Shown here piece after piece: positions 1-64,000 of a stretch of DNA of 64,000 nucleotides. Both the position numbers and the translations under genes were made by a program. The stretch lies in contig PFEF01000006.1 in assembly GCA_002793915.1 (NCBI GenBank), forward strand, positions 24,697 through 88,696. The letters are read 5' to 3'. The stretch comes from Candidatus Ryanbacteria bacterium CG10_big_fil_rev_8_21_14_0_10_43_42. Its GTDB lineage: Bacteria > Patescibacteriota > Minisyncoccia > Ryanbacterales > 2-02-FULL-48-12. Numbering within the stretch: position 1 is the stretch's first letter; every line of letters begins with the position of its first letter. The notes below the pieces were generated by a model that did not search any database, was not told where the DNA came from, and saw nothing but the letters and a program-made list of their open reading frames with translations.

Positions 1-41
1 AAGTAAGACATTTTATGGCGGAGTACCCTTAATTATTAAAT

Positions 42-473
42 GTGCATATGGCAAAAGCAGAGCTCAAAACCAAAAAAACAAAACAAAGTGTTATAGCGTT
101 TTTAAATACTATTAAGGATCTGGAAAAAAAGAAAGATGCGAAAAAAATACTCGCGCTTATGAAAGAAATCACCGGAGAGAGGCCTCAGATGTGGGGAGAT
201 AGTATGGTGGGGTTTGGGGACTATCATTACACATACGCGTCCGGCCGCGAGGGCGATTGGTTTCTTGTCGGGTTTTCCCCCCGAAAACAGAATCTTACTA
301 TTTATATTATGCCGGGATATAAAGATTACGGACCCCTCATGAAAAAATTGGGTCCGCATGCGCTTGGAAAATCATGTTTGTATATTAAGCGATTAGATGA
401 TATGCATATCCCTACGCTTAAAAAACTCATCAAGACGGGATATCAGGACATGAAGAAAAAATATAAAAAATAA
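42..473 (+). CDS. DUF1801 (YdhG-like) domain protein
   Basis: 143-aa ORF. MWGDSMVGFGDYHY...FLVGFSPRKQNLTIYIMPG pattern typical of the DUF1801 family. Real start may be the ATG at 48. Confidence 0.55.
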   Translation: MHMAKAELKTKKTKQSVIAFLNTIKDLEKKKDAKKILALMKEITGERPQMWGDSMVGFGDYHYTYASGREGDWFLVGFSPRKQNLTIYIMPGYKDYGPLMKKLGPHALGKSCLYIKRLDDMHIPTLKKLIKTGYQDMKKKYKK

Positions 474-474
474 T

Positions 475-846
475 ATGGAAGATAAAAAACAAAATAATAA
501 TGAAACGGAGCCGGTTTTACATATCAAAATATCCTATGATGATTTTGCGAAGGTGGAATTGCGTACGGCAAGAATTTTATCAGCGGAAGCGGTGGAAGGA
601 TCGGATAAATTAGTGCGTCTCCGAGTTTCGCTTGGTACGAAGGAACGGCAGTTATTGGCCGGCATCGGAAAGTCGTATACACCCGATGATCTTGTCGGAA
701 AAATAATTGCGGTGGTTGCCAACTTAAAACCGCGGAAAATGATGGGCATGGAAAGCGATGGTATGTTGCTCGCGGCAAGCGGAGAAGATGGACCGGTACT
801 TCTTACATCTGACAAGGAGATTTCGCCTGGTGCAGAAATACGATAA
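475..846 (+). CDS. tRNA-binding domain protein (CsaA/Trbp111/MetRS C-terminal-like OB fold)
   Basis: 123 aa. DDFAKVELRTARILSAE...KLVRLRVSLG...GMLLAA matches the tRNA-binding EMAP/Trbp111 domain. Starts 2 nt after the upstream stop. Confidence 0.7.
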   Translation: MEDKKQNNNETEPVLHIKISYDDFAKVELRTARILSAEAVEGSDKLVRLRVSLGTKERQLLAGIGKSYTPDDLVGKIIAVVANLKPRKMMGMESDGMLLAASGEDGPVLLTSDKEISPGAEIR

Positions 847-889
847 CGAAGTTAACTTTGTTGAATGTACCGGCAAGGTTTTTGTTGTT

Positions 890-1717
890 ATGCAAAAAAA
901 TAAAAAATATATTGTTATTGAAAAGCAAGTGGGCGAAACGCCGCGCATGGTCCTTGATAGGTACCGGAAAGAAAATACGTGGGTGGGGGATATACCGCTT
1001 GCATACGCCGGTCGTCTGGATCCTATGGCGGAAGGATTATTATTGGTGCTTGTGGGAGATGAGTGTAAAAATCAAAAAAAATACCATGCCCTGGATAAAG
1101 AGTATGAGTTTGAGGTTCTTCTCGGATTTTCAAGTGATACGGGGGATATACTGGGAATGGCGGAATCCGATGCGGGCATGTCTCGTGTGTCAGATGCGCG
1201 CATGAAAAGTATAATGAGACAATTGGAGGGTAAGCAGAAATTTGCTTATCCGGTATTTTCATCTAAAACAGTCAAAGGAAAGCCCCTTTTTTTATGGGCA
1301 TTGGAAGGGCGTCTCGGAGAAATAAATATACCGTTTGCAGACATTACGATATATAACCTTGATTATAAAGGTATGCGTACTGTTGCAAAAAAAGAATTAT
1401 GGGAATGTATGGAGAAAAAAATAAAAAGCATTCCCGTTGTTGCCGAAAAATCAAAAGCGTTGGGCACCGATTTTCGCCGATCTGATATACAAAGACGGTG
1501 GAAAAGCGTATGGGATTCCTTCGATGACGAGTATATGTTTCAGATAGCACGGTTTACATGCATATGTTCCTCCGGCACATACATACGCACGCTTGCCGAA
1601 AAAATTGCGGAAAAAGCAGATACTATGGGGCTTGCTTACCATATAAAACGCACCGGTATCGGAAGGTATAAACAGGTATGGGGAAGAAAGGGGTTTTGGT
1701 ATAAAACCTTTAAATAG
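890..1717 (+). CDS. TruB-family pseudouridine synthase, second paralog
   Basis: AGRLDPMAEGLLLVLVGDECK (TruB catalytic Asp motif) and CSSGTYIRTLAEKIA near the C-terminus. The ORF-track start at 758 overlaps the upstream gene, so the first in-frame ATG at 890 is used. Confidence 0.7.
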   Translation: MQKNKKYIVIEKQVGETPRMVLDRYRKENTWVGDIPLAYAGRLDPMAEGLLLVLVGDECKNQKKYHALDKEYEFEVLLGFSSDTGDILGMAESDAGMSRVSDARMKSIMRQLEGKQKFAYPVFSSKTVKGKPLFLWALEGRLGEINIPFADITIYNLDYKGMRTVAKKELWECMEKKIKSIPVVAEKSKALGTDFRRSDIQRRWKSVWDSFDDEYMFQIARFTCICSSGTYIRTLAEKIAEKADTMGLAYHIKRTGIGRYKQVWGRKGFWYKTFK

Positions 1718-1787
1718 CACTATTTTATAAGGAAATATTGATAAATGATTGACATTTAACTTTATTTATGTCAGAGTAGAATCTCAT

Positions 1788-3029
1788 ATGTATAATCGAA
1801 GTAATTCCTGGACACAGTCTCCGGGCAGATCAAATAACAGGCGTGGTTTTGGACAGCGCCGCTCGGTACCATCCCGAGGGCGTTTTCAGAGTGGACGCGG
1901 ACGTGGAGGCAAGGGCGCTTTTAGTATGTCTACCGATGATATATCTATTTTTATAAATAAGGCAGTTGCCGAGATAAAAACCGAAGAACATATTATCGAA
2001 CATAGTTTTGCTGATTTTGCCCTACATCCCGATCTTGCGCGCGCCGTTCGTTTCCGTGGATATACGACACCGACCCCTATACAGGACAAAATTATTTCTC
2101 ATGTTTTAAAAGGGACTGACGTGGTTGGACTTGCCAATACTGGTACCGGCAAAACGGGCGCCTTTCTTATTCCATTGATTCATAATGTACTGCAAAATCC
2201 TGAAAAACAGGTTCTTATTATAGCGCCCACGCGCGAACTTGCGGTTCAGATTGAACGGGAATTTGACAGCTTGATAAAACGAATACGTTTGTATGCGGTA
2301 GTGTGTGTTGGAGGTGCTAATATGGGAGCACAAATTCGCAAGCTTCGTCAGCACAGTCATTTCATTATCGGTACACCGGGACGTCTTATGGATCTTATGA
2401 AGCAGGGTGCTTTAAATTTGGAACAGGTGGGGACAATTGTTCTTGATGAGGCGGATCGCATGCTTGATATGGGTTTTATAGATGATGTCCGTTTTATTAT
2501 GAGTAAGATGCCGCGAGTGCGACACACGCTTTGTTTTTCTGCTACAATGTCACGGAATATATCCAATCTCATTAACGATTTTCTTATCAATCCCGTTACC
2601 ATTTCAGTAAAAACGGGAGAGACGGCCGCCAACGTTGAACAAGAAGTGGTGCGTGTTCGCGGACGTAATAAAATGGATGTACTATATGATCTTCTAAAAA
2701 CGGAAGAATGTAGTAAGGTGCTTGTTTTCGGAAAGACAAAATATGGCGTGCAGAATATTTGCGATGCATTATATAGGCGTGGTATTAAGGCGGATGCTAT
2801 TCATGGAGACAAATCGCATGGTCAGCGTCAGCGTGCACTCCGTAATTTTAAGGAAAATAAAGTACAAACATTGGTAGCTACGGATGTTGCATCCCGAGGG
2901 CTAGATATTAGTAACATCACCCACGTCATTAATTTTGATATACCGGCGACGTATGATGATTACGTGCATCGTATCGGACGCACGGGGCGCGGTACTAAAA
3001 AAGGAAAAGCTCTTACATTTATTGAATAG
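1788..3029 (+). CDS. DEAD-box ATP-dependent RNA helicase with an N-terminal Arg/Gly-rich (RGG-like) tail
   Basis: GLANTGTGKTGAF (motif I), DEADRMLDMGF (motif II), SAT, HRIGRTGR. The ORF-track start at 1749 is the TTG of a TTGACA hexamer. The ATG at 1788 keeps the RGG-like tract (NRRGFGQRRSVPSRGRFQSGRGRGGKG). The ATG at 1926 (MSTDD) is an alternative start. Confidence 0.85.
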   Translation: MYNRSNSWTQSPGRSNNRRGFGQRRSVPSRGRFQSGRGRGGKGAFSMSTDDISIFINKAVAEIKTEEHIIEHSFADFALHPDLARAVRFRGYTTPTPIQDKIISHVLKGTDVVGLANTGTGKTGAFLIPLIHNVLQNPEKQVLIIAPTRELAVQIEREFDSLIKRIRLYAVVCVGGANMGAQIRKLRQHSHFIIGTPGRLMDLMKQGALNLEQVGTIVLDEADRMLDMGFIDDVRFIMSKMPRVRHTLCFSATMSRNISNLINDFLINPVTISVKTGETAANVEQEVVRVRGRNKMDVLYDLLKTEECSKVLVFGKTKYGVQNICDALYRRGIKADAIHGDKSHGQRQRALRNFKENKVQTLVATDVASRGLDISNITHVINFDIPATYDDYVHRIGRTGRGTKKGKALTFIE

Positions 3030-3055
3030 AAAGCATATTTTTTCTTTTTGGAATT

Positions 3056-4852
3056 ATGGAAATCAGGAATATAGCGATAATAGCCCACGTAGACCATGGG
3101 AAAACAACACTAACTGATGCCATTATGCGGCAGACGGGTATGTTTGAGGAGGGTATGAGTATGGATACGAATGCGCTTGAGCAGGAGCGTGGTATTACTA
3201 TTTATGCCAAAAATACGGCAACGATATATAAAGATACAAAAATAAATATTGTAGATACGCCGGGACACAGTGATTTTGGATCAGAGGTGGAACGAGTGCT
3301 TCGCTCTATTGATTCAGTGCTTCTGGTAGTGGATGCACAGGAAGGTCCTATGCCGCAGACACGATTTGTTCTCAAAAAATCTCTTGAACTTGGTTTTAAG
3401 CCTATTGTTATTCTTAATAAAATTGATAAGCCGGCGGCGGATCCCATGCGTGCCGAAGAACAGGTTCTCGAATTGTTTTTTGAACTGGGTGCTTCTGATG
3501 AGCAGGCGGATTTTACGGTAGTTTATGCAATTGGAAAAGATGGCGTTGCCATGAAAAACAGAGATGATGAGAAAAAAGATCTCTCGCCTTTGCTGGATAC
3601 TATTTTAGAACAGGTGCCAACAGCGCCTCATACGGTGGACGCGCCTCTTAGGGCACAACCATTCAACTTGGCATATGATAATTTTTTGGGACGCCTCGCT
3701 ATTGCGCGCGTATATGACGGTATTCTTCGCGTGGGCGCACAGGTATATATTACAACGCCCGATGGGGATATACGAACCGGAAAAGTAACGAAGCTGTTTA
3801 CGTTTAAAGGAGTGGCGCGAAAAGAAGTTGATTTCGTGGAGGCGGGAGACATTTGCATGATAGCCGGACTTCCCGATATTTTTATCGGAGAGACTATCAG
3901 TGCAGACAAGGAAGTTGAGTTATTACCCGCAATCAAAGTGGACGAACCAACGATTACGCTTACGTTTTTGGTAAACAACTCTCCGTTTGGAGGGCGTGAT
4001 GGTACGTTACTTACGTCGCGGCAGATACGGGAGCGTCTCGAGAAAGAACTTGAGGTGAATGTGGGGCTTAAGATTGATTTTACACAGCCGGATCAGTTTA
4101 AGGTTTATGGCCGCGGAGAATTACATGTTGCCGTTCTATTGGAAACGATGCGAAGGGAGGGGTATGAGATTCAGGTTTCACAGCCACACGTTATTATCAA
4201 GGAAGAGGATGGTAAGAAATTAGAACCCTTTGAGGAAGTGACAATTGATGTGCCAAGTGAATTTCAGGGGGCGGTTATAGAAAAATTAGGCAAAAGAAAG
4301 GCAATTATGACGGATATGAAGACGGAATCGGACGCGACGGTACGACTTACGTTTGAAGGGCCTACCCGTGGTTTTCTAGGTTATCGAGGGCAATTTATGG
4401 TGGATACGAAAGGGGAAGGTATTCTCTCAAGTAGAGTTATAGGATTTAAGCCTTATGTAGGGCATATAGAAAAGCGTGTTACGGGATCCATGATATCAAT
4501 GGCTACCGGAAAGGCGTTGGGATTTTCACTTGCAAATTTGCAGGAACGCGGTGTTTTGTATATTGGTCCGGCGACGGAAGTGTATGAGGGTATGGTTATT
4601 GGAAATACGGCAAAAGGAGATGAAATGTCGGTAAATCCCATAAAGGGAAAACAGCTTACCAATATGCGCGCTTCCGGATCGGATGATACTATCCAGCTGG
4701 CACCGCCGCATATTATTACGATTGAATCCGGACTTGAGCTGATTGCCGAGGATGAGTATCTGGAGATAACGCCGCATAACGTACGTATACGGAAGCAGTA
4801 CTTAACAGAAAATGAACGCTCAAAATCAAAAAGAGGAAAGGGTGGCGCATAG
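3056..4852 (+). CDS. typA: translational GTPase TypA/BipA
   Basis: [33 protein letters not shown]-domain motifs. 598 aa, typical TypA length and domain order. Confidence 0.95.
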
Positions 4853-4971
4853 GAATGTTTGCAATTTTTTAATGCCTATGGTATGCTATGCGCTATACAT
4901 GTCGACGAAGTAAAAATAAGGTTGAATTTTATACTTGAAGACAGGTGATTATAGGAATTTATGTTCTAACA

Positions 4972-5172
4972 ATGCAACAGGGAACAGTTGCCCGTATCAT
5001 GGACAAAGGCTACGGCTTTATCCAGCGAGAGGGCGAAGAAAAAGACCTTTTCTTTCATGCAACTGAAGTTAAGGACGGCGCATTCAATGATCTTCGTGAA
5101 GGAGATGCTGTGCAGTTCGAAGTTGAGGAAGATTCAAAGGGAGCACGCGCCGTACAGGTGAGTCGTGCATAG
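4972..5172 (+). CDS. cold-shock protein (CspA family)
   Basis: GTVARIMDKGYGFIQ...DLFFH core (RNP1/RNP2 motifs). ORF-track start 4945; the internal ATG at 4972 gives a canonical ~66-aa Csp. Long 5' UTR and a strong terminator follow. Confidence 0.9.
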   Translation: MQQGTVARIMDKGYGFIQREGEEKDLFFHATEVKDGAFNDLREGDAVQFEVEEDSKGARAVQVSRA

Positions 5173-5189
5173 GTATAAAAATACCCATA

Positions 5190-5224
5190 AAACATACCCG
5201 ACGTACGTCGGGTATGTTTTTGTT
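5190..5224 (+). terminator. rho-independent terminator (csp)
   Basis: aaacatacccgacgtacgtcgggtatgttttt: 11-bp stem + U-run. Confidence 0.8.
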
Positions 5225-5250
5225 TGAATGGCAACATACATGCGAGTATG

Positions 5251-5279
5251 TTGACGATTAAATTATAATAATGTATAAT
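5251..5279 (+). promoter_or_regulatory. sigma70-like promoter TTGACG-17-TATAAT
   Basis: Exact hexamers with 17-nt spacer, 28 nt upstream of the 5307 ORF. Confidence 0.6.
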
Positions 5280-5306
5280 CGTGGAAATGGCATTTAAGGG
5301 GGTTGT

Positions 5307-5600
5307 ATGTTTAAGGAACCGACGGTGCGTTGTGGGAACATAAAGGTAGAGTTAATTTTCGAGAAATACGACATAAAACTTCCCGATGGGTCGGTTCGCG
5401 GGGGATGGAAGATGTGGGTCGGAGAGTATTATTTTGGAGCCGCTGACTCAAAAGAGATGCTTCTGAAAGCGTGGAATGAGCTTAGTAGGCCATCAGAATC
5501 ATTTCATTGGCGAAGTATTTCTGAAAGATCAAGGTATGTTCTTACAAACAGTCGGGGTTACAGAGAATATTTGGAAGAATCTCGATTACGACTACGATAA
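5307..5600 (+). CDS. hypothetical protein (97 aa), monocistronic
   Basis: Perfect TTGACG-17-TATAAT promoter at 5251-5279, SD aagggggttgtATG, and a terminator hairpin at 5608-5632. No family recognised. Confidence 0.5.
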   Translation: MFKEPTVRCGNIKVELIFEKYDIKLPDGSVRGGWKMWVGEYYFGAADSKEMLLKAWNELSRPSESFHWRSISERSRYVLTNSRGYREYLEESRLRLR

Positions 5601-5607
5601 CTACAAT

Positions 5608-5632
5608 CCTTGGCACAGCAAGGGTTTTTTTC
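5608..5632 (+). terminator. rho-independent terminator
   Basis: ccttggcacagcaagg + ttttttt. Confidence 0.65.
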
Positions 5633-5664
5633 TTGGATTAGTATGCACATGATATAATAAAAAA

Positions 5665-7413
5665 ATGGAAAAGGAAAAATCGCATTTACTTAAAATAATT
5701 CCGTACTTACTCGCGTATAAATGGCGGGTTGTTTTTTCTCTCATGCTTATTGTTGCGGGACGCGTGTTTTCTGTGGCAAATCCTTACGTTATAAAAAAAC
5801 TTATCGATATGCTTGTGGACGGGGCGTTACCGAACCTCTCTTTTATTATTGGTCTTATCATCCTCTTTTTTATTTTTCGGTGGGGTACGGATATTACCGG
5901 TGGTATTAAGGATTATATTTTTGCCAAAGTGGAAGTTGGTGTTAAGCGTCGCATTCCCCTGGACGTGTTCGAGCATCTCCTTTCTTTGCCGTTGGATTTT
6001 CACGCGGATCAGGCAACGGGAGGCGTTGCGCGAAAAATTGCGCGTGGCACTAACTCGCTTTCGTCGCTTAGCTTCTTTTTTACCGGAAACATTCTCCCCA
6101 CAATTATAGAGATACTGTTTATATTAGGGATATTTCTTTTCACATTTCCGATTTCGTTTAGTATTGTATTTGCGGTTTTTGTGGCGGTATATATTGTATA
6201 TACAGTAAGGATAACCGATCGTCGGCAGGTTCTTCTTATTGAGGCGAATAAACGTGATGATGCAGGATCGGAAAAATCTGTTGATGCCCTCCTTAATTTT
6301 GAGACAGTGAAGTACTTTACCAATGAAGAATTTGAAATCCGGCGCTATGATACGGCCTTGGGAAAATGGGCCGAAGTTGCCGTTGAATCTACAAAGAAGG
6401 GGGCAAATTTAAATATGGGGCAGGGATTTATTATAACCGCAGGACTTACGGTGTTATTAGCTCTTGCAACACGCGAATTTATGCAAGGAGCGGCCACTAT
6501 AGGAGATTTTGTCCTTATAACATCATATTTGAATCGTATCGCCATTCCTATGTCCTTCCTCGGAGCATTATATAGGCGCATTAAGGAAGGACTTGCGGAT
6601 ATTGATGCTATGTTTCGGTTATTTGATACGGAGAATACCATTACTGATAAGATCGATGCTCACCCCCTTATCATAAATGAGGGACGGGTGGAGTTTCGTG
6701 ATGTTGTTTTTGGATATAATACCAACAGAAAGATACTGAGGGGTATTTCCATCGATATGCCGGCAAAAAAAAGTATAGCGCTCGTAGGGTATTCCGGATC
6801 TGGAAAATCAACAATATCAAAACTTCTCCTTCGATTATATGATGTCTTGGAAGGCGGGATATATATTGATGGTGTGGACATACGGGATGTTACGCAAAAG
6901 TCACTTCGGGAAGCCGTTGGCGTTGTGGCGCAGGATACCATTTTATTTAATGATACGATTGGTAACAATATTGCATATGGAAGACCGGATGCTACGGAAG
7001 AGGAGATACAGAGCGCGGCAAAGATTGCTCATATCCATGAATTTATAGAAACATTACCAGAACAATATAATACGCGCGTTGGAGAGCGCGGTGTAAAATT
7101 ATCGGGAGGGGAAAAACAGCGCGTTGCCATCGCGCGTATGTTGCTTAAAGATCCTCCTATCTTATTATTCGACGAGGCAACAGCATCCTTGGATAGTAAA
7201 TCAGAGCGCTTGATACAAGATTCTATTGCCGCATTATCGCATGAAGGGCGTACGACTATCGTTATTGCTCATCGTCTTTCCACGATTGTTGATTTTGATA
7301 AGATTGTTGTTATGGCAGATGGTGCCGTTATCGAACAGGGTACGCATAAGGAATTATTGCAAGAATGCGGAGCATATCAGCGTCTATGGAGTACGCAAAA
7401 CAAGCATCTGTGA
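5665..7413 (+). CDS. ABC exporter, fused permease-ATPase (MsbA/type I exporter-like)
   Basis: N-terminal 6-TM domain; C-terminal GYSGSGKST Walker A, LSGGEKQRVAIARMLL signature, LLFDEATASLD Walker B. Confidence 0.9.
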   Translation: MEKEKSHLLKIIPYLLAYKWRVVFSLMLIVAGRVFSVANPYVIKKLIDMLVDGALPNLSFIIGLIILFFIFRWGTDITGGIKDYIFAKVEVGVKRRIPLDVFEHLLSLPLDFHADQATGGVARKIARGTNSLSSLSFFFTGNILPTIIEILFILGIFLFTFPISFSIVFAVFVAVYIVYTVRITDRRQVLLIEANKRDDAGSEKSVDALLNFETVKYFTNEEFEIRRYDTALGKWAEVAVESTKKGANLNMGQGFIITAGLTVLLALATREFMQGAATIGDFVLITSYLNRIAIPMSFLGALYRRIKEGLADIDAMFRLFDTENTITDKIDAHPLIINEGRVEFRDVVFGYNTNRKILRGISIDMPAKKSIALVGYSGSGKSTISKLLLRLYDVLEGGIYIDGVDIRDVTQKSLREAVGVVAQDTILFNDTIGNNIAYGRPDATEEEIQSAAKIAHIHEFIETLPEQYNTRVGERGVKLSGGEKQRVAIARMLLKDPPILLFDEATASLDSKSERLIQDSIAALSHEGRTTIVIAHRLSTIVDFDKIVVMADGAVIEQGTHKELLQECGAYQRLWSTQNKHL

Positions 7414-7441
7414 CTATAACAAAATAATACGCAACAAAAAT

Positions 7442-8518
7442 ATGAATGCACTGCGAGACGTATACAAAAAATATGAGCATGTAATGGCATGGGGTGCATT
7501 TTTGGGCGGGTTTTTATGGGATACGCTTACGCTTACCCGGATTGATTTATGGATAGATAATCTGATGTTGTTTTTATATATCGTAATTGCCGGTACGAGT
7601 ATAACGCTTTTTAATTTATATGATATTGGACGATTGCAACGGCCCATTTTCCGGATTTATGCACCATGGCTTCCATTGGTTATGCAGTTTGCATTTGGCG
7701 GCTTATTCAGCGGATATGTTGTGTACTATTCTCGCAGTGCCGCATTTGCAACAAGTTGGCCGTTTCTTTTTTTTCTTGCGGTACTGCTCGTGGGAAATGA
7801 ATTTTCTGAAAAACGATATCACCGATTTACATTTAACGTAAGTATTTTATTTGTTGCCATATTTTCATTTCTTACGTTTTATATGCCCATTGTTTTAGGC
7901 TCGCTTGGAGCGAGTACGTTCCTTATAAGCGGATGGATGAGTTTAGTTGTTATCGGTGCGTTATTGTTTTTATTTATGCGTATTATGCCGGAGCGCATGA
8001 AGAGTATTAAGTATTTGTTATTTATAAGCATCGGAGGCATATATATATTATTTAACGTATTTTATTTTACCAATATCATCCCTCCCATTCCGCTTTCTAT
8101 TATTGAAAGTGGAATATACTATAATGTGGAGAGGTATGGGGATGAGTATAGGGTGACGAAAGAAGATAGGCCATGGTATGTGTTTTGGAAGAGGGAACAC
8201 GTGTTCTATCGAAGCGGAAACAATCCTATATATAGTTACAGTGCCGTATTTGCACCAACAAAACTACAGACAAAAATTATACACAGATGGTTATATTATA
8301 ATGAGAAAACCGGTGCGTGGATACAAACGGATGAGTTTCCCTATGCTATTTATGGGGGGCGGGACGGCGGATACCGAGGGTATTCGGTAAAACATAATGT
8401 ATTTCCGGGACGATGGCGCGTGGATGTCATTACCGAACGAAAACAGCTTCTGGGACGTACGACATTTATGGTACGTGATGCAGAGAAAGAACTTCTTCTT
8501 ACAACAGAGATACGGTGA
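7442..8518 (+). CDS. polytopic membrane protein with C-terminal soluble domain (DUF2914-like impression)
   Basis: ORF-track start 7226 overlaps the ABC gene; first ATG after its stop is 7442 (MNALRDVY...). About 7 hydrophobic helices, then a Tyr/Gly/Arg-rich C-terminal domain (YGGRDGGYRGYSVKHNVFPGRW). Confidence 0.55.
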   Translation: MNALRDVYKKYEHVMAWGAFLGGFLWDTLTLTRIDLWIDNLMLFLYIVIAGTSITLFNLYDIGRLQRPIFRIYAPWLPLVMQFAFGGLFSGYVVYYSRSAAFATSWPFLFFLAVLLVGNEFSEKRYHRFTFNVSILFVAIFSFLTFYMPIVLGSLGASTFLISGWMSLVVIGALLFLFMRIMPERMKSIKYLLFISIGGIYILFNVFYFTNIIPPIPLSIIESGIYYNVERYGDEYRVTKEDRPWYVFWKREHVFYRSGNNPIYSYSAVFAPTKLQTKIIHRWLYYNEKTGAWIQTDEFPYAIYGGRDGGYRGYSVKHNVFPGRWRVDVITERKQLLGRTTFMVRDAEKELLLTTEIR

Positions 8519-8521
8519 TGC

Positions 8522-8550
8522 AAGGAATATTATTGACCTAATATATTATT
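8522..8550 (+). promoter_or_regulatory. sigma70-like promoter TTGACC-17-TATAAT
   Basis: Upstream of the 47-aa hydrophobic peptide ORF. Confidence 0.55.
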
Positions 8551-8605
8551 AATGTTATAATATGAGCATACAAAAAAGGTCTTTTATAGGGTAATAGGAC
8601 AATTT

Positions 8606-8749
8606 ATGAAAACATTATTAGGTATTGTTATACTTGTTATAGCCGTGTGGATATTTGCGACAGTAAGTGAACCGGTGAGTCGTTACGGAGGAGGTGCAGT
8701 ACTCGCTTTGGTAGCGGTCTGGCTTCTTTTAAGAGGACGTAAGGGATAG
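8606..8749 (+). CDS. small hydrophobic 2-TM peptide (47 aa)
   Basis: MKTLLGIVILVIAVWIFATVSEPVSRYGGGAVLALVAVWLLLRGRKG. Driven by a perfect TTGACC-17-TATAAT promoter at 8522-8550. Not in the ORF track because it is under 60 aa. Confidence 0.35.
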   Translation: MKTLLGIVILVIAVWIFATVSEPVSRYGGGAVLALVAVWLLLRGRKG

Positions 8750-8830
8750 GGTGAGTTTGCAGGTATGAGGTATATATGTTAGAGTAAGAATGTCTACAGA
8801 GGCGCATCTTATCAGCTTATAATCAAAATC

Positions 8831-8962
8831 ATGGATGAAATGAATCCAATGGATCCTCAAACAGAAGGTGAGGCTCCTGCAACACCAACAGAAGGTGGTG
8901 ATATGCCTGCAGCAGCCGGTGATGAAGAAGCTCCTGCAACACCAACAGAAGGTCAGGAATAA
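8831..8962 (+). CDS. small acidic Pro/Thr-repeat peptide (43 aa), possibly leaderless
   Basis: MDEMNPMDPQTEGEAPATPTEGGDMPAAAGDEEAPATPTEGQE. TATAAT at 8818-8823 lies 7 nt before the ATG (leaderless geometry). Strong terminator immediately downstream. Contains a 24-nt direct repeat. Confidence 0.3.
   Translation: MDEMNPMDPQTEGEAPATPTEGGDMPAAAGDEEAPATPTEGQE
8873..8954 (+). repeat. 24-nt direct repeat (gctcctgcaacaccaacagaaggt x2) inside the small acidic peptide ORF
   Basis: Copies at 8873-8896 and 8931-8954, encoding APATPTEG twice. Confidence 0.7.
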
Positions 8963-8975
8963 GACTTTCTTCGTA

Positions 8976-9009
8976 TAAAAAAGAGCTGATATATATCAGC
9001 TCTTTTTTA
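8976..9009. terminator. bidirectional rho-independent terminator between the small peptide ORF (+) and the SET gene (-)
   Basis: aaaaaagagctgatatatatcagctcttttttat: 11-bp stem flanked by an A-run and a T-run. Confidence 0.8.
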
Positions 9010-9032
9010 TTTGTGTTATCCATTCTAAAAAC

Positions 9033-9461
9033 TCAATCTCTGTTTTTGTGTCCGCCATGTTTTTTTGCCGGACATTTGCATCCATGCGGCTTTATAAAAT
9101 CATCAAAGTATTCTTCGCCATAATCATAGGTGATTTCCTCACCGGGTTTAATGGTGCGTGTGGCGAAAATAAGGATACGCCCGCCACGTTCATCTGTTTC
9201 GCAATTAGGCTTGCAGGCATGGTTAATATACCGAGCCAAGTGTTTATGGTCTTTTGCGTCTAGTGTCCATTTGGTGTTTATGGTAAAAAGATATTTTCCG
9301 CCTCGTCTATCTGCTTCCGCGTCGGAAATTTTTTCTCCCGTATATTCAATAACAAAATCCCCTTTCTTAAATTCCCGTTTTGTAAACAAAGCGAGTCCTG
9401 CACCGGGTTTTGCACGCTTTACACAAAACCAATCCTTATGGGTTGTATATTTTTGTGACAT
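9033..9461 (-). CDS. SET-domain protein lysine methyltransferase
   Basis: ARYINHACKPNC (NHxCxPN SET motif), GEEITYDYG (post-catalytic ELxxDY-like), C-terminal CKCPAKKH post-SET Cys cluster. 142 aa. Confidence 0.85.
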   Translation of the reverse strand: MSQKYTTHKDWFCVKRAKPGAGLALFTKREFKKGDFVIEYTGEKISDAEADRRGGKYLFTINTKWTLDAKDHKHLARYINHACKPNCETDERGGRILIFATRTIKPGEEITYDYGEEYFDDFIKPHGCKCPAKKHGGHKNRD

Positions 9462-9551
9462 ATCATAAAAATATACTGTATTATCACATCAGAGTCAATT
9501 GTCTGATTTGTTGTCATAATGTAGTATGGTGTGTAGAAAAGGAGGTTTACC

Positions 9552-9740
9552 ATGGAGCATAAAAAAGAAGTAGCGGATGTTTCTTCTTTTGTGGATGAAC
9601 AGAAATATCCGCCATGTGATTTTTGTGATGATGGATGTTTACCGTGCGCGTTTTATGATTTCGAAAAAGATGATTTTGTAGAAGGCGAAAAATGTACTTG
9701 CGGCAGTGGAAAAGATTTCGTAGGAAACGGATATAAGTAA
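9552..9740 (+). CDS. small Cys-rich protein (62 aa)
   Basis: Strong SD aaaggaggtttaccATG. CDFCDDGCLPC (C-x2-C-x3-C-x2-C) plus a CTC. Possible metal-binding mini-protein. Confidence 0.5.
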   Translation: MEHKKEVADVSSFVDEQKYPPCDFCDDGCLPCAFYDFEKDDFVEGEKCTCGSGKDFVGNGYK

Positions 9741-9821
9741 AACCCTGTCTTTATCGGCAGGATTTTTTTGTTCACTTTGTCGTCCATTCTGTCTTTCGGG
9801 GTATTTTGATATGATGTACAT

Positions 9822-10484
9822 ATGCGTATCAGTAAATATATTCATTCCTGCTTGCTGGTGGAGGAAGGGGGTGTAAAAATTCTTTTTGATCCGGGAACAT
9901 TTTCATTCAAAGAAGACCGTGTTTCTCCGTATGATTTTACGGAACTGTCTGCTGTATGTATTACCCATCAGCATGTGGACCATGTGGATATTGGGGCGCT
10001 TAAAATTATTATGGCGAATAACATACATGCCAAACTTTTTACGAATACGGGCGTGGCGCATATCCTTGCGTCCGAAGGCATAGAAGCGGAAATATATGAG
10101 GAGGGAGAAAAAAATATAGGGGGAGTGCGTATAGAAGCGTATTCCGCCGACCATGAGCCATTACTTACTCCCGTCCCGCATAATACGGCTTATATTATTA
10201 ATGGTACTTTTTTGCATCCCGGAGATTCATTGAACGTATCCTTGCATAAATATGCGGGGGTCTCCGTACTAGCTCTTCCTGTTACGGCGCCGTGGGCGGA
10301 TAAGGTGCGTATTGCAGAGTTTGGCGCGGCCATGCATCCTAAACATATTATTCCCATTCATGACGGATATGTGAAAGAATTTTTCTTAAGCATGCAATAT
10401 AAAGAGTTCGCGGCATATGTTAAAGATTATGGCAGTATGTTCCATTCCATAAATAATCCGGGAGAAGAGGTTATTATAGAATAA
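9822..10484 (+). CDS. metallo-beta-lactamase-fold hydrolase
   Basis: ITHQHVDHVD (HxHxDH zinc motif) with downstream His/Asp residues. 220 aa. Confidence 0.8.
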   Translation: MRISKYIHSCLLVEEGGVKILFDPGTFSFKEDRVSPYDFTELSAVCITHQHVDHVDIGALKIIMANNIHAKLFTNTGVAHILASEGIEAEIYEEGEKNIGGVRIEAYSADHEPLLTPVPHNTAYIINGTFLHPGDSLNVSLHKYAGVSVLALPVTAPWADKVRIAEFGAAMHPKHIIPIHDGYVKEFFLSMQYKEFAAYVKDYGSMFHSINNPGEEVIIE

Positions 10485-10522
10485 AAGAAAATAATAGTTA
10501 CCAGTATTAATATACCTATATT

Positions 10523-10804
10523 ATGTTACTTGAATTTTATGGTGAAGAATGTCCTCATTGTCAGGAGATGGATGCGCTCGTAAAAAAGCTGGAGGAAGAA
10601 ACCGGTGTGCGGGTGGAAACCTTTGAAACATGGCACAATACGGAGAATGCCCGTAAGATGGAAGAATATGACCGTGGACTCTGCGGAGGAGTACCGTTCT
10701 TTTTTAATACCGAGTCCGGAAATTTTATCTGCGGAGAAACATCGTATGAAAATTTAAAGCATTGGGCTGAAGAAAAATCTGCATTATCTTCAAAAAAGGA
10801 ATAA
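10523..10804 (+). CDS. thioredoxin/glutaredoxin-like small redox protein
   Basis: FYGEECPHCQ (CPHC active site) within the first 15 residues. 93 aa. Confidence 0.7.
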   Translation: MLLEFYGEECPHCQEMDALVKKLEEETGVRVETFETWHNTENARKMEEYDRGLCGGVPFFFNTESGNFICGETSYENLKHWAEEKSALSSKKE

Positions 10805-10813
10805 GCATGTTTT

Positions 10814-11527
10814 ATGGATATATTTACATTTGCAACAAAAGAAGAGGCGGAGAAAAAAGCACGATTGGCGCTACGTAATGAGATTGTGACGCGATGGGGT
10901 ATGCAAATGCTGTTTTTAATTTCGGGAGGATCGGCCTTTGGTATATTGGCGGATTTGGACCGTAATTGTTTGGGAGAATTTCTTACTATAGGCATCCTTG
11001 ATGAACGGGCAGATAAACAAAAGGAGGTAAATAATTTCGCCCGGTTTATGAAAACGGATCTTTATGCCGAGTCATTGGTGAAGGGGGTTGAGTTTATCGA
11101 TACGCGACTTAGAGACGGAGAATCGGAGAAAGATCTTGCCGGAAGAATTGAGTTTAGTCTACAGAATTGGCGACATCGCAATAAAGAAGGATTTGTTCTT
11201 ATAACGCAGGGAATGGGAGCGGATGGTCATACGGCGGGTATTATGCCGTATCCGGAGGATCCGGAAACGTTTGCTAAACAGTTCGAAGATACGCATCATT
11301 GGACATGCGGATATAATACGGGGGAAAAAAGTAGTCATCCTCTGCGTGCTACGGTCACGATGCCTTTTTTGGAATGTGAGGTGGATGTGTCTATCGCTTA
11401 CATTGTCGGGAAAGAAAAACAAGAAGCATTTACGCGTCTTGTTGCGGAGAATGGTTCTTATGCTGAAACACCTGCACGTATTATGCGAAAGATGAAGCAT
11501 GTAAAAATATATACCGACCTAACATAG
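10814..11527 (+). CDS. pgl: 6-phosphogluconolactonase (DevB/SOL, NagB-fold)
   Basis: ISGGSAF, GILDER, ITQGMGADGHTAGIMPYP, RATVTMPFL align with conserved Pgl/SOL motifs (ISGGS, CDER, LGxGxDGHTAS, RVTLTLP). Confidence 0.65.
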   Translation: MDIFTFATKEEAEKKARLALRNEIVTRWGMQMLFLISGGSAFGILADLDRNCLGEFLTIGILDERADKQKEVNNFARFMKTDLYAESLVKGVEFIDTRLRDGESEKDLAGRIEFSLQNWRHRNKEGFVLITQGMGADGHTAGIMPYPEDPETFAKQFEDTHHWTCGYNTGEKSSHPLRATVTMPFLECEVDVSIAYIVGKEKQEAFTRLVAENGSYAETPARIMRKMKHVKIYTDLT

Positions 11528-11553
11528 TTCGTAAAAGAATGGGCGATTTATAT

Positions 11554-12081
11554 TTATTGCTCTACGATAAAAATATGAATTATATTATCGGTATCGTAAA
11601 TATTTTGTCCTTGTCCGTTGGGTCCGAATGATCCGACAACAACAGCATTTAGTACGGAAGGAGACGGGTCGATGTCATAATCCGTATCAAAGAAATACGG
11701 GTTTCCCCATGGATCGTTCTTTATGCTAGCCATATATGGTCCGCTCCATCCGCTATATGCTCCGTCTGTTGTAACAAGACCGGCGGCCGGAGTGGAAAGA
11801 TCCCAAATTTCATTATTGGGCGTTAGTTCTATGGCGTCGATTTTTTTGTGATTCGGCCATTCTCCGGTATCTTCCGACATTACGGTGATAGCGCGACGCA
11901 GTTGATTTACGGTTGTTTGAGCTTCCGCAAGACGCGCCTTTCCGCGAGCGTCTCGCAGGGAGGCAAACACAAACGAAAACAAAAGCGATATAATGGCGAT
12001 AATGGTGAGAAGTTCTATTAAGGTAAAACCCGCGCGACAGTTCTTTGGTGTACTGACACATCTTTTCATATTTGTTTTCAT
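11554..12081 (-). CDS. type IV pilin / T2SS GspG-like pseudopilin
   Basis: Prepilin signal ...RAG|FTLIELLTIIAIISLL (N-methylation domain) and the DPWGNPY motif characteristic of GspG-type pseudopilins. Confidence 0.8.
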   Translation of the reverse strand: MKTNMKRCVSTPKNCRAGFTLIELLTIIAIISLLFSFVFASLRDARGKARLAEAQTTVNQLRRAITVMSEDTGEWPNHKKIDAIELTPNNEIWDLSTPAAGLVTTDGAYSGWSGPYMASIKNDPWGNPYFFDTDYDIDPSPSVLNAVVVGSFGPNGQGQNIYDTDNIIHIFIVEQ

Positions 12082-12196
12082 GTCCCTTAAGTATATGATA
12101 TATACGGTTTATATGCCTGTGGAAAAGTATGTACATAAATGATATCATGGCCGTATAAAAGAGTTGTGGTGCTATTATTTAATAACTCTCATATAT

Positions 12197-12967
12197 ATGC
12201 CAGAATTTCTCATTAGCTTAGTAATAGGTATCGCTGTATTTGTTGCTATATTGCGGCAAATAAATCAATATCAACGTGGTGTTATGTTCACTATGGGGCG
12301 ATTTACCGGCATTAAAGAGCCGGGGTGGCGTTTGGTGATTCCCGTATTTCAGTTTATGCGCAAGGTGGATATGCGTGTGAATGTTATTGATGTGCCGGAT
12401 CAGGAAGCCATTACCAAGGATAATATTTCTATTCGGGTAAATGCCGTCGTATACTTTAAGGTGCATGATGCACGTGCGGCAATTATTGAAATTACAAATT
12501 ACATGTTTGCCATATCACAACTTGCGCAGACAACCATGAGAGATATCGTAGGAGAGGTTGAGCTGGATGAACTCTTGGCGAATCGCGATGAAATCTCCAA
12601 AAAAATAAAAGGCATTGTGGACACGGCAACGGATCCGTGGGGTATTACGGTGGTATCGGTTGATCTAAAACATATTGAGCTTCCGGAGGATATGAAGCGA
12701 ACCATTAGCAAGCAAGCAGAAGCGGAACGAGAGCGGCGGGCAGTCATTATAAAGGCGCAGGGTGAAGTTGCCGCGGCCACCGATATGGCACGTGCCGCTG
12801 AAATATTAGCAAGCACACCGGGAGCGTTGCATTTGCGCTCACTTCAGTCGTTGAACGATATTAGTTCGGATCAATCAAATACCATCGTTTTTGCCGTGCC
12901 GCTTGAAGTACTGCGTGCTTTCGAAGCGCTCTCCCAGGTAAATAAAAACAATAAAAAAGACGAATAA
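12197..12967 (+). CDS. SPFH/band-7 (stomatin/HflC-like) membrane protein
   Basis: N-terminal TM then QYQRGVMFTMGRFTGIKEPGWRLVIP...AVVYFKV (SPFH core). Coiled-coil C-terminus. ORF-track TTG at 12164; first ATG at 12197. Confidence 0.85.
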   Translation: MPEFLISLVIGIAVFVAILRQINQYQRGVMFTMGRFTGIKEPGWRLVIPVFQFMRKVDMRVNVIDVPDQEAITKDNISIRVNAVVYFKVHDARAAIIEITNYMFAISQLAQTTMRDIVGEVELDELLANRDEISKKIKGIVDTATDPWGITVVSVDLKHIELPEDMKRTISKQAEAERERRAVIIKAQGEVAAATDMARAAEILASTPGALHLRSLQSLNDISSDQSNTIVFAVPLEVLRAFEALSQVNKNNKKDE

Positions 12968-12975
12968 TAATGAGA

Positions 12976-13008
12976 AAAAGCAGAGGGACGTCTACCTCTG
13001 CTTTTTGT
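12976..13008 (+). terminator. rho-independent terminator after the SPFH gene
   Basis: aaaaagcagagggacgtctacctctgcttttt. Confidence 0.75.
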
Positions 13009-13037
13009 AATGTTTTTTACAAGGGGTCGGTATTGTT

Positions 13038-14831
13038 ATGTATCCAATACGTGATTATTTTTTAATAGGTGATTTACATACCGCCGCACTGGTATCCAGG
13101 AAAGGGTCCATTGACTGGTTTTGTTTGCCACACTTTGATTCTTCCAGTATGTTTGGAAGAATGCTTGATGAGGACGGAGGTACATTTGCCTTAATGGAAG
13201 AGGGTGCGGATATGGAATCGCGATATATTTCGGATACGGCTACCGTAGAGCATTATGTTAGATACAATTCTGCGGAATATACATTACACGATTTTATGGT
13301 GCCGCAACCGGTAAATATATGCAAAAGTCATTTTCTTATTCGGAAGATAACGGGCATTACGGGAAAAACCGATGTATCGTTTTTATTTGATCCTCATCCG
13401 GATTACGGAAGGAAAGAAGCGATTATAGAAGAAAAAGAAGGGATGCTTATTTGTGCACTGGAAGGAAGTTTTTTAATATTACATTTGCCCATCCACGCGG
13501 AGGTTATAAAAAAAGCGAGGGGATATGAAATAATATGTCATGTTTCAAAAGGAGATGAACGGGCGCTTGTTCTTGAATACGGATCTCATCCGGACGCGGC
13601 ATATGCGGGACAGGATTTTGAGAAGGTAACAAATCAATTTTGGAAAACGTGGGTGGAGCAGGGGGTATTTTTCACATTCTGTCGTGACCAATTGGTACGT
13701 TCGGCAATTACACTTAAATTGATGCAATTTTATCCTACGGGAGCTATTGTAGCCGCTCCCACAACATCACTACCGGAACACATGGGAGGTGAACGCAATT
13801 GGGATTACCGATATGTGTGGATTAGGGATGCCACTTTTGCATTGTATGCCTTGTATGTACTTGGGTATACGGAGGAAGCTGTTAAGTTTTTTGAGTTCAT
13901 AGAGGGCGTTGCAAGAGAATGCGAAGATTGCGATATTACCATTCATCTTATGTACACAATTCATGGCCGTCCCGTTCCGGAGGAAGAAATACTTTCTCAC
14001 TGGAGCGGATATCAAGATGCATACCCCGTTCGTATCGGTAACGGCGCTAAAGATCAGTTTCAGTTGGATATTTATGGATCTTTAATTGATGCGCATTATT
14101 TCATGGCGGGACGCGGTGTGAAGCTTACAGAAATGAGCAGAGATATTATTTTACATATGGTAGAGCAAATACAGAAACATTGGCAATTGCCGGATAACGG
14201 TATTTGGGAAGTGCGTAGCGGACCTAAGCATTTTTCATATTCAAAAGCCATGGCTTGGGTTGGTATTGATCGCGCTTTATTACTTGCCGATGTGCTCGGT
14301 GTTTCCGATGAAAAGAAAAAAGAATGGGATCATCTGCAAAAAGATATTCGTCAGTGGGTATGGGATAATTGCTATGATACCGAACGGAATATTCTTTTTC
14401 AGCATAGTAAAACGGACAAGCAGGATGCCACTAATTTTTTATTGATTCCTCTTAAATTTTTAAATAAGCATGATATATCTACGAAGAATATTATGCAAAA
14501 TACCGCCCGTGAATTGGTAATGAACGATATATTTGTTGATAGATATCATACATACGATGCCTTAAAGGGAGACGAAGGAGCCTTTGTCCTTTCTTCATTT
14601 TGGTATTTTTCAGCACTTGCTATTTTAGGAGAAACTGAAAAGGCGCATCGTTTGTTTGAAAAATTCTCCACCTATATAAATTGGAACGGCCTTCTCTCTG
14701 AAGAAATTGACGAACGCACGGGAGAATATTTAGGAAACTATCCCCAGGCATTTTCACATATGGGTTACATTATGACGGCATATTATTTACAAAAATATGC
14801 GCATAATGCTAGAGTAAAACCAGAAAAATAA
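13038..14831 (+). CDS. glycoside hydrolase family 15 (glucoamylase/trehalase-related)
   Basis: N-terminal YFLIGDLHTAALVSRKGSIDWFCLPHFDS, typical of bacterial/archaeal GH15 enzymes. 597 aa. Confidence 0.8.
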   Translation: MYPIRDYFLIGDLHTAALVSRKGSIDWFCLPHFDSSSMFGRMLDEDGGTFALMEEGADMESRYISDTATVEHYVRYNSAEYTLHDFMVPQPVNICKSHFLIRKITGITGKTDVSFLFDPHPDYGRKEAIIEEKEGMLICALEGSFLILHLPIHAEVIKKARGYEIICHVSKGDERALVLEYGSHPDAAYAGQDFEKVTNQFWKTWVEQGVFFTFCRDQLVRSAITLKLMQFYPTGAIVAAPTTSLPEHMGGERNWDYRYVWIRDATFALYALYVLGYTEEAVKFFEFIEGVARECEDCDITIHLMYTIHGRPVPEEEILSHWSGYQDAYPVRIGNGAKDQFQLDIYGSLIDAHYFMAGRGVKLTEMSRDIILHMVEQIQKHWQLPDNGIWEVRSGPKHFSYSKAMAWVGIDRALLLADVLGVSDEKKKEWDHLQKDIRQWVWDNCYDTERNILFQHSKTDKQDATNFLLIPLKFLNKHDISTKNIMQNTARELVMNDIFVDRYHTYDALKGDEGAFVLSSFWYFSALAILGETEKAHRLFEKFSTYINWNGLLSEEIDERTGEYLGNYPQAFSHMGYIMTAYYLQKYAHNARVKPEK

Positions 14832-14848
14832 GGCGTAAGGAGGATATT

Positions 14849-15313
14849 ATGTCATTTGGAAGAATACGCCGTACTTGCGGTATGATTATTGTTTCGCCGG
14901 AATTTTTCCCGAAAGGGGGCGATTGTTGGGAAGAAAATGAGGGGATGTTTCTTTCCCTGGATACCGTTGCGAGAGTGTGTCGCTGTTTATGGGTGGAAGA
15001 GGAACGTACGAAAATTCCCGATGCTTTTAATGGGGATCTTACTGTTCTTAAAAAAGAATTTTATACGCAATTCACGGAACGTCATTACAGAATTATCCTT
15101 CTTGGCGGTGATGAGTATGATTTTGTTTCCATGGTTCAAAAAATGAATATTATATCCGTACCGGATAATTTTAGAACACTACTTGCAAGGAATGATATAG
15201 AATATAATATAGTCCAGCGTGTTTGTATGCATCCCGGGGATATGGTAATTCGTCTGACGGAATCACCTGAGATATCGGGATGGTACATTGCAAAAAAAGA
15301 CAGGTATGGTTAG
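14849..15313 (+). CDS. hypothetical protein (154 aa)
   Basis: SD aaggaggatattATG; terminator downstream at 15350-15374. No family recognised. Confidence 0.5.
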   Translation: MSFGRIRRTCGMIIVSPEFFPKGGDCWEENEGMFLSLDTVARVCRCLWVEEERTKIPDAFNGDLTVLKKEFYTQFTERHYRIILLGGDEYDFVSMVQKMNIISVPDNFRTLLARNDIEYNIVQRVCMHPGDMVIRLTESPEISGWYIAKKDRYG

Positions 15314-15349
15314 TGGCACGCGGATGTATAAAGGATCAAGAGGGTTTTT

Positions 15350-15374
15350 AAAGGGTCTTTACGACCCTTTTTTA
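15350..15374 (+). terminator. rho-independent terminator
   Basis: aaagggtctttacgaccctttttt. Confidence 0.65.
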
Positions 15375-15381
15375 TAAGATT

Positions 15382-16698
15382 ATGAACCGTGAAAAGATAA
15401 AAATTACTATAGAAAACATGTCCTGGGGCGGTGACGGTATTGGATATGAGCAGGGAAAAGAGGTACATGTTGCGGGTGTGCTACCGGGCGAAGTGGTAGA
15501 GGTTCTGCCCTACAAGAAACGGGGCGGTGTTTTGCATGCACATCTCTTACAGGTAGAGGATGCGTCTCCCGATAGGCGAGATCCGAAAGAGGAATATTAT
15601 TATCGTACGGGCAGTCCGTGGCAATGCATACCGTATGAGAAGCAACTCGCATACAAAAAAGAGCTATTGATACGCAATTGGTATCGTGATACCGGCGGAT
15701 TACCGAGTAATGAAGTTTCCATAGAAAGAAGTTTTTATGAGTGGGGATATAGAAATAAATTAGAGTTTAGCTTTGATGAAGGGCATTTGGCGTTTCATGT
15801 ACGCGGGCGCCGGTATGATATGCAAAGAGTTGCCGGCAGTGTATTGGGAAACGAAAAAATGAACGAATGCGCGCAGGTTATCGTGCGGGAGATTAGGAAG
15901 AAAAAAATACCGTCGCATATTCTTAAATCACTCGTCATACGTTATAGTTTTCTGGAAGATACTTGCATTGCGGTTTTGTATGTAAAAAACAAAAACGGAG
16001 CAGATAACATTCGCATCGAGCACATGCTCTTTAACGAAAAAAAATCCGGAGGATTTTATGTTGTATATTCCGATCCGCGTTCTCCTGCGTCCGTGGCAAC
16101 GGAGGTAGTATATCGTAACGGAAGCGAATATATAGAGGAGCAGGTGGGAAATAATATATTTTCCTATCACTATAATTCCTTTTTCCAGGTAAATCCCTCT
16201 GCGTTTGGATCCGTGTTGGAGGATATGCGCTTACATGCATGTTCGGGAGGATATGCGGCTGATATGTATGCCGGTGTGGGGACTATCGGTATTTCTCTTG
16301 CCGGCATGTTTGAGGGGATGTATTTTATTGAATCGGATGTATATGCACGGGAAATGATACAAAAAAACGGCACGCGTGCCATGCCCGAGGCTCAATGTTT
16401 GAAAAATGGGGATACGATTGTGGGAGATGCGGAAAGGCAAGATTTGCGGACACTCTTGCAAAAAACGGATACGGTTATTATCGATCCGCCACGAAGCGGA
16501 TTGCATCCTCGTGTGATGAAGTACTTTATGGAATCACCACCACGTCAGATTATCTATGTATCGTGCAACCCTAAAACGCAGGCACGTGATTGGCGTATAT
16601 TTCGGGATCTTTATACGACATCCCATTGGCGGTTGTATGATTTATATCCACAGACACCTCATGTAGAGAGTATGTTAATACTTTCACGAATAGAGTAA
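15382..16698 (+). CDS. RNA (uracil-C5)-methyltransferase, RlmD/TrmA family with TRAM domain
   Basis: N-terminal TRAM (KITIENMSWGGDGIGY...VAGVLPGEVVEV). C-terminal class I SAM MTase with YVSCNP near the end. Confidence 0.85.
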   Translation: MNREKIKITIENMSWGGDGIGYEQGKEVHVAGVLPGEVVEVLPYKKRGGVLHAHLLQVEDASPDRRDPKEEYYYRTGSPWQCIPYEKQLAYKKELLIRNWYRDTGGLPSNEVSIERSFYEWGYRNKLEFSFDEGHLAFHVRGRRYDMQRVAGSVLGNEKMNECAQVIVREIRKKKIPSHILKSLVIRYSFLEDTCIAVLYVKNKNGADNIRIEHMLFNEKKSGGFYVVYSDPRSPASVATEVVYRNGSEYIEEQVGNNIFSYHYNSFFQVNPSAFGSVLEDMRLHACSGGYAADMYAGVGTIGISLAGMFEGMYFIESDVYAREMIQKNGTRAMPEAQCLKNGDTIVGDAERQDLRTLLQKTDTVIIDPPRSGLHPRVMKYFMESPPRQIIYVSCNPKTQARDWRIFRDLYTTSHWRLYDLYPQTPHVESMLILSRIE

Positions 16699-16739
16699 AC
16701 TACTTATAGTAGTTATCTATATTAGAATAGTAATGTAAT

Positions 16740-17171
16740 ATGTCAAAAAGTATTCTTGTATTGTTACGTATTTCTCTCGGATGGCTTATGTTGTATGCGG
16801 GCATTACAAAAGTTCTCAATCCTGATTGGTCTGCGGCGGGATATTTGGCGGGCGCAAAGACATTTTCCGGCTTTTATGGTTGGCTTGCGGGCGGGGATAT
16901 TTTGCCATTCATTAATATTATGAATGAATGGGGACTTACGCTTTTGGGAATATCACTTATTGCAGGTGTATTTGTGCGGTGGAGTGCTCCACTGGGGGCG
17001 CTTTTAATGTTACTGTATTATATTCCTACTCTTGCGTTTCCCATGGTGGGAGATCATTCCTATATTGTTGATGATCATATTATTTATGCATTGGTTCTTC
17101 TCTATTTTTCAGCTGTCGGTGCCGGGAACGTATGGGGAATTGACGGATGGCTTAGAAACAGGAATCAGTAA
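16740..17171 (+). CDS. DoxX family membrane protein
   Basis: LLRISLGWLMLYAGITKVLNP... four predicted TM helices typical of DoxX. Strong terminator follows. Confidence 0.7.
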   Translation: MSKSILVLLRISLGWLMLYAGITKVLNPDWSAAGYLAGAKTFSGFYGWLAGGDILPFINIMNEWGLTLLGISLIAGVFVRWSAPLGALLMLLYYIPTLAFPMVGDHSYIVDDHIIYALVLLYFSAVGAGNVWGIDGWLRNRNQ

Positions 17172-17185
17172 AGTGCTATAAACGG

Positions 17186-17217
17186 AAAAACTGCATGAAT
17201 ATCCATGCAGTTTTTTT
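17186..17217 (+). terminator. rho-independent terminator after the DoxX gene
   Basis: aaaaactgcatgaatatccatgcagttttttt. Confidence 0.8.
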
Positions 17218-17229
17218 GTAGAGAAGTGT

Positions 17230-17258
17230 TGACTTTCAACGGCTTTATGGGTATATAT
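17230..17258 (+). promoter_or_regulatory. suf operon promoter TTGACT-17-TATATA
   Basis: 15 nt upstream of the sufB ATG region. Confidence 0.55.
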
Positions 17259-17272
17259 AGACATACATCTAT

Positions 17273-18673
17273 ATGAAAAAAGATGCTTTTTATACACCAA
17301 ATAGAGAGCGGTATGATACTGCCGATGAGGCGCGAAACAAATATCGCGCTGATTTGGGTGTGACGGAACATTTAGTGCGGGAGATCTCCCGGCAAAAGAA
17401 CGAACCGGAGTGGATGCTTGAAAAGCGTCTTCGGGCATTTGCTCTTTATAAAGAATGCCCCTTGCCTTCATGGGGTCCGGATTTATCGGGATTGGAACTT
17501 GATAAAATAACATATTTTGTGCGTCCTGACGCAAAGGAATCACGATCGTGGGAAGATGTACCGGAAGATATCCGTACAACATTTAATAAATTAGGTATTC
17601 CGGAAGCTGAACAAAATGCGTTGGGTGGCGTTGGTGCGCAATATGATTCTGATATTGTTTATCATAATCTTAAGGAAGAGTGGGAACGGGAAGGGGTTAT
17701 TTTTGAGAATATGGATACGGCTGTTCATAAGTATCCGGAGTATGTAAAGGAATACTTTATGACAAGATGTGTACCCATCAATGATCATAAGTTTGTTATG
17801 TTGCATGCGGCTGTATGGTCGGGAGGTACATTTATCTACGTTCCTCCGGGCGTAAAGGTTACCGTTCCCTTGCAGGCGTATTTTCGTATGAATGCGGAGC
17901 GCGGGGGGCAATTTGAACATACACTTATTATTGCGGATAAGGGGTCAGAGGTTTCGTATATTGAAGGATGTTCCGCGCCGCGCTATCAGACAAGCGCTTT
18001 GCATGCCGGTTGTGTTGAGCTTTTTGTAAACGAAGATGCAACCATTCGATATTCGAGCATAGAAAATTGGAGCCGTAATACGTATAACCTTAATACGAAA
18101 CGAGCATTGGTGGAAAGAAACGGAAGAATTGAATGGGTGAATGGTAATATGGGTTCGGGAATAACTATGTTATATCCATCCAGTATATTAGCGGGAGAAG
18201 GTGCTCACAGTGAAAGTTTGGGTATCGCGTTTGCCGGTGCAGGGCAGAATCAGGATACGGGATCAAAGGTGGTTCACGTGGTACCGAATACATCATCCGT
18301 TATTCGGGCGAAGAGCATATCTCGAAAGGGGGGTACGGCAACGTATCGCGGACTCGTGCGTGTTGGAAAGCGAGCTACGGGAACGAAAAGCAGTGTTGTA
18401 TGTGACGCTCTTATGATAGAAGATGAATCCGTATCGCATACCTATCCGTTTATGAAAGTAGAAAATAAAAATGTTTCGGTGACGCATGAAGCGCGGGCGG
18501 GAAAAATAGGTGAGGAGGAGTTATTTTATGCGCAAAGCCGCGGTCTTACCGAAGAGCAGGCAATCAAAATGATTGTGGGCGGTTTTGTGAGTGATATATC
18601 AAAAAAATTACCCCTGGAATATGCGGTCGAATTTAATCGACTTATAGATTTGGAAATGGAGGGCGTTAATTAA
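17273..18673 (+). CDS. sufB: Fe-S cluster assembly protein SufB
   Basis: 466 aa with conserved SufB core. Preceded by TTGACT-17-TATATA promoter at 17230-17258. Confidence 0.95.
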   Translation: MKKDAFYTPNRERYDTADEARNKYRADLGVTEHLVREISRQKNEPEWMLEKRLRAFALYKECPLPSWGPDLSGLELDKITYFVRPDAKESRSWEDVPEDIRTTFNKLGIPEAEQNALGGVGAQYDSDIVYHNLKEEWEREGVIFENMDTAVHKYPEYVKEYFMTRCVPINDHKFVMLHAAVWSGGTFIYVPPGVKVTVPLQAYFRMNAERGGQFEHTLIIADKGSEVSYIEGCSAPRYQTSALHAGCVELFVNEDATIRYSSIENWSRNTYNLNTKRALVERNGRIEWVNGNMGSGITMLYPSSILAGEGAHSESLGIAFAGAGQNQDTGSKVVHVVPNTSSVIRAKSISRKGGTATYRGLVRVGKRATGTKSSVVCDALMIEDESVSHTYPFMKVENKNVSVTHEARAGKIGEEELFYAQSRGLTEEQAIKMIVGGFVSDISKKLPLEYAVEFNRLIDLEMEGVN

Positions 18674-18685
18674 GCAAGCGATATA

Positions 18686-19510
18686 ATGCATAAGGAAAAA
18701 AATACAGACAAAAAGGAAATAGTATCCCATTACGGTATTGGAATCTTTTCGGTAATGCCGCAGGATATAGTACATGCCGATATGGAAATACCAAGCATAA
18801 AAGTCTCAAAAGGGGTTGTCGTGGTGCGAAATAAAAAAGGTATTCACATAACGGTAAAAAAAGAGAATGTAGCGGAAATAGAAATAGTAAACGATACAGA
18901 TGTTTCCGCAAACAGTACTATGGATGTGTTCGTGGAAGAAGGAGCGAATGTCCGGATTCGGCGGCGATATGCGCCAGGGGCACCTTCCTTGCATACGGAG
19001 CGCTATACACTTGAACGCAATGCTTCTTTGCGTATGGAGCGTATTGTAGAAACGGTTGTATTTTTACGTGTTTTGCACGAAGTAATTCTTGCGGGAGATA
19101 ATGCGTCATATAGCCTCATAGGGCGCAATACCGTTTCGGGCGCGAGTACATTTGATAGTGAGGAAAGTATTTTGCACAGGGGCAGGAACACAACCTCTTC
19201 CATAGAAGAGAGGCATGTCGTAAAAGATAAGGCAAAACTCATTTGGCGCGGAAGAACACGTGTGTTACAGGAGGCGAAAGAATCTATGGTAAGTCAAATA
19301 TCGCGCACGCTTCTTATGAATGATGAGACGGAAGCGGATACTGTTCCTATGGTGGAGCTTTTCACGCACAATGTACGTGCTTGTCATGCCGCCACAACAA
19401 CAACGCTGGATCCAGAGCAGGTGTTTTATCTTACAAGTCGTGGTATGTCTGATAAAGATGCGGAAAAACAGATTATAGAAGGATTTTTAAAAGTAATGCC
19501 AACACTATGA
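18686..19510 (+). CDS. sufD: Fe-S cluster assembly protein SufD (short form)
   Basis: SufB/SufD beta-helix family; positioned between sufB and sufS. 4-nt overlap with sufS. Confidence 0.8.
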   Translation: MHKEKNTDKKEIVSHYGIGIFSVMPQDIVHADMEIPSIKVSKGVVVVRNKKGIHITVKKENVAEIEIVNDTDVSANSTMDVFVEEGANVRIRRRYAPGAPSLHTERYTLERNASLRMERIVETVVFLRVLHEVILAGDNASYSLIGRNTVSGASTFDSEESILHRGRNTTSSIEERHVVKDKAKLIWRGRTRVLQEAKESMVSQISRTLLMNDETEADTVPMVELFTHNVRACHAATTTTLDPEQVFYLTSRGMSDKDAEKQIIEGFLKVMPTL

Positions 19511-20721
19511 ATATATCAGATATAAAAAAAGATTTTCCGATATTTACAACCAATCCCGATCTTATATTTCTTGATAGTGCGGCCACCGCTCAAGTTCCCC
19601 GGCAGGTAACGGACGTCATGAATGAGTATTATCATTCATTTAAGGCAAATGTGCATAGCGGTATATATCCCATAGGCGTGCGTGCAGTCGAGGAATATGA
19701 AAAAGCGCGGCATACCGTAGCTTCGTTTATTGACGCCGATCAGGAGGAAATTGTTTTTACGGGAGGAGCCACTACTGCTTTAAATATGATATCCCGTATG
19801 CTTGCGGGCGGTATAAAAGAAGGAGATGAAATAGTGGTGACGGATCTGGAGCATCACAGCAACTTTATTCCGTGGCAACAACTTGCTCGGGTGGCAGGCG
19901 CGCACCTACGCAGTATACCTATAAAGCAGGATGGGACTATTTCTTTGGATGACGTGCAAGACATAATTACCGAAAAAACAAAAATAGTTGCCGTAACACA
20001 TGTGTCTCAAACATTAGGAACTTATGTGCCAGTGAAGGATATTTGTCGTATGGCGCGGAAAGTGGGGGCATATTCGGTTGTTGATGCGGCGCAAAGCGTG
20101 CCTCATATGCCGGTATCGGTACGGGATATAGATTGCGATTTTCTTGTTATAAGCGGACATAAGGTTGCGGGACCTACGGGCGTCGGTGTTTTATACGGTA
20201 AAAAAGAGGTTTTGCATTCTTTGGAGCCGGTTGTATTTGGCGGTGGCATGATTCGATCCGTTTCCGTTGAAGAATCTTTGTGGGCAGACATACCGGCAAA
20301 ATTTGAAGCGGGAACACTGCCGGTTGCCGAAGCTCTTGGTCTTGCTTCAGCTATGGATTACCTAAGCGGTATTGGTATGGACGTTATAAAAAAACATGAG
20401 AATGACATAACGCATTACGCGCTCTCGGAATTAAAAGCTCTTTCCGGTGTAACGCTGTTTGGTCCGGGAGATGCTGACAAACAAGGCGGTATTATTTCAT
20501 TTCTTGTGTCCGGCGTGCATCCGCATGATACGGCCGAAATTTTAGCCAAAAATGGTATAGCGGTGCGTGCGGGGCATCATTGCGCTATGCCACTCATGAA
20601 GAAATTGGATGTATCAGGTACCGTACGCGTAAGTTTTTACATCTACAATACGCGGGAAGATGTTGATGCGCTTATAAAAGGAATAAAAGATGTAAAACAT
20701 ATATTTTCTAAGAATGTATAA
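19507..20721 (+). CDS. sufS: cysteine desulfurase SufS
   Basis: Class II aminotransferase fold, SGHK PLP-Lys motif, RAGHHCA active-site Cys region. Confidence 0.95.
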   Translation: MNISDIKKDFPIFTTNPDLIFLDSAATAQVPRQVTDVMNEYYHSFKANVHSGIYPIGVRAVEEYEKARHTVASFIDADQEEIVFTGGATTALNMISRMLAGGIKEGDEIVVTDLEHHSNFIPWQQLARVAGAHLRSIPIKQDGTISLDDVQDIITEKTKIVAVTHVSQTLGTYVPVKDICRMARKVGAYSVVDAAQSVPHMPVSVRDIDCDFLVISGHKVAGPTGVGVLYGKKEVLHSLEPVVFGGGMIRSVSVEESLWADIPAKFEAGTLPVAEALGLASAMDYLSGIGMDVIKKHENDITHYALSELKALSGVTLFGPGDADKQGGIISFLVSGVHPHDTAEILAKNGIAVRAGHHCAMPLMKKLDVSGTVRVSFYIYNTREDVDALIKGIKDVKHIFSKNV

Positions 20722-21088
20722 TATGGATCAGGATTTATACCGGGAGCAGATACTTGATTTACATAACAACCCTCATAATAAAGGGGTGCTTTCGGGCGCC
20801 TTGCAAGCAACGGAACATAATGCATTATGCGGAGACAGTATAACATTGTATGTTGTGGTAAACGAAAATGATACTATTGTGGAAAGTAGCTTCGATGGTA
20901 CCGGATGTGCTGTAAGTCAGGCATCGGCATCTCTTCTTACGGATTATATAAAAGGAAAGACCGTAGAAGATGTATGTGCTTTGACGCAGAATGATATGGA
21001 ACGCATGTTGGGGGTTTCGCTTAATGTGGTGCGTATGCGATGTGCCGTACTTTCACTGAATGCGGCACAAAAAGCCGTAAAAAAATAA
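20714..21088 (+). CDS. sufU: SufU/IscU-like sulfur acceptor (NifU N-terminal domain)
   Basis: HNPHNKG, ALCGD, GTGCAVSQAS and C-terminal CAV Cys ligands. Confidence 0.85.
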   Translation: MYNMDQDLYREQILDLHNNPHNKGVLSGALQATEHNALCGDSITLYVVVNENDTIVESSFDGTGCAVSQASASLLTDYIKGKTVEDVCALTQNDMERMLGVSLNVVRMRCAVLSLNAAQKAVKK

Positions 21089-21100
21089 AGAATCAGAATA

Positions 21101-21832
21101 ATGAAAAAGAATGTATTACAAATAAATAATATTCATATTGCGGCAGATGCAATGGAGATTGTGCATGGTGTTACATTGGAAATTCCCCGGGGAGAAATCG
21201 TTGCCCTTATGGGACCGAACGGATCCGGAAAGAGTACGCTTGTCAGTGCCCTTATGGGACATCCCCGATTCTGTATTACCGGTGGATCACTTGTTCTTGA
21301 CGGAAAGGATATAACACAACTTCCGGCATACGAAAAAGCACGCAGGGGACTGTTTTTATCTCCCCAGCATCCGCCGGAAATTCCGGGTGTTTCAGTATTT
21401 TCTTTTTTGCGTTCAGTGTACAATATCGTTCAAAAGCATCCCATGTCCGTCCCGGATTTTAAAAATTATATTGAAGAAAAAGCGGCAATGTTGGGTATGG
21501 ATAACGCTTTTCTGAAACGGTCGTTGAATGAGGGTTTTTCCGGCGGAGAGAAGAAACGCATGGAGATGCTTCAACTTTCACTTTTTGTTCCGACATATGC
21601 TTTTCTTGACGAAACTGATTCAGGTCTTGATGTTGATGCTCTTAAGATAATTGCGAATTCTATTGTCCGTATAAAACATGACATGGGCATATTGGTAATT
21701 ACACATCATACCCATATTCTTTCATACCTTGTGCCGGACAAGGTTTATGTCATGAAGGAGGGAAAAATTATACAAGAGGGAGGAAGCGAACTTGCGGAGA
21801 AAATAGAGAAGGAGGGATATCAGTCAATATAA
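21101..21832 (+). CDS. sufC: Fe-S cluster assembly ATPase SufC
   Basis: GPNGSGKSTL Walker A, FSGGEKKR signature, LDETDSGLD Walker B. Confidence 0.95.
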   Translation: MKKNVLQINNIHIAADAMEIVHGVTLEIPRGEIVALMGPNGSGKSTLVSALMGHPRFCITGGSLVLDGKDITQLPAYEKARRGLFLSPQHPPEIPGVSVFSFLRSVYNIVQKHPMSVPDFKNYIEEKAAMLGMDNAFLKRSLNEGFSGGEKKRMEMLQLSLFVPTYAFLDETDSGLDVDALKIIANSIVRIKHDMGILVITHHTHILSYLVPDKVYVMKEGKIIQEGGSELAEKIEKEGYQSI

Positions 21833-21838
21833 GGTGTT

Positions 21839-22129
21839 ATGATTACGAAAGAACAGGTTATAGAAATATTAAAGACTATAAAAGATCCGGAGTTGGATCT
21901 TGATGTTTGGACGCTTGGGCTTATTTATGATATTTCGGTAACAGACGGAAAGGATATTTATATGATAATGACATTTACAACACCTCTTTGTCCGTATGGG
22001 ACGGAAATGGCGGGTACTATTAAAGAAAAAATCGTAAAGAATCTTAAGCCGAAATCTCTTAAAATTGAAGTTACGTTTGATCCGCCCTGGGAGCCGTCGG
22101 AAGGGCTTCGTGAAATGTTAGGTGTATGA
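21839..22129 (+). CDS. sufT: SufT/DUF59 (MIP18-family) Fe-S assembly protein
   Basis: IKDPELDLDVWTLGLIYDI...TPLCPYG, the DUF59 pattern. Last gene of the suf operon. Confidence 0.8.
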   Translation: MITKEQVIEILKTIKDPELDLDVWTLGLIYDISVTDGKDIYMIMTFTTPLCPYGTEMAGTIKEKIVKNLKPKSLKIEVTFDPPWEPSEGLREMLGV

Positions 22130-22172
22130 TATTATTTTTTAGGATACTTCTGAAACAGGAGGAAAGTTCTTT

Positions 22173-22271
22173 ATGAATAAAGATGATCCCGATGGATGGA
22201 TTGTAACATGTGTGCTTGCGTGTCTTACCGTCGTATCAATTATTTCCGGAATGTTATTTATGGTGTATTAA
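22173..22271 (+). CDS. small hydrophobic peptide (32 aa)
   Basis: aggaggaaagttctttATG SD. MNKDDPDGWIVTCVLACLTVVSIISGMLFMVY. T-rich terminator follows. Under 60 aa, so absent from the ORF track. Confidence 0.3.
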   Translation: MNKDDPDGWIVTCVLACLTVVSIISGMLFMVY

Positions 22272-22278
22272 CGATAAG

Positions 22279-22302
22279 GAGCGACTTTGGTCGTTTTTTT
22301 TT
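22279..22302 (+). terminator. weak-stem, long U-run terminator after the suf operon/small peptide
   Basis: gagcgactttggtcgttttttttt. Confidence 0.45.
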
Positions 22303-22372
22303 AAACAATTAAAAAATAATTTCCCATAATGTGATATACTTAAGAAATAAGTTATAAAATTAGGTTGCGGGT

Positions 22373-22978
22373 ATGAATAAAAAAGAAGTTGAAATTATTA
22401 AAGAGGAACGAACCAGATCACATCCCCCATACGGAGCATTTTTAATTTTTTCCCTCTTTGTTTTTGTGTGGGCGGTTTTTTTATACAAATACACGCCGGG
22501 TGAAATTGTTGAAATGATAGGCATTGAAAACGGTTTTATTATTGCTTTTGTCGCCGCATTTCTGGGCGGTCTCTCCACGTTTTCTTCGGTGCCGTATACT
22601 CTTATTATTGTTACACTTGGTGCGGGAGGGCTTCATCCATTGGGTCTTGGTCTCGTGGCGTCACTGGGACTTTTTTTGGGAGATTCCACATCATATTTTT
22701 TAGGGTATTATGGTAATGGCGTGGTGCCGTCCCGTTTGCAAGAGTATCTGCAAAGATTCCATAATTGGCTTGTGCAAGAGCGGTTTACATCCGTTATGCC
22801 GTTCTTTATTTTTTTGTATGGTGCTTTATTTCCGTTTTCGAATGATGTTGTGGTAATATCGTTCGGCCTTGCGCGTTATCCGTATTGGAAGGTTATGATT
22901 CCGCTTACGCTCGGAGCTGTTGTTTTTAATACGATGATGGCGTACGTGGGCCTCTATGGCATTCGATTATTCGGGTAA
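22373..22978 (+). CDS. DedA/TVP38/SNARE-associated family membrane protein
   Basis: LGLVASLGLFLGDSTSYFLGYYG matches the DedA core motif. Multiple TM helices. Confidence 0.75.
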   Translation: MNKKEVEIIKEERTRSHPPYGAFLIFSLFVFVWAVFLYKYTPGEIVEMIGIENGFIIAFVAAFLGGLSTFSSVPYTLIIVTLGAGGLHPLGLGLVASLGLFLGDSTSYFLGYYGNGVVPSRLQEYLQRFHNWLVQERFTSVMPFFIFLYGALFPFSNDVVVISFGLARYPYWKVMIPLTLGAVVFNTMMAYVGLYGIRLFG

Positions 22979-22990
22979 TAAGAGGAAGTT

Positions 22991-23617
22991 TTATCGAAGA
23001 GAAAGGAAGGTGTCTATTTTTTTCTTAATCGCTTCCCATACATCTTCCCGTGTCTGTAGAGCATTAATAATATGCCATGTTGCGGAATCCTCCTTTGCTT
23101 GCGCAAGAAATCCATTACGTACTTTTTCATGAAAGTCTATTTTTTCGGCATCGAAACGTGATGTCGCTTCTTCTCGCGTAAGAATCATTTTTGGATCAGC
23201 ATCGAGAAGGAATATTATATCGGGCCATATGCCTTTTCGTGCGCGCGCGCTTTTTTTCTTTATATGATCAATGGATATACCGCGTGCATATCCTTGATAG
23301 GCAATAGTAGAAGGCTCGAATCTATCCAGGAGAATAATCTTTTTTTCCTGTAGGGCCGGAATAATGGTGTTTTGTATGTGAAGTGCGCGATCTCTGCAAA
23401 ACAAATTAAGTTCCTCTTCCGGTGTGAGTACGCCTTTCATGTCTAAGAGTTTCGTGCGAATAGAGGGGTCGCCTCCACCCGGTTCATGGCTTGAGAGTAC
23501 CGTATATCCATGCGCTTTAAGATATTCTTTCGTGTACGCAATTTGAGTTGTCTTGCCGGCTTTTTCACCTCCCTCAAAGAGAATCAGCATACCTTGTGAT
23601 GGGGTGATTTCAGTCAT
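22991..23617 (-). CDS. tmk: thymidylate kinase
   Basis: [18 protein letters not shown]-loop at the N-terminus. Start chosen at the internal Met (MTEITPSQG...) of the 214-aa ORF. Confidence 0.85.
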
Positions 23618-23651
23618 ACAATGGAAGTATATCATAAAAAAGAATACCTGT

Positions 23652-24473
23652 ATGAAGCAGTATATTGATGCGCTTACCCATATTATGGATCATGGAGTTG
23701 ATAGACCTACGCGTACGGGGGTAGATACGCGTGGTGTATTTGGTATGCAGATGCGCTATGCTATGGCGGATGGATTTCCAGCGGTCACCACGAAAAAACT
23801 TGCATTTAAATCCATTACAGCGGAACTTCTTTGGCTTCTGTCGGGGAGTTCCGATGTAAAAGATTTACAGAAATTGGGATCCCATATATGGGACGCTAAT
23901 GCCAATGCGGATTATTGGAAACCGAAAGCGCGTTTTGAAGGTGATCTGGGACGCGTATATGGCGTGCAGTGGCGTTCGTGGAAAGCACCGGATGGTAGAG
24001 AGATTGATCAGATAGCGGAAGCCATACGTCGTATTAAAGAAACGCCTCATGATAGGCGTATTATTGTAACAGCGTGGAATCCTGGAGAATTGGATCAGAT
24101 GGCACTTCCGCCATGTCATGCTTTTTTTCAGTTTTCTGTGGCTGATAGCAAACTTTCATTGCAAATGTACCAGCGGTCATGCGATATGTTTTTAGGCGTT
24201 CCGTTCAATATTGCTTCGTATGCGCTTTTACTGCATATGGTGGCGCAGGTTACGGACCTGGTGCCGGGTGATTTTATTCATACGTTAGGAGACGCGCATA
24301 TCTACCATAATCATTTTGATCAGGTGCGTGAGCAGATATCACGAACGCCGTATCCATCACCTAAACTTGTTCTGCGTTCGGCTGTGCGTAACATTAATGA
24401 TTTTACTATGAAGGATATTACGTTGGAGCATTATCAGCATCACCCTTCCATTAAGGCGGATATGGCCGTTTAA
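23652..24473 (+). CDS. thyA: thymidylate synthase
   Basis: MKQYIDAL..., [23 protein letters not shown] (catalytic Cys). ORF-track start 23553 overlaps tmk; the ATG at 23652 was chosen. Confidence 0.95.
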
Positions 24474-24477
24474 CTCT

Positions 24478-24972
24478 ATGAATATATCGATTATAGCGGC
24501 CATGGGGGAGAATGGTGTGATTGGTAATAAGGGAAAGTTGCCGTGGGATATGCCTGCAGACATGCGGCATTTTCGCTCTTGCACGGTAGGGAGACCGGTA
24601 GTGATGGGGAGTAAGACATTCGCATCCATTGGTCATCCGCTTTCAGAAAGAAAAAATATCATACTTACCCGCAACAAGGCGTATATCGCGGCACATGGGT
24701 GTTTAGTTATGTATTCACCTCACGAAATTATGGAAAAATATAAAGAAGAACAGGAACTTATGGTTATTGGAGGTGCCGGAATATATGAAACATTTCTTCC
24801 GTACGCACATTATATGTATCTAACATACATTAAACATGTTTTTGAAGGGGATGTATATTTTCCATCGTTTAATGAAGACGAATGGAGTGAAATATCGCGA
24901 GAAGACCACGAAGCCGATAAAGAAAATCCATACCCATATGCATTCATTACCCGTAAGCGAAAATGTATATGA
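24478..24972 (+). CDS. folA: dihydrofolate reductase
   Basis: ISIIAAMGENGVIGNKGKLPW...VVMGSKTF, classic DHFR N-terminus. 4 nt after thyA. Confidence 0.9.
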   Translation: MNISIIAAMGENGVIGNKGKLPWDMPADMRHFRSCTVGRPVVMGSKTFASIGHPLSERKNIILTRNKAYIAAHGCLVMYSPHEIMEKYKEEQELMVIGGAGIYETFLPYAHYMYLTYIKHVFEGDVYFPSFNEDEWSEISREDHEADKENPYPYAFITRKRKCI

Positions 24973-25403
24973 AAATTTCAATAAAACGAATAGATAAAAC
25001 ATTGCCGTTGCCGGAATATAAAACAGAAGGAGCGGCGGCTTTTGATATGTATGCACGCGTAGATGTGGTTATAGAGCCGGGAACAATTGGTATTATTCCC
25101 TCAAATCTTATCATTAAATCCCCGCCGGATTATGTTCTTATTATGGCATCTCGCTCCAGTACGCCAAAGCGCGGACTTATTATTCCGCATGGCATTGGTA
25201 TCGTGGACGGGGATTATTGTGGAAACAAAGATGAGCTTGGGTGTCAGGTATACAACATCACAAAAGACCCTGTACATATTAAACGAGGGGAACGCATTGG
25301 ACAGGCTCTGTTTGTGCGTCTGGGAAAAGTATCTAAGTGGGAAGAAACAGATTCGATGGAGAACAATAGCAGGGGAGGGTTTGGTAGTACGGGAATTACG
25401 TAA
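24969..25403 (+). CDS. dut: dUTP diphosphatase
   Basis: AAAFDMYA, GLIIPHGIGIVDGDYCG, RGGFGSTG dUTPase motifs. ATGA overlap with the folA stop (the ATG at 24963 is an alternative start). Confidence 0.9.
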   Translation: MKISIKRIDKTLPLPEYKTEGAAAFDMYARVDVVIEPGTIGIIPSNLIIKSPPDYVLIMASRSSTPKRGLIIPHGIGIVDGDYCGNKDELGCQVYNITKDPVHIKRGERIGQALFVRLGKVSKWEETDSMENNSRGGFGSTGIT

Positions 25404-26529
25404 GATTAATGGTTATTTTTCCGGGTAAACGAAAGTGTTTGGAAAGCACTGCTGTGCGGGACTGATTAGTATAATGGGATGTTTCAACCTCATCATAATG
25501 CTTTTCGGGAAGATGGGTTAAATGTTCAAAGCGAAATTTGGCAATAGGTTGTCCATCGCGCAGAGCCACGTCTTGAAAAAGGGGACGCACTTCCATAACA
25601 GCGGTTCGTCCTTTTCCTTCGCCATCTTTCCCCCATCCCCATCCGGGATCAAAAAATCCCGCATAGTGCGAACGGAATTCACCGGCGCGTTCGTCCATGG
25701 GAACAATTTCGGAAGCAAGATAGGGAGGTACACGAATAGCTTCTTTTGTGCGAAGAATATAAAAATGCCCTTGCTTTAAAAGAATGCGTCCGTTTCTACA
25801 AAACACGGGGCGGAAAAAGGTGAATGGGTCATGTTCACGTTTTTTAGAGAGGTCTAATACGGCATTTCCCGGAATACTTTCCCATCCGACATGTTCTCCG
25901 GAAAGATCCACGGTAAGAATAAGAGATCCGTCTCGGTCGCTCATATGAAGATTTTGATAACGTATGGGTGTGCCAGAAGCATCCCATAAGAGTTTATCGC
26001 GTTCAATTGCGAGTTGCAATTCGAGTTCCGAAAGGCGGGTGTCATGTGTGAAAAACCGTATTTGGGAAAGTTTTTCTCCGGGCGGTATGTTGGTTGAAAA
26101 TGAATTGGGTGTAATAGTTACCCATAATTCTCCTTTATATCCGGCGGGAGCAAAGTCAAAGCGCGGTATGCCGTCTGCGAGGACGCGTACATGTATATCA
26201 TTTCGGCCGGTACTTGATTTGGGATTACAGTAAGCATATACCTCATGAGGGAGCGCAAGAGATTCCCGAAGACGAGCCAGATAAGTATTACCCCTTATTA
26301 GTGGTTCGTGTGGCGCGTGCGGCGTTGTATGTACTTCTTTCATGAGGTTGCGTATGGATTCGTTTGGGTATGGAAGAAATACTTCATTAATGCGGTACAA
26401 TTCGTCTGATAATGCGAGATCGAGAGATGCGGGGCTTATGTTTTCCATTTCTGCGCCATGAATATGGCCCGCATTGATAAGATCGCGAATCAGCTGAACG
26501 GGAAGGGCGCCTATGTTTTTGGTAGTCAT
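25396..26529 (-). CDS. two-domain dCTP deaminase-like protein (double dUTPase fold, DCD/PF06559-like impression)
   Basis: 377 aa. ASLDL and AGFFDPGWG resemble Dcd motifs. Sits between dut and the zwf block. Assignment from motif memory only. Confidence 0.45.
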   Translation of the reverse strand: MTTKNIGALPVQLIRDLINAGHIHGAEMENISPASLDLALSDELYRINEVFLPYPNESIRNLMKEVHTTPHAPHEPLIRGNTYLARLRESLALPHEVYAYCNPKSSTGRNDIHVRVLADGIPRFDFAPAGYKGELWVTITPNSFSTNIPPGEKLSQIRFFTHDTRLSELELQLAIERDKLLWDASGTPIRYQNLHMSDRDGSLILTVDLSGEHVGWESIPGNAVLDLSKKREHDPFTFFRPVFCRNGRILLKQGHFYILRTKEAIRVPPYLASEIVPMDERAGEFRSHYAGFFDPGWGWGKDGEGKGRTAVMEVRPLFQDVALRDGQPIAKFRFEHLTHLPEKHYDEVETSHYTNQSRTAVLSKHFRLPGKITINLT

Positions 26530-26600
26530 GGTCTTAGATTATCACCCGTTCGAAAGAAGGGCAATTTTTGCGAATTTGCAAAGCAATGTATAATGACTAT

Positions 26601-28007
26601 ATGGAATCCCCCACAACATTTGTCATATTTGGTGCCACTGGAGATCTCGCGCGGAAAAAACTAATTCCGGCACTGTTTGATTTATATGTAAAAAAAATGT
26701 TGCCGGATGTTTTTTATATTATGGGGTTTTCCCGGCGAGTTTGTGAGATAGAAACATTTCATGATATGGTGCGGGATGCTATTGGGGAGAAAATGCATAA
26801 TCACGCGAAGGAAAAGGAGGATGCTTTTTTAAAACATGTTTCGTATGTGCAAGGATCGTTCGAAGATGCTGAAGCATATAAAAATCTTGCCGAAGCCCTT
26901 ATAACTCTTGATAACATTCTTGCAAAAAAATGTTCTAATAAGATTTTTTATCTTGCGGTTCCTCCCATATCGTTTGCGTCTATTTTTACAAATTTGGCGG
27001 ATGCAGGTCTTTCCATTCCGTGTGTGGGTGGGTGGACGCGTATTTTGGTGGAAAAGCCGTTTGGAAAAGATTTGCATACGGCGCAGGAACTTGATGCAAC
27101 GTTGGGACTACTCTTTAAAGAAGAGCAGATTTTTCGTATTGACCATTATCTTGCTAAAGAAACAATACAGAATATTATTGCATTTCGTTTTGCAAACACC
27201 ATTTTTGGTCCGCTTTGGGATAAAGACCATATAGAAAAGGTGGAAGTGCAATTGTTGGAAGATATCGATGTGGGCACGCGCGGATCATTTTATGATGGCG
27301 TAGGAGCGCTTAGAGATTTGGGGCAAAGTCATATTCTTCAAATGGTGGCGCTTATTGCTATGGAAGATCCGAAAGAGTTGGATGCGTCTTTAATTCGTGC
27401 GGCGCGCGCAAAGGTATTTACGTGCCTGCGTCCTTTTACAAAAAATGATATCAAAACACAGGTGGTACGCGGACAGTACGTTGGTTATCGGGATACGAAA
27501 GGTGTCGATCCCAATTCCGCAACGGAGACATATTTTCGTATGAAGACATATATTGATAATGAACGATGGCGCGATGTGCCGTTTTATTTGGAAGCGGGAA
27601 AAGCACTGCATGAGAAACGAACAGAGATAACCTTATATTTTCGGGAAAAGGTATCGTGTGTATGTCCGAAGGATACCGATCAGCATCATCAAAATATGTT
27701 AACCATTCGTCTTCAGCCGAATGAAGGAATGTCCCTTTTATTCTGGGTAAAAAAACCCGGGTTTGGCATGGATTTAGAGCCACAGCGCTTATCGTTTTCG
27801 TACGCTGATTCTCCCAACGCTGTTATGTTCCCGGATGCTTATGAGCGCGTACTTCATGATTGCGTTCGGGGAGATCAGACATTATTTGCAAGTACGGAAG
27901 AAGTTAATGCGGAGTGGAAGTTTATAACACCCATACTCCAGAATTGGCAGGATAATCCCTTGATGGAGTATGAAAAAGGGAGCAAGCCCAAGCATACTAT
28001 AAGCTAA
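26601..28007 (+). CDS. zwf: glucose-6-phosphate dehydrogenase
   Basis: FVIFGATGDLARKKLIPALF (NADP site), RIDHYLAKETIQNI (substrate motif). ORF-track start 26568 is a TTG; ATGs at 26586 or 26601 are possible, and 26601 gives a canonical N-terminus. Confidence 0.9.
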   Translation: MESPTTFVIFGATGDLARKKLIPALFDLYVKKMLPDVFYIMGFSRRVCEIETFHDMVRDAIGEKMHNHAKEKEDAFLKHVSYVQGSFEDAEAYKNLAEALITLDNILAKKCSNKIFYLAVPPISFASIFTNLADAGLSIPCVGGWTRILVEKPFGKDLHTAQELDATLGLLFKEEQIFRIDHYLAKETIQNIIAFRFANTIFGPLWDKDHIEKVEVQLLEDIDVGTRGSFYDGVGALRDLGQSHILQMVALIAMEDPKELDASLIRAARAKVFTCLRPFTKNDIKTQVVRGQYVGYRDTKGVDPNSATETYFRMKTYIDNERWRDVPFYLEAGKALHEKRTEITLYFREKVSCVCPKDTDQHHQNMLTIRLQPNEGMSLLFWVKKPGFGMDLEPQRLSFSYADSPNAVMFPDAYERVLHDCVRGDQTLFASTEEVNAEWKFITPILQNWQDNPLMEYEKGSKPKHTIS

Positions 28008-28018
28008 TATAAAAACAT

Positions 28019-28912
28019 ATGAAGCTAGGTTATATCGGTCTTGGAAAAATGGGACTTAATATGGTGGAGCACTTGCTTGAACAAAAGCATGAACTTGTTG
28101 TCTTTGATGAAAATAGAGAGGTTATGCAACGCATTGCGTGGGGTGGCGTGAAAACCGCTACATCTGTGTGGGACGTTGTTAATTCGCTCGAAGGACCGCG
28201 CCTTATCTGGCTTATGGTGCCGCATACCGTGGTGGATGCAGTAATTGATGATTTAATTCCCATCTTGAAGGAAGACGATACCATTATCGATGGCGGAAAT
28301 TCGTTCTATAAAAATTCAATGGCGAATGCAAAAAAGTTGGAAGAGGTGGGAATTAATTTTTTGGACGTAGGGACATCGGGAGGGCCTAAGGGCGCGCGTG
28401 ATGGAGCATGTCTTATGATTGGGGGCAAAAAAGAAATATACAAAAAGTTTGAACCGTTATTCAAGGACATTGCCGCTCCCGATGCGTATGGTTATATGGG
28501 ACCATCCGGTGCGGGACATTTTGTTAAGATGGTGCATAACGGTATTGAGTACGGTATGATGCAAGCAATGGGAGAGGGTTTTCAAATTATGCAGACATCT
28601 CCTTTTGGTTTGGATTTGCCTAAAATAGCCGATGTATATAATCATCGTTCTGTGGTGGAGTCACGTCTCACGGAGTGGCTGGTGGAAGCGTATAAGACGC
28701 ATGGCGCTGACCTTGCCGATATTTCCGGTTCAGTCAAGCAAAGCGGAGAAGGGCTTTGGACTGTAGAGGCGGCGAAAGAGCTGGGCGTGTCAGCACCCAT
28801 TATTGAAGGCGCGGTAAAATTTCGTACGGAGTCGGAACATAATCCCAGTTATGCGGGGAAGATATTGTCGGCTTTGCGCACCACTTTTGGGGGGCATGAG
28901 GTAAAAAAATGA
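28019..28912 (+). CDS. gnd: 6-phosphogluconate dehydrogenase (decarboxylating), short YqeC-type
   Basis: MKLGYIGLGKMGLNMVEHL Rossmann N-terminus, HNGIEYGMMQA catalytic region. 297 aa short form. Confidence 0.85.
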   Translation: MKLGYIGLGKMGLNMVEHLLEQKHELVVFDENREVMQRIAWGGVKTATSVWDVVNSLEGPRLIWLMVPHTVVDAVIDDLIPILKEDDTIIDGGNSFYKNSMANAKKLEEVGINFLDVGTSGGPKGARDGACLMIGGKKEIYKKFEPLFKDIAAPDAYGYMGPSGAGHFVKMVHNGIEYGMMQAMGEGFQIMQTSPFGLDLPKIADVYNHRSVVESRLTEWLVEAYKTHGADLADISGSVKQSGEGLWTVEAAKELGVSAPIIEGAVKFRTESEHNPSYAGKILSALRTTFGGHEVKK

Positions 28913-28913
28913 T

Positions 28914-30239
28914 ATGAAGCTTTTTTATGAAAAAACGGCGTTAATAGAAGATAGGGAGCTTTTGGAAACGGAAGGTTTGCTTACGGACTACGTAAATCAC
29001 ATGCGGTCCGTTATTTCCGCGGGAGAGTATGAAGCGCCGGAAGCATCAGTTAATTTGCCATCCGATGATAATCTTTTAGCAAATATTTTACGCATAAAAG
29101 AAAAAAAAGTATCTTCAGCACTTAAGTATATTGTAGTTATTGGTATTGGCGGCTCTAACTTGGGTACGCAAGCGGTATATAATGCAATGCGCGGATACGC
29201 GGATGCGCTTGAGCCGGATATCTATCCGAAAATATTTTTTGCGGATACAAACGATAACGAGTTCACAAAAAAACTGTGTGCTTTTTTGTGTTCACATATA
29301 ACCGATCCGGAGGAAGTTCTTGTTATTGCCGTCAGCAAATCGGGAGGCACAACTGAAACTATCGTCAATACCGAATTTTTTATGCAGAAATTAAAAACAG
29401 TGATTGTAAATGTGCGGGATCGTCTGGTGGTTATAACGGATTATAATTCAAAATGGTGGCAGGTTTTGGAAAAGGATACGGATATTACACGCTTGTCCAT
29501 TCCGCATATAGTGGGCGGGCGTTATTCGGTGTTTTCTGCCGTGGGATTATTTCCACTTGCGGCCGCCGGATTTGATATAAAAGCATTGCGAAAAGGTGCA
29601 TGTGATATGCGCACCCTATGCGCGGGAAATTCCATAGAAGAAAATTATGCCATGCAGTCGGCGGCGGTTTTATATGCAAGTGCCAAAAAGGGAAAAATAA
29701 TAAACGATAACTTCTTTTTTCATCCGGAATGCGAATCATTGGGAAAATGGTACCGGCAATTAATGGGAGAAAGTATTGGTAAAGAAAAAGACATTGACGG
29801 TGTTGTTGTGCATGCCGGTATAACTCCGACAGTTTCGCTGGGATCGGTTGATCTGCACTCTATGGCGCAATTATATTTAGGGGGACCGCGTGACAAAATA
29901 ACAACGTTTGTATGGAGCGACGTATCGGGGGTAAAAGCGCGTATACCCGAAAGAAAGGATATGTTGTTTCCTGAACTTGTGAAAGATATTTCAGGACGTA
30001 CGTTTGAGGAAATAATACATGCGATTCGGGAAGGAGTAAAAATTGCGTATCAAAAAAATAATTTACCGTTTATGGAAATTATTCTTTCGGAACTGTCGGA
30101 ATATGAACTGGGTATGTTTTTGCAGTTTAAGATGATGGAAATGATGTACCTTGGCAAGCTTATGCGGCTTAATGTTTTTGATCAACCGAACGTGGAAGCG
30201 TATAAAAAGGAGACAAAAAATATTCTTGAGACAAGTTAA
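28914..30239 (+). CDS. pgi: glucose-6-phosphate isomerase
   Basis: VVIGIGGSNLGTQAV and GGRYSVFSAVGL phosphoglucose isomerase motifs. Starts 1 nt after the gnd stop. Confidence 0.85.
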   Translation: MKLFYEKTALIEDRELLETEGLLTDYVNHMRSVISAGEYEAPEASVNLPSDDNLLANILRIKEKKVSSALKYIVVIGIGGSNLGTQAVYNAMRGYADALEPDIYPKIFFADTNDNEFTKKLCAFLCSHITDPEEVLVIAVSKSGGTTETIVNTEFFMQKLKTVIVNVRDRLVVITDYNSKWWQVLEKDTDITRLSIPHIVGGRYSVFSAVGLFPLAAAGFDIKALRKGACDMRTLCAGNSIEENYAMQSAAVLYASAKKGKIINDNFFFHPECESLGKWYRQLMGESIGKEKDIDGVVVHAGITPTVSLGSVDLHSMAQLYLGGPRDKITTFVWSDVSGVKARIPERKDMLFPELVKDISGRTFEEIIHAIREGVKIAYQKNNLPFMEIILSELSEYELGMFLQFKMMEMMYLGKLMRLNVFDQPNVEAYKKETKNILETS

Positions 30240-30250
30240 TAATCAATCAT

Positions 30251-31123
30251 ATGTATGTACTTTTTGATATCGGGGGGACGAAAATGCGCGTTGCTGTTTC
30301 TAAGGATGGCGAGACATTTTGCGAACCAAAAAAAATTCCCACGCCACATAATTTTGAGGAAGGCGTACGGGCGTTTGGAGAACTTGCTCATGAACTGGCG
30401 GGAGGTGCGAAAATTGAAGCGGCGGCGGGTGGCATTGCTGGTCCGTTGGATAAAAATCGCACCATGCTGGTAAATTCGCCTAATATTTCCGATTGGATAC
30501 AAAAACCACTTACGGAATCGTTGGCGCACAGCATTAACGCTCCGGTTTTTGTGGAAAATGATAATGCTATTGTGGGATTGGGAGAAGTTACGGCGGGCGC
30601 CGCAAAAGGGTGTGATATAGTGGCTTATGTGGGTGTGGGAACCGGTGTGGGAGGAACGCGTTATGTGGACGGTAGAATAGACAGAAGCGCGTTTGGGTTT
30701 GAAATAGGGCATCAAATCATAGATGCGGACGGTTCACTTACACATACCCCCGATGGAGATACACGATGTTTGGGATGCGGGCAGGTGGGACATTTGGAGG
30801 GTTATGTATCGGGGAGATCATTTGAAAACCGGTATGGAAAAAAGGCATATGATATTGATGACCCCGCTGTATGGGAGCAAGCGGCAAAATTACTTTCATA
30901 CGGATTATATAATACCATGGTGCATTGGTCTCCGGATGTTATATGTTTGGGGGGATCGATGATTATGGGAAATCCGGTTATCCCTATGGATCGCATAGAG
31001 TATTATTTACGTACTATTACAAAAATTTTCCCGACATTACCAAAATTAAAAAAAGCGGAATTAGGAGATGTGGGAGGGCTTTATGGTGCACTTGCTTTTT
31101 TGAAGCAAAAAATGGGGGAGTAA
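30251..31123 (+). CDS. ROK-family glucokinase
   Basis: MYVLFDIGGTKMRVAV ATP-binding N-terminus, ROK Cys/His motif (CLGCGQVGHLE). Confidence 0.8.
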   Translation: MYVLFDIGGTKMRVAVSKDGETFCEPKKIPTPHNFEEGVRAFGELAHELAGGAKIEAAAGGIAGPLDKNRTMLVNSPNISDWIQKPLTESLAHSINAPVFVENDNAIVGLGEVTAGAAKGCDIVAYVGVGTGVGGTRYVDGRIDRSAFGFEIGHQIIDADGSLTHTPDGDTRCLGCGQVGHLEGYVSGRSFENRYGKKAYDIDDPAVWEQAAKLLSYGLYNTMVHWSPDVICLGGSMIMGNPVIPMDRIEYYLRTITKIFPTLPKLKKAELGDVGGLYGALAFLKQKMGE

Positions 31124-31199
31124 TATTATATGAATTTTCTATGATTAAATACACAACGCCGTTTTATATATGACTTATAGTTTGCTATAATGAAAGCAT

Positions 31200-32735
31200 A
31201 TGTCAACGTATGCTATTCGTATTGGCGTTCTTGTAGTTATCCTTATAGGAGGAGGATATTGGTGGTTTTCACAAACCGCCGATCCGCAAATAACATCCGT
31301 AACGGCGGCGCGGCAGGATGTAGTGGAAGAAATAATCGTGACGGGGATTATCGTACCAAGTGACCGCATTCATTTAGCGTTCGAACAGGCCGGAAAAGTG
31401 GAGGATTTGTTTGCGGATGTGGGAGATGACGTTGTTGTCGGAGAGGCACTTGCAAGGCTGGGATCGGAAGAACTTACTGCGGGACTACAAGAAGCAGAGG
31501 CGGCCCTTGCGGTTGAGTCAGCAAAATTAGAACAATTAGAACGCGGAGCGCGTCCCGAAGAGATAGCAATACAAAAGGTAAAGGTGGCGAATGCCAAAAC
31601 AGCTCTTGATGACGCCACGGAGGATGTTCGACAAAAAATACGGGATGCATATACAAAACTTGATGATGTGGTGCGTAATAAAACCGACCAGTTTTTTGAA
31701 AATCCGGGAACAAATCCCGATTTTACTCTTTTGATAAGTAATTCTCAGCTTACGTCGGATCTTGAACAGATGCGATTTTCCATTGAAGATCTTTTAAGAA
31801 AATGGAATACATCCCTAAAAGACCTTAACCTATCTGCAGATGTAGAACTTTATATTACTGAAGCAAAAGCAAATATTATAACTATTCGTGTGTTTTTTGA
31901 TATGCTTGCTCCCGTAATTAGTGAATTAAAACCAGGAGGAAATCTTACTCAAGCGACAATAGACGGTTATCGAGCGGATATTTCAACAGCACGGGCGAAT
32001 ATAAATACGGCGGCCATTAACGTGGCCGCTGCCGAAAAAGATGAACGTGCAAAATCTTCCGCACTCACACTTGCAGAAAATGAATTACTTCTTCTTGAAG
32101 CTGGCAGTACAAAGGAGGATATCGCAGCACAGCGCGCCGCTGTGCAAAAAGCTTTTGCCACACGCGATGTAGCTGTGGCAAAGCGCGCTAAAGCAACGCT
32201 TCGGTCTCCCATTTCCGGCACAGTCAGTGCTGTAGATATTTCCCTCGGAGAAATTGTGAGTCCGAATACGCCGGTCATCTCGGTTATTACGGGGGAGATG
32301 CTTCATATTGAAGTTTCTATTCCGGAGGTTGATATTACAAATGTGTATGTGGGAGATATGGCTGATATTACCCTTGATGCATATGGAAATATTCCATTTA
32401 AGGCGCAGGTAAGCGCTATTGATCCGGCGGAGACAATTATAGAAGGCGTACCTACATATACGACAACACTTTATTTTCTCGAAAAAGATGACCGTATTCG
32501 TTCAGGCATGACGGCAAATATTACCATTGTAACCAATCGTCGAACGGGAGTTATTGCCGTTCCGGGGCGAGCCGTTGTAACAAAAGATGGACGACATACG
32601 GTACGTTTTTTGGAAGAGAACGGAACGATACGGGAAGGTGATGTTGTAACGGGTATTCGCGGGTCGGATGGAAGCGTGGAAATTATTTCAGGTGTAGAGG
32701 AAGGGGATAGGGTTGTAATTTTTATTGAAGAATAG
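31200..32735 (+). CDS. efflux periplasmic adaptor (HlyD/MacA-like membrane fusion protein)
   Basis: N-terminal TM, long coiled coil, biotinyl/lipoyl-like and beta-barrel C-terminus. Followed by the MacB-like ATPase and permease. Confidence 0.75.
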   Translation: MSTYAIRIGVLVVILIGGGYWWFSQTADPQITSVTAARQDVVEEIIVTGIIVPSDRIHLAFEQAGKVEDLFADVGDDVVVGEALARLGSEELTAGLQEAEAALAVESAKLEQLERGARPEEIAIQKVKVANAKTALDDATEDVRQKIRDAYTKLDDVVRNKTDQFFENPGTNPDFTLLISNSQLTSDLEQMRFSIEDLLRKWNTSLKDLNLSADVELYITEAKANIITIRVFFDMLAPVISELKPGGNLTQATIDGYRADISTARANINTAAINVAAAEKDERAKSSALTLAENELLLLEAGSTKEDIAAQRAAVQKAFATRDVAVAKRAKATLRSPISGTVSAVDISLGEIVSPNTPVISVITGEMLHIEVSIPEVDITNVYVGDMADITLDAYGNIPFKAQVSAIDPAETIIEGVPTYTTTLYFLEKDDRIRSGMTANITIVTNRRTGVIAVPGRAVVTKDGRHTVRFLEENGTIREGDVVTGIRGSDGSVEIISGVEEGDRVVIFIEE

Positions 32736-32737
32736 CC

Positions 32738-33421
32738 ATGGCCCTTATCTCGGTAAAAAATTTAAAAAAAACATATTCTAGTGAAGATATTGTAACACAT
32801 GTTTTGAATGGCATGTCGTTTTCCATTGAAAACGGAGAATTTATCGCCATCATGGGTCCGTCCGGATCCGGAAAATCAACACTTCTTCATATCTTGGGAT
32901 TTTTAGACGTACCTACGAGCGGGGAATACACATTTGAAGGGCGGGAGATTTCGAGCTACACGGAGGAAGAACGCGCGCGCCTGCGCAATAGTCAGATGGG
33001 GTTTATATTTCAATCCTTTAATTTATTAGCGCGGACCAGCGTTTTTGATAATGTAGCGTTGCCGCTTATGTATTCGGATAAGCCGGAGGCAGAGTGGCAC
33101 AAAAAGGCGTTCGAGGCAATTTCCGCCGTTGATCTGAATCATCGCATGGAGCACGATCCGGGACAGCTTTCGGGGGGAGAAAAGCAACGCGTCGCCATAG
33201 CGCGCGCATTGGTAAATGATCCGCAGGTGTTGTTTGCCGATGAACCGACCGGTAATCTCGACTCTGTTTCGGGGAAGAATGTTATGGATATTTTGGCCGA
33301 TTTACATAAGAAGAAGGGACACACCATTATTCTTATTACGCACGATAATGATGCGGCGGCATATGCAAAACGCATTATTCGGATTAGCGATGGAGTTATT
33401 GAAAGTGATTCAAAAAAATGA
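32738..33421 (+). CDS. ABC transporter ATP-binding protein (MacB/LolD-like)
   Basis: GPSGSGKSTLL, LSGGEKQRVAIARAL, LFADEPTGNLD. Confidence 0.9.
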   Translation: MALISVKNLKKTYSSEDIVTHVLNGMSFSIENGEFIAIMGPSGSGKSTLLHILGFLDVPTSGEYTFEGREISSYTEEERARLRNSQMGFIFQSFNLLARTSVFDNVALPLMYSDKPEAEWHKKAFEAISAVDLNHRMEHDPGQLSGGEKQRVAIARALVNDPQVLFADEPTGNLDSVSGKNVMDILADLHKKKGHTIILITHDNDAAAYAKRIIRISDGVIESDSKK

Positions 33422-34662
33422 AATCAAAATATATTCTTCAAACGGCCGTCATAGGCCTTAAAACAAATAAGTCACGTTCAGCGCTTACCATTCTTGGTAT
33501 TGTTATTGGCATAACATCCATTATTCTAATGGTTTCCATAGGCGATGGTGCCGAACAGCTTATTTTAGGTGAAATTGCCGGTTTGGGAGCGGAAACTATT
33601 GTTGTGCGTCCGGGTCGTGAACCATCGGGCCCCACCGACTTAACAGAAACGCTTTTTTCCGATTCGCTCAAGGAGCGGGACGTCACGGCGCTTCTCCGAA
33701 AAGAAAATGTCCCTGATTTGGTTGATATTATGCCGGTGTTGGCCGTTCCGGGAACGATATCGTTCGAAGGGGAGACGTACCGCGGACAGATTCTTGGCGG
33801 TTCAGCTGAATTTTTTGCAAAAACATTTGATATCTATCCATTCGAAGGCGTGGTATTTGATGAACAGGATATTCGTACTCGCGCCAGTGTTGCCGTTATT
33901 GGCAGTAAAGTACGGAATGAATTTTTTGGCGATGGAGATGCGCTCGGTAAGCAAATTTCCATTCGCGGAAGGAAGTTTCGGGTGGTAGGTATATTTCCGG
34001 CAAAAGGACAGGTTGCGTTTTTAAATATCAATGACATGGTTGTTGTTCCGTATACAACGGCGCAGACATATCTTTTGGGAATTAATCATTTTCATGAATT
34101 TATCATAAAAACGACAAATCCGGATGCTGTGGCACATTCCGTAGAAGATATTGAACGTACACTGCGTATCTCTCATAACATTACCGATCCGGATAAAGAT
34201 GATTTTTATGTGGAAACTCAACAGGGACTGGTAGAACAAATAGGAACTATTCTTGGTGCGCTCACTATTTTCTTGTCTTCCGTGGTGGCGATTGCCCTGG
34301 TAGTGGGCGGTGTGGGAGTCATGAATATTATGCTCGTATCCGTTACGGAACGTACGCGCGAAATCGGACTTCGAAAAGCTTTGGGCGCCACGAATGAAGA
34401 CATTCTACGCCAATTTCTTTTGGAAGCCATTATTCTAACCGGTATAGGAGGATTAGTAGGTATTTTTCTGGGAGCATTTTTTGCGTTTCTTGCTTCCGTT
34501 GTTCTCACTACATATGCGGAACTTGCTTGGGCGTTTACGTTTTCTGTCCCGGCGGCCTTGCTCGGACTAAGCGTATCTGCTCTTGTTGGTTTAGTGTTTG
34601 GTATTTATCCTGCTCGTAAAGCGGCGCGCAAAAGCCCGATTGAGGCGTTGCGGTATGAGTAG
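33418..34662 (+). CDS. ABC transporter permease (FtsX/MacB-type with periplasmic domain)
   Basis: N-terminal TM, large periplasmic domain, 3 C-terminal TM with the FtsX-like GIYPARKAA motif. 4-nt overlap with the ATPase gene. Confidence 0.85.
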   Translation: MKSKYILQTAVIGLKTNKSRSALTILGIVIGITSIILMVSIGDGAEQLILGEIAGLGAETIVVRPGREPSGPTDLTETLFSDSLKERDVTALLRKENVPDLVDIMPVLAVPGTISFEGETYRGQILGGSAEFFAKTFDIYPFEGVVFDEQDIRTRASVAVIGSKVRNEFFGDGDALGKQISIRGRKFRVVGIFPAKGQVAFLNINDMVVVPYTTAQTYLLGINHFHEFIIKTTNPDAVAHSVEDIERTLRISHNITDPDKDDFYVETQQGLVEQIGTILGALTIFLSSVVAIALVVGGVGVMNIMLVSVTERTREIGLRKALGATNEDILRQFLLEAIILTGIGGLVGIFLGAFFAFLASVVLTTYAELAWAFTFSVPAALLGLSVSALVGLVFGIYPARKAARKSPIEALRYE

Positions 34663-34740
34663 ATGTTCTAAAAGAGGAGTAGTGCATTTACAATAAGATA
34701 AAGATTTCTTAGGGTAAAGAAAACAGAAAGGAGGCGCTTT

Positions 34741-35634
34741 ATGAGAATAGCGTCCATTGAGCATCTTGAAAAACAACTGGGCCGTAAATTGTATTACAAA
34801 AACATTGTTGCTATCGGCGCTATTCATTTTATGTCATTGATTGGCATAGTGTGGGGAGTGTATTTTGGATTTACGGCGTTTCATTGGATTCTTGCCTTTG
34901 TTATGTATGGCGTTCAGGGATTTGGTACTACGCTTGCGTACCATCGTTTCTTTACGCATAATTCGTTTAAGTGTTCGAGTAAATATGTTGCTCGTATACT
35001 TGCCTTTATGGGAGGAATGACGGGGCAAGATGCTTGGGGGTGGGTGCGGACACATCGGACGCATCATTTATATACTGATACGCCGCGCGATCCTCATTCA
35101 CCGGTACAAAGCGGATTTTTTTGGGCCCATGTCGGGTGGCTTCTTGTTCATTTGGATATACCGGATGATGTAAAAACGGACGATCTCGACAAAAATGAAA
35201 CGATACAATGGGAGCGTAAATGGCACAATAATATTCTTATAGGTAGTTTTGTGTTCGTTCTTATTGTTTCGGGTCTGGAAGGGTTATTCCGAGACGGGTC
35301 GTTTATGTCAGTTTTAGAGGGAGGAATCGGCGGTCTTCTTCTTGCCGGATTTATCCGATTTACCGTAGTACTGCAAGTTACCTGGTGTGTGAATTCCGTG
35401 TGTCACTTGTGGGGATCGCAGATGCCGGAAACAGCACCGGGAGATACCAGTAGAAATAATGGCATTGTTGGGCTTTTGGCTCTTGGTGAAGGATGGCATA
35501 ACTGGCACCATATAGCCCAGCATCTCGCGCGGCAAGGGCGATTCTGGTGGCAGATAGACCTCACCTGGTATCTCATTTGTCTCGGGGAATGGATGGGTAT
35601 TTTTACGGATGTAAAACGTCCGAAACCTTTATAG
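34741..35634 (+). CDS. acyl-CoA/acyl-lipid desaturase (delta-9-type, membrane-bound)
   Basis: Three His boxes: HRFFTH, HRTHH, HNWHH. SD aaaggaggcgctttATG. Confidence 0.85.
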   Translation: MRIASIEHLEKQLGRKLYYKNIVAIGAIHFMSLIGIVWGVYFGFTAFHWILAFVMYGVQGFGTTLAYHRFFTHNSFKCSSKYVARILAFMGGMTGQDAWGWVRTHRTHHLYTDTPRDPHSPVQSGFFWAHVGWLLVHLDIPDDVKTDDLDKNETIQWERKWHNNILIGSFVFVLIVSGLEGLFRDGSFMSVLEGGIGGLLLAGFIRFTVVLQVTWCVNSVCHLWGSQMPETAPGDTSRNNGIVGLLALGEGWHNWHHIAQHLARQGRFWWQIDLTWYLICLGEWMGIFTDVKRPKPL

Positions 35635-35741
35635 CGGTTCCGTTAATGGAGTCGTTTTTTTATTAAAGGGATGATATGATACATATGTTCGTGGATACTA
35701 ATGTATCAGCGAAGGTTCTGTTATAAAATAATAGATTTATT

Positions 35742-36536
35742 ATGGATATACGAATTAAAAATGCTTTAGGTATTGTGGGTATTGCAGCTCTTTCCATTAT
35801 CACCATTGCGGTTGCTGTCGGCGCGTATGTTATTTCCCAGGTGAATGATCCGACGGAACGACGTACATTTTCTGTATCAGCAGAGGGAAAGGCAATAGCT
35901 GTACCGGATGTGGCACAGTTTACATTTCAGGTTATTACGGAAGGCGGGCTTGATATAGCGGAGCTTCAGCAGACAAATGTACAGAAAGTAAACGGGGCAA
36001 TTGCGTTTATAAAAGAAAAAGGAGTTGAAGAAAAAGATATAAAAACACAGAGCTTTAATGTGGAGCCGCGATATCAGTATGTTAATTGTTCATCGCTTCG
36101 CACTATTGGGGAACCATGTCCGCCGGCTGAAATTGTGGGACACACCATACGCCAGGTTATTTCGGTTAAGGTGCGTAATTTTGAAGCGGTAGGAACACTC
36201 CTTTCCGGCGTTGTTCAGAATGGCGCTAATTCGGTGTCACAACTTTCTTTTACCGTAGATGATCCGGAAGCGGTAGAAAATGAAGCACGTGCGGATGCTG
36301 TTGCGAAGGCGAAACGAAAAGCGGAAGAGGTGGCAAACGCCGGAGATTTTCGTATCGGTAAACTTATTTCTATTAATGAAGGGGGAGGTGTTCAGCCGTT
36401 TCGCTCTTATTATGCGGAAGATTCCGCTGTGCTCGGTGTCGGGGGTGGTACGAGTGCGCCCGTGCCGGCACCCAGTATTGAACCGGGCTCGCAGGATATT
36501 ATTATTTACGTGACATTGGTATACGAGATTAAATAG
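35742..36536 (+). CDS. SIMPL (DUF541)-domain secreted/periplasmic protein
   Basis: N-terminal signal anchor, then a SIMPL-like pattern (SVSAEGKA...FQV). C-terminal Gly-rich tail. Confidence 0.55.
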   Translation: MDIRIKNALGIVGIAALSIITIAVAVGAYVISQVNDPTERRTFSVSAEGKAIAVPDVAQFTFQVITEGGLDIAELQQTNVQKVNGAIAFIKEKGVEEKDIKTQSFNVEPRYQYVNCSSLRTIGEPCPPAEIVGHTIRQVISVKVRNFEAVGTLLSGVVQNGANSVSQLSFTVDDPEAVENEARADAVAKAKRKAEEVANAGDFRIGKLISINEGGGVQPFRSYYAEDSAVLGVGGGTSAPVPAPSIEPGSQDIIIYVTLVYEIK

Positions 36537-36562
36537 GGTAAAGTTTATGACGCGTGTAATAC

Positions 36563-36595
36563 AAAGGACTCCTGTTTCGACAAGAGTCCTTTATT
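36563..36595 (+). terminator. rho-independent terminator after the SIMPL gene
   Basis: aaaggactcctgtttcgacaagagtcctttatt. Confidence 0.65.
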
Positions 36596-36654
36596 GACAG
36601 AAATAGGATCATATCTGTACAATGGGAAATTAGTACATAGAAGAGGAGGTTTGT

Positions 36655-37014
36655 ATGGCATCCACTTTGGTTGTGAGCAATGCTCATAGGAATTTTGTAC
36701 CGAAGGGACAGTGCTTGGATAACGGTACCTTGCTTTGGATGAATATCGGTGCCTTGCAGGAAGATGTGAAGAGAGAGCTTCCGAAATATATTGCGCTTAA
36801 GCTTATTTCCTTAAATGGTATCAGGCCGGGTGCTAATCAGATCAAATTGGAGTTTGATCCGTCGGTTACGCCGAAAGAAGAGCGAATAGTTCGGCGTACG
36901 CTCTGTTGTTTACCCAAAGAACATACAAATGGAGGTGAGTTGTCCCATAAAAGCAGTGCTAATAGAAAATTTTCCAAAGAGCCTTGTGTAAAGCGGTCGC
37001 CACGACCTCGATAG
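36655..37014 (+). CDS. hypothetical protein (119 aa)
   Basis: SD agaagaggaggtttgtATG; terminator at 37020-37046. No family recognised. Confidence 0.45.
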   Translation: MASTLVVSNAHRNFVPKGQCLDNGTLLWMNIGALQEDVKRELPKYIALKLISLNGIRPGANQIKLEFDPSVTPKEERIVRRTLCCLPKEHTNGGELSHKSSANRKFSKEPCVKRSPRPR

Positions 37015-37019
37015 TATGC

Positions 37020-37046
37020 ATTACCCGGTAACGGGTATTTTTTTTT
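37020..37046 (+). terminator. rho-independent terminator
   Basis: tacccggtaacgggta + ttttttttt. Confidence 0.75.
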
Positions 37047-37086
37047 ATAGCTTTATTGTTTTTTGAGAAAAAGATATTATTGTCGT

Positions 37087-38013
37087 ATGGATAAAAAGAA
37101 AACATACGATGCTGGTATTGGCTGGGTGAGTTCGGTGGAGAATGTGTTCCTTTCATTTTTAAAAAAAGAATTACGAAAGAAAAAATATTCATTTGATGAA
37201 GTCACTTATGAAAACCTACGTCATCGATATGATGACATTAAAAACGACCGATACGCATATCGTGTTTTTATAGATCGCGCCTCATTTGATCACCCGGCAT
37301 ATTTTCTATTTGCCGATCTTGTACAAAAGAAAGGTGCGTATGTAGTTAATAATCCGGATGCGGTAATTGCGTGGGGAAGTAAGACGGCATTATACGGCGC
37401 TTTATGTAATGCCGGGCTTCCACTGCCAAGGGTATTCCTTCTTCCTGCGCGTCCACCGGCAAAAAAAGAACTTATTCACATACCGAAAGCATTGGGCGTG
37501 CCGTTTATTTTGAAGCCGGCGTATGGCGGTTTGGTGGATGATGTTCTTCTTCGTGCCCGTACGGTTGATGATATTATTACATTTATGGAGGATAACGGTA
37601 CGGATGAAACCCTTGCACAGGAGTATGTTGTACCAACGGTAGTAAGAAAGAAGACAGCATGGTTTAGACCGCTTTATGTATGTGGGGAAGTTATTCCTCT
37701 GTGGTGGGATCCGCTTTCCCATTTTTATCAACCATTTGGACGTTCGGCGGAAGAGCGTGATATTGCAAAAGATTTGAAGAATATGCTTTGTCGCATTCAT
37801 GATATTACTGGTCTTGATTTGTTTACAACGGAAGTTGCTATAGATGAGGGGGGTGAGTATAAAATTATTGATTATGCAAATCACCCAATCGATTTAAATT
37901 CACAAGAGAACGCATCCGATGCACTGCCGGAAGATATTTTGGAAGATGTGGCGCGTTGTATTGCGGTATATATCGGAAAAATTAAGGCACACGGGAATGT
38001 CATACGAGAATAA
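37087..38013 (+). CDS. ATP-grasp fold protein (RimK/glutathione-synthetase-like ligase)
   Basis: ATP-grasp signatures (KPAYGGLVDDV, EYVVPTV..., DLFTTEVAIDEGGEYKIIDYAN). ORF-track start 37063 is a TTG; first ATG is 37087. Confidence 0.65.
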   Translation: MDKKKTYDAGIGWVSSVENVFLSFLKKELRKKKYSFDEVTYENLRHRYDDIKNDRYAYRVFIDRASFDHPAYFLFADLVQKKGAYVVNNPDAVIAWGSKTALYGALCNAGLPLPRVFLLPARPPAKKELIHIPKALGVPFILKPAYGGLVDDVLLRARTVDDIITFMEDNGTDETLAQEYVVPTVVRKKTAWFRPLYVCGEVIPLWWDPLSHFYQPFGRSAEERDIAKDLKNMLCRIHDITGLDLFTTEVAIDEGGEYKIIDYANHPIDLNSQENASDALPEDILEDVARCIAVYIGKIKAHGNVIRE

Positions 38014-38114
38014 TTTTCGTGATGTAAGAAAAAGGTAATGGGGAAGATGTTATTAACAGTTTAGTATTTTTTTAATACTGGCGTTTGTATGTTCTTATCC
38101 GTATACTTAACCGT

Positions 38115-38432
38115 ATGGAAAGTATTGTAAAAGCTGATATATTCTTTTTTGTAACCACCATCGCGCTTGTTCTCTTTTCTGTTGCGTTTTTAATACTACT
38201 TTACTATATCATTCGTATAATAAGGAATGCGGCATATATTTCCCGTCTTATTGTATCTGAAACGGAGCAAATTAAGAGTGATGTTAGCGAGGCGCGTGCG
38301 TATGTACGGGAGGAGGCCGTTAAGATGGGCTATTTCATAGGGTTTATAAAAGCGCTTATGAAAGAACCGAAGACAGCTTTGGCGGCAAAGAAGAAACGAG
38401 CAACCAAACCAAAAAAAGACTCGGTAGAGTAG
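38115..38432 (+). CDS. small membrane-anchored coiled-coil protein
   Basis: One N-terminal TM (FFFVTTIALVLFSVAFLILLYYII), then charged helical region and Lys-rich tail. Start uncertain (38085 or 38115). Confidence 0.45.
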   Translation: MESIVKADIFFFVTTIALVLFSVAFLILLYYIIRIIRNAAYISRLIVSETEQIKSDVSEARAYVREEAVKMGYFIGFIKALMKEPKTALAAKKKRATKPKKDSVE

Positions 38433-38484
38433 GTGTTGTAATGGAATATATAAATTTTATACGATAATCTAATTTCATAGATAT

Positions 38485-38853
38485 ATGGCTAAAAAATCAA
38501 CAACTGAAGGAGTGGGAATCGGGCTTGCGGCATTAGCGGCCGCCGCGGCTGGTGCATATTTTTTGTACGGAAAGAATGGTGTGAAAAATAGAAAAAAAGT
38601 AAAAAGTTGGATGTTTAAGATGCGTGCCGAGGTGCAGGACAATATAGAAAAAATGCAGGACGTAAGTAAAGAATCGTACAACAGAGTGGTGGATGAAACG
38701 GCTCGTCATTATAGCGCATTAAAGCAGGTGGATCGAAAAGAACTGGATCAGATGGTACGGGAATTAAAAGGACACTGGAAGAGTATTTCATCTCAAGTGA
38801 TGAAAAACATAAAAACGGTAAAACCTGCAAAAAAGAAAACTGCGAAGAAATAA
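38485..38853 (+). CDS. YtxH-like stress protein (Gly-zipper TM plus coiled coil)
   Basis: GVGIGLAALAAAAAGAYFLYG N-terminal Gly-zipper helix then helical region. Strong terminator follows. Confidence 0.6.
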   Translation: MAKKSTTEGVGIGLAALAAAAAGAYFLYGKNGVKNRKKVKSWMFKMRAEVQDNIEKMQDVSKESYNRVVDETARHYSALKQVDRKELDQMVRELKGHWKSISSQVMKNIKTVKPAKKKTAKK

Positions 38854-38860
38854 GCATACC

Positions 38861-38892
38861 AAAAAACTACTGCGGAAAGCAGTAGTTTTTTT
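38861..38892 (+). terminator. rho-independent terminator after the YtxH-like gene
   Basis: aaaaaactactgcggaaagcagtagttttttt. Confidence 0.8.
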
Positions 38893-38909
38893 GGTATTAT
38901 GGTAAGCTT

Positions 38910-39242
38910 ATGCGTAATCTGGATTCGTTGTCGCAGATGGTTTATACTGTTCTTATGGAAAATAATCAGCAAAAGCTCAATATAAAAGCGGCAGACAGGG
39001 ATCTAAAGGGGCGAAGCGCCAATAATGCCATGATATCGCATACAAAAGAAGAGTTCGTACTGGATTTTATTAATATGCTCCCGCCTCATCCATTGCTCGT
39101 ATCACGTATAATCATAAGTCCGGGACATGCAAAGCGCTTTCACCGTGCTCTTACAGAACAGATAGAGCGTTATGAGGGATCATTTGGAAAACTGGAAGAC
39201 GGAGAACATAATAAACCCAATATCGGTTTTCAGAATAATTAA
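38910..39242 (+). CDS. hypothetical protein (DUF3467-like impression)
   Basis: 110 aa with an ISPGHAKRFHRALTEQIERYEGSFG segment. Bidirectional terminator downstream. Confidence 0.4.
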   Translation: MRNLDSLSQMVYTVLMENNQQKLNIKAADRDLKGRSANNAMISHTKEEFVLDFINMLPPHPLLVSRIIISPGHAKRFHRALTEQIERYEGSFGKLEDGEHNKPNIGFQNN

Positions 39243-39244
39243 AT

Positions 39245-39276
39245 AAAAAACCGGAAATGTTGTTTCCGGTTTTTTA
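39245..39276. terminator. bidirectional terminator between convergent genes
   Basis: aaaaaaccggaaatgttgtttccggtttttt. Confidence 0.75.
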
Positions 39277-39278
39277 TT

Positions 39279-40559
39279 TTAGTATCCACGTTCATCTACA
39301 AACTTACCGTTCGTATCCCGGAGAGTAATGGTTTCATGTGTATTGCGAAACATTTCAGCGTCTTTTTGAAGCCAGATAAGCCATCTATTCTGGTAGAAGT
39401 TTTCCTGATTTTTATAATTTCGCACACAACCGGCGTAACTGAAATTTTCTATAAGATAATCGGAGCATTCGCTTTCAATGCCGAAAAAGTCGCCTGAATC
39501 GGGAGTTCTGCATCCTCGAATATCATCAATAACCTCAAGGCAACGGTCACTGAAATAGGTAAGATCGGCGGTGTCGATGGTGTTAGGGCACCGACTTCCT
39601 ATGGAAGGCGTAAATTTGGAGGTTTCTTTAAAATAACCCGTACAAAGGTTTTCTCGAAAATTTATGTTGCGATCTTGCTTGCCCACCGTGATAATTACCG
39701 TGCCTCGAGGAGTAAGAATGAGATCACTTAATTGAATGGATGTACCTCCGGGCAAATTTTGAACTTGTGGTATAGTGATACGTCCGCCTCGTGCATTGGT
39801 AATGGTCCAGCCGGTTATATTAACGGATTGTTCTTTACTCTTATTGGAAATAGTGACTTGTTCCGATACGGGATCGGTACGGTTTCCGCGGAATTGAGAG
39901 ATAATTATTATTTCATGAAACGTTGACGTTGCAGTTTCCGAAGGAGGTAGTGTGCGCGTTGTTGTATTGTCAACGATTATAACGCCATCGGTAATATCCT
40001 TATTTACTTCTCGCAAGGTGTTAGCATCAAATCGGCCATGTACGCGAAGATCATTCGCTTCTTGATATTTGCGTACAGCCTCTTCGGTGAGAGAGAAATA
40101 ATTTCCGTTGGAAACGGGATATGTGAAGTATCCCATGGTCCGAAGAAATTCTTGCAAACGTACAACGTCAGGATCATTGGTAAGACCGGGAGAAAAGGTG
40201 CGTTTAAATTCGGTAAAGGGAGGAGTGGGTGTGTTTTCGGGCGGAAGAGTGATTGGTATTTCGCCGGATAATTGACCGTTTACGGCATTACGGGTAAGGG
40301 GACCGAAATAGCCGGCAGGGGGTGTTATGTTGTGCGCAAGTTGAAATGCGGCAACGGCTTGTTGTGTGAGACTAAAATAATTACCGGTAGATTCCGGATA
40401 GGTAAAAAATCCTTTTGCGCGTAAGAATTCTTGCAGGCGCACTACTTCAGGATCATTACGAATGCCAACAAACAAGTCCCGTGTAAAATCTTCCGCGGAA
40501 GCAAAAGAGACAAAAGCGAAAGACAAAAGAAAAAAGATAGCATACTTTTTCATATTCAT
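39279..40559 (-). CDS. secreted protein: signal peptide + two peptidoglycan-binding (PGBD) repeats + lamin-tail-domain (LTD) + Cys-rich C-terminal domain
   Basis: Signal peptide MNMKKYAIFFLLSFAFVSFASA. Two ~75-aa repeats (DPEVVRLQEFLRAKGFFTYP...GPLTRNAV and DPDVVRLQEFLRTMGYFTYP...). LTD-like IIIISQFRGNRTDPVSEQVTISNKSKEQSVNITGWTITNARGG. About 10 Cys in the last 100 aa. Confidence 0.8.
   Translation of the reverse strand: MNMKKYAIFFLLSFAFVSFASAEDFTRDLFVGIRNDPEVVRLQEFLRAKGFFTYPESTGNYFSLTQQAVAAFQLAHNITPPAGYFGPLTRNAVNGQLSGEIPITLPPENTPTPPFTEFKRTFSPGLTNDPDVVRLQEFLRTMGYFTYPVSNGNYFSLTEEAVRKYQEANDLRVHGRFDANTLREVNKDITDGVIIVDNTTTRTLPPSETATSTFHEIIIISQFRGNRTDPVSEQVTISNKSKEQSVNITGWTITNARGGRITIPQVQNLPGGTSIQLSDLILTPRGTVIITVGKQDRNINFRENLCTGYFKETSKFTPSIGSRCPNTIDTADLTYFSDRCLEVIDDIRGCRTPDSGDFFGIESECSDYLIENFSYAGCVRNYKNQENFYQNRWLIWLQKDAEMFRNTHETITLRDTNGKFVDERGY
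39985..40500 (-). repeat. tandem duplication of the ~75-codon peptidoglycan-binding repeat inside the LTD protein gene
   Basis: Two stretches with clear nucleotide and protein similarity (DPEVVRLQEFLRAKGFFTYP / DPDVVRLQEFLRTMGYFTYP). Confidence 0.6.
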
Positions 40560-40635
40560 ATTGTATATCTTTATTGTGAAAGTAAAAAGGGGATATTAAT
40601 ACTTTAGAAATATAATATTTTTGAAAACTACTATT

Positions 40636-40775
40636 TAAAAAAAGAGCATGTAATGGTAATGCTCTCTTAAATGGGATTCTTTAATTGTGTACTTGAACGA
40701 AGAAAGTGTGTGGGGGAGAGGTATTACCCAAGGAGGAGATGAAACTCTTCCTTATAACCACTCTCTTCGTTCAAG
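40636..40775 (-). ncRNA. candidate small RNA (promoter + 18-bp-stem hairpin + intrinsic terminator) on the minus strand
   Basis: Minus strand has TTGACA (40811-40806) - 18 nt - TAAAAT (40787-40782). Predicted TSS ~40775 is the first base of a 17/18-bp inverted repeat (40758-40775 pairs with 40690-40707; ~50-nt loop). Hairpin agagcat-N9-atgctct at 40643-40665 plus U-run (40636-40642) follows. No coding gene on that strand. Confidence 0.4.
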
Positions 40776-40781
40776 TCTTCG

Positions 40782-40811
40782 CATTTTACATTATGATAGT
40801 ATGATTGTCAA
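40782..40811 (-). promoter_or_regulatory. sigma70-like promoter of the candidate sRNA
   Basis: Minus-strand TTGACA - 18 nt - TAAAAT. Confidence 0.4.
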
Positions 40812-40873
40812 ACTTTTACAGCGAATGTTTTTAGGGCTTTCTTATTTTCCGTTACTTCTGTATTCTTATCCCT

Positions 40874-42013
40874 ATGCTTGATTTTTCTATACAAAAACAA
40901 TCAAAGAAATCCCATGCACGGGTTGGCACGATAAAAACAACCCATGGAATCGTTGAAACACCAGCTTTTATACCGGTAGCTACTCAAGGTGTGGTAAAGA
41001 CACTTACAAGTGAGGAGGTTGTTGCGGTCGGATCTCAGATGCTTATTTGTAATACATATCACTTACATATTCGTCCCGGAGAAAAGATAGTAAAAGCGAA
41101 TGGAGGATTGCATGGCATGATGCAATGGAATAACCCCCTTATGACGGATTCGGGAGGATTTCAGGTTTTTAGTTTGGGGTTTGGTAAAGAGCAAAGTATG
41201 GGAAAAATTCTTAAAAAGAGGCAAAAACCATCTGTTAGTGCGGATATGAAATCGAAGTTTTTGCGCATAACGGATAAAGGTGTGCATTTTCATTCGTATG
41301 TGGATGGAAAAGAGATTTTTCTCGATCCAAAAACTTCCATAAAAATTCAACAGGCACTGGGTGCCGATATTATGTTTGCATTTGATGAATGTCCGCCACC
41401 TCTTGCGGATGAACGATATATGATTCGGTCACTCGAAAAAACACATAGGTGGGCCGAGGAAAGTTTGAGTGCGAAAACTACAAAGAAGCAATCTTTGTAC
41501 GGTATTGTGCAGGGAGGAAAATATAAGAACTTACGTATGCAGTCTGCACGATATATAGGAAATCTCCCCTTTGATGGATTCGGTATTGGCGGGGAATTCG
41601 GTTTCAGTAAACGGGCAATGACATCCATGCTTCGATGTGTTTTTGAAGAATTACCGGAAGAAAAACCCCGTCATCTCTTGGGCGTGGGACATCCGGAAGA
41701 CATTTTGCCGATTATTAAAGCAGGTGTTGATACGTTTGATTGTATTGTGCCAACACACTATGCGCGCCGCGGCATTGCGTTTACATCTGAAGGAAGGCTT
41801 GATCTTCGAAAAGCTTTATTTTTTACAGACAAAAAACCGCTCGATGAAACGTGCGGGTGTATGGTATGTGGTGTATATTCTCGGGCATATATTACGCATA
41901 TGTTGCGTGCTCACGAAATAACACCGCTTAGACTGCTTACAATACACAATTTGTTTTTTTTCCATGCAAAAGTTGCGCGTATTCGTGAAGACATAAAAGA
42001 GGGAAGAATATGA
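40874..42013 (+). CDS. tgt: queuine tRNA-ribosyltransferase
   Basis: Conserved Tgt core including DSGGFQ and the Zn site CGCMVC...H. Confidence 0.95.
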   Translation: MLDFSIQKQSKKSHARVGTIKTTHGIVETPAFIPVATQGVVKTLTSEEVVAVGSQMLICNTYHLHIRPGEKIVKANGGLHGMMQWNNPLMTDSGGFQVFSLGFGKEQSMGKILKKRQKPSVSADMKSKFLRITDKGVHFHSYVDGKEIFLDPKTSIKIQQALGADIMFAFDECPPPLADERYMIRSLEKTHRWAEESLSAKTTKKQSLYGIVQGGKYKNLRMQSARYIGNLPFDGFGIGGEFGFSKRAMTSMLRCVFEELPEEKPRHLLGVGHPEDILPIIKAGVDTFDCIVPTHYARRGIAFTSEGRLDLRKALFFTDKKPLDETCGCMVCGVYSRAYITHMLRAHEITPLRLLTIHNLFFFHAKVARIREDIKEGRI

Positions 42014-42014
42014 A

Positions 42015-42674
42015 ATGGATTTTATTATGAAAGATATATTTGCCGTGTGGAAACCGAAGGGTATGACATCGCATGATGTTGTGAATGCCGTTCGGCGTGC
42101 TACGGGAATAAAAAAGGTAGGACATGCGGGTACGCTTGATCCTCTTGCGGAAGGAGTTTTAGTGGTGGGGGTTGGGCGGGATGCCACGAAACAGTTGGGA
42201 GATATTGTCGCAAAAGAAAAAGAATATGTAGCAGAAGTACTTCTTGGCACCACAAGTAGTACGGACGACGAAGAGGGTGAAAAAACAAAAAGGAATGTAA
42301 GCATTCAGCCATCAAAAAAAGATGTGGAAAAGGTGATAAAATCATTTATCGGGCGCAGTATGCAGGCGCCTCCTCGTTATAGCGCTCTTAAGGTAGGGGG
42401 TGTGCCGGCATACGCATACGCACGCGCCGGTAAAGCAGTGGAATTAAAAGAGCGGCAAATTATGGTAAAGGAAATGGAGCTTGTTTCATATGTCTATCCG
42501 TTTGTCTGCTTTCGTACCGTGACAGGACCGGGAGTATATGTTCGTGCGCTTGCAAGAGATATGGGAGAGCGGCTCCATACGGGCGGATATCTTACGGCAC
42601 TTACGCGAACGCGCGTAGGCGCATTTACCGGGAAGGATGCATGTGTGCTTTCAGAATTAAAAAAAGCCCTGTAA
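42015..42674 (+). CDS. truB: tRNA pseudouridine(55) synthase TruB (no PUA domain)
   Basis: GHAGTLDPLAEGVLVVGVG catalytic motif. 219 aa. 1 nt after tgt. Confidence 0.9.
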   Translation: MDFIMKDIFAVWKPKGMTSHDVVNAVRRATGIKKVGHAGTLDPLAEGVLVVGVGRDATKQLGDIVAKEKEYVAEVLLGTTSSTDDEEGEKTKRNVSIQPSKKDVEKVIKSFIGRSMQAPPRYSALKVGGVPAYAYARAGKAVELKERQIMVKEMELVSYVYPFVCFRTVTGPGVYVRALARDMGERLHTGGYLTALTRTRVGAFTGKDACVLSELKKAL

Positions 42675-42908
42675 TGGACTTATTATTTTTGGATGATGAT
42701 TGCCCGTTGCGAGGCATGTTTATCGGCAATTTTCTTTCGATTGGCAATCATAATATATTGCGCAGCGTGTCGATTTATCAGAGTGCCGCGTTTTATCTCA
42801 TATGTCAATGTCAAAGATTTTTTTACCAGCTTATCTTTTATGGCATTTCTCCTTTTTATTTTATATACTAAGGTGATTATAGGAAATAGTAATAAATAAC
42901 GGAAATAT

Positions 42909-43631
42909 ATGCAAGAATCTCACAATCCGTATGTCATTCCTCTCTCCATTATTGTCGCCGGTGTTCTCATTGCAGGAGCCATTATGTATGCCGGAGACGG
43001 GGGTGGTTTTGTGGCACAAACGGATACAACAAACCCAAAAGACGGTACGGAAAGTGGTAATGAACAAGCTGTTACGGGTGATGTAAAATCCGTTACGGGA
43101 GAAGATCATATTTTAGGCAATCCGGACGCACCGATAAAATTGGTGGAATATTCGGATTTGGAGTGTCCGTTTTGTTCACGATTCCACGCCACCATGAAGC
43201 AGGTAATGGATGAATATGGAAAAGATGGGCAAGTGGCATGGGTATATCGCCATTTTCCGCTATCACAAATTCACCCATCGGCAAATGAGGCGGCACAGGC
43301 AAGTGAGTGTGCGAATGAGCTGGGAGGAAATGATGGATTTTGGGCGTATATCGATGAAGTATTTTTGCGCCAGGATCAGGGACTTTCCACGTCAATGCTT
43401 CTAGCTGTTGCCGAGGATATAGGACTTGATAGACCGGCATTTGAATCATGCCTTAGCTCAGGAACATATGCAGAAAGTGTTCAGCGGTCATTTGAAGATG
43501 CGCGTACGGCTGGCGGTACGGGTACACCATATACGGTAGTGGTTGTTGATGGCGATACATTTACGCCAATCAATGGTGCTCTTCCGTTTGCGCAGGTATC
43601 ATCCGTCATAGAAAGTGCATTGGCAAGATAA
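42909..43631 (+). CDS. DsbA-like thiol:disulfide oxidoreductase, membrane-anchored
   Basis: N-terminal TM, LECPFCSRFH (CPFC active site), thioredoxin fold. Confidence 0.8.
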   Translation: MQESHNPYVIPLSIIVAGVLIAGAIMYAGDGGGFVAQTDTTNPKDGTESGNEQAVTGDVKSVTGEDHILGNPDAPIKLVEYSDLECPFCSRFHATMKQVMDEYGKDGQVAWVYRHFPLSQIHPSANEAAQASECANELGGNDGFWAYIDEVFLRQDQGLSTSMLLAVAEDIGLDRPAFESCLSSGTYAESVQRSFEDARTAGGTGTPYTVVVVDGDTFTPINGALPFAQVSSVIESALAR

Positions 43632-43655
43632 TCTTTATTTTTTCCGGTAATGCAT

Positions 43656-43688
43656 AAAAAAGCCGAAGCATGGCATGCTTCGGCTTTT
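43656..43688. terminator. bidirectional terminator between the dsbA-like gene (+) and the NusG-paralog gene (-)
   Basis: aaaaaagccgaagcatggcatgcttcggctttt. Confidence 0.8.
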
Positions 43689-43690
43689 AG

Positions 43691-44185
43691 CTATATCTCT
43701 GCGAGATTATGCTCGGGTATATTCACGCGAATTTTTTTTCCGATTAAATTTATCAAAATGGCCATGTAATCGTAAGGAGAGTTCTTTTTATTTTTTACTC
43801 TTTCAATTACCTCTCCTATAATATTCTTAAAAAGACCATCGACAACAAGAACATTTCCCGACCACTGCTTCTCAAGATCTATTATTCCGCCAGTTTCTCG
43901 CTCCTTGAGTTCGGTAATGATAAGTTTATCAATGGGCAGAATCTCACCGGTCGTTCCCACTATATATTTTACGCCTGGTACATTGTTTGTGGTGTGTATG
44001 TGTTCTTTATTAATACACACAAATAGATATTGCGGAAAGAGAGGGGTTTTTATACGTCCTTTTCTTTGTATCTTTTGATATCGCATGGGAAGGTAGATAT
44101 CATCTTTAGGAAATATGCTTTCCAAATAACTCTTTACGGAACGTTCTTTTGCCGCATTGGTCATTACCACATACCATTCCTTCAT
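43691..44185 (-). CDS. NusG-family paralog (NGN + KOW; RfaH/UpxY/LoaP-like specialised antiterminator)
   Basis: MKEWYVVMTNAAKERSVKSYLES (NGN start), PQYLFVCI, C-terminal KOW (GNVLVVDGLFKNIIGEVIERV). 164 aa. Monocistronic on the minus strand, ending at a bidirectional terminator. Confidence 0.8.
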   Translation of the reverse strand: MKEWYVVMTNAAKERSVKSYLESIFPKDDIYLPMRYQKIQRKGRIKTPLFPQYLFVCINKEHIHTTNNVPGVKYIVGTTGEILPIDKLIITELKERETGGIIDLEKQWSGNVLVVDGLFKNIIGEVIERVKNKKNSPYDYMAILINLIGKKIRVNIPEHNLAEI

Positions 44186-44307
44186 ATAGCACCTCTCAAA
44201 TATATTCTGTAAACATTAATGACATAAAAATATATAAAAGTCAATAGTTTTATTGTTGCTGAAATAGTATGCCATAATTTATTTAAAAGAACTATCCATA
44301 AGCTATG

Positions 44308-44336
44308 TTGACGTAAATAAGTTCATTTGCTAGAAT
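44308..44336 (+). promoter_or_regulatory. sigma70-like promoter TTGACG-17-TAGAAT driving the DAHPS leader
   Basis: Consensus-quality hexamers, ~270 nt upstream of the Trp-rich uORF. Confidence 0.55.
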
Positions 44337-44503
44337 GGTTGGTAATGAATAGATTCGTGAACCAGTCTAAAAACTTTTTCTCCTTTTGGGGATGGTTTTT
44401 TGCCTTTATGAGGCGGACTGGTTTTAGGAATGTGATGTAATATAAACTCACAATACATGCTAAATACCAGTCCTGTCCAAGCAGGAATTTTTTGTGCTTT
44501 AAC

Positions 44504-44551
44504 GGCTCATAATCTTTTTATAAATTTTTTAATATAAAAAGGTTATGAGCC
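44504..44551. repeat. 19-bp near-perfect AT-rich inverted repeat (hairpin/palindrome) in the DAHPS leader
   Basis: ggctcataatctttttata - aattttttaa - tataaaaaggttatgagcc (18/19 complementary). Confidence 0.6.
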
Positions 44552-44607
44552 CTATAGAGCATATTTATAGGAAAGTTCTTTAAAAAAGGAATAGGGAGGA
44601 ACGAGTT

Positions 44608-44721
44608 ATGTGGTTCGAAGATCAGGAAGAATGGTGGCGCAACGCATATACGCCATTGTATAGTCCGAAAAAAAACAACGAAGACCATGAAGATCAAGAT
44701 GGTAAAAATCTTGCATGGTAA
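44608..44721 (+). CDS. upstream ORF / candidate leader peptide (37 aa, Trp-rich)
   Basis: SD gggaggaacgagttATG. MWFEDQEEWWRNAYTPLYSPKKNNEDHEDQDGKNLAW (4 Trp including tandem WW). Ends 27 nt before the DAHP synthase start. Confidence 0.35.
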   Translation: MWFEDQEEWWRNAYTPLYSPKKNNEDHEDQDGKNLAW

Positions 44722-44748
44722 GAGAAGTACATCAAGAGGAGGAATAGT

Positions 44749-45882
44749 ATGCTTGTTAAGATGTATGGACATGCATCGTCGTCGGAAATTACGGCAATCG
44801 AGGAAAAGCTGCACGGTTTGGGGTATACAACCGGCAAAATGGTCGGTGAGGAAATCACCCTCATTGGTGTCTACGGCGATATCACCCGGCTGCCAACTGG
44901 CGAGATTCAAGAGATGGCTGGTGTAGACCGCCTGATCCCAATCTCGCGCGCCTATAAACGGGTCGCCCAAAAAGGGGTGCCCGGAGCACTTATCCATCAA
45001 ACGGTTCGCATTGGCAGAGTTGAAGTGGGCGGCGATGCATTGAGTATAATCGCCGGTCCTTGTTCGGTTGAGAGTGAGGCCCAGATTATGGAAGCGGCAT
45101 TTTTTGTTAAAGAGTCGGGAGCAAAAGCGCTTCGGGGTGGAGTGGTAAAATATCGCTCAAGTCCATACAGTGGTTGGGAAGGCATTGGTTCAAGCTCTGA
45201 AGAAGCCCTGCGGAATGGCTTACGGCTGATTGTGAAAGCCGGGCGTGCCTTTGATCTGCCAACCGTTGTTGAGGTGCTGGATGCGGCTGATGTGTCGATC
45301 TATGAAGATATGGGGGTGGACTGTCTGCAAGTTGGCGAACCGAACGCCAAAAACCAGTCTCTGCTCAATCGTCTACGTGACACCCAGCTCCCGGTCATCC
45401 ACAAACGCGGTAATTCCTTAGATATCGAAGCGTATCTCTTGTGGGTTGAACGCGTTATGGCAGCGGGCAAAGAAAATGTCATCCTCTGTGAGCGGGGGAT
45501 TGTGAGTTCAAATAAATATACCCGCAATACGCTGGATATGGGTGGTATTGCCGCATTTCATTATCAGCTGTCGTGTTTGCCTGTGGCTATTGATGCCTCG
45601 CATGGCAGTGGTATTCGTGATCTGGTCCATCCGCTAACCTTGGCTGGAATTATGGCCGGTGCCTCAGTTGTTCTCGTTGAATCCCACCCCAATCCGCTGA
45701 TTGCCAAGTCGGATGGATTTCAAGGCTTATTTCCCGAACAGCTCTCCCGCTTAGTCGCTGCCTGCCAGCAGGTGTGGGAACTTCGTAAGCGCATCGAGCC
45801 CTTGTACGTCCCGAGTGCACTACTTGAACAGCAGTATGAAGAGCGGATTGGCCATGATAAAAAACGGTTCTTCGATGTTTAA
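44749..45882 (+). CDS. 3-deoxy-7-phosphoheptulonate (DAHP) synthase, type I-beta with N-terminal ferredoxin-like regulatory domain
   Basis: SIIAGPCSVES, KYRSSPYS, ILCERGI, DASHGSG match I-beta DAHPS/KDO8PS. N-terminal ~65 aa regulatory domain as in Thermotoga DAHPS. Visibly higher G+C and CTG/GCC/GGC/ATC codon preference than neighbours. Confidence 0.9.
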   Translation: MLVKMYGHASSSEITAIEEKLHGLGYTTGKMVGEEITLIGVYGDITRLPTGEIQEMAGVDRLIPISRAYKRVAQKGVPGALIHQTVRIGRVEVGGDALSIIAGPCSVESEAQIMEAAFFVKESGAKALRGGVVKYRSSPYSGWEGIGSSSEEALRNGLRLIVKAGRAFDLPTVVEVLDAADVSIYEDMGVDCLQVGEPNAKNQSLLNRLRDTQLPVIHKRGNSLDIEAYLLWVERVMAAGKENVILCERGIVSSNKYTRNTLDMGGIAAFHYQLSCLPVAIDASHGSGIRDLVHPLTLAGIMAGASVVLVESHPNPLIAKSDGFQGLFPEQLSRLVAACQQVWELRKRIEPLYVPSALLEQQYEERIGHDKKRFFDV

Positions 45883-45893
45883 AAAGGAGGAAT

Positions 45894-46109
45894 ATGGCCG
45901 TGCACTATGATAAAAATGGATTTCCGTGTAATGGCAGATTGAAAAAGATATGCTCTGCATTAAGTTATTGTTGTACATGCAAAATGAGCATTATAAACGC
46001 GGTGCTCTTTGTACTTTCTCCGGAGCGCATATTGTTCCTTAAAATGCGCAGAGAAATTTGTAATTCTTTCCACGAAAACGGCTCTTTGGATTTAGGAGCC
46101 ATTTGTTAA
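45894..46109 (+). CDS. small Cys-rich ORF (71 aa) co-transcribed with DAHP synthase
   Basis: SD aaaaaggaggaatATG right after the DAHPS stop. 7 Cys (CNGRLKKICSALSYCCTCK...). Terminator at 46115-46147. AT-rich, unlike the DAHPS gene. Confidence 0.4.
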   Translation: MAVHYDKNGFPCNGRLKKICSALSYCCTCKMSIINAVLFVLSPERILFLKMRREICNSFHENGSLDLGAIC

Positions 46110-46114
46110 GAAGG

Positions 46115-46147
46115 TAAGGGGGTTATTAAATAATAACCCCTTTTTTC
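46115..46147 (+). terminator. rho-independent terminator ending the DAHPS transcription unit
   Basis: aagggggttattaaataataaccccttttttc: 9-bp stem + U-run. Confidence 0.75.
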
Positions 46148-46472
46148 TTAAAAACTTACACTATACCGTTATTAACAGCCTTTATTGACAAAAGATCGTT
46201 TTTTGTTAGCATGAAGGAATGTTAAAGGGAGATAATATTTCCGATACGAAAAAGACCGCGCTTCTCTTTGGAGATGTAATTATGTGCCTTACGAAAAGGT
46301 AGCAGAGTTTGTTTTAAATGATTTATAGTAACAAGCTCTGCTTCACGGCAGAGTATTTTTGTATAATGTATGGATTGTTTGTGGTTTGCGATGTGTCTGC
46401 TTGATAGTGGGCATATGAAGATCATAAGCCGGCTCGTTGACAATTTAAACTCTTATAGGGAGGAGGTTTAGT

Positions 46473-46664
46473 ATGCCCAAGAATAGAAAAGATGAAGATT
46501 CTCATCTGGTGCACGGAGGTGACCCGTTTGTCATTACTCCGGTAATGGGAGATACATATGATAGAGCGGAGATTGAAGAAAATCCTCATCTTGAGGATAA
46601 CTTACGCCGCTTAGAGAAAGAGCGTAAAAAGTTACGAAGGGAGGCGAGTAGTCATGGAAAATAA
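46473..46664 (+). CDS. hypothetical protein A (63 aa, acidic N-terminus + basic coiled-coil tail)
   Basis: Strong SD tatagggaggaggtttagtATG. ...LVHGGDPFVITPVMGDTYDRAEIEENPHLEDNLRRLEKERKKLRREA. Overlaps ORF B by 11 nt. Confidence 0.5.
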   Translation: MPKNRKDEDSHLVHGGDPFVITPVMGDTYDRAEIEENPHLEDNLRRLEKERKKLRREASSHGK

Positions 46665-47106
46665 TCTTTCTGATCTTTTACAGCGTGTGGTGGAAGAGTG
46701 TTCTCAAGATATGGCAGACGCAAACCAACGGCATAAAGAGCGTCAGGATAAGAGAGTATGTTTTGTTTATACAAATTGGAGTGTTGATAGAGCAAATGGG
46801 ATAGAGGTGGTGATAGCGAGTGTGGGCATGATTATCAACGGAGTGCGATATGAGGGGATGGCAACTTCTTTTGATGCTGTTCGGCCGGTAAGAGATGTCT
46901 TAATTGAGTCCATTTTATTGGCTGCTTTTAAATCAGATATTATAGCGGGAGAGAATATTCCTTCATTTAAAAGCTGTTTTCAGTCGGGAGTTGTGACACT
47001 TTTTGTGGAGGATGATTCATTTTCTGTTGAAGTTTCCGATGAGCGCGATGACCTTGCTTCTATGGAGGTTGCACGACGATATATTGCTTCACGATTGCCA
47101 TCGTGA
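46654..47106 (+). CDS. hypothetical protein B (150 aa)
   Basis: SD gaagggaggcgagtagtcATG; translationally coupled to A. No family recognised. Confidence 0.55.
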   Translation: MENNLSDLLQRVVEECSQDMADANQRHKERQDKRVCFVYTNWSVDRANGIEVVIASVGMIINGVRYEGMATSFDAVRPVRDVLIESILLAAFKSDIIAGENIPSFKSCFQSGVVTLFVEDDSFSVEVSDERDDLASMEVARRYIASRLPS

Positions 47107-47158
47107 AGATTTATGGGGATGCTTACACGCACCCCCATTTTCTAAGGAGGAGTGCGAT

Positions 47159-47524
47159 ATGCTCGATATGGTATTTAAACTACGTCAAGAAAATGAGCGC
47201 GTATATATGGAAATTACGCTTAAGATGAACGACATTTCGGCAACGGAAATATACGAAGGTGATGATTCTTCGTGTCGGCTTGAGGAGAGAGCGGTGACGC
47301 TTATGTTGCAGGCGGCTCAAACGATCGGGATTATGCCACAAACTCAGTTTTCTGTTTCTGTAACGGGAGGGACGGAAGTTCGGAACGGTGTTTTGGTAAC
47401 GATACATGCTGAAAGGAAAATGACGGGATTCACGGATTGTGTTTATAGCACACCGTTCACAGCGGCGCAGGCAACAAAAGATATTCTTGAGCAATTACAG
47501 AATAACGAAGTTAAAGCGGCGTAG
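47159..47524 (+). CDS. hypothetical protein C (121 aa), possible distant paralog of B
   Basis: SD taaggaggagtgcgatATG. ORF-track start 47003 lacks an SD and overlaps B. Shares a ...TGG.EV.NG.L... beta-hairpin-like motif with B. 12-bp-stem terminator follows. Confidence 0.55.
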   Translation: MLDMVFKLRQENERVYMEITLKMNDISATEIYEGDDSSCRLEERAVTLMLQAAQTIGIMPQTQFSVSVTGGTEVRNGVLVTIHAERKMTGFTDCVYSTPFTAAQATKDILEQLQNNEVKAA

Positions 47525-47529
47525 ATGTA

Positions 47530-47569
47530 AACCCCAGAATTTCTATTGGAAATTTTGGGGTTCTTTTTT
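47530..47569 (+). terminator. rho-independent terminator after small ORFs A-B-C
   Basis: aaccccagaatttctattggaaattttggggttctttttt: 12-bp stem (one G-U) + U-run. Confidence 0.8.
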
Positions 47570-47638
47570 AAGAAGATTGATTTTTAGTTTACATGGCATT
47601 ATAGTGGAACGAAGATTACCTGATAAGGAGGAGAATGT

Positions 47639-47965
47639 ATGCAAGGAGTATTTGTTATGATTACATACATTCCGAAAAGGGCACTTGATGAAGCATTGTC
47701 GCGAGAGGGTGAAGACCCTCCTACGCAAGAAGAGGCTCTTTCGTTTTTACGGAAGGTTATGTCGTTTAGGGAAATCCCTTCGATTCTGAATAACCCTCCC
47801 TTAATCGGACGTCTTCTGGACACATTTTATGGGAGACATGCCCGTGCCGGTAATGCTTTTGAAAGGATGTCAATTGTCGAACGAGTGAGAGGTGAAAAAT
47901 TGGAGATTACAGGAAAGAGGGTTAGGGAAAAAAATAAGAAAAAAGAAATACAAAGACGCGTATAA
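47639..47965 (+). CDS. hypothetical protein D (108 aa), basic C-terminus
   Basis: SD taaggaggagaatgtATG; own terminator at 47964-47988. C-terminal RVRGEKLEITGKRVREKNKKKEIQRRV. Confidence 0.5.
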   Translation: MQGVFVMITYIPKRALDEALSREGEDPPTQEEALSFLRKVMSFREIPSILNNPPLIGRLLDTFYGRHARAGNAFERMSIVERVRGEKLEITGKRVREKNKKKEIQRRV

Positions 47966-47988
47966 GAGCATTACGCTCTTTTTTTTGT
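47964..47988 (+). terminator. rho-independent terminator after ORF D
   Basis: agagcattacgctct + tttttttt. Confidence 0.65.
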
Positions 47989-48040
47989 CTTCATTATACA
48001 TCCGCTTTCCACTTTTTACGCACTGATTTATACTGGGGAA

Positions 48041-49687
48041 ATGACCAGAAGTGAACTTCTTCAAAAATTAAAAGAAAAACGAAAGGAGATTGCCGAGCGT
48101 GAAGGCAAGGAGCTTTTTATGGTATTTCAAAATAAAGCTCTGGAAGAAACAGTAAAAGCAATGCCGCAAACACGGGAAGATTTAAAATTGGTAAAAGGAT
48201 GGGGAAAGGTAAAAATATCACGGTATGGAGACGAAATTCTTTCTATTTTCAAGCAGGGAAACGGGAAACATGAGGATACTTATGCAACAGGCGGATTATT
48301 TAATAATCCAATACCTGCCGCCGAATCTCCCTCGGGCGGAGAAGGCAAGCAGTCTCATGATAACGCCGTATTATCGGTTTCGGAATTTATCGAAGTTGTT
48401 AATATTACGCTTTCACGATTAGGTTTGGTGCGTGTGCAGGGAGAAATAAGCGAGATGCAGATGCGGGGAGCGGCGGTATATTTTACGTTAAAAGATACAT
48501 CGGGTGAGGATGCGATAGTAAAATGTTTACTTTGGAAATGGCAATTTGAACAGCAGTATGATTATTTGGAGGATGGTTTGGAAATTATTATAGAGGGAGT
48601 GCCGGATGTATTTGTAAAATATGGAACATTTAGCGTAAAGGTAAGTCGCGTAGAGCCGGTAGGGGAAGGTGCTCTTAGAAAAGCATTCGAAGCGCTTAAG
48701 AAAAAATTTGAAATGGCCGGATATTTTGATGAAGCGCGCAAGCGTCCGCTTCCGCGCATTATACAACGTATAGGAGTTGTTACTTCCGCTTCCGGAGAAG
48801 CAATTAATGATTTTAGGCGCAATATCGGAGACTATGGTTTGGAAATATGTATGGTAGATGTGCGCGTGGAAGGAGTATACGCCGAGGATTCCATCGTGAA
48901 AGGAATACAATGGTTAAATACTCATCATGCCGATTTGGACGTACTTGTTCTTATACGCGGAGGCGGTGGTCTTGAAAATTTGAAGGCATTTAATTCAGAG
49001 CGAGTTGCTGAAGCCGTTCTTGGTTCGCGTTTGCCGGTAATAACGGGTATTGGGCATGAGCGCGATGATACCATTGCGGGTTTTATAGCGGACATCAATT
49101 GCTCTACGCCAACAGCGGTTGCGGTGTATATTCGGCACATACGGGAAGATCTCATAGGGGAGGTAAATGAAAAAGTGGAACGGCTGATTCGTTTATTTGA
49201 TGTTATATACGAAACAGCACTGCGTTCATTGCATGAGCGGAAGACGGGACTTATTATTTCGTATACCCACATTCTTTCGCGGTATCGGCATGACATCGCA
49301 TCACATACGCGTGCCCTACAGACGGGGCTGTTTCAGATATTTAGCGGATTTCGTCTTTTAACGGAACAGTTTCGTTCATCATTTCACCGTTATGAATCTA
49401 TTTTACGGGAATATTATCGAACGGTAGAAATAAACGCCGTAAAAGGGGTTCGTATTCTTGAACGGAGTATGCAGGAATACGAAAAACGTATTTCTGTTAC
49501 CGAAACCGCGCTTGCTTCTCTGGATCCGGCGGCGCCTTTAAAGCGCGGATATAGTATTACATACGGATCTGACGGCCGCGTGCTCAAGAATGCAAAGAAT
49601 GTTACCATAGGGGAGAGAATCAGCGTACATTTGTACGAAGGGAATATTGGTGCGCGGATAGAAGAAAATATTCAGCCGGAAAAATAA
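48041..49687 (+). CDS. xseA: exodeoxyribonuclease VII large subunit with N-terminal HRDC-like domain
   Basis: Residues ~1-75 (LLQKLKEKRKEIAEREGKELFMVFQNKALEETVKAMPQTREDLKLVKGWGKVKISRYGDEILSIF) fit the HRDC pattern. OB fold and XseA catalytic core follow (VRVQGEIS..., IGVVTSASGEA, ITGIGHERD). Confidence 0.85.
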   Translation: MTRSELLQKLKEKRKEIAEREGKELFMVFQNKALEETVKAMPQTREDLKLVKGWGKVKISRYGDEILSIFKQGNGKHEDTYATGGLFNNPIPAAESPSGGEGKQSHDNAVLSVSEFIEVVNITLSRLGLVRVQGEISEMQMRGAAVYFTLKDTSGEDAIVKCLLWKWQFEQQYDYLEDGLEIIIEGVPDVFVKYGTFSVKVSRVEPVGEGALRKAFEALKKKFEMAGYFDEARKRPLPRIIQRIGVVTSASGEAINDFRRNIGDYGLEICMVDVRVEGVYAEDSIVKGIQWLNTHHADLDVLVLIRGGGGLENLKAFNSERVAEAVLGSRLPVITGIGHERDDTIAGFIADINCSTPTAVAVYIRHIREDLIGEVNEKVERLIRLFDVIYETALRSLHERKTGLIISYTHILSRYRHDIASHTRALQTGLFQIFSGFRLLTEQFRSSFHRYESILREYYRTVEINAVKGVRILERSMQEYEKRISVTETALASLDPAAPLKRGYSITYGSDGRVLKNAKNVTIGERISVHLYEGNIGARIEENIQPEK

Positions 49688-49719
49688 ATATATAATCATT
49701 AAAACTCAATATTTGGTGT

Positions 49720-49938
49720 ATGAAAGACAAACAAAAATTGGAACATTCATTAAAACAGCTTGAAGTTATCGTAGAAGAGCTGAATGGAAAAGATGTGGAT
49801 GTAGAAACGGGACTTGCTAAATTTAAGGAGGGCGTGGATCTTATCACGTTTTGCCGGCATGAACTTAAAGCGGCGGAAAATGAATTTAAAAAACTCCGCA
49901 TGGAATTGGATCAAGAGGAAGATAAAGAAGAGCAGTAA
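49720..49938 (+). CDS. xseB: exodeoxyribonuclease VII small subunit
   Basis: LEHSLKQLEVIVEELNGKDVDVETGLAKFKEG, classic XseB helical hairpin. 72 aa. Confidence 0.85.
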   Translation: MKDKQKLEHSLKQLEVIVEELNGKDVDVETGLAKFKEGVDLITFCRHELKAAENEFKKLRMELDQEEDKEEQ

Positions 49939-49950
49939 GAATATAATACA

Positions 49951-50937
49951 ATGGCGGTCTTTTATCTTTTTATATTTATTCTATCAAGCGTAGTGCTCGC
50001 TGTTGCCGGTAATTGGCTTGTTCGTTCTCTTTCGCGTATCGCTCATTATTTTAAATGGCAGGAGTTTATTGCGGCATTTTTTATCATGTCATTTGCCGTT
50101 TCGGTGCCGGAATTGTTTATAGGGGTATCGGCGGCGCTTACGGGCATACCGGAACTTTCTTTCGGAAATATTATTGGTGCTAATATTATTCATTTTACAC
50201 TTGCGATCTCTCTTGCCGCTCTTGTGCTTGGAAAGCTTGAATTTGAAAAAGAGAATATGAGGGTGAGTGTTGATTTTACCATTATTTTTGCACTATTTCC
50301 CTTTCTTCTCATGCTGGATAATAATCTTTCTCGTGGCGACGGTGTTATTCTTATAGCATCTTTTTTCATCTATTCCATTTGGGTGTTTTCCAAAAAAGAA
50401 CGATTCAGTGAATTCTACATGAGCCGCAAGAGGAAAGATGCCGTTCATTACGGATATACGGGGTCTCCAATAAAACAGTTTCGGCAATTTATAAATGATG
50501 GAGGAATGTTTATTGTGGGGATTGTGCTCTTGCTTGCCAGTGCGCAGGGTATTGTCAGTTCGGCTTCGTTTTTTGCCGGTATGTTTCATTTGCCTCTTGT
50601 TGTTGTTGGTGTGTTTATTGTGGGCCTTGGCACAGCCCTTCCGGAAACATATTTTGCGGTTGCATCCGCGCGGAGAGGAAACGGCTGGATGGTAGTGGGA
50701 AACTTGCTTGGTTCTACGGTATTCACCGCCAGTTTTGTTTTAGGGGTCGTTGCACTTATTCATCCCATTGTCATTACAAATTTTTCGCCTTACATAATAG
50801 CGCGTATATTTTTAATTATGTCTGCTATTGCATTTCTTCACTTTTCACGAACAGGCCGCGTTATTACCTCTCGAGAAGCATTATTTCTTCTCATGCTTTA
50901 TGTTTTGTTTGTGATAACGCAATTGGTAGTTGGATGA
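49951..50937 (+). CDS. Na+/Ca2+ exchanger (CaCA family, YrbG-like)
   Basis: Two alpha-repeats (GNIIGANIIHFTLAISLAAL and GNLLGSTVFTASFVLGVVAL). 10 TM. Confidence 0.85.
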   Translation: MAVFYLFIFILSSVVLAVAGNWLVRSLSRIAHYFKWQEFIAAFFIMSFAVSVPELFIGVSAALTGIPELSFGNIIGANIIHFTLAISLAALVLGKLEFEKENMRVSVDFTIIFALFPFLLMLDNNLSRGDGVILIASFFIYSIWVFSKKERFSEFYMSRKRKDAVHYGYTGSPIKQFRQFINDGGMFIVGIVLLLASAQGIVSSASFFAGMFHLPLVVVGVFIVGLGTALPETYFAVASARRGNGWMVVGNLLGSTVFTASFVLGVVALIHPIVITNFSPYIIARIFLIMSAIAFLHFSRTGRVITSREALFLLMLYVLFVITQLVVG

Positions 50938-51049
50938 GTTTGTCCCCATGTTTTTCTGTCGTTTGGCATATGTTTAATTGTATGTATGCGGTAAAATGAA
51001 AGTGAGGTATATGATGCTGATGTTGTAATAAATCCACAACGGGGGTTTT

Positions 51050-51304
51050 ATGGATTTGGAAGAACCTAGTGGTAGTGATGAGTTCAGGCCCTTTACATGG
51101 GAATACCCATCCGCATATTGGGATGCTCCGGACTTACGGAAACGTCTTCGGTCGTGTCAACTTTTGAACGATGAGAAGAAGCCATTTAATTCTCGAGGGC
51201 TTTTCGTAAGGCGCCCATGGTGGCGTAAGAAATATTATCTTATGGTAAGATTGATTAAAGTTTTACCAAACTATATCATAGTAATAGTGGGAGTTTGTTT
51301 GTAA
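51050..51304 (+). CDS. hypothetical small protein with C-terminal TM
   Basis: 84 aa; terminator hairpin at 51321-51346. Weak SD. Confidence 0.4.
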   Translation: MDLEEPSGSDEFRPFTWEYPSAYWDAPDLRKRLRSCQLLNDEKKPFNSRGLFVRRPWWRKKYYLMVRLIKVLPNYIIVIVGVCL

Positions 51305-51320
51305 GCAATATGCGATTATA

Positions 51321-51346
51321 AAGAGGAAATAGATCCTCTTTTTTCT
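51321..51346 (+). terminator. rho-independent terminator
   Basis: aagaggaaatagatcctctt + tttttc. Confidence 0.6.
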
Positions 51347-51364
51347 TTGAGAAAGACTGGCATA

Positions 51365-51393
51365 TTGACAAATTTATATTATTAATGTACAAT
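51365..51393 (+). promoter_or_regulatory. sigma70-like promoter TTGACA-17-TACAAT
   Basis: Perfect -35, near-perfect -10. SD and ATG (51427) follow at a suitable distance. Confidence 0.6.
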
Positions 51394-51426
51394 CCCCCTA
51401 AATTTAGGCCATTTACGGGAGGTAAT

Positions 51427-51756
51427 ATGGAAGAAGAATACGAATATGCAACCGCATTAAATGAAGATGGTTTTTACCCCGTATATGCACTATACAGGGT
51501 AAAAGGTGAATACAGACTTTTATGGGCCATTCTTGCGGAAGCCATTGCATGCTTGTTCGATAAAAATCATCCTGATGCCTCTTCGGAGGCAAGGGAGTGG
51601 ATAAATAGTGAAGAAGATTTGTGGTTGGGTAGTTTTAATAATATTTGTGAAATTTTCGGTATCAATCAGTCGTATTTAAGGAAAAACCTTTTGCAGGGGC
51701 AGGAGGATGCAGTGGTGTCTTATATTAGCTCAAGAAAGAAGCTTTTTACCACTTAA
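51427..51756 (+). CDS. hypothetical protein (109 aa)
   Basis: Perfect TTGACA-17-TACAAT promoter at 51365-51393 lies inside the ORF-track start (51385), so start is at ATG 51427 with SD acgggaggtaatATG. Strong terminator at 51773-51808. Confidence 0.5.
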   Translation: MEEEYEYATALNEDGFYPVYALYRVKGEYRLLWAILAEAIACLFDKNHPDASSEAREWINSEEDLWLGSFNNICEIFGINQSYLRKNLLQGQEDAVVSYISSRKKLFTT

Positions 51757-51772
51757 GACGGGGGAGTTGACG

Positions 51773-51808
51773 TACCTGCTTTTTTCGAGAAAAAAGCAGG
51801 TTTTTCTT
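51773..51808 (+). terminator. rho-independent terminator
   Basis: cctgcttttttcgagaaaaaagcagg + tttttc. Confidence 0.7.
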
Positions 51809-51830
51809 TGAAAGTGGAATTAAGAAGTTA

Positions 51831-51903
51831 TGTGGATAACATCTTCTTGACTTTATTATAAAAATCTGGTAACCTCTATATACAAGTTCGAAGGTGTGGA
51901 TAA
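51831..51903. promoter_or_regulatory. pair of perfect DnaA boxes (TGTGGATAA = complement of TTATCCACA) flanking an AT-rich tract
   Basis: Identical 9-mers at 51831-51839 and 51895-51903 in the same orientation. A third 7/9 match (ttattcact) lies at 51945-51953. Located in the 370-nt spacer upstream of rpoB. Confidence 0.4.
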
Positions 51904-52127
51904 CTCGTTTTTAATACTATTGCCACCTCGAAAAAACCACGGTATTATTCACTTGCAAGCTTAAGCTACGTGGGAATCTCTTCAATAAAAAATTGAAACG
52001 ACCAAGAACTCTGTCCATGAAGGGAGATAGGGTTTTTTGTCGCTTTTCTCTGTTTTATATTGACCTACAACTACTTTCATGTATGCCTATGAAAGAGGTG
52101 TAGTTTGCCCCACAGCATATAATTCAT

Positions 52128-55100
52128 ATGGAGAAGAAATTTTTTTCACGGTACAAAGAGCCTCTTATGCCGCTCCCTGAACTTGTGGAAGCGCAGGTAA
52201 CTTCTTTTAATTGGTTACTTACAGCAGGGCTTACAGGAGTATTTGAGGATTTTTTCCCGGTAGAGGATTATGCCGGGAATCTTAAGCTTGATTTTGTCGA
52301 TTTTGCGATAGAAGACATGAAGCATGACGAATATTATGCCCGTGAGCATAATCTTTCGTATGAAGCACCGCTTCGATTGCGCGTAAGTCTTACAAATAAA
52401 AAAACAGGAGAAGTAAAGGAACAAGAGGTATTCTTGGGAGATTTTCCGCTTATGACAAAGCGGGGAACATTTGTTATTAACGGTGTTGAGCGTGTTATTG
52501 TTTCTCAACTTGCCCGTTCTTTCGGTGTGTATTTTACGGAGTACTTTCTTCGCGGTAAAAAATATTTTGGAGCGAAAATTGTTCCGTCTCGCGGAGCATG
52601 GCTTGAGTTTGAAACCGATGCAGACGGAGCGCTTTATGTAAAAATTGACCGTAAGCGCCGTATTGCGGCAACAGCCCTTTTGCGTATTTTGGGCGTTGAG
52701 AAGAATGATGCCATAAAGAAAGCATTTGCAAAGGTGGATACGGGTGAAATCTCGTATATAGATCGTACGCTTGAGAAGGATACTACTACAAGCGCTGATG
52801 AAGCTTATGTTGAGCTTTATAAGCGTATTCGTCCGGGAGATTTGGCAACGGTGGATAATGCTCGTGAATTGCTGGAAAACATGTTTGGTTCCGATAGATA
52901 CGACCTCTCACATGTAGGGCGGCATAAGTTTAATCAGCGATTGCAGATAGAAAAGAAAGATAAGGATGCAAAACGTACCCTTGACGGTGAGGATATTATC
53001 GGTGTTCTTTCTGAAATTATCCGACTGGATCAAAATCCGCATCTTTCGGCTGATGATATCGATCACCTGGGAAATCGTCGGGTGCGCGGTGTAGGAGAGA
53101 TGTTGCAGAATCGGTTGCGTATCGGGCTTGCGCGCATGGAGCGTATTATCAAAGACAGAATGTCCACTCTCGATGTGGCTACCATTACGCCAATGCAGCT
53201 TATCAATGCGCGTCCTTTTATGGCGGCAGTGAAAGAGTTTTTTACGACAAACCAGTTGTCACAGTTTATGGATCAGACGAATATTTTAGCGGAGTTGGAG
53301 CATAAACGTCGTGTTTCCGCATTGGGCCCGGGAGGACTTACTCGTGAGCGAGCCGGATTTGAAGTACGCGATGTGCACCCGTCGCACTATGGACGTATTT
53401 GCCCCATTCAAACGCCGGAAGGACCGAATATCGGACTTGTTGGTCATTTGGCAAGTTATGCGCGCATCAATGATTTTGGTATTATCGAAACGCCGTATCA
53501 GAAGGTAAAGAAAGGCGTTATAACGCATGAAATTCAGTATATGACGGCATTTGAAGAAGCGCGGTACAATATTGCTCATGCGGGAACGCCTTTTGAGAAG
53601 AATGGCGCCATTACTTCAGAGATAGTAGAGGCACGCGTACAGGGACAGCCGGGTGTTATTGATCGTGAGAGCGTGGATTATATTGACGTTTCTCCGCAAC
53701 AGGCTATCAGTATTGCAACCAGTCTTATTCCATTTCTGGAGCATGATGATGCAAACCGTGCTTTGATGGGTTCAAATATGCAGCGTCAAGCGGTACCGAA
53801 TGTGTTTCCACAGGCACCCATAGTGGGAACCGGTGTGGAAGAACGTGTAGCGCGCGACTCCGGACAGGTGGTAATTGCGGAAGAGGCGGGAACCGTTATG
53901 GCAGTAGACGCAAAACGTATTGTCATTAAAGAAGCAAAACGCGAAAAAGAATACAATCTTATTAATTTTCTTCGCTCAAATAATGCAACAACATTGCATC
54001 ATCGTCCCATTGTACACATGGGAGATGCTATCGCGAAAGGGCAGATTATTGCAGATAATATGTCCACCGAAAATGGGGAATTGGCTTTGGGACAGAATAT
54101 CCTGGTGTCATTTCTCTCATGGGGCGGATCAAATTATGAGGATGCTATTATTATTTCCGAACGACTTGTACAAAGAGACGTATTCAGCTCGGTACATATT
54201 GAAGATTTTACGGTAAATGTGCGCGACACTAAATTAGGACCGGAGGTAACAACGCATGATATTCCAAATGTGGGAGAGGAGAAGTTAAAAGATCTTGATG
54301 AAGACGGTATTGTGCGTATTGGTGCGGAAGTTCGGCCGGGGGACATTTTGGTGGGAAAAATTTCACCGAAGGGAGAATCGGATTTGACGCCGGAAGAACG
54401 CTTGCTTCGCGCTATTTTTGGTGAAAAAGCACGTGACGTAAAAGATACGTCGCTCCGTATGTCTAATGGAAAGCGGGGGCGTATTGTCGGCGTTAAGGTA
54501 TTTTCACGCGAACAGGGAGATCGTTTGGAGTCAGGTGTTATTAAAAGCGTTCGCATAGAAGTGGCACAGCTTCGCAAGGTATCGGTAGGAGATAAACTCG
54601 CGGGACGTCACGGAAACAAAGGAGTTATTTCTAAAATTTTAGCGGTAGAAGACATGCCTCACTTGGCTGATGGTACGCCGGTGGATATTATCTTAAATCC
54701 GCTGGGAGTGGCGTCTCGTATGAATATCGGGCAGATTTTAGAGACTCATTTGGGGTGGGCGGCTCATAAGCTGGGATACCATGCGCGTACGCCGGCATTG
54801 CTGGGAACACTTGATGAGGAAATTCACGAAGAGCTTGAACGCGCCGGTTTGCCGCGCGACGGAAAGGTGGATATATATGACGGACGTACGGGTGAAAAGA
54901 TTGATCAGAAAGTGACTGTCGGCATGGTATATATGCTCAAGCTTATTCATATGGTGGAAGATAAAATTCACATGCGTTCCATTGGTCCGTATTCTCTTAT
55001 TACGCAACAGCCGCTTGGTGGCAAGGCGCAGGGAGGCGGTCAGCGGTTTGGGGAAATGGAGGTATGGGCATTGGAAGGATATGGTGCGGCACATACATTA

Positions 55101-55274
55101 CAGGAAATGCTCACGATTAAGTCCGATGATGTTACCGGACGTGTTTCCACCTATGACGCCATTGTACGAGGCGAGTCGTATAAGACGCCAAATATTCCGG
55201 CGTCCTTCCATGTATTGGTAAATGAACTCAAAGGTCTTGCATTAGATGTCGATCTTGTTTCCGACGATAAATAA
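52128..55274 (+). CDS. rpoB: DNA-directed RNA polymerase subunit beta
   Basis: 1048 aa, with the conserved RpoB N-terminus (LPELVEAQVTSFNWLL) through C-terminal motifs (GQRFGEMEVWALE...). Confidence 0.97.
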   Translation: MEKKFFSRYKEPLMPLPELVEAQVTSFNWLLTAGLTGVFEDFFPVEDYAGNLKLDFVDFAIEDMKHDEYYAREHNLSYEAPLRLRVSLTNKKTGEVKEQEVFLGDFPLMTKRGTFVINGVERVIVSQLARSFGVYFTEYFLRGKKYFGAKIVPSRGAWLEFETDADGALYVKIDRKRRIAATALLRILGVEKNDAIKKAFAKVDTGEISYIDRTLEKDTTTSADEAYVELYKRIRPGDLATVDNARELLENMFGSDRYDLSHVGRHKFNQRLQIEKKDKDAKRTLDGEDIIGVLSEIIRLDQNPHLSADDIDHLGNRRVRGVGEMLQNRLRIGLARMERIIKDRMSTLDVATITPMQLINARPFMAAVKEFFTTNQLSQFMDQTNILAELEHKRRVSALGPGGLTRERAGFEVRDVHPSHYGRICPIQTPEGPNIGLVGHLASYARINDFGIIETPYQKVKKGVITHEIQYMTAFEEARYNIAHAGTPFEKNGAITSEIVEARVQGQPGVIDRESVDYIDVSPQQAISIATSLIPFLEHDDANRALMGSNMQRQAVPNVFPQAPIVGTGVEERVARDSGQVVIAEEAGTVMAVDAKRIVIKEAKREKEYNLINFLRSNNATTLHHRPIVHMGDAIAKGQIIADNMSTENGELALGQNILVSFLSWGGSNYEDAIIISERLVQRDVFSSVHIEDFTVNVRDTKLGPEVTTHDIPNVGEEKLKDLDEDGIVRIGAEVRPGDILVGKISPKGESDLTPEERLLRAIFGEKARDVKDTSLRMSNGKRGRIVGVKVFSREQGDRLESGVIKSVRIEVAQLRKVSVGDKLAGRHGNKGVISKILAVEDMPHLADGTPVDIILNPLGVASRMNIGQILETHLGWAAHKLGYHARTPALLGTLDEEIHEELERAGLPRDGKVDIYDGRTGEKIDQKVTVGMVYMLKLIHMVEDKIHMRSIGPYSLITQQPLGGKAQGGGQRFGEMEVWALEGYGAAHTLQEMLTIKSDDVTGRVSTYDAIVRGESYKTPNIPASFHVLVNELKGLALDVDLVSDDK

Positions 55275-55292
55275 TAAGAGAACATAATTATT

Positions 55293-58200
55293 ATGATGGA
55301 TAACGAATTACATACGGAATATCAAGATTTTGACGGTATTGTTCTTCGTCTTGCGTCTCCGGAAAAAATCATGGAGTGGTCGCACGGAGAAGTTACAAAA
55401 CCCGAAACCATTAATTATCGTACCCAGCGACCGGAACGTGATGGGCTTTTTTGTGAGCGTATTTTCGGTCCCGATAAGGATTATGAGTGTTATTGCGGAA
55501 AATATCGTCGCGTGCGGTACAAGGGTATTGTGTGTGATAAATGCGGCGTGGAGGTAACACGTTCTATTGTGCGTCGCGAGCGTATGGGGCATGTTACATT
55601 AGCGGCTCCGGTTTCTCATATTTGGTTTTTGCGTGGCGTGCCGTCAAAAATGAGCCTGCTTCTTGATGTTACCGTAACGGATCTTGAAAAAGTAATTTAC
55701 TTTGCCGGATATATCATTGATTTTGTAAATGAAAAGAGACGCACGGAAGTGCTTTTGGAAATAGATAAAGAATACAAAACAAAACTCAAGGCGGGAGATA
55801 CCGATAAAGAGGCGTTGAAAGAGGCGGCCGATCAGGCAAAATCTGAAGTAAAGAGTTTGCGTTTGTATCAGGTGCTTTCGGAAGTGGAATATTATCGCTT
55901 AAGTATGCGTTTTGCAGATTTATTTACGGCAGATATCGGCGCCGAGGCGCTTCGTAAGATTTGTACGGGTCTTGATCTTGAAGTTATAGAGGAAAATCTC
56001 TCGAAAATAGCTGATGGAACCACTCAACCCCTTGCACGAAAAAAGGTGCTTAAGCGCTTACAACTTGTTCGGTCAATAAAAAATGCGCGTATTCGTCCTG
56101 AATGGATGTTTCTTACCGTTATCCCCATAATACCACCGGCATTAAGGCCTATGGTGGCTCTTGAAGGAGGACGACATGCAACCAGTGATGTGAATGATTT
56201 GTATCGTCGTGTTATTAACCGCAACAATCGGTTAAAACGCCTCTATGATTTAAAAGCACCGGAGGTTATTTGTCGCAACGAAAAGCGTATGTTGCAGGAA
56301 GCGGTTGATGCTCTTATCGATAATTCCATTCGCCGGGGACAGGCCGCGGTTACATCGCAGGCACAGAAGCGCCCGCTTCGTTCGCTTGCGGATATGCTGA
56401 AAGGAAAACAGGGGCGATTTCGCCAAAACTTATTGGGTAAGCGTGTTGATTATTCCGGCCGTTCGGTAATTGTAGTGGGTCCCGAACTTAAACTGCATCA
56501 GTGTGGGCTTCCTAAGCATATGGCTCTTGAATTGTTTCGACCATTTGTTATCCGTAAACTTATTGAACAAGGATTTGCTTATAATATTCGGGGTGCTGGA
56601 CGTCTTATCGAAGAAGCAACGCCGGATGTATGGGCAATTTTGGAAGATGTCATTAAGGGAAAATATGTACTTCTTAATCGGGCGCCTACTTTGCACCGCT
56701 TAGGTATTCAAGCGTTTCAGCCAATGCTTATAGAAGGAAATGCTATGCGTTTGCATCCTTTAGTGTGTGAGGCGTTTAACGCAGATTTCGACGGAGATCA
56801 AATGGCGGTTCATGTGCCTCTTACCGATGAAGCGCAATATGAAGCACGTGAAATTATGGCGGCCGATAAAAACTTGCTAAAGCCCGGAAGCGGAGAATCA
56901 ATCGTGCGTCCCCAGCAGGATATGATTATCGGGTGTTATTGGCTTACACAAATGAATGAGGGTGAAAAAGGAGAGGGTATGATTTTTGCAACGCGCGATG
57001 AGGCGATAAATGCTTATGAAGCCGGCGTTGTTACACTTCAGGCAAAAATACAGGTACGCCTTTCAGATGCACCGGAGCGCACGGAAACAACAATAGGACG
57101 CATTATTTTTAGTGATGTTCTTCCCGAAGGTGTCGCGTTTATCAACGAACAACAGACAAAGAAAAGCCTAAGTGCCCTTACGGGACGCATTATTCGTACG
57201 CTTGGCAGTGCCGCCACAGCTCCTTTCGTTGACCGCATTAAAGTTCTTGGCTTTAAGTACGCCACACGTTCAGGTATTAGCTGGGGTATTGATGATATTC
57301 CCGTACTTACACGAAAGGGGGCAATTATCGAAGAAGCACTCGAGGCGGCAAAAGTGGTGCGGGATCAGTTCGATCGCGGTCTTCTTACCGATAAAGAGCG
57401 CTACAATAAGATAGTTGAAATCTGGAATTCAAAAGTAAAGCCAAAAATTGATGCCGAGGTTCGCGCATCATTGGATAAAAAAGGATCGGTATTTACCATG
57501 GTTAATTCGGCAGCGCGCGGATCATGGGTGCAGGTAAACCAGATGGCGGGCATGAAGGGAATGGTGGTAAATCCGTCCGGACGCATTATTGAGCTTCCTA
57601 TTATTTCAAGTTATAAGGATGGGCTTAATGTGTTGGAGTACTTTATTTCTACACATGGTGCCCGAAAAGGTACGGCAGACACCGCTCTTAAAACAGCCGC
57701 CGCGGGATATCTTACGCGCCGTCTTGTAGATGTTGCACAGGATTTGGTGGTTGTGGAAGATGATTGTAAGGACAGTGACGGAATTATTGTCTATCGCCGT
57801 GATTCAGAGGCGGTAAACAAGAGTTTTTCAACGCGGCTTTTTGGACGCACGATGATTGCCGATGTTATTCATCCGGAAACAAAGGAAAAGATCGCTAAAA
57901 AAGGAGAACTTGTTTCTATTGAAGTCGCGGAAGCTATTGATGCCGCCGGTCTTAAGGAGATACACATGCGCTCGCCTGTCAGTTGTAAAACGCGCCGAGG
58001 TGTTTGCAGTACCTGCTACGGATATGATTTGGGCGCTAATAAGATAGTGGTAAAAGGGGAGGCGGTTGGTATTGTAGCGGCGCAGGCAATTGGAGAGCCG
58101 GGAACACAGCTTACTATGCGTACGTTCCATATCGGGGGTGTTGCCGGAGGTGGAGACATTACTATGGGTCTTCCTCGTGTGGAGGAGGTGTTTGAAATTC

Positions 58201-58952
58201 GCACACCGAAAGCAAAAGCGATTATCTCGGAAGTTACCGGTAGCGTACTTGAAATTATAGAAGAAGGACGTGATCGCATAGTACGTATACTTCCGGATGA
58301 CGACGACGATACGAAGCGTGATACGCGAGAATACACAATACCGTTTGGAAAAGGAGTACTTGTGAAAGTAAATGATGCCGTGCAAAGGGGACAAGCAATT
58401 TCCGACGGCGTGGTGGATACGAAGGAACTTTTCAAGGTTGCGGGTATTGCCGAAGCCCAGAATTATATCATCAGAGAAATTGGAAAAATTTATGCCTTGC
58501 AGGGGTCTCCTATTAGTGAGAAGCATATTGAGGTTATGGTGCGTCAAATGTTCTCACGCGTGCGTATTAAAGAAGTGGGAGATACGACATTTAGTGAAGA
58601 CGCTATCGTGGAGCGTGATCAGTGGCTTGAAGAAAATGATCGCGTAAAAGCGGAGGGTAAGGCTCCCGCAAAGGCGGCACGTCTCCTTATGGGTATTTCA
58701 AAGACAGCGCTTACCATTTCAAGTTTTCTTTCAGCCGCTTCATTCCAGGAAACAACACGCGTTCTCATTAATGCCGCCATCGAAGGACAAAGAGATAATC
58801 TTCGTGGACTTAAGGAAAACGTTATCATTGGCCGTTTGATTCCTGCCGGAACGGGATTTCGCAAGGATGTTCCAAAAGAACATGTTTCTCGAAGGGAAGA
58901 GAAGCAAGGAGAAAAGATGGAAAAAGTAATCGAGCAGAAAATAATTGTTTAA
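55293..58952 (+). CDS. rpoC: DNA-directed RNA polymerase subunit beta'
   Basis: Zn finger [35 protein letters not shown] catalytic loop. 1219 aa. Confidence 0.97.
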
Positions 58953-58966
58953 AACAGAGATATAAT

Positions 58967-58999
58967 AAAAAGCCCGGGAGTGTATACCGGGCTTTTTAT
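58967..58999 (+). terminator. rho-independent terminator after rpoBC
   Basis: aaaaagcccgggagtgtataccgggcttttt. Confidence 0.85.
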
Positions 59000-59041
59000 T
59001 TTTATGTGTATGGTTATACAATAGTGAGAGGAGGTATGTTT

Positions 59042-59296
59042 ATGAGTGCACATGTTATTTTTTTGAAAAAAGAACGCCGAAAGCGGAATATAAGAGAGAT
59101 GGAAAGGTATGTGCCGATATGGATTTTGGCGATTGCGCTTGAATTTGCTCTTATCCTCATTCCCAGCTTTGCCATCATTTTTTCATGGACAATCCTTATT
59201 GTAGGGTTATGTTCAGGAAGTGTCTTTTTAATGCGGTATATATGGGTGTGTTGTAATAATAAAGGGTATTATGCACGCTCTCCCCACACAGGGTGA
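59042..59296 (+). CDS. small 2-TM membrane protein
   Basis: SD gagaggaggtatgtttATG (second ATG chosen for spacing). VPIWILAIALEFALILIPSFAIIFSWTILIVGL hydrophobic core. Confidence 0.45.
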   Translation: MSAHVIFLKKERRKRNIREMERYVPIWILAIALEFALILIPSFAIIFSWTILIVGLCSGSVFLMRYIWVCCNNKGYYARSPHTG

Positions 59297-59354
59297 ATGT
59301 TCGGAAGCTTCCCTTCCGATTTTTTGTTTGTGGGTGAGTATTTTTGTATAATAG

Positions 59355-61589
59355 ATGGATATGGCAAAAACAAAAAATGGTAAGAAAAAATCGCGGAAAG
59401 AGAGCGAAGAAGAATTCGAAGAAGATCGCCGCCGATGGCATGATGATTTGCGCCCTGATACAAAAAAATCGGTCTGGGCGGTTCTTTCCTTTTCCGTTAT
59501 GGGGCTTTTGACGCTTGCATGGTTTGGAAAGGCCGGTGCTATCGGATCGGTTATCTTTTCAGTGCTTACATTATTATTCGGAAAAGCATTTTTTTTGGTT
59601 CCCCTAGCATTCTTTTTTGTGGGACTTTCTCTTGTTCTTGGTATGCGCGAGCGTATTTTTGCCGGTACATTTTTTGGAGGTTTTTTATTTTTGGTAAGCA
59701 TGCTTGGTATCGTTGACATTCTTATCGAGCCGCGGACGGCAGGATATGTAGGATTTGGTATTGCTTATTTCCCCCTTCAATTATTTGATGTTGTGGCAAG
59801 TGTTCTTATTTTTGGGACATTCTTAATAATTTCATTTCTTCTCATGTTTAATTTCTCGTTCATTCCGCGAGCAAAAGAAGCTATTGAAGATATGATGGAT
59901 GGTAACGAAGAAGATACTGCCGGAACAACGATCGACGAAAAAGAAAAACAGGGTATGTTTGCTCATATAAAAACGATGGTTGGCATGAAAAATGAAGGAG
60001 AAGAAAGGGGTGCTGAAGAGGAGAATGAAAATAATTTTTCGGCGGAGGAAGATAAAAATAGTATGGAATCCGTTACGGAGCCAAGTACGAATGATGCTCC
60101 CTTGGAAGGGAAACGTATGGTTTCTTCCCGTAATGTTCCGTCCACTTATGTGCCGCCGCCGCTCTCAATTTTAGAGGGGGATAGAGGGAAGCCGTCATCG
60201 GGAGATATTCGGGCAAATGCAAATATTATTCAGCGAACACTTCAGAATTTCGGTATTGATGTAGACATGGGGGAAATTAGCGTAGGTCCGTCCATTACTC
60301 AATATACGCTAAAGCCGGCAGAGGGCGTTAAGCTGTCTCGTATCACAAATTTGGCAAGTAACCTGGGTCTTGCATTAGCGGCTCATCCGCTTCGTATTGA
60401 GGCACCCATTCCCGGGCGGGCGCTTGTGGGCATTGAGGTGCCAAATAAATCAATTGCATTTGTGGGGTTAAAAAATCTCCTCACCGAATTTAAAGAACGT
60501 AAAGCCGAAAGTGTTTTAGGGTTCGCGTTGGGTCGTGATGTTACCGGACAGCCCGTATTCGTGGATCTTGCGCGTGCTCCTCATATGTTGGTGGCAGGAT
60601 CAACCGGTTCCGGAAAATCAGTCAGTATTCATGCGCTTATTTTGGGATTGTTATTTACAAAGCCGCCTGAACAGTTGCGTTTTTTAATGATTGATCCAAA
60701 ACGTGTTGAGCTTTCTTATTATAACGGCATCCCTCATCTTATAACGCCGGTAGTGGTAGAAGCCAAAAAAGCTATTCAAGCCCTTAAATGGGCGGTAAAA
60801 GAAATGGAACGGCGGTATGAGCAATTGCAGGCGGCGGGGGCTCGCGATATTATATCATACAACAACGATGACACTAACGAGGATATGATGCCATATCTGG
60901 TGATTGTTGTGGATGAACTTGCCGATTTAATGACATCATATCCTCGTGAGGTGGAAGCATCTATCGTACGCATTGCCCAAATGGCGCGCGCCGTCGGTAT
61001 TCATTTAGTGGTGTCTACACAAAGACCATCCGTAGAGGTTATTACCGGACTCATTAAGGCAAATATTACAACGCGTATGGCTCTTCAGGTGGCGTCTCAG
61101 ATTGATTCCCGTACCATTCTTGACATGGCGGGGGCGGAAAAATTGCTCGGAAAGGGAGATATGTTGTATTTATCGGGTGATACGTCAAAACCGGGGCGTG
61201 TACAGGGAGTATTCGTATCGGAGCAGGAAGTGAAACGAGCAACGGCATATTTAAAAAATATCAAAGAAGAATCCGATAAGGATTTCGAAGAAGATATTTT
61301 TACGGTTGAACAGGGTAGTGGTCTAGGAAGGGAGAATGGCGAAGAGGATGATGAATTATATGAGGATGCGCGAATTCTTGTTATAGAATCCGGCAAAGCG
61401 TCCACATCATTTCTTCAGCGCCGGCTTCGATTAGGGTATGCGCGTGCCGCACGATTAGTTGATATGCTAGAGGAGCGTGGTGTGGTGGGTCCCGGAGATG
61501 GTGCGAAGCCGCGGGATGTTCTGGTGCGCCGGGATGAAGACGACGGATTCGGTCGTGATGAGAAAGATGCTGTTTCGGAAGACGAATAA
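59355..61589 (+). CDS. ftsK: DNA translocase FtsK/SpoIIIE
   Basis: N-terminal 4-5 TM, linker, motor domain (VAGSTGSGKSV Walker A, VVVDELADLM Walker B), C-terminal gamma winged-helix (SFLQRRLRLGYARAARLVDMLEERG). Confidence 0.95.
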   Translation: MDMAKTKNGKKKSRKESEEEFEEDRRRWHDDLRPDTKKSVWAVLSFSVMGLLTLAWFGKAGAIGSVIFSVLTLLFGKAFFLVPLAFFFVGLSLVLGMRERIFAGTFFGGFLFLVSMLGIVDILIEPRTAGYVGFGIAYFPLQLFDVVASVLIFGTFLIISFLLMFNFSFIPRAKEAIEDMMDGNEEDTAGTTIDEKEKQGMFAHIKTMVGMKNEGEERGAEEENENNFSAEEDKNSMESVTEPSTNDAPLEGKRMVSSRNVPSTYVPPPLSILEGDRGKPSSGDIRANANIIQRTLQNFGIDVDMGEISVGPSITQYTLKPAEGVKLSRITNLASNLGLALAAHPLRIEAPIPGRALVGIEVPNKSIAFVGLKNLLTEFKERKAESVLGFALGRDVTGQPVFVDLARAPHMLVAGSTGSGKSVSIHALILGLLFTKPPEQLRFLMIDPKRVELSYYNGIPHLITPVVVEAKKAIQALKWAVKEMERRYEQLQAAGARDIISYNNDDTNEDMMPYLVIVVDELADLMTSYPREVEASIVRIAQMARAVGIHLVVSTQRPSVEVITGLIKANITTRMALQVASQIDSRTILDMAGAEKLLGKGDMLYLSGDTSKPGRVQGVFVSEQEVKRATAYLKNIKEESDKDFEEDIFTVEQGSGLGRENGEEDDELYEDARILVIESGKASTSFLQRRLRLGYARAARLVDMLEERGVVGPGDGAKPRDVLVRRDEDDGFGRDEKDAVSEDE

Positions 61590-61594
61590 TAGTT

Positions 61595-61993
61595 ATGATT
61601 ACCTTACCCGATACCGCGTATGTGCGAGAAATAAAGCGTCTTCAAAACCGGCGAGGTGTTCGTATGGTACTCATTGGGTTTGTATTTGTTCTTGCTGTTA
61701 TATATATGGTTTTTCAAACACGGGATTGGGTTTTGCGTCCGGATCTTTATCTTGATAGTCCGAGAGACGGAGAGACATTCTCTGAAACGCAGATTACGGT
61801 ATCCGGAAGAGTTACCCCCGGTGTACAGTTGACCATAAACGGCCTTGAAGCGTATAGTGACGAGACAGGACTTTATGCGACGGATCTATTATTACCGGCA
61901 GGAGTACATACTATAGAGGTTGTAGCGCGAAATAGATTTGGACGAACGCGGTCTATTATGCGTCAGATCGTTATCACCGCTCCCGTATTATAA
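61595..61993 (+). CDS. membrane-anchored protein with Ig-like (Big-type) beta-sandwich domain
   Basis: One TM (MVLIGFVFVLAVIYMVF) then ~80-aa beta-rich domain (ITVSGRVTPGVQLTINGLEAY...GVHTIEVVARN). Directly after ftsK. Confidence 0.45.
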   Translation: MITLPDTAYVREIKRLQNRRGVRMVLIGFVFVLAVIYMVFQTRDWVLRPDLYLDSPRDGETFSETQITVSGRVTPGVQLTINGLEAYSDETGLYATDLLLPAGVHTIEVVARNRFGRTRSIMRQIVITAPVL

Positions 61994-62010
61994 GTATAAA
62001 GATATAAACT

Positions 62011-63066
62011 ATGCCGAAAAAAGCCGCAAAAACATCCATCAGCCAGCGAAATAAAGAGAGAGAAATGGCGGGGGGAAAGAAGGGGGGACTTATCGAAGAC
62101 GTGGTAAAAGATATTCAGGCGCGTTATGGAGAGGGAGCAATTATGCGTTTGGGAGGTGTTCAAAAAGTCGATGTGGAAGTGGTTCCCACTGGGTCATTGG
62201 CACTCGATGCCTCACTTGGTGTAGGCGGTATTCCTAAAGGACGTATTGTAGAAATTTACGGACCGGAGTCTTCCGGAAAAACAACGTTAACATTGCATAT
62301 TGTTGCTAATGCGCAAAAAAGAGGAGGTACGTGTGCATTTATAGATGCTGAACATGCATTGGATCCGGAGTACGCACGCCGTATTGGTGTTCAGATTAAT
62401 GATCTGTTAATTTCCCAGCCGGATTCCGGCGAGCAGGCTCTCGAAATTGTAGAGAGTTTGGTGCGCACGGGCGGTATGGATATTATAGTAATCGATTCCG
62501 TTGCCGCCCTAACGCCACGCGCCGAAATAGAAGGAGACATGGGACAGCAACATGTTGGCCTGCAGGCACGGCTCATGTCGCATGCGCTTCGAAAACTCAC
62601 ATCTATTGTCGCCAAAACACATACAACTATTATATTTACCAACCAGATTCGTATGCAAATAGGTATGATGTACGGAAACCCGGAAACCACTCCCGGTGGA
62701 AAAGCACTTAAGTTTTATGCATCTGTTCGTATTGAAATTCGTCGGGCGGCAAAAATTCAGAAAGGAGACGATGTGGTGGGGAGTCGCACGAAAGCAAAAA
62801 TTGTAAAAAATAAGGTAGCGGCACCCTTTAAAACGGCCGAGTTCGATATTATGTACAACGAAGGTATTTCTCGTGAAGGTGATATAATTAATTTGGGAGA
62901 AAAGTACGGATTTGTTAAAAAAGCAGGCGCTTCCTATTCGTATGGGGAAATTAAGATTGGGGTTGGTATGGATAAGGCAAAGCAATTTCTTAAGGATAAC
63001 CCTGAAATTACTAATGAAATTGAGAAAAAGATACAGCAAACAATGCAGGATAATAAGGTGGTATAG
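62011..63066 (+). CDS. recA: recombinase RecA
   Basis: [12 protein letters not shown] Walker [11 protein letters not shown]2 loop. ~25-aa Lys-rich N-terminal extension. Confidence 0.97.
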
Positions 63067-63096
63067 TAACTACGAAGAATAAAGATATGGCAACAT

Positions 63097-63122
63097 AAAA
63101 ACTCGCTAGAGCGAGTTTTTAT
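63097..63122. terminator. bidirectional terminator between recA (+) and rpsR (-)
   Basis: aaaaactcgctagagcgagttttt. Confidence 0.75.
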
Positions 63123-63147
63123 GTTTGGTTACAACAAGTTATATGTA

Positions 63148-63348
63148 TTACCGCAATGTAAACGGCAAAAGAGCCAGATGACGTGCATGCTTAATGGCTT
63201 TTGTGAGCTGTCGTTGGCACGAAGCACATGTTCCGGTGCGCTTTCCGGAAAGAATACGTGCTTGCGTGGTAATAAACTTCCGAAGTAGGTCGGAATTTTT
63301 ATAGTCAATTATCTTTATATTATTTACACAAAAGTGACACTGTTTCAT
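63148..63348 (-). CDS. rpsR: 30S ribosomal protein S18
   Basis: [63 protein letters not shown]-track ORF extends to 63441; internal Met (MKQCHF) gives canonical length. Confidence 0.85.
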
Positions 63349-63514
63349 TTTTTCGATACTTATTGCTAAATAGTTGTGGGAAGCTTGAAATGGATTTAAT
63401 TCGAAGCGTGCCGTGAAGCGTGAGTGAGCCGTATTGAACATACGGAGAACGAGTATTGGAACAAGTAACGAAGAAGTAAGTTCATTTCGGGCTTCCTCTT
63501 GCTATTGTCGATGA

Positions 63515-63967
63515 CTAAAATGGGATTTCGTTGGGGTCTATATCATCCTCTGCCGGATATTCCACTGTCGCCACGTTTTCCTCCTCTGTTGGTTGTTGGT
63601 CTGCGGGTCGAGAAGCTGTATGTGCGGCAGTACCTCCACCGCTACGCGGTCCCATCTGCATGTTTTCCGCAACAATTTCGGTGCGATATCGTTTACTACC
63701 ATCTTGTCCGTCCCATGATCGTGTCTGCAGGCGTCCTTCAATACATACAATCTGACCTTTTTTTAAGTATTGTCCGGCAACTTCCGCCTGTCGTCCGAAA
63801 AGAACAATATTATGAAATTCTGTTTGCTCTTGCTTCTGTCCCTGGCGGTCATTCCATCGCCGATTGGTGGCAATGCCGAGAGTTGCAAGTGTTTGTCCGG
63901 ATGGGAGTGCTTTTATTTCCGGATCCCTTGTAATATTTCCAACAATAATTACTTTGTTTACATTCAT
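63515..63967 (-). CDS. ssb: single-stranded DNA-binding protein
   Basis: OB fold (VIIVGNITRDPEIK...FHNIVLFGRQAE) and acidic C-terminal tail ending DPNEIPF. Confidence 0.9.
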   Translation of the reverse strand: MNVNKVIIVGNITRDPEIKALPSGQTLATLGIATNRRWNDRQGQKQEQTEFHNIVLFGRQAEVAGQYLKKGQIVCIEGRLQTRSWDGQDGSKRYRTEIVAENMQMGPRSGGGTAAHTASRPADQQPTEEENVATVEYPAEDDIDPNEIPF

Positions 63968-64000
63968 TATCTCATGGGTAGCGTAATGGGAAAGTTTATG

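Follow-up and report, generated by a model that had tools for sequence, protein, structure and literature searches.

The closest described relative of the protein considered here is the DAHP synthase (DAHPS) of T. maritima (PDB 1RZM and 3PG9; NCBIfam NF006421), a type I-beta enzyme composed of an FXD domain (PF18152) and a catalytic domain (PF00793). In its KPR(T/S) motif the Lys binds PEP, while the Arg and Thr bind the phosphate of erythrose-4-phosphate (E4P); the Arg of a second motif, G-(A/S/E)-R, is reported to be a completely conserved PEP-binding residue in DAHPS (PMC6362186). The FXD domain is the aromatic amino-acid sensor of the T. maritima enzyme.

Two regulatory systems offer further comparisons. 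In the pheL/pheA attenuators of E. coli a short, Phe-packed leader ORF lies directly upstream of an aromatic gene, and a GC hairpin with a T-rich tract is tied to that leader; pheL itself encodes a peptide of 15 residues. The specialised NusG paralogs RfaH, UpxY and LoaP act on the leaders of acquired or accessory operons.

The CPR bacteria (Patescibacteria) are believed to obtain their amino acids from partners and, to our knowledge, the hosts of almost all of them are unknown. As a rule they lack amino-acid biosynthesis, and a survey of inter-phylum horizontal transfer into Patescibacteria found few amino-acid-biosynthesis genes among the acquisitions and mentions neither DAHPS nor Binatia (mSystems 2025, PMC12455944). 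We found no literature that treats DAHPS or shikimate for the CPR or for Ryanbacteria.

How does the DAHPS-like gene of a Candidatus Ryanbacteria genome compare with these systems? The window, that is, the whole stretch of 64,000 nucleotides analysed, contains the following.

44749..45882, + strand: captured DAHPS-like gene, 377 aa (Pfam, match to PDB 1RZM, outlying GC3, nucleotide homology to the donor)
44749-44946, + strand: FXD regulatory domain, aa 1-66 (Pfam DAHP_snth_FXD, E=1e-11)
45016-45780, + strand: predicted TIM-barrel catalytic domain, aa 90-344 (Pfam DAHP_synth_1, E=3.6e-46)
aa ~345-377 of the protein, + strand: clade-specific C-terminal extension

We think it probable that this is a horizontally acquired and still functional type I-beta DAHPS homologue with an FXD allosteric domain, derived from a Binatia-type donor and retained as the ORF only. 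A lineage of Candidatus Ryanbacteria (CPR/Parcubacteria) would have taken the gene from a Candidatus Binatia-type donor; the ORF alone, from start to stop, would have survived, without the donor's Phe-leader attenuator or its downstream peptidoglycan-recycling genes. The gene would now be served by a host-type, AT-rich, structured leader with its own RBS, beside an orphan NusG paralog.

Domains and substrate site

An earlier note on this DNA had described a DAHPS at 44749-45882 with the motifs AGPCSVES, KYRSSPYS, ILCERGI and DASHGSG and an N-terminal ferredoxin-like domain; the ORF, 377 aa on the + strand, and each of these features are present. The FXD domain scores 44.9 bits (cut-off 27). 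The catalytic domain scores 157.7 bits, above the gathering threshold of 25.5, but since PF00793 takes in KDO8PS too, membership alone does not fix specificity. The match to T. maritima DAHPS covers residues 32-339 (E=3e-51), and the two-domain architecture is common to both proteins.

The same note called the protein an unambiguous Thermotoga-type DAHPS. Homology to 1RZM bears out part of this; the remainder was overstated. Identity to canonical FXD-DAHPS representatives is only ~35-43%, and the protein falls below the cut-offs of the NCBIfam DAHPS models NF006421, NF009933, TIGR01361 and NF009239 (295.2 vs 335, 242.3 vs 486, 226.9 vs 267.75 and 192.2 vs 279, respectively). The match to the KdsA (KDO8P synthase) equivalog is far weaker than those to the DAHPS models, at 75 bits against cut-offs of 242 and 314. 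Relative to the T. maritima type there are several insertions, one of them of ~7 aa after GIG, and a C-terminal extension of ~35 aa. An AlphaFold2 model, built from a shallow alignment (at least 78% identity), has a mean pLDDT of 55.6 and a pTM of 0.42, too poor to serve as a view of the (beta/alpha)8 barrel and FXD fold.

What has become of the active-site residues? All four metal ligands, the Cys of AGPCSVES, the His of DASH, the Glu of VESHP and the Asp of SDG, are kept, are invariant in the clade and align with the ligand positions of T. maritima. The substrate-binding residues of LRGG..K.R (KxR), KRG and CERG are likewise shared with that enzyme. Where T. maritima-type DAHPS reads KPRTSPYSFQG, the window protein reads KYRSSPYSGWEG, so that the KPR(T/S) site becomes K-Y-R-S. 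Its Lys and Arg are retained and the Thr to Ser exchange is conservative, while the Tyr in place of Pro is invariant across the clade and becomes Trp in distant members. The G-(A/S/E)-R site departs further: a gapless alignment sets QVGEPNAKN against QIGARNAQN, Pro replacing the conserved Arg (GEPN for GARN). The clade carries GEPN, GEVN, GETN or GAIN here. Among representatives of at most 45% identity from which the motif could be extracted (~28 yielded none), the Arg is kept, for example as G[AST]RN, GMRN or GARS, with two exceptions, GADN and GGQS.

By its sequence the gene belongs to a compact DAHPS subfamily with altered substrate-site motifs. A subfamily that dispenses with an Arg regarded as universal for PEP binding bears on the mechanism of the enzyme, and a clade called DAHPS by homology yet lying under the curated thresholds bears on automated annotation. 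Because the metal site and most of the PEP site are kept, and because a Phe-codon leader precedes the gene in the donors, we infer that the enzyme condenses PEP and erythrose-4-phosphate to DAHP; since the scores lie below the NCBIfam cut-offs, this activity is predicted rather than shown.

Might the altered motifs instead mark a neofunctionalised enzyme? The K(Y/W)RS/GEPN clade would then not be DAHPS in the strict sense but a related PEP (or other 2-oxo-acid) aldolase that differs in its aldose substrate or in its product, the latter being useful alone (a cell-envelope sugar acid, for example), so that genomes without the shikimate pathway would capture the single gene. The clade-wide loss of the Arg that binds the PEP phosphate, the altered KPRT/E4P motif, the scores below the DAHPS cut-offs and the repeated capture of this one gene by reduced genomes all speak for it. 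We nevertheless consider it unlikely, since the four metal ligands, the substrate residues K, R, K and R and the FXD domain are all retained. Moreover KDO8PS, likewise without the conserved Arg, uses PEP. The donor loci, described below, also bear on this question.

Composition against the host

The note had called the gene a compositional outlier, and it is the strongest among the 48 genes of the window. Its GC content is 0.516, against 0.434 ± 0.022 for the 47 other ORFs (z=3.7), and its GC3 is 0.511 against 0.382 ± 0.032 (z=4.0); the next-highest GC3, 0.483, is that of a doubtful ORF. The two polymerase genes named for comparison have a GC3 of 0.403 (rpoB) and 0.386 (rpoC). Encoded in host codon usage the same protein would have a GC3 of 0.388 ± 0.023, from which the observed value departs by z=5.3, while the host genes in this test range from z=-2.7 to +2.9. 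Of the 48 genes, this one fits the synonymous codon usage of the window worst. The reported preference for CTG, GCC, GGC and ATC holds, and GTC and ACC are enriched too. The GC-rich block coincides with the ORF: as described earlier, the surroundings are AT-rich, at 0.27-0.41 in the leader and 0.34-0.39 downstream, and the small ORF that follows has host composition.

Has the gene begun to drift towards its host? Its GC3 compares with 0.526-0.582 in the nearest donors. With one polarisation, GC>AT against AT>GC changes numbered 37:14 compared with 12:13 (p=0.044); with a better-rooted one they numbered 34:17 compared with 17:10, which is not significant. We therefore place no reliance on this signal.

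Donor lineage and boundaries of the transfer

Where did the gene come from? In a search of 185,579 species genomes, relatives at 77-92% identity were almost all from Candidatus Binatia, including more than 15 complete chromosomes of 4-6 Mb; the relatives in Poribacteria have 63% identity. Some MAGs of the donor clade are labelled Methylomirabilota, Thermodesulfobacteriota or 'Enterobacteriaceae', so 'Binatia' is the majority label. In neighbour-joining trees, the only kind built (500 bootstraps), the window gene nests inside the Binatia clade with 100% support, at up to 94% aa and 88% nt identity. The closest copy, L072 (94% aa, 87.7% nt identity), and the other nearest copies, L068, L005 and L070, all have Binatia context and a Phe leader. 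At ~40 Binatia loci the GC content of the gene equals that of its flanks within about ±0.03, whereas in the window the gene exceeds its flanks by 0.091 and in a second Ryanbacteria genome by 0.144.

The copy in that second genome (L062) comes from a different Binatia subclade and lies in a different genomic context. The window gene groups with L005, L061 and L065 in 100% of bootstraps and L062 with L028 in 99.4%, while the window gene and L062 group in 0% (0/500). The difference in subclade and context thus shows, at the level of sequence, two independent captures of the same enzyme subfamily by Ryanbacteria. Could the gene instead be native, inherited vertically in Ryanbacteria with its composition skewed by expression or amino-acid content, or have passed from CPR to Binatia? 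Its occurrence in two Ryanbacteria genomes would fit, but these copies never group, the GC3 excess persists once the amino-acid sequence is given, rpoB and rpoC are not skewed, and in Binatia its composition, synteny and regulation are those of a native gene. This reading is already contradicted, and we regard it as extremely improbable.

The boundaries of the transfer are discrete. Homology to Binatia-type loci by blastn extends over 44749-45846 only, and in alignments the similarity to donor DNA vanishes directly past the stop codon; what surrounds the gene, its leader, the ORF downstream and the neighbouring genes, is host-like or orphan. The capture thus runs from the start to the stop codon of the ORF. 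The host is a Candidatus Ryanbacteria MAG, to whose NCBI proteins the RpoB, RpoC, TypA, Tgt and XseA encoded in the window are identical. The same arrangement, with identical junctions, is found on 7 contigs of up to 524 kb from independent assemblies and samples (ENA k141, JGI, NCBI MAG). One might suspect that a chimeric assembly or a binning error had put a gene of Binatia into a contig of Ryanbacteria, the sequence being metagenome-assembled and the GC step at the ORF ends sharp. But the samples and assemblers behind these 7 contigs differ; even the closest donor reaches no more than 87.7% nucleotide identity, which leaves no co-assembled donor template; and the joins of a chimera would not coincide exactly with the two ends of the ORF and also supply a host RBS. 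The chance of such an artefact is close to nil.

We conclude that the gene is atypical in its recipient and typical in its donor, nested in its phylogeny and discrete in its boundaries. Horizontal acquisition of a variant DAHPS, which the earlier note had proposed as likely, is well supported by the outlying codon statistics and by the phylogeny, which nests the gene in an unrelated lineage, Binatia, and not in the CPR; both the donor lineage and the direction of transfer, from Binatia-type to Ryanbacteria, are shown. Like the transfers surveyed previously (PMC12455944), this one brought a metabolic gene into a streamlined genome from a groundwater or soil lineage outside the CPR; unlike them, the same enzyme clade was captured twice, as a bare ORF each time.

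Two observations concern the site and the vector. Relatives of Tgt, taken as a view of the ancestral insertion site, were found at 80 loci, all of at most 64% identity, with no conserved synteny and no DAHPS. A phage vector was considered and rejected: there is no IMG/VR relative, the window contains no tRNA gene, and no convincing flanking direct repeats were found. The orphan neighbours gave no PADLOC matches and only a weak PHROG match.

Selection after capture

Has the gene been maintained since its arrival? Its pairwise dN/dS is 0.06. On the window branch 41 synonymous stand against 18 non-synonymous changes (omega ~0.14), and on the branch to L072 23 against 7 (omega ~0.10), with no significant difference between the two (Fisher p=0.62). 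Only seven residues are unique to the window protein; of these, T10S in the FXD domain falls at a column that is invariant in all other sequences. The second Ryanbacteria copy is intact, with a dN/dS of 0.047 against its nearest donor. As read from these codon changes, the gene has been under purifying selection since capture.

It might still be argued that the gene is a functionless passenger, a recent arrival that brings no benefit without the downstream pathway and has yet to decay. No other pathway genes lie within 64-76 kb, there has been little amelioration, as the GC3 values given above indicate, and the window branch has about twice the changes of its sister. Against this, its 59 substitutions show the low omega just given and include no stop codon or frameshift, and the independent second capture, also intact, is similarly constrained. 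Furthermore, donor DNA has been lost on both sides up to the exact limits of the ORF, and a host-type RBS and leader have taken its place; in a streamlined genome this implies that the gene has been resident for some time and that the ORF was selected for. We hold the passenger reading to be very unlikely.

The donor-side locus

At ~35 loci of the Binatia clade the gene is preceded by a Phe-codon-rich leader of ~20 codons, ending ..FAFYFAP-stop. An invariant, terminator-like hairpin, UGCCCC-CUAG-GGGGCA, has the stop codon of this leader in its loop and precedes a T-rich tract; since the pairs are invariant they lend no covariation support. The short Phe-packed ORF directly upstream and the associated hairpin and T-rich tract recall pheL/pheA. 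The element differs from them in having its stop in the hairpin loop, in a 4-6-nt spacer before the T-run and in its lineage; no alternative antiterminator helix was identified in the donor leader, and an Rfam search with it gave no match, Phe_leader included. Neither Ryanbacteria copy has this element. The presence of such a leader ahead of the gene in the donors speaks for a role of the enzyme in making aromatic amino acids in those organisms. As a hallmark of aromatic amino-acid control the leader also tells against an altered specificity.

The genes on the donor side point less clearly. LdcA, a beta-lactamase-family hydrolase, an Mpl-like ligase and SLT are neighbours in ~30 Binatia loci, and a Ddl-like ligase adjoins the gene in another subclade. 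These cell-wall neighbours would favour a different aldolase, but only one subclade shows this arrangement, and on the deep branches the gene stands among unrelated housekeeping genes; we rejected the arrangement as a weak functional link.

Pathway context in the host

What use might Ryanbacteria make of a predicted DAHPS? The note's statement that no other shikimate-pathway gene is present can be extended from the 64-kb window to the 76-kb contig: aroB, aroD/Q, aroE, aroK, aroA and aroC are found in neither (the genome being at least 524 kb), and no other aromatic genes are called in either. A complete pathway in the host is unlikely a priori, since Patescibacteria as a rule lack amino-acid biosynthesis. 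The pentose-phosphate genes G6PD, 6PGL, 6PGD and PGI are present in the window and could supply E4P. On the preferred reading, that of a functional DAHPS homologue, the predicted DAHP would feed whatever part of the shikimate pathway the host or a partner provides. Should the genome truly be without the downstream pathway, what DAHP, or another product of this enzyme, does in such a cell becomes a sharp question for experiment.

The captures show that genomes of the streamlined, epibiont type do fix single biosynthetic genes acquired outside their radiation, and they make Binatia a candidate for the ecological partner, or the host, of Ryanbacteria. A bolder proposal, for which we see only a slim chance, is that the K(Y/W)RS/GEPN clade is a functionally distinct PEP-aldolase, useful by itself and not committed to the shikimate pathway, which Ryanbacteria repeatedly take from physically associated Binatia; if true, the enzyme would have a new specificity, and its gene would point, from genome data, to the hosts of a Parcubacteria lineage.

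The new surroundings of the captured gene

What has replaced the donor's flanks? The features on either side of the ORF are these.

43691..44185, - strand: divergent, specialised NusG paralog, RfaH/UpxY/LoaP-like (Pfam NusG NGN; PHROG transcription antiterminator)
44308..44336, + strand: promoter-like site TTGACG-17-TAGAAT with TG extension (consensus scan, pattern match only)
44340..44600, + strand: structured, AT-rich, host-like 5' leader, a chain of stem-loops (RNA fold z=-7.4)
44379-44392, 44399-44417 and 44471-44486, + strand: three terminator-like hairpins (terminator-like site scan)
44504-44522 and 44533-44551, + strand: arms of a perfect 19-bp hairpin (inverted repeat I1; fold z=-5.7)
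44608..44721, + strand: leader ORF of 37 codons, MWFEDQEEWWRNAYTPLYSPKKNNEDHEDQDGKNLAW, with RBS GGGAGG (sequence; gene call in an independent assembly)
45894-46109, + strand: Cys-rich orphan ORF of 71 aa, host composition, own RBS (ORF list)
46116-46143, + strand: strong terminator-like hairpin (terminator scan)

The NusG paralog (164 aa) is an orphan of low GC content (0.366), without homologues in a metagenome scan and finding only itself among 5.8 billion proteins. It shares the NGN+KOW length of RfaH, UpxY and LoaP, which are its best matches; the NCBIfam bits are 56 for RfaH, 50 for UpxY, 37 for LoaP and 36.5 for NusG, all below cut-off. As those proteins act on leaders of acquired or accessory operons, so this one adjoins the long, terminator-rich leader of an acquired gene, and from its position it may regulate the adjacent transcription unit. 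It differs from them in lying far below the family cut-offs and in having a single gene, not a long operon, as its neighbour; no ops-like or LoaP-hairpin element was identified at the locus.

The promoter-like site is a candidate promoter for a transcript of leader and DAHPS gene. The 5' leader is not repeated elsewhere in the window, and Rfam assigned no family to it or to the region, giving only sub-threshold, miRNA-like noise attributable to the leader hairpin. The 37-codon ORF, which may be a translated leader, stops 27 nt upstream of the DAHPS ATG. It is rich in Trp, with 4 W including a tandem WW, a density reached by only 0.8% of 361 comparable small ORFs of the window (uncorrected). 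It bears no similarity to the donors' Phe leader, and no terminator lies between it and the DAHPS gene; conceivably it is a trpL-like sensor. The 71-aa ORF beyond the gene has no Pfam, NCBIfam, PHROG or PADLOC match and no homology to donor downstream DNA. The strong hairpin that follows it probably marks the end of the transcription unit.

The DAHPS-like gene as a compositional outlier

The ORF at 44749-45882 (+) encodes a protein of 377 aa, in which Pfam places the ferredoxin-like DAHPS regulatory (FXD) domain (PF18152, aa 1-66, E=1e-11) ahead of a DAHP_synth_1 barrel (PF00793, aa 90-344, E=3.6e-46). The motifs quoted for it in an earlier note are present in the translation. Where does this gene come from? 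Sequence comparison gives well-supported grounds for reading it as a variant FXD-DAHPS that was acquired, precisely as an ORF, from donors of the Candidatus Binatia type and has been maintained by selection.

We took as baseline the 48 long ORFs called over the window. Among them, this gene ranks first in both GC (0.516 versus 0.434 ± 0.022, z=3.7) and GC3 (0.511 versus 0.382 ± 0.032, z=4.0; 0.403 in rpoB and 0.386 in rpoC) and has the worst fit to the window's synonymous codon usage, being enriched in CTG, GCC, GGC, ATC, GTC and ACC where the host uses CTT, GCG/GCA, GGA, ATT/ATA and GTA. For the same amino-acid sequence, host codon usage predicts a GC3 of 0.388 ± 0.023 against the observed value of 0.512 (z=5.3); host genes in the same amino-acid-conditioned test range from z=-2.7 to z=+2.9. 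In a 200-nt sliding profile the GC-rich block matches the extent of the ORF, with 27-41% GC in the leader and 34-39% downstream. The GC-rich codon choice and AT-rich surroundings noted earlier are both borne out.

A putative DAHP synthase variant

Is the protein an ‘unambiguous Thermotoga-type’ enzyme, as the earlier note had it? The domains fit, and the best structurally solved relative is the T. maritima DAHPS (1RZM, E=3e-51), with which the protein shares four metal ligands and the substrate residues of LRGG…K.R, KRG and CERG. Unlike T. maritima DAHPS, however, it has KYRSSPYSGWEGIG in place of KPRTSPYSFQGLG and QVGEPNAKN in place of QIGARNAQN. Both variant motifs are invariant in 51/51 members of its clade, down to 55% identity. 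According to structural work summarised in PMC6362186, the region of the Lys and first Arg binds PEP in DAHPS, the Arg-Thr of KPRT binds the phosphate of E4P, and PEP is also bound by the Arg of G-(A/S/E)-R, which is ‘completely conserved’ across types Iα, Iβ and II.

When 1.84 billion representatives were searched exhaustively with HMMER, the clade proved to be compact, consisting of one 50%-identity cluster and a few representatives at 46-60%, the latter likewise lacking the Arg (GEPN/GETN/GAIN). Beyond the clade there is a sharp drop; among representatives at ≤45% identity with extractable motifs, nearly all have KPR(T/S) together with G[AST]RN or a similar motif that keeps the Arg. Clade members have in common two insertions, of 1 aa and ~7 aa, and a C-terminal extension of ~35 aa. 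The window protein scores under all curated NCBIfam DAHPS cut-offs (295 vs 335, 242 vs 486, 227 vs 268 and 192 vs 279), and the KDO8PS models score it far lower than the DAHPS models do. Given these motif changes, insertions and sub-cut-off scores, we assign the protein, on sequence, to a distinct DAHPS variant; the Thermotoga likeness holds for domain architecture and metal ligands, and the word ‘unambiguous’ does not.

Origin in Binatia-type donors

A search of 5.8 billion proteins returned about 120 matches at 79-94% identity, the named ones labelled Binatia, Methylomirabilota, Thermodesulfobacteriota or ‘Deltaproteobacteria’, with one further member of the Ryanbacteria among them. A species-representative genome collection yielded 56 loci with relatives. 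At 77-92% identity these come overwhelmingly from Candidatus Binatia, with over 15 complete chromosomes of 4-6 Mb among them, followed by Poribacteria at about 63%. The closest relative is L072 (P0002; 94% aa, 87.7% nt), then L068, L005 and L070 (about 92% aa, 85% nt); all four lie in the same large-genome context. In every Binatia-type locus the GC of the gene equals that of its 20-kb flanks to within about ±0.03. The excess of gene over flank GC is 0.091 in the window, 0.144 in L062, the second Ryanbacteria copy, and 0.153 in L048.

In a neighbour-joining tree (500 bootstraps) the window gene falls within a subclade of Binatia that also contains L005, L061 and L065 (100%), and L062 groups with L028 in another Binatia subclade (99.4%); the two Ryanbacteria copies group together in 0% of the bootstraps. 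The gene is native in composition among an unrelated lineage and foreign in its host, as the suspected horizontal acquisition had it. The setting of L062 is also unlike that of the window: it follows GH1, GH42 and a 241-aa ORF without known function, overlapping the last by 4 nt. By phylogeny and genomic context, the two copies are independent captures within the same candidate phylum.

Two other groups of loci deserve mention. L048, ‘bacterium ARS1290’, is a low-GC MAG (flank GC 0.43) with strong positive AT skew, in which a ~4.7-kb GC-rich island (L048:7200-11900) lies between dnaE and rnhB/rnc/smc and holds a Poribacteria-affiliated member of the clade with a LeuA dimerisation-domain fragment. 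This resembles a third acquisition, here into a low-GC genome. Binatia-type genes also occur in five binchicken co-assembly MAGs labelled ‘uncultured Enterobacteriaceae bacterium’ (L008, L018, L050, L054 and L055). Three of them (L008, L018 and L050) contain the gene in full, with flanks of 54-56% GC and a Phe leader; all five labels look wrong.

Boundaries and maintenance of the acquired DNA

How much foreign DNA was kept? Window 43600-46700 was compared by sensitive blastn with donor-type loci, 1.5-kb flanks included, and aligned over 44749-45846 only; when the 3′ ends are aligned as DNA, similarity continues to the stop codon and is absent past it. In the donors an S66 LD-carboxypeptidase gene starts 0-3 nt after the DAHPS-like gene; at that place the window has a host-type RBS and then an orphan ORF of 71 aa. 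Since homology is confined to the region from start to stop codon, the ORF alone was retained.

The identical gene with identical flanks is found on seven contigs from different samples and assemblers. Exact-sequence matches to RpoB, RpoC, TypA, Tgt, XseA, the NusG-like neighbour and DAHPS are among the NCBI proteins (PJE643xx) of a Candidatus Ryanbacteria MAG (CG10_big_fil_rev_8_21_...) and occur on contigs of up to 524 kb.

Pairwise dN/dS against the nearest Binatia copies is 0.06, and the gene contains no internal stop codon or frameshift. With changes polarised using L072 as sister and L005, L068 and L070 as outgroup, the window branch carries 41 synonymous and 18 non-synonymous changes (ω≈0.14) and the L072 branch 23 and 7 (ω≈0.10), ratios that do not differ significantly (p=0.62). 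Seven residues are unique to the window protein; of these only T10S, in the FXD domain, alters a column that is invariant in the other sequences. L062 is under equal constraint (dN/dS 0.047 vs L028). One polarisation gave an AT-ward bias suggestive of amelioration (37:14 vs 12:13, p=0.044), but a better-rooted one did not (34:17 vs 17:10). The GC3 of 0.511 is slightly under the 0.526-0.582 of the nearest donors.

Leaders in donors and host

In about 35 Binatia-clade loci, all nearest relatives included, a Phe-codon-rich ORF of ~20 codons ending in …F(A/S)F(Y/F)FAP-stop precedes the gene.

L005:9836-9925, also L019, L065, L068, L071, L072 and about 30 more Binatia-type loci: donor Phe leader, about 80-165 nt upstream of the start
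MTARVFPVFVFPAFAFFFAP: donor Phe leader, example
MADRLSSFPFSFAFYFAP: donor Phe leader, example
L019:11141-14784 and L026:14781-16976: S66 LD-carboxypeptidase, beta-lactamase-family hydrolase, Mur-ligase (Mpl-like), convergent SLT lytic transglycosylase

An invariant UGCCCC-CUAG-GGGGCA hairpin carries the leader's stop codon in its loop and precedes a T-rich tract. This layout resembles leader-peptide attenuation of the type found at E. coli pheL, which makes the element a candidate attenuator of that kind in Candidatus Binatia. Rfam has no match for it, and because the paired positions are invariant, covariation speaks neither for nor against the helix. Though indirect, the Phe leader is good evidence for a role of the donor enzyme in aromatic (Phe) biosynthesis. 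The donor-type gene neighbourhoods contain no aro genes beside it. At some 30 loci, all in one subclade, peptidoglycan-recycling-type genes follow tightly in the conserved string DAHPS → LdcA → β-lactamase-family → Mpl-like ← SLT; deep branches and Poribacteria have neighbours unrelated to that string.

The host spacer, 563 nt and AT-rich, separates the gene from its divergent neighbour, and by blastn its elements bear no resemblance to the leader of the donor-type loci.

43691-44185 (-): orphan NusG paralog, 164 aa, GC 0.366, divergent from DAHPS; best matches RfaH, UpxY and LoaP
44308-44336: promoter-like site, a pattern match in the spacer
44340-44600 (+): structured RNA stretch, 260 nt, folding far better than shuffles (z=-7.4)
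44608-44721 (+): 37-codon ORF with strong RBS and four Trp codons, one tandem pair; ends 27 nt before the DAHPS start

Three terminator-like hairpins lie within the structured stretch, as does a perfect hairpin (palindrome) of 19 bp; the stretch belongs to no Rfam family and is not repeated elsewhere in the window. Terminator-like hairpins are over-represented across 43500-48200 (15 vs 3.8 ± 1.9 in shuffles). Only 0.8% of comparable window sORFs equal the Trp density of the 37-codon ORF. The NusG paralog falls below cut-off on the RfaH, UpxY and LoaP models, and 5.8 billion proteins hold no homologue but itself. One possible arrangement, which we only infer, is that this paralog would mediate antitermination through the terminator-rich leader, whether or not the aromatic-rich sORF takes part as a sensor.

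Five small ORFs (71, 63, 150, 121 and 108 aa) occupy 45894-47965. None has a Pfam, NCBIfam or PADLOC match, and PHROGs gives one marginal match (phrog_12981, E=0.009) to the 121-aa ORF. The latter, read as 173 aa over 47003-47524 (121 aa from the start at 47159), has the second-highest GC3 in the window, 0.483.

The host setting

HGT into Patescibacteria is documented, with amino-acid-biosynthesis genes rarely involved (PMC12455944, which mentions neither DAHPS nor Binatia), and our literature search found no paper connecting CPR or Ryanbacteria with DAHPS or shikimate. The window's genes include no other shikimate gene, as the earlier note had stated, and no other aromatic gene. The remainder is typical CPR housekeeping content: the Suf system; thymidylate, DHFR and dUTPase genes; G6PD, 6PGL, 6PGD, PGI and a ROK kinase; type IV pilin-like genes; and rpoBC. 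Among the neighbours, XseA (exonuclease VII large subunit, 48041-49687, +) is an unusual fusion with an N-terminal HRDC domain (PF00570) added to the usual OB and Exonuc_VII_L. This CPR genome also encodes a 142-aa SET-domain protein (PF00856; 9033-9461, -), and two separate genes for TruB_N-domain pseudouridine synthases (~830-1717, +, and 42015-42674, +) lie within the same 64 kb.

Follow-up and report, generated by a model that had tools for sequence, protein, structure and literature searches.

Four orphan small-protein genes and a conserved structured leader in a Candidatus Ryanbacteria chromosome

The window analyzed here, a stretch of 64,000 nucleotides, belongs to the chromosome of a Candidatus Ryanbacteria MAG (CPR) and carries four small genes on its forward strand, ORFs A to D, which correspond to proteins PJE64357-64360 of that MAG. 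The original prediction, made from the bare sequence, had described real, tightly arranged small genes with regulation of their own and of no known family, and this description is borne out: the ORFs have the predicted lengths of 63, 150, 121, and 108 aa, a strong Shine-Dalgarno (SD) site lies 6 to 9 nt upstream of each ATG, and intrinsic terminators are present 3' of C and of D. ORF A (46473..46664; SD GGGAGGAGG, 6 nt upstream) overlaps ORF B (46654..47106; SD GGGAGG) by 11 nt, as had been stated. ORF C (47159..47524; SD AAGGAGGAG; 118 aa in the NCBI annotation) follows, and ORF D (47639..47965) has the SD AAGGAGGAG 6 nt upstream. The terminator after C (47530..47572, + strand) is built from a 15-bp stem (hairpin 47530-47562) followed by CTTTTTT, and in that of D (47964..47988, + strand) the hairpin, at 47964-47980, overlaps the stop codon and precedes TTTTTTTT. 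We count eight terminator-like hairpins with T-runs in the region, versus 2.0 +/- 1.6 in shuffled sequences.

The best promoter match of the region is a sigma-70-like site at 46185..46212 on the + strand (TTGACA, 16-nt spacer, TGnTAGCAT), which agrees with the consensus at 10 of 12 positions and has an extended -10. A single promoter and a single terminator bracket A, B, and C. D is a separate unit, since a strong terminator follows C and a promoter-like site precedes D (47577..47605, + strand; TTGATT, 17-nt spacer, TATAGT; consensus match only, 9/12). The proposal of a single four-gene operon or module is thus not supported: besides D having initiation and termination signals of its own, B is missing from the only related locus (L003, described below).

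Codon statistics identify all four ORFs as coding. Scored in the annotated frame, A has a codon log-odds of 0.22, B of 0.25, C of 0.24, and D of 0.11. The value for D is low but still falls within the spread of real genes: for 29 long genes in the window the mean is 0.23 (range, 0.05 to 0.38). Each of A to D scores below zero in every one of the five other frames. The arginine codon bias that had been pointed out is real in these genes but not specific to them. AGA and AGG account for 16 of 39 Arg codons in A to D versus 101 of 817 in the long genes (Fisher p = 1.4e-5), and for 33 of 94 in 14 other window genes that lack a Pfam match (p = 0.56 versus A to D). Because the other uncharacterized small genes of the genome share the bias, its reading as a mark of foreign origin is not supported.

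In composition, A is strongly hydrophilic (GRAVY, -1.4), its N-terminal part being acidic and its helix-like C-terminal tail basic; B and C are acidic (pI 4.6 and 4.7, respectively), and D, whose tail is rich in Lys and Arg, is basic (pI 10.1). Profile searches of A to D against Pfam, NCBIfam, PADLOC, and PHROGs returned noise only, and neither PDB sequences nor, by tblastn, phage and plasmid collections gave a match. No DNA-binding or other domain was detected in A (Pfam, NCBIfam, PDB sequences), and D has no family match in Pfam, NCBIfam, PADLOC, PHROGs, or PDB. With k-mer-prefiltered HMMER, B, C, and D retrieved only themselves among 5.8 billion proteins. HMMER was also run in full over 1.84 billion protein representatives, with a concatenation of B+C+D+A as the query so that all four proteins were covered, and this yielded a single relative, of C alone (P0009, E = 1.7e-7). 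The absence of a recognizable family therefore holds across Pfam, NCBIfam, PADLOC, PHROGs, PDB, phages, plasmids, and 5.8 + 1.84 billion proteins, with no confident profile match to a known family among them. For B and for D the protein databases contained self matches only; judged by sequence, both are unique to the source genome, D as an independent gene.

The genes around the cluster are housekeeping genes, encoding TGT, TruB, a thioredoxin/DsbA-like protein, a NusG paralog, DAHP synthase, XseA/XseB, a Na/Ca exchanger, and RpoB/RpoC. About 20 of the approximately 75 genes called in the window lack a Pfam match, and a second run of four such genes is found at 36655-38853. Two independent assemblies are 100% identical to the window across 20 kb. 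In being short, in having homologues only within a very narrow lineage, and in lying among conserved core genes, A to D resemble the orphan genes of CPR/Patescibacteria, and they share their atypical Arg codon usage with other orphan genes of the source genome.

The single relative, P0009, sits on a 1.4-kb metagenome contig (locus L003). It matches C over its full length at 30% identity (BLASTP E = 5e-19; shuffle z = 27), which leaves C as the only one of the four proteins with a homologue. The contig reads, in order, prephenate dehydratase, promoter, leader, a 62-aa ORF, the C homologue, and a terminator, the latter a hairpin with a T-run directly 3' of the C homologue (1302-1327); B is absent. 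Hence the suggested co-occurrence of A, B, and C in other genomes is not observed, as this sole related locus keeps the leader, an ORF in the A position, and C, but not B. A and the 62-aa ORF show no significant similarity (E = 0.26; shuffle z = 0.2-0.6) and are equivalent by position alone, each following the conserved leader and an SD. The promoter hexamers and the TG are kept as well (TTGACA-16-TAGTAT, L003 409-436 in the alignment). Typical CPR orphans differ in this respect from the present case, in which an A-position ORF, C, and a non-coding leader are retained in a second, divergent locus, and this retention argues for function. In addition, genes of the aromatic amino acid pathway adjoin both loci, encoding DAHP synthase in the window and prephenate dehydratase in L003, an adjacency that may be plain synteny. 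A C-family alignment found no match in collections of metagenome and viral contigs that evidently contain neither the window's contig nor L003, and a search of GTDB genomes for HRDC-XseA synteny likewise gave none.

The best-conserved part of the locus is a structured, non-coding 5' leader of ~250 nt (46219..46472, + strand). When L003 is compared with all 64 kb of the window at the nucleotide level, nothing but this leader aligns significantly (69.6% over 135 nt, E = 1.4e-4), and the leader's mean column identity between the two (72 to 81% in MAFFT alignments) exceeds the conservation of the locus's proteins. The alignment contains indels of 3, 8, 5, and 4 nt, which speaks against coding, and RNA folding z-scores are -3.2 for the window and -3.0 for L003. 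Three hairpins stand out. The first is a candidate antiterminator (46302..46341, + strand) in which GCAGAGTTTGTT (46302-46313) pairs with AACAAGCTCTGC (46330-46341); its 12-bp stem is present in the MFE fold, and a TAGCAGA/TCTGCTA pairing is its counterpart in L003. The second, recovered by a terminator scan, is an intrinsic terminator or attenuator (46335..46360, + strand) of the form GCTCTGCT-TCAC-GGCAGAGT followed by ATTTTT, and all eight of its pairs are kept in L003, two of them via one-sided, wobble-compatible changes. As the 3' arm of the antiterminator shares sequence with the terminator's 5' arm, the two structures are mutually exclusive. The third, hairpin 2, is long and conserved (46377..46429, + strand) and lies ~30 nt before the SD of A, with GTTTGTGGTTT/AGATCATAAGC as its lower stem. 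It is predicted by RNAfold in the window and L003 alike, and its G-U-rich apical stem shows five one-sided, wobble-compatible changes and one compensatory change; the G-U pairs are possible only in + strand RNA. Over the 30 pairs of the terminator and hairpin 2, 94.9% of cells are paired, versus 33 to 48% when the partners are slid, a comparison of just two loci, for which covariation statistics have no power.

Terminator/antiterminator attenuators and riboswitch platforms are exemplified by the trp and pheA leaders, the T-box, and the leaders on which NusG paralogs of the LoaP/RfaH type act. The present leader resembles them in carrying, upstream of its first ORF, an antiterminator (46302-46341) and a terminator (46335-46360) that exclude each other, and these hairpins recur in L003. 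Given the alternative hairpins, expression of the operon is most likely set by premature termination, i.e., transcription attenuation: the leader would form either the intrinsic terminator or the more stable upstream antiterminator, both of which use the CTCTGC segment. The leader differs from known attenuators and riboswitches in lacking an Rfam family, a conserved sensor domain, shared regulatory codons, and an ops element. Rfam searches in gathering mode or at E <= 10 returned no family, the 5' part in which a sensor would be placed (46219-46295) is poorly conserved, and the candidate uORFs, MCLTKR in the window and MIINIAER in L003, differ between the two loci and have no regulatory codons in common, so that no aptamer, T-box, or leader peptide with regulatory codons is recognized. 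A covariance model of the leader found no second copy in the window. Its DNA patterns had no match in genome and viral contigs, and two matches in metagenome contigs were set aside as chance, falling within genes for MutS and for an ankyrin-repeat protein; these are weak negatives, given that the collections evidently include neither the window's own contig nor L003. An RfaH ops element was rejected, since the match is confined to the GGTAG core, whose key G L003 does not retain. An integron-cassette reading of the hairpins was rejected on inspection as well: attC core sites and an integrase are lacking, and the hairpins are canonical terminators with T-runs.

What C might do is suggested by its predicted structure. 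The AF2 model (pLDDT 75.8, pTM 0.72, with low confidence in the second repeat) has a twice-repeated beta-beta-beta-alpha topology, with strands at residues 2-11, 14-23, 26-35, 64-69, 79-84, and 87-92 and helices at 41-56 and 99-116. Its best Foldseek match in the PDB is the regulatory domain of citramalate synthase (3f6g/3f6h, E = 9e-3, probability 0.99). The match is weak, with TM scores of 0.43 to 0.50 over four chains (best, 0.46 to 0.50), an rmsd of 5.6 A, and probabilities of 0.96 to 0.99 for the three best chains and 0.80 for the fourth, although the alignments, of 118 to 125 columns, span C from end to end. The model thus hints, weakly, that C may fold like the autonomous regulatory domain of citramalate/isopropylmalate synthases. 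Domains of the PF08502 (LeuA_dimer) type are autonomous, dimerizing, Ile-binding modules (PMC13381585; PMC9860122), and the LeuA/CimA regulatory domain folds, dimerizes, and binds its amino acid on its own (PMC13381585). In topology and in its size of ~120 aa, the C model is like the Ile-bound domain of the Leptospira citramalate synthase (3F6G/3F6H). Unlike that domain, which forms the C terminus of the synthase, C is a free-standing protein, and it has no sequence or profile similarity to PF08502: neither C nor P0009 matches the Pfam family at E <= 1, and a profile search with C against PDB sequences found nothing. The dodecin- or AroH-like fold originally entertained for C has no Pfam match behind it, and neither fold is among the best 50 Foldseek PDB matches listed.

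The structural comparison that had been proposed for the whole cluster was informative in part, giving the weak LeuA/CimA-type match for C and nothing usable for B: from the single sequence, AF2 modeled B poorly (pLDDT 51.8, with elements predicted in the order alpha, beta-beta-beta-alpha, beta-beta-alpha), and comparison of this model with the PDB by Foldseek was uninformative. The idea that B and C are paralogs, based on a shared motif, is not supported: BLASTP gives E = 0.6, the shuffle z is 0.39, the hhalign probability is 0.1%, and the likeness lies in secondary-structure order alone, taken from the low-confidence B model. A 13-nt exact repeat, GGAGTGCGATATG, which occurs within B and again where C begins, was considered as a trace of duplication and rejected, its chance expectation being ~0.1 and its flanks being dissimilar.

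The reading we favor, to which we give a little less than an even chance as a full explanation, is that the small-protein genes, lineage restricted and with cytoplasmic products, form two transcription units amid an ordinary housekeeping stretch. Unit 1 would run from the sigma-70-type promoter through the ~250-nt structured leader, A, B, and C to the strong terminator, with B, which overlaps A, presumably translationally coupled to it and C using its own SD. The evolutionarily kept core would comprise the leader, the ~62-aa hydrophilic ORF in the A position, and C, and B would be a lineage-specific addition. C would be a small regulatory protein that binds a ligand or a partner, rather than an enzyme or a toxin, and A would be its co-expressed partner. 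Unit 2 would be D alone, an unrelated basic orphan with its own promoter-like site and terminator. The "regulatory module" part of the original prediction is compatible with this evidence while still unproven.

An unlikely though not negligible alternative is that the genes share no function and that the apparent module is only gene packing, in a hypervariable slot of fast-evolving or recent orphans, each individually dispensable. Such slots are common in CPR genomes. The window's roughly 20 genes without a Pfam match among 75, with another four-gene run at 36655-38853, fit this alternative, as do the AGA/AGG-rich Arg usage common to those genes, the lack of any sequence-level homologue of A, B, and D among 15 billion proteins, and the absence of B from the sole related locus. 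It does not readily explain why the leader, an A-position ORF, C, and the terminator are kept together even though C has diverged to 30% identity, why the leader is visibly constrained, or why A to D have the codon statistics and SD sites of expressed genes.

Less probable is the possibility that the non-coding segment is itself the real functional element and the small ORFs are secondary cargo. The element would then be an sRNA ending at the 46335-46360 terminator, or a recruitment site or target of the RfaH/UpxY-like NusG paralog encoded two genes away (43691-44185, - strand), giving read-through of the several terminators that separate A from the DAHP synthase gene. The leader is indeed more conserved than every ORF of the locus, and a promoter followed by ~140 nt and a terminator has the anatomy of an sRNA gene. 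The NusG paralog scores higher against RfaH (56 bits) and UpxY (50 bits) than against housekeeping NusG (36.5 bits), all below curated cut-offs, and at least four terminator-like hairpins occur in 45986-46354. However, conservation does not stop at the terminator but extends across hairpin 2 as far as the SD, which is the pattern of an mRNA leader; an ops-like element is absent, GGTAG alone matching and its key G not being retained in L003; and the segment has neither an Rfam match nor a second copy in the window.

We also regard as quite improbable the most far-reaching reading, namely, that the conserved leader, of 150 to 250 nt, is a new cis-regulatory RNA (an attenuator whose sensor is of an unrecognized type, or a protein/NusG-paralog site) controlling a new two-protein family confined to Ryanbacteria-like CPR, in which C would be a free-standing amino acid sensor with the LeuA regulatory-domain fold, tied in function to the isolated aromatic-pathway genes that adjoin it in the window (DAHP synthase) and in L003 (prephenate dehydratase).

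Finally, the toxin-antitoxin or phage-defense identity raised in the original prediction receives no support from profile matches (none in PADLOC, Pfam, or NCBIfam), from the housekeeping neighbors, or from similarity to phages or plasmids. In the defense-database search that had been called for, the best PADLOC-DB 2.0 match was PDC-M40C (E = 0.029, 12 bits), for B only. In its strongest form the idea would make unit 1 a toxin-antitoxin-like or immunity-type pair, with A, small, largely disordered, and labile, neutralizing C and/or B. Like type II systems, the cluster has small adjacent genes (the A/B overlap; A to C with one promoter and one terminator), of which the small hydrophilic one comes first, and its distribution is extremely patchy and its divergence fast; B and C are acidic, like many immunity proteins. 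Unlike such systems, it has no toxin or antitoxin family or fold, with no toxin, antitoxin, or defense profile match at E <= 1 beyond noise and a regulatory-domain-like model for the acidic C (pI 4.7) that corresponds to no known toxin fold. A shows no recognizable DNA-binding domain of the kind by which an antitoxin autoregulates at its operator, and upstream of it lies a long structured RNA leader and no promoter palindrome, so that regulation apparently acts through leader and terminator. The two conserved partners are either acidic or neutral, the context is chromosomal and housekeeping, with no defense island or mobile element among the neighbors, and no upstream toxin-domain gene that would need an immunity protein is present. 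We consider this interpretation very improbable.

The main present value of the analysis is negative and calibrating, in that the cluster is no hidden toxin-antitoxin or defense system, and the "unusual" codon usage and missing homologues of A to D are typical of this genome's many orphan genes. To our knowledge, there is almost no experimental knowledge of transcription attenuation or of small-protein function in CPR. If the unit of leader, A, and C works as a regulatory module, it would offer a small, tractable case of lineage-specific regulation in these bacteria and, if true, also a free-standing version of an allosteric amino acid-binding fold.

ORFs A (46473-46664, 63 aa), B (46654-47106, 150 aa), C (47159-47524, 121 aa), and D (47639-47965, 108 aa), all on the + strand, are each preceded by a strong Shine-Dalgarno (SD) sequence 6 to 9 nt 5' of the ATG, with A and B overlapping by 11 nt. 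C and D are each followed by a terminator-like hairpin with a T-run (47530-47562, +, with a 15-bp stem, after C; 47964-47980, +, after D), and the region holds 8 terminator-like sites, compared with 2.0 ± 1.6 in shuffles. With a codon log-odds score whose training set was 29 long window ORFs, the frames as annotated reach 0.22 (A), 0.25 (B), 0.24 (C), and 0.11 (D), the training genes average 0.23 (range, 0.05 to 0.38), and every alternative frame is clearly negative. GC content is the same as in the surroundings. A to D are real genes with native codon usage, and the predicted four-ORF cluster with its SDs and terminators is borne out by coordinates, hairpins, and codon scores. We also observe a 13-nt exact direct repeat, GGAGTGCGATATG, within B (46840-46852) and across the SD and start codon of C (47149-47161); its chance expectation is about 0.1 in the 3.9-kb region, and its flanks are without similarity.

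When 1.84 billion representatives were scanned in full with HMMER, with the concatenated B, C, D, and A as query, exactly one non-self protein was returned, P0009 (137 aa), which matches C end to end (E = 1.7e-7; pairwise BLASTP, 30% identity, E = 5e-19, shuffle z = 27). It lies on a 1364-bp JGI contig (locus L003), where the 3' end of a prephenate dehydratase gene (PF00800, E = 6e-26) is followed by a noncoding stretch of about 300 nt, a 62-aa ORF, the C homologue, and a hairpin with a T-run. B is absent from L003, through either insertion in the window lineage or loss in the L003 lineage, and the contig ends short of any D position. The 62-aa ORF has the same place and size as A and a similarly hydrophilic, charged character; no similarity between the two sequences is measurable (E = 0.26; z = 0.2 to 0.6), and the ORF is treated as equivalent to A by position only. 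The called start of P0009 abuts the stop of this ORF, while an in-frame ATG 24 nt further on (L003 903), with GGAGGA 6 nt 5', aligns better with the N terminus of C, so that translational coupling in L003 is uncertain. In place of the single four-gene module of the original prediction, the evidence supports two units, one running from promoter through leader, A, B, and C to terminator, the other consisting of D alone. The conserved core of the first unit comprises the leader, the ORF at the A position, and C. Support for this organization is good.

When L003 is compared with the whole window at the nucleotide level, a single significant match emerges, in the region 5' of A (69.6% over 135 nt, E = 1.4e-4). 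The best-conserved part of the locus is noncoding; the lengths of the alignment indels (3, 8, 5, and 4 nt) speak against a coding sequence. MAFFT alignments of the two sequences show, all on the + strand, a conserved promoter, TTGACA-16-TGnTAG(C/T)AT (46185-46212), a segment (46302-46313) able to pair with the 5' arm of a terminator hairpin with T-run (46335-46360), that terminator itself, a long hairpin (46377-46429), and the stretch CGTTnACAATTT directly 5' of the SD. Both leaders fold more stably than shuffles (z = -3.2 for the window, -3.0 for L003), and the minimum-free-energy structure of the window leader contains a 12-bp candidate antiterminator, GCAGAGTTTGTT/AACAAGCTCTGC, mutually exclusive with the terminator. 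Across the terminator and the long hairpin, 94.9% of paired cells are standard pairs, falling to 33 to 48% when partners are slid by 1 to 3 columns; eight pair changes are one-sided, all wobble-compatible, and one is two-sided, counts that are supportive, not conclusive, with two sequences and a powerless shuffle control. The apical stem is G-U-rich and forms on the + strand RNA only, which makes an RNA element likelier than a DNA operator. Rfam gave no match to the leader even at E <= 10, and a covariance model of it found no second copy within the window. Both leaders carry a short uORF, MCLTKR* (window 46282-46302, +) and MIINIAER* (L003 about 502-528), whose stop is a TAG that aligns between the loci and directly adjoins the candidate antiterminator at its 5' arm; the two peptides bear no relation to each other, SD spacing in L003 is poor, and the uORFs may be due to chance.

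A rival explanation places the real function in this noncoding element, possibly linked to an RfaH/UpxY-like NusG paralog, and draws on the adjoining position of that gene and on several terminator-like hairpins (at least four) between the DAHP synthase gene and A. The 164-aa NusG-family protein (43691-44185, -) scores 56 bits with RfaH, 50 with UpxY, 37 with LoaP, and 36.5 with housekeeping NusG, every score below the curated cutoff, and is probably a specialized paralog. Its gene is oriented divergently from the DAHP synthase gene. The AT-rich intergenic region between it and the ORF leading into DAHP synthase contains a near-perfect 19-nt inverted repeat, GGCTCATAATCTTTTTATA / TATAAAAAGGTTATGAGCC (44504-44551, +). 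That 37-aa ORF, MWFEDQEEWWRNAYTPLYSPKKNNEDHEDQDGKNLAW (44608-44721, +), has a GGGAGG SD, a stop 27 nt 5' of the DAHP synthase start, four Trp (one WW pair), one Phe, and two Tyr, and is among the gene calls of the ENA contig; rich in aromatic residues, it resembles a leader peptide placed before the enzyme that opens the aromatic amino-acid pathway, with no obvious terminator after it (fold z = -1.6). DAHP synthase itself (44749-45882, +) has an N-terminal ferredoxin-like regulatory domain and a GC content of 0.51 to 0.53, compared with 0.43 in the window. It is the only aromatic-pathway gene within the 64 kb, is unusual for a CPR genome, and may have been acquired horizontally. The roughly 300 nt from its stop to the promoter of the first unit (45883-46184, +) contain terminator-like hairpins at 45986, 46080, and 46116 and a 69- to 71-aa ORF (45894-46109) called in one assembly only. 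This stretch may be what remains of lost genes; in L003 the corresponding position is occupied by prephenate dehydratase.

The structure model of C, built from an alignment of C and its one homologue (pLDDT 75.8, pTM 0.72), has the order beta-beta-beta-alpha, beta-beta-beta-alpha, with the first repeat confident and the second much less so. The regulatory domain solved in the MtIPMS and LiCMS structures consists of two beta-beta-beta-alpha units. The top Foldseek match in the PDB is the isoleucine-binding regulatory domain of Leptospira citramalate synthase (3f6g/3f6h), over the whole length (E = 9e-3, probability 0.99, TM 0.46 to 0.50, 18 to 19% identity). This domain type, PF08502, is the seat of the allosteric Leu/Ile site in isopropylmalate and citramalate synthases (PMC9860122) and an autonomous, dimerizing ligand-binding module (PMC13381585). 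No sequence-level link joins C to PF08502, and the modeled likeness is one of resemblance, not membership. Matches to dsRBD and PUR folds stay below TM 0.35, BFVD gave only low-TM orfans, and the dodecin/AroH-like fold once suggested for C is not among the 50 best Foldseek matches listed. B, folded without an alignment, gave a poor model (pLDDT 51.8) whose Foldseek matches are not meaningful. The idea that B and C are paralogs finds no support, and such a relationship is not demonstrable.

On our preferred functional reading, the first unit would be controlled by attenuation at the leader terminator, and C, co-expressed with A, would belong to the LeuA-regulatory-domain fold class and act as a small regulatory protein or ligand binder; we infer these functional points and give them a fairly low probability. 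An aromatic amino-acid pathway gene stands immediately upstream in both loci (DAHP synthase in the window, prephenate dehydratase in L003), which is suggestive and may be plain synteny.

A second rival regards A to D as a functionless set of fast-evolving orphans. Pfam, NCBIfam, PADLOC, and PHROGs yielded only noise for all four, PDB sequences, phage genomes, and plasmids gave no match, and B, C, and D found only themselves among 5.8 billion clustered proteins; the absence of a recognizable family is confirmed. About 20 of the roughly 75 called window genes lack any Pfam match, so this absence is common here, and CPR genomes commonly carry small orphan genes. The predicted arginine codon bias is real (AGA/AGG, 16/39 in A to D versus 101/817 in long genes, p = 1.4e-5) but not specific to the cluster, as 14 other no-Pfam window genes show 33/94 (p = 0.56 versus A to D), and it marks the class of small uncharacterized genes. 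Another run of four consecutive genes without Pfam match (36655-38853, +; 119, 308, 115, and 122 aa), followed by a DUF3467 gene, shows that such clusters recur in this genome. The scanned public contig collections lack both the window's own contig and L003, and the absence of further loci from them is weak evidence; two pattern matches in them, one within a MutS gene and one within an ankyrin-repeat gene, were due to chance.

By exact look-up, the window belongs to a Candidatus Ryanbacteria (CPR/Parcubacteria) metagenome-assembled genome, where the four proteins (PJE64357 to PJE64360) are all annotated "hypothetical." The locus also occurs in two independent assemblies, as one contig from JGI and one from ENA; across 20 kb neither differs from the window, so they offer no population variation to draw on. 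The neighborhood is ordinary chromosome: TGT, TruB, a thioredoxin/DsbA-like gene, the NusG paralog, and DAHP synthase on one side, with Suf, thymidylate, and pentose-phosphate genes farther upstream, and an HRDC-XseA fusion, XseB, a Na/Ca exchanger, RpoB, and RpoC beyond. In the fusion, an exonuclease VII large subunit (48041-49687, +), an N-terminal HRDC domain (PF00570, E = 6e-17) precedes the OB fold and XseA core. With no mobile-element or defense-island signature around A to D and only noise from PADLOC, the proposed toxin-antitoxin or defense identity is not shown, and nothing positive favors a third rival reading, that of a toxin-antitoxin or immunity pair. What stands of the original interpretation is a set of self-contained, regulated genes, without the defense role, the single module, or the B/C paralogy. 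The real interest of the locus, so far seen at two loci only, lies in a conserved structured leader with a retained arrangement of A and C.
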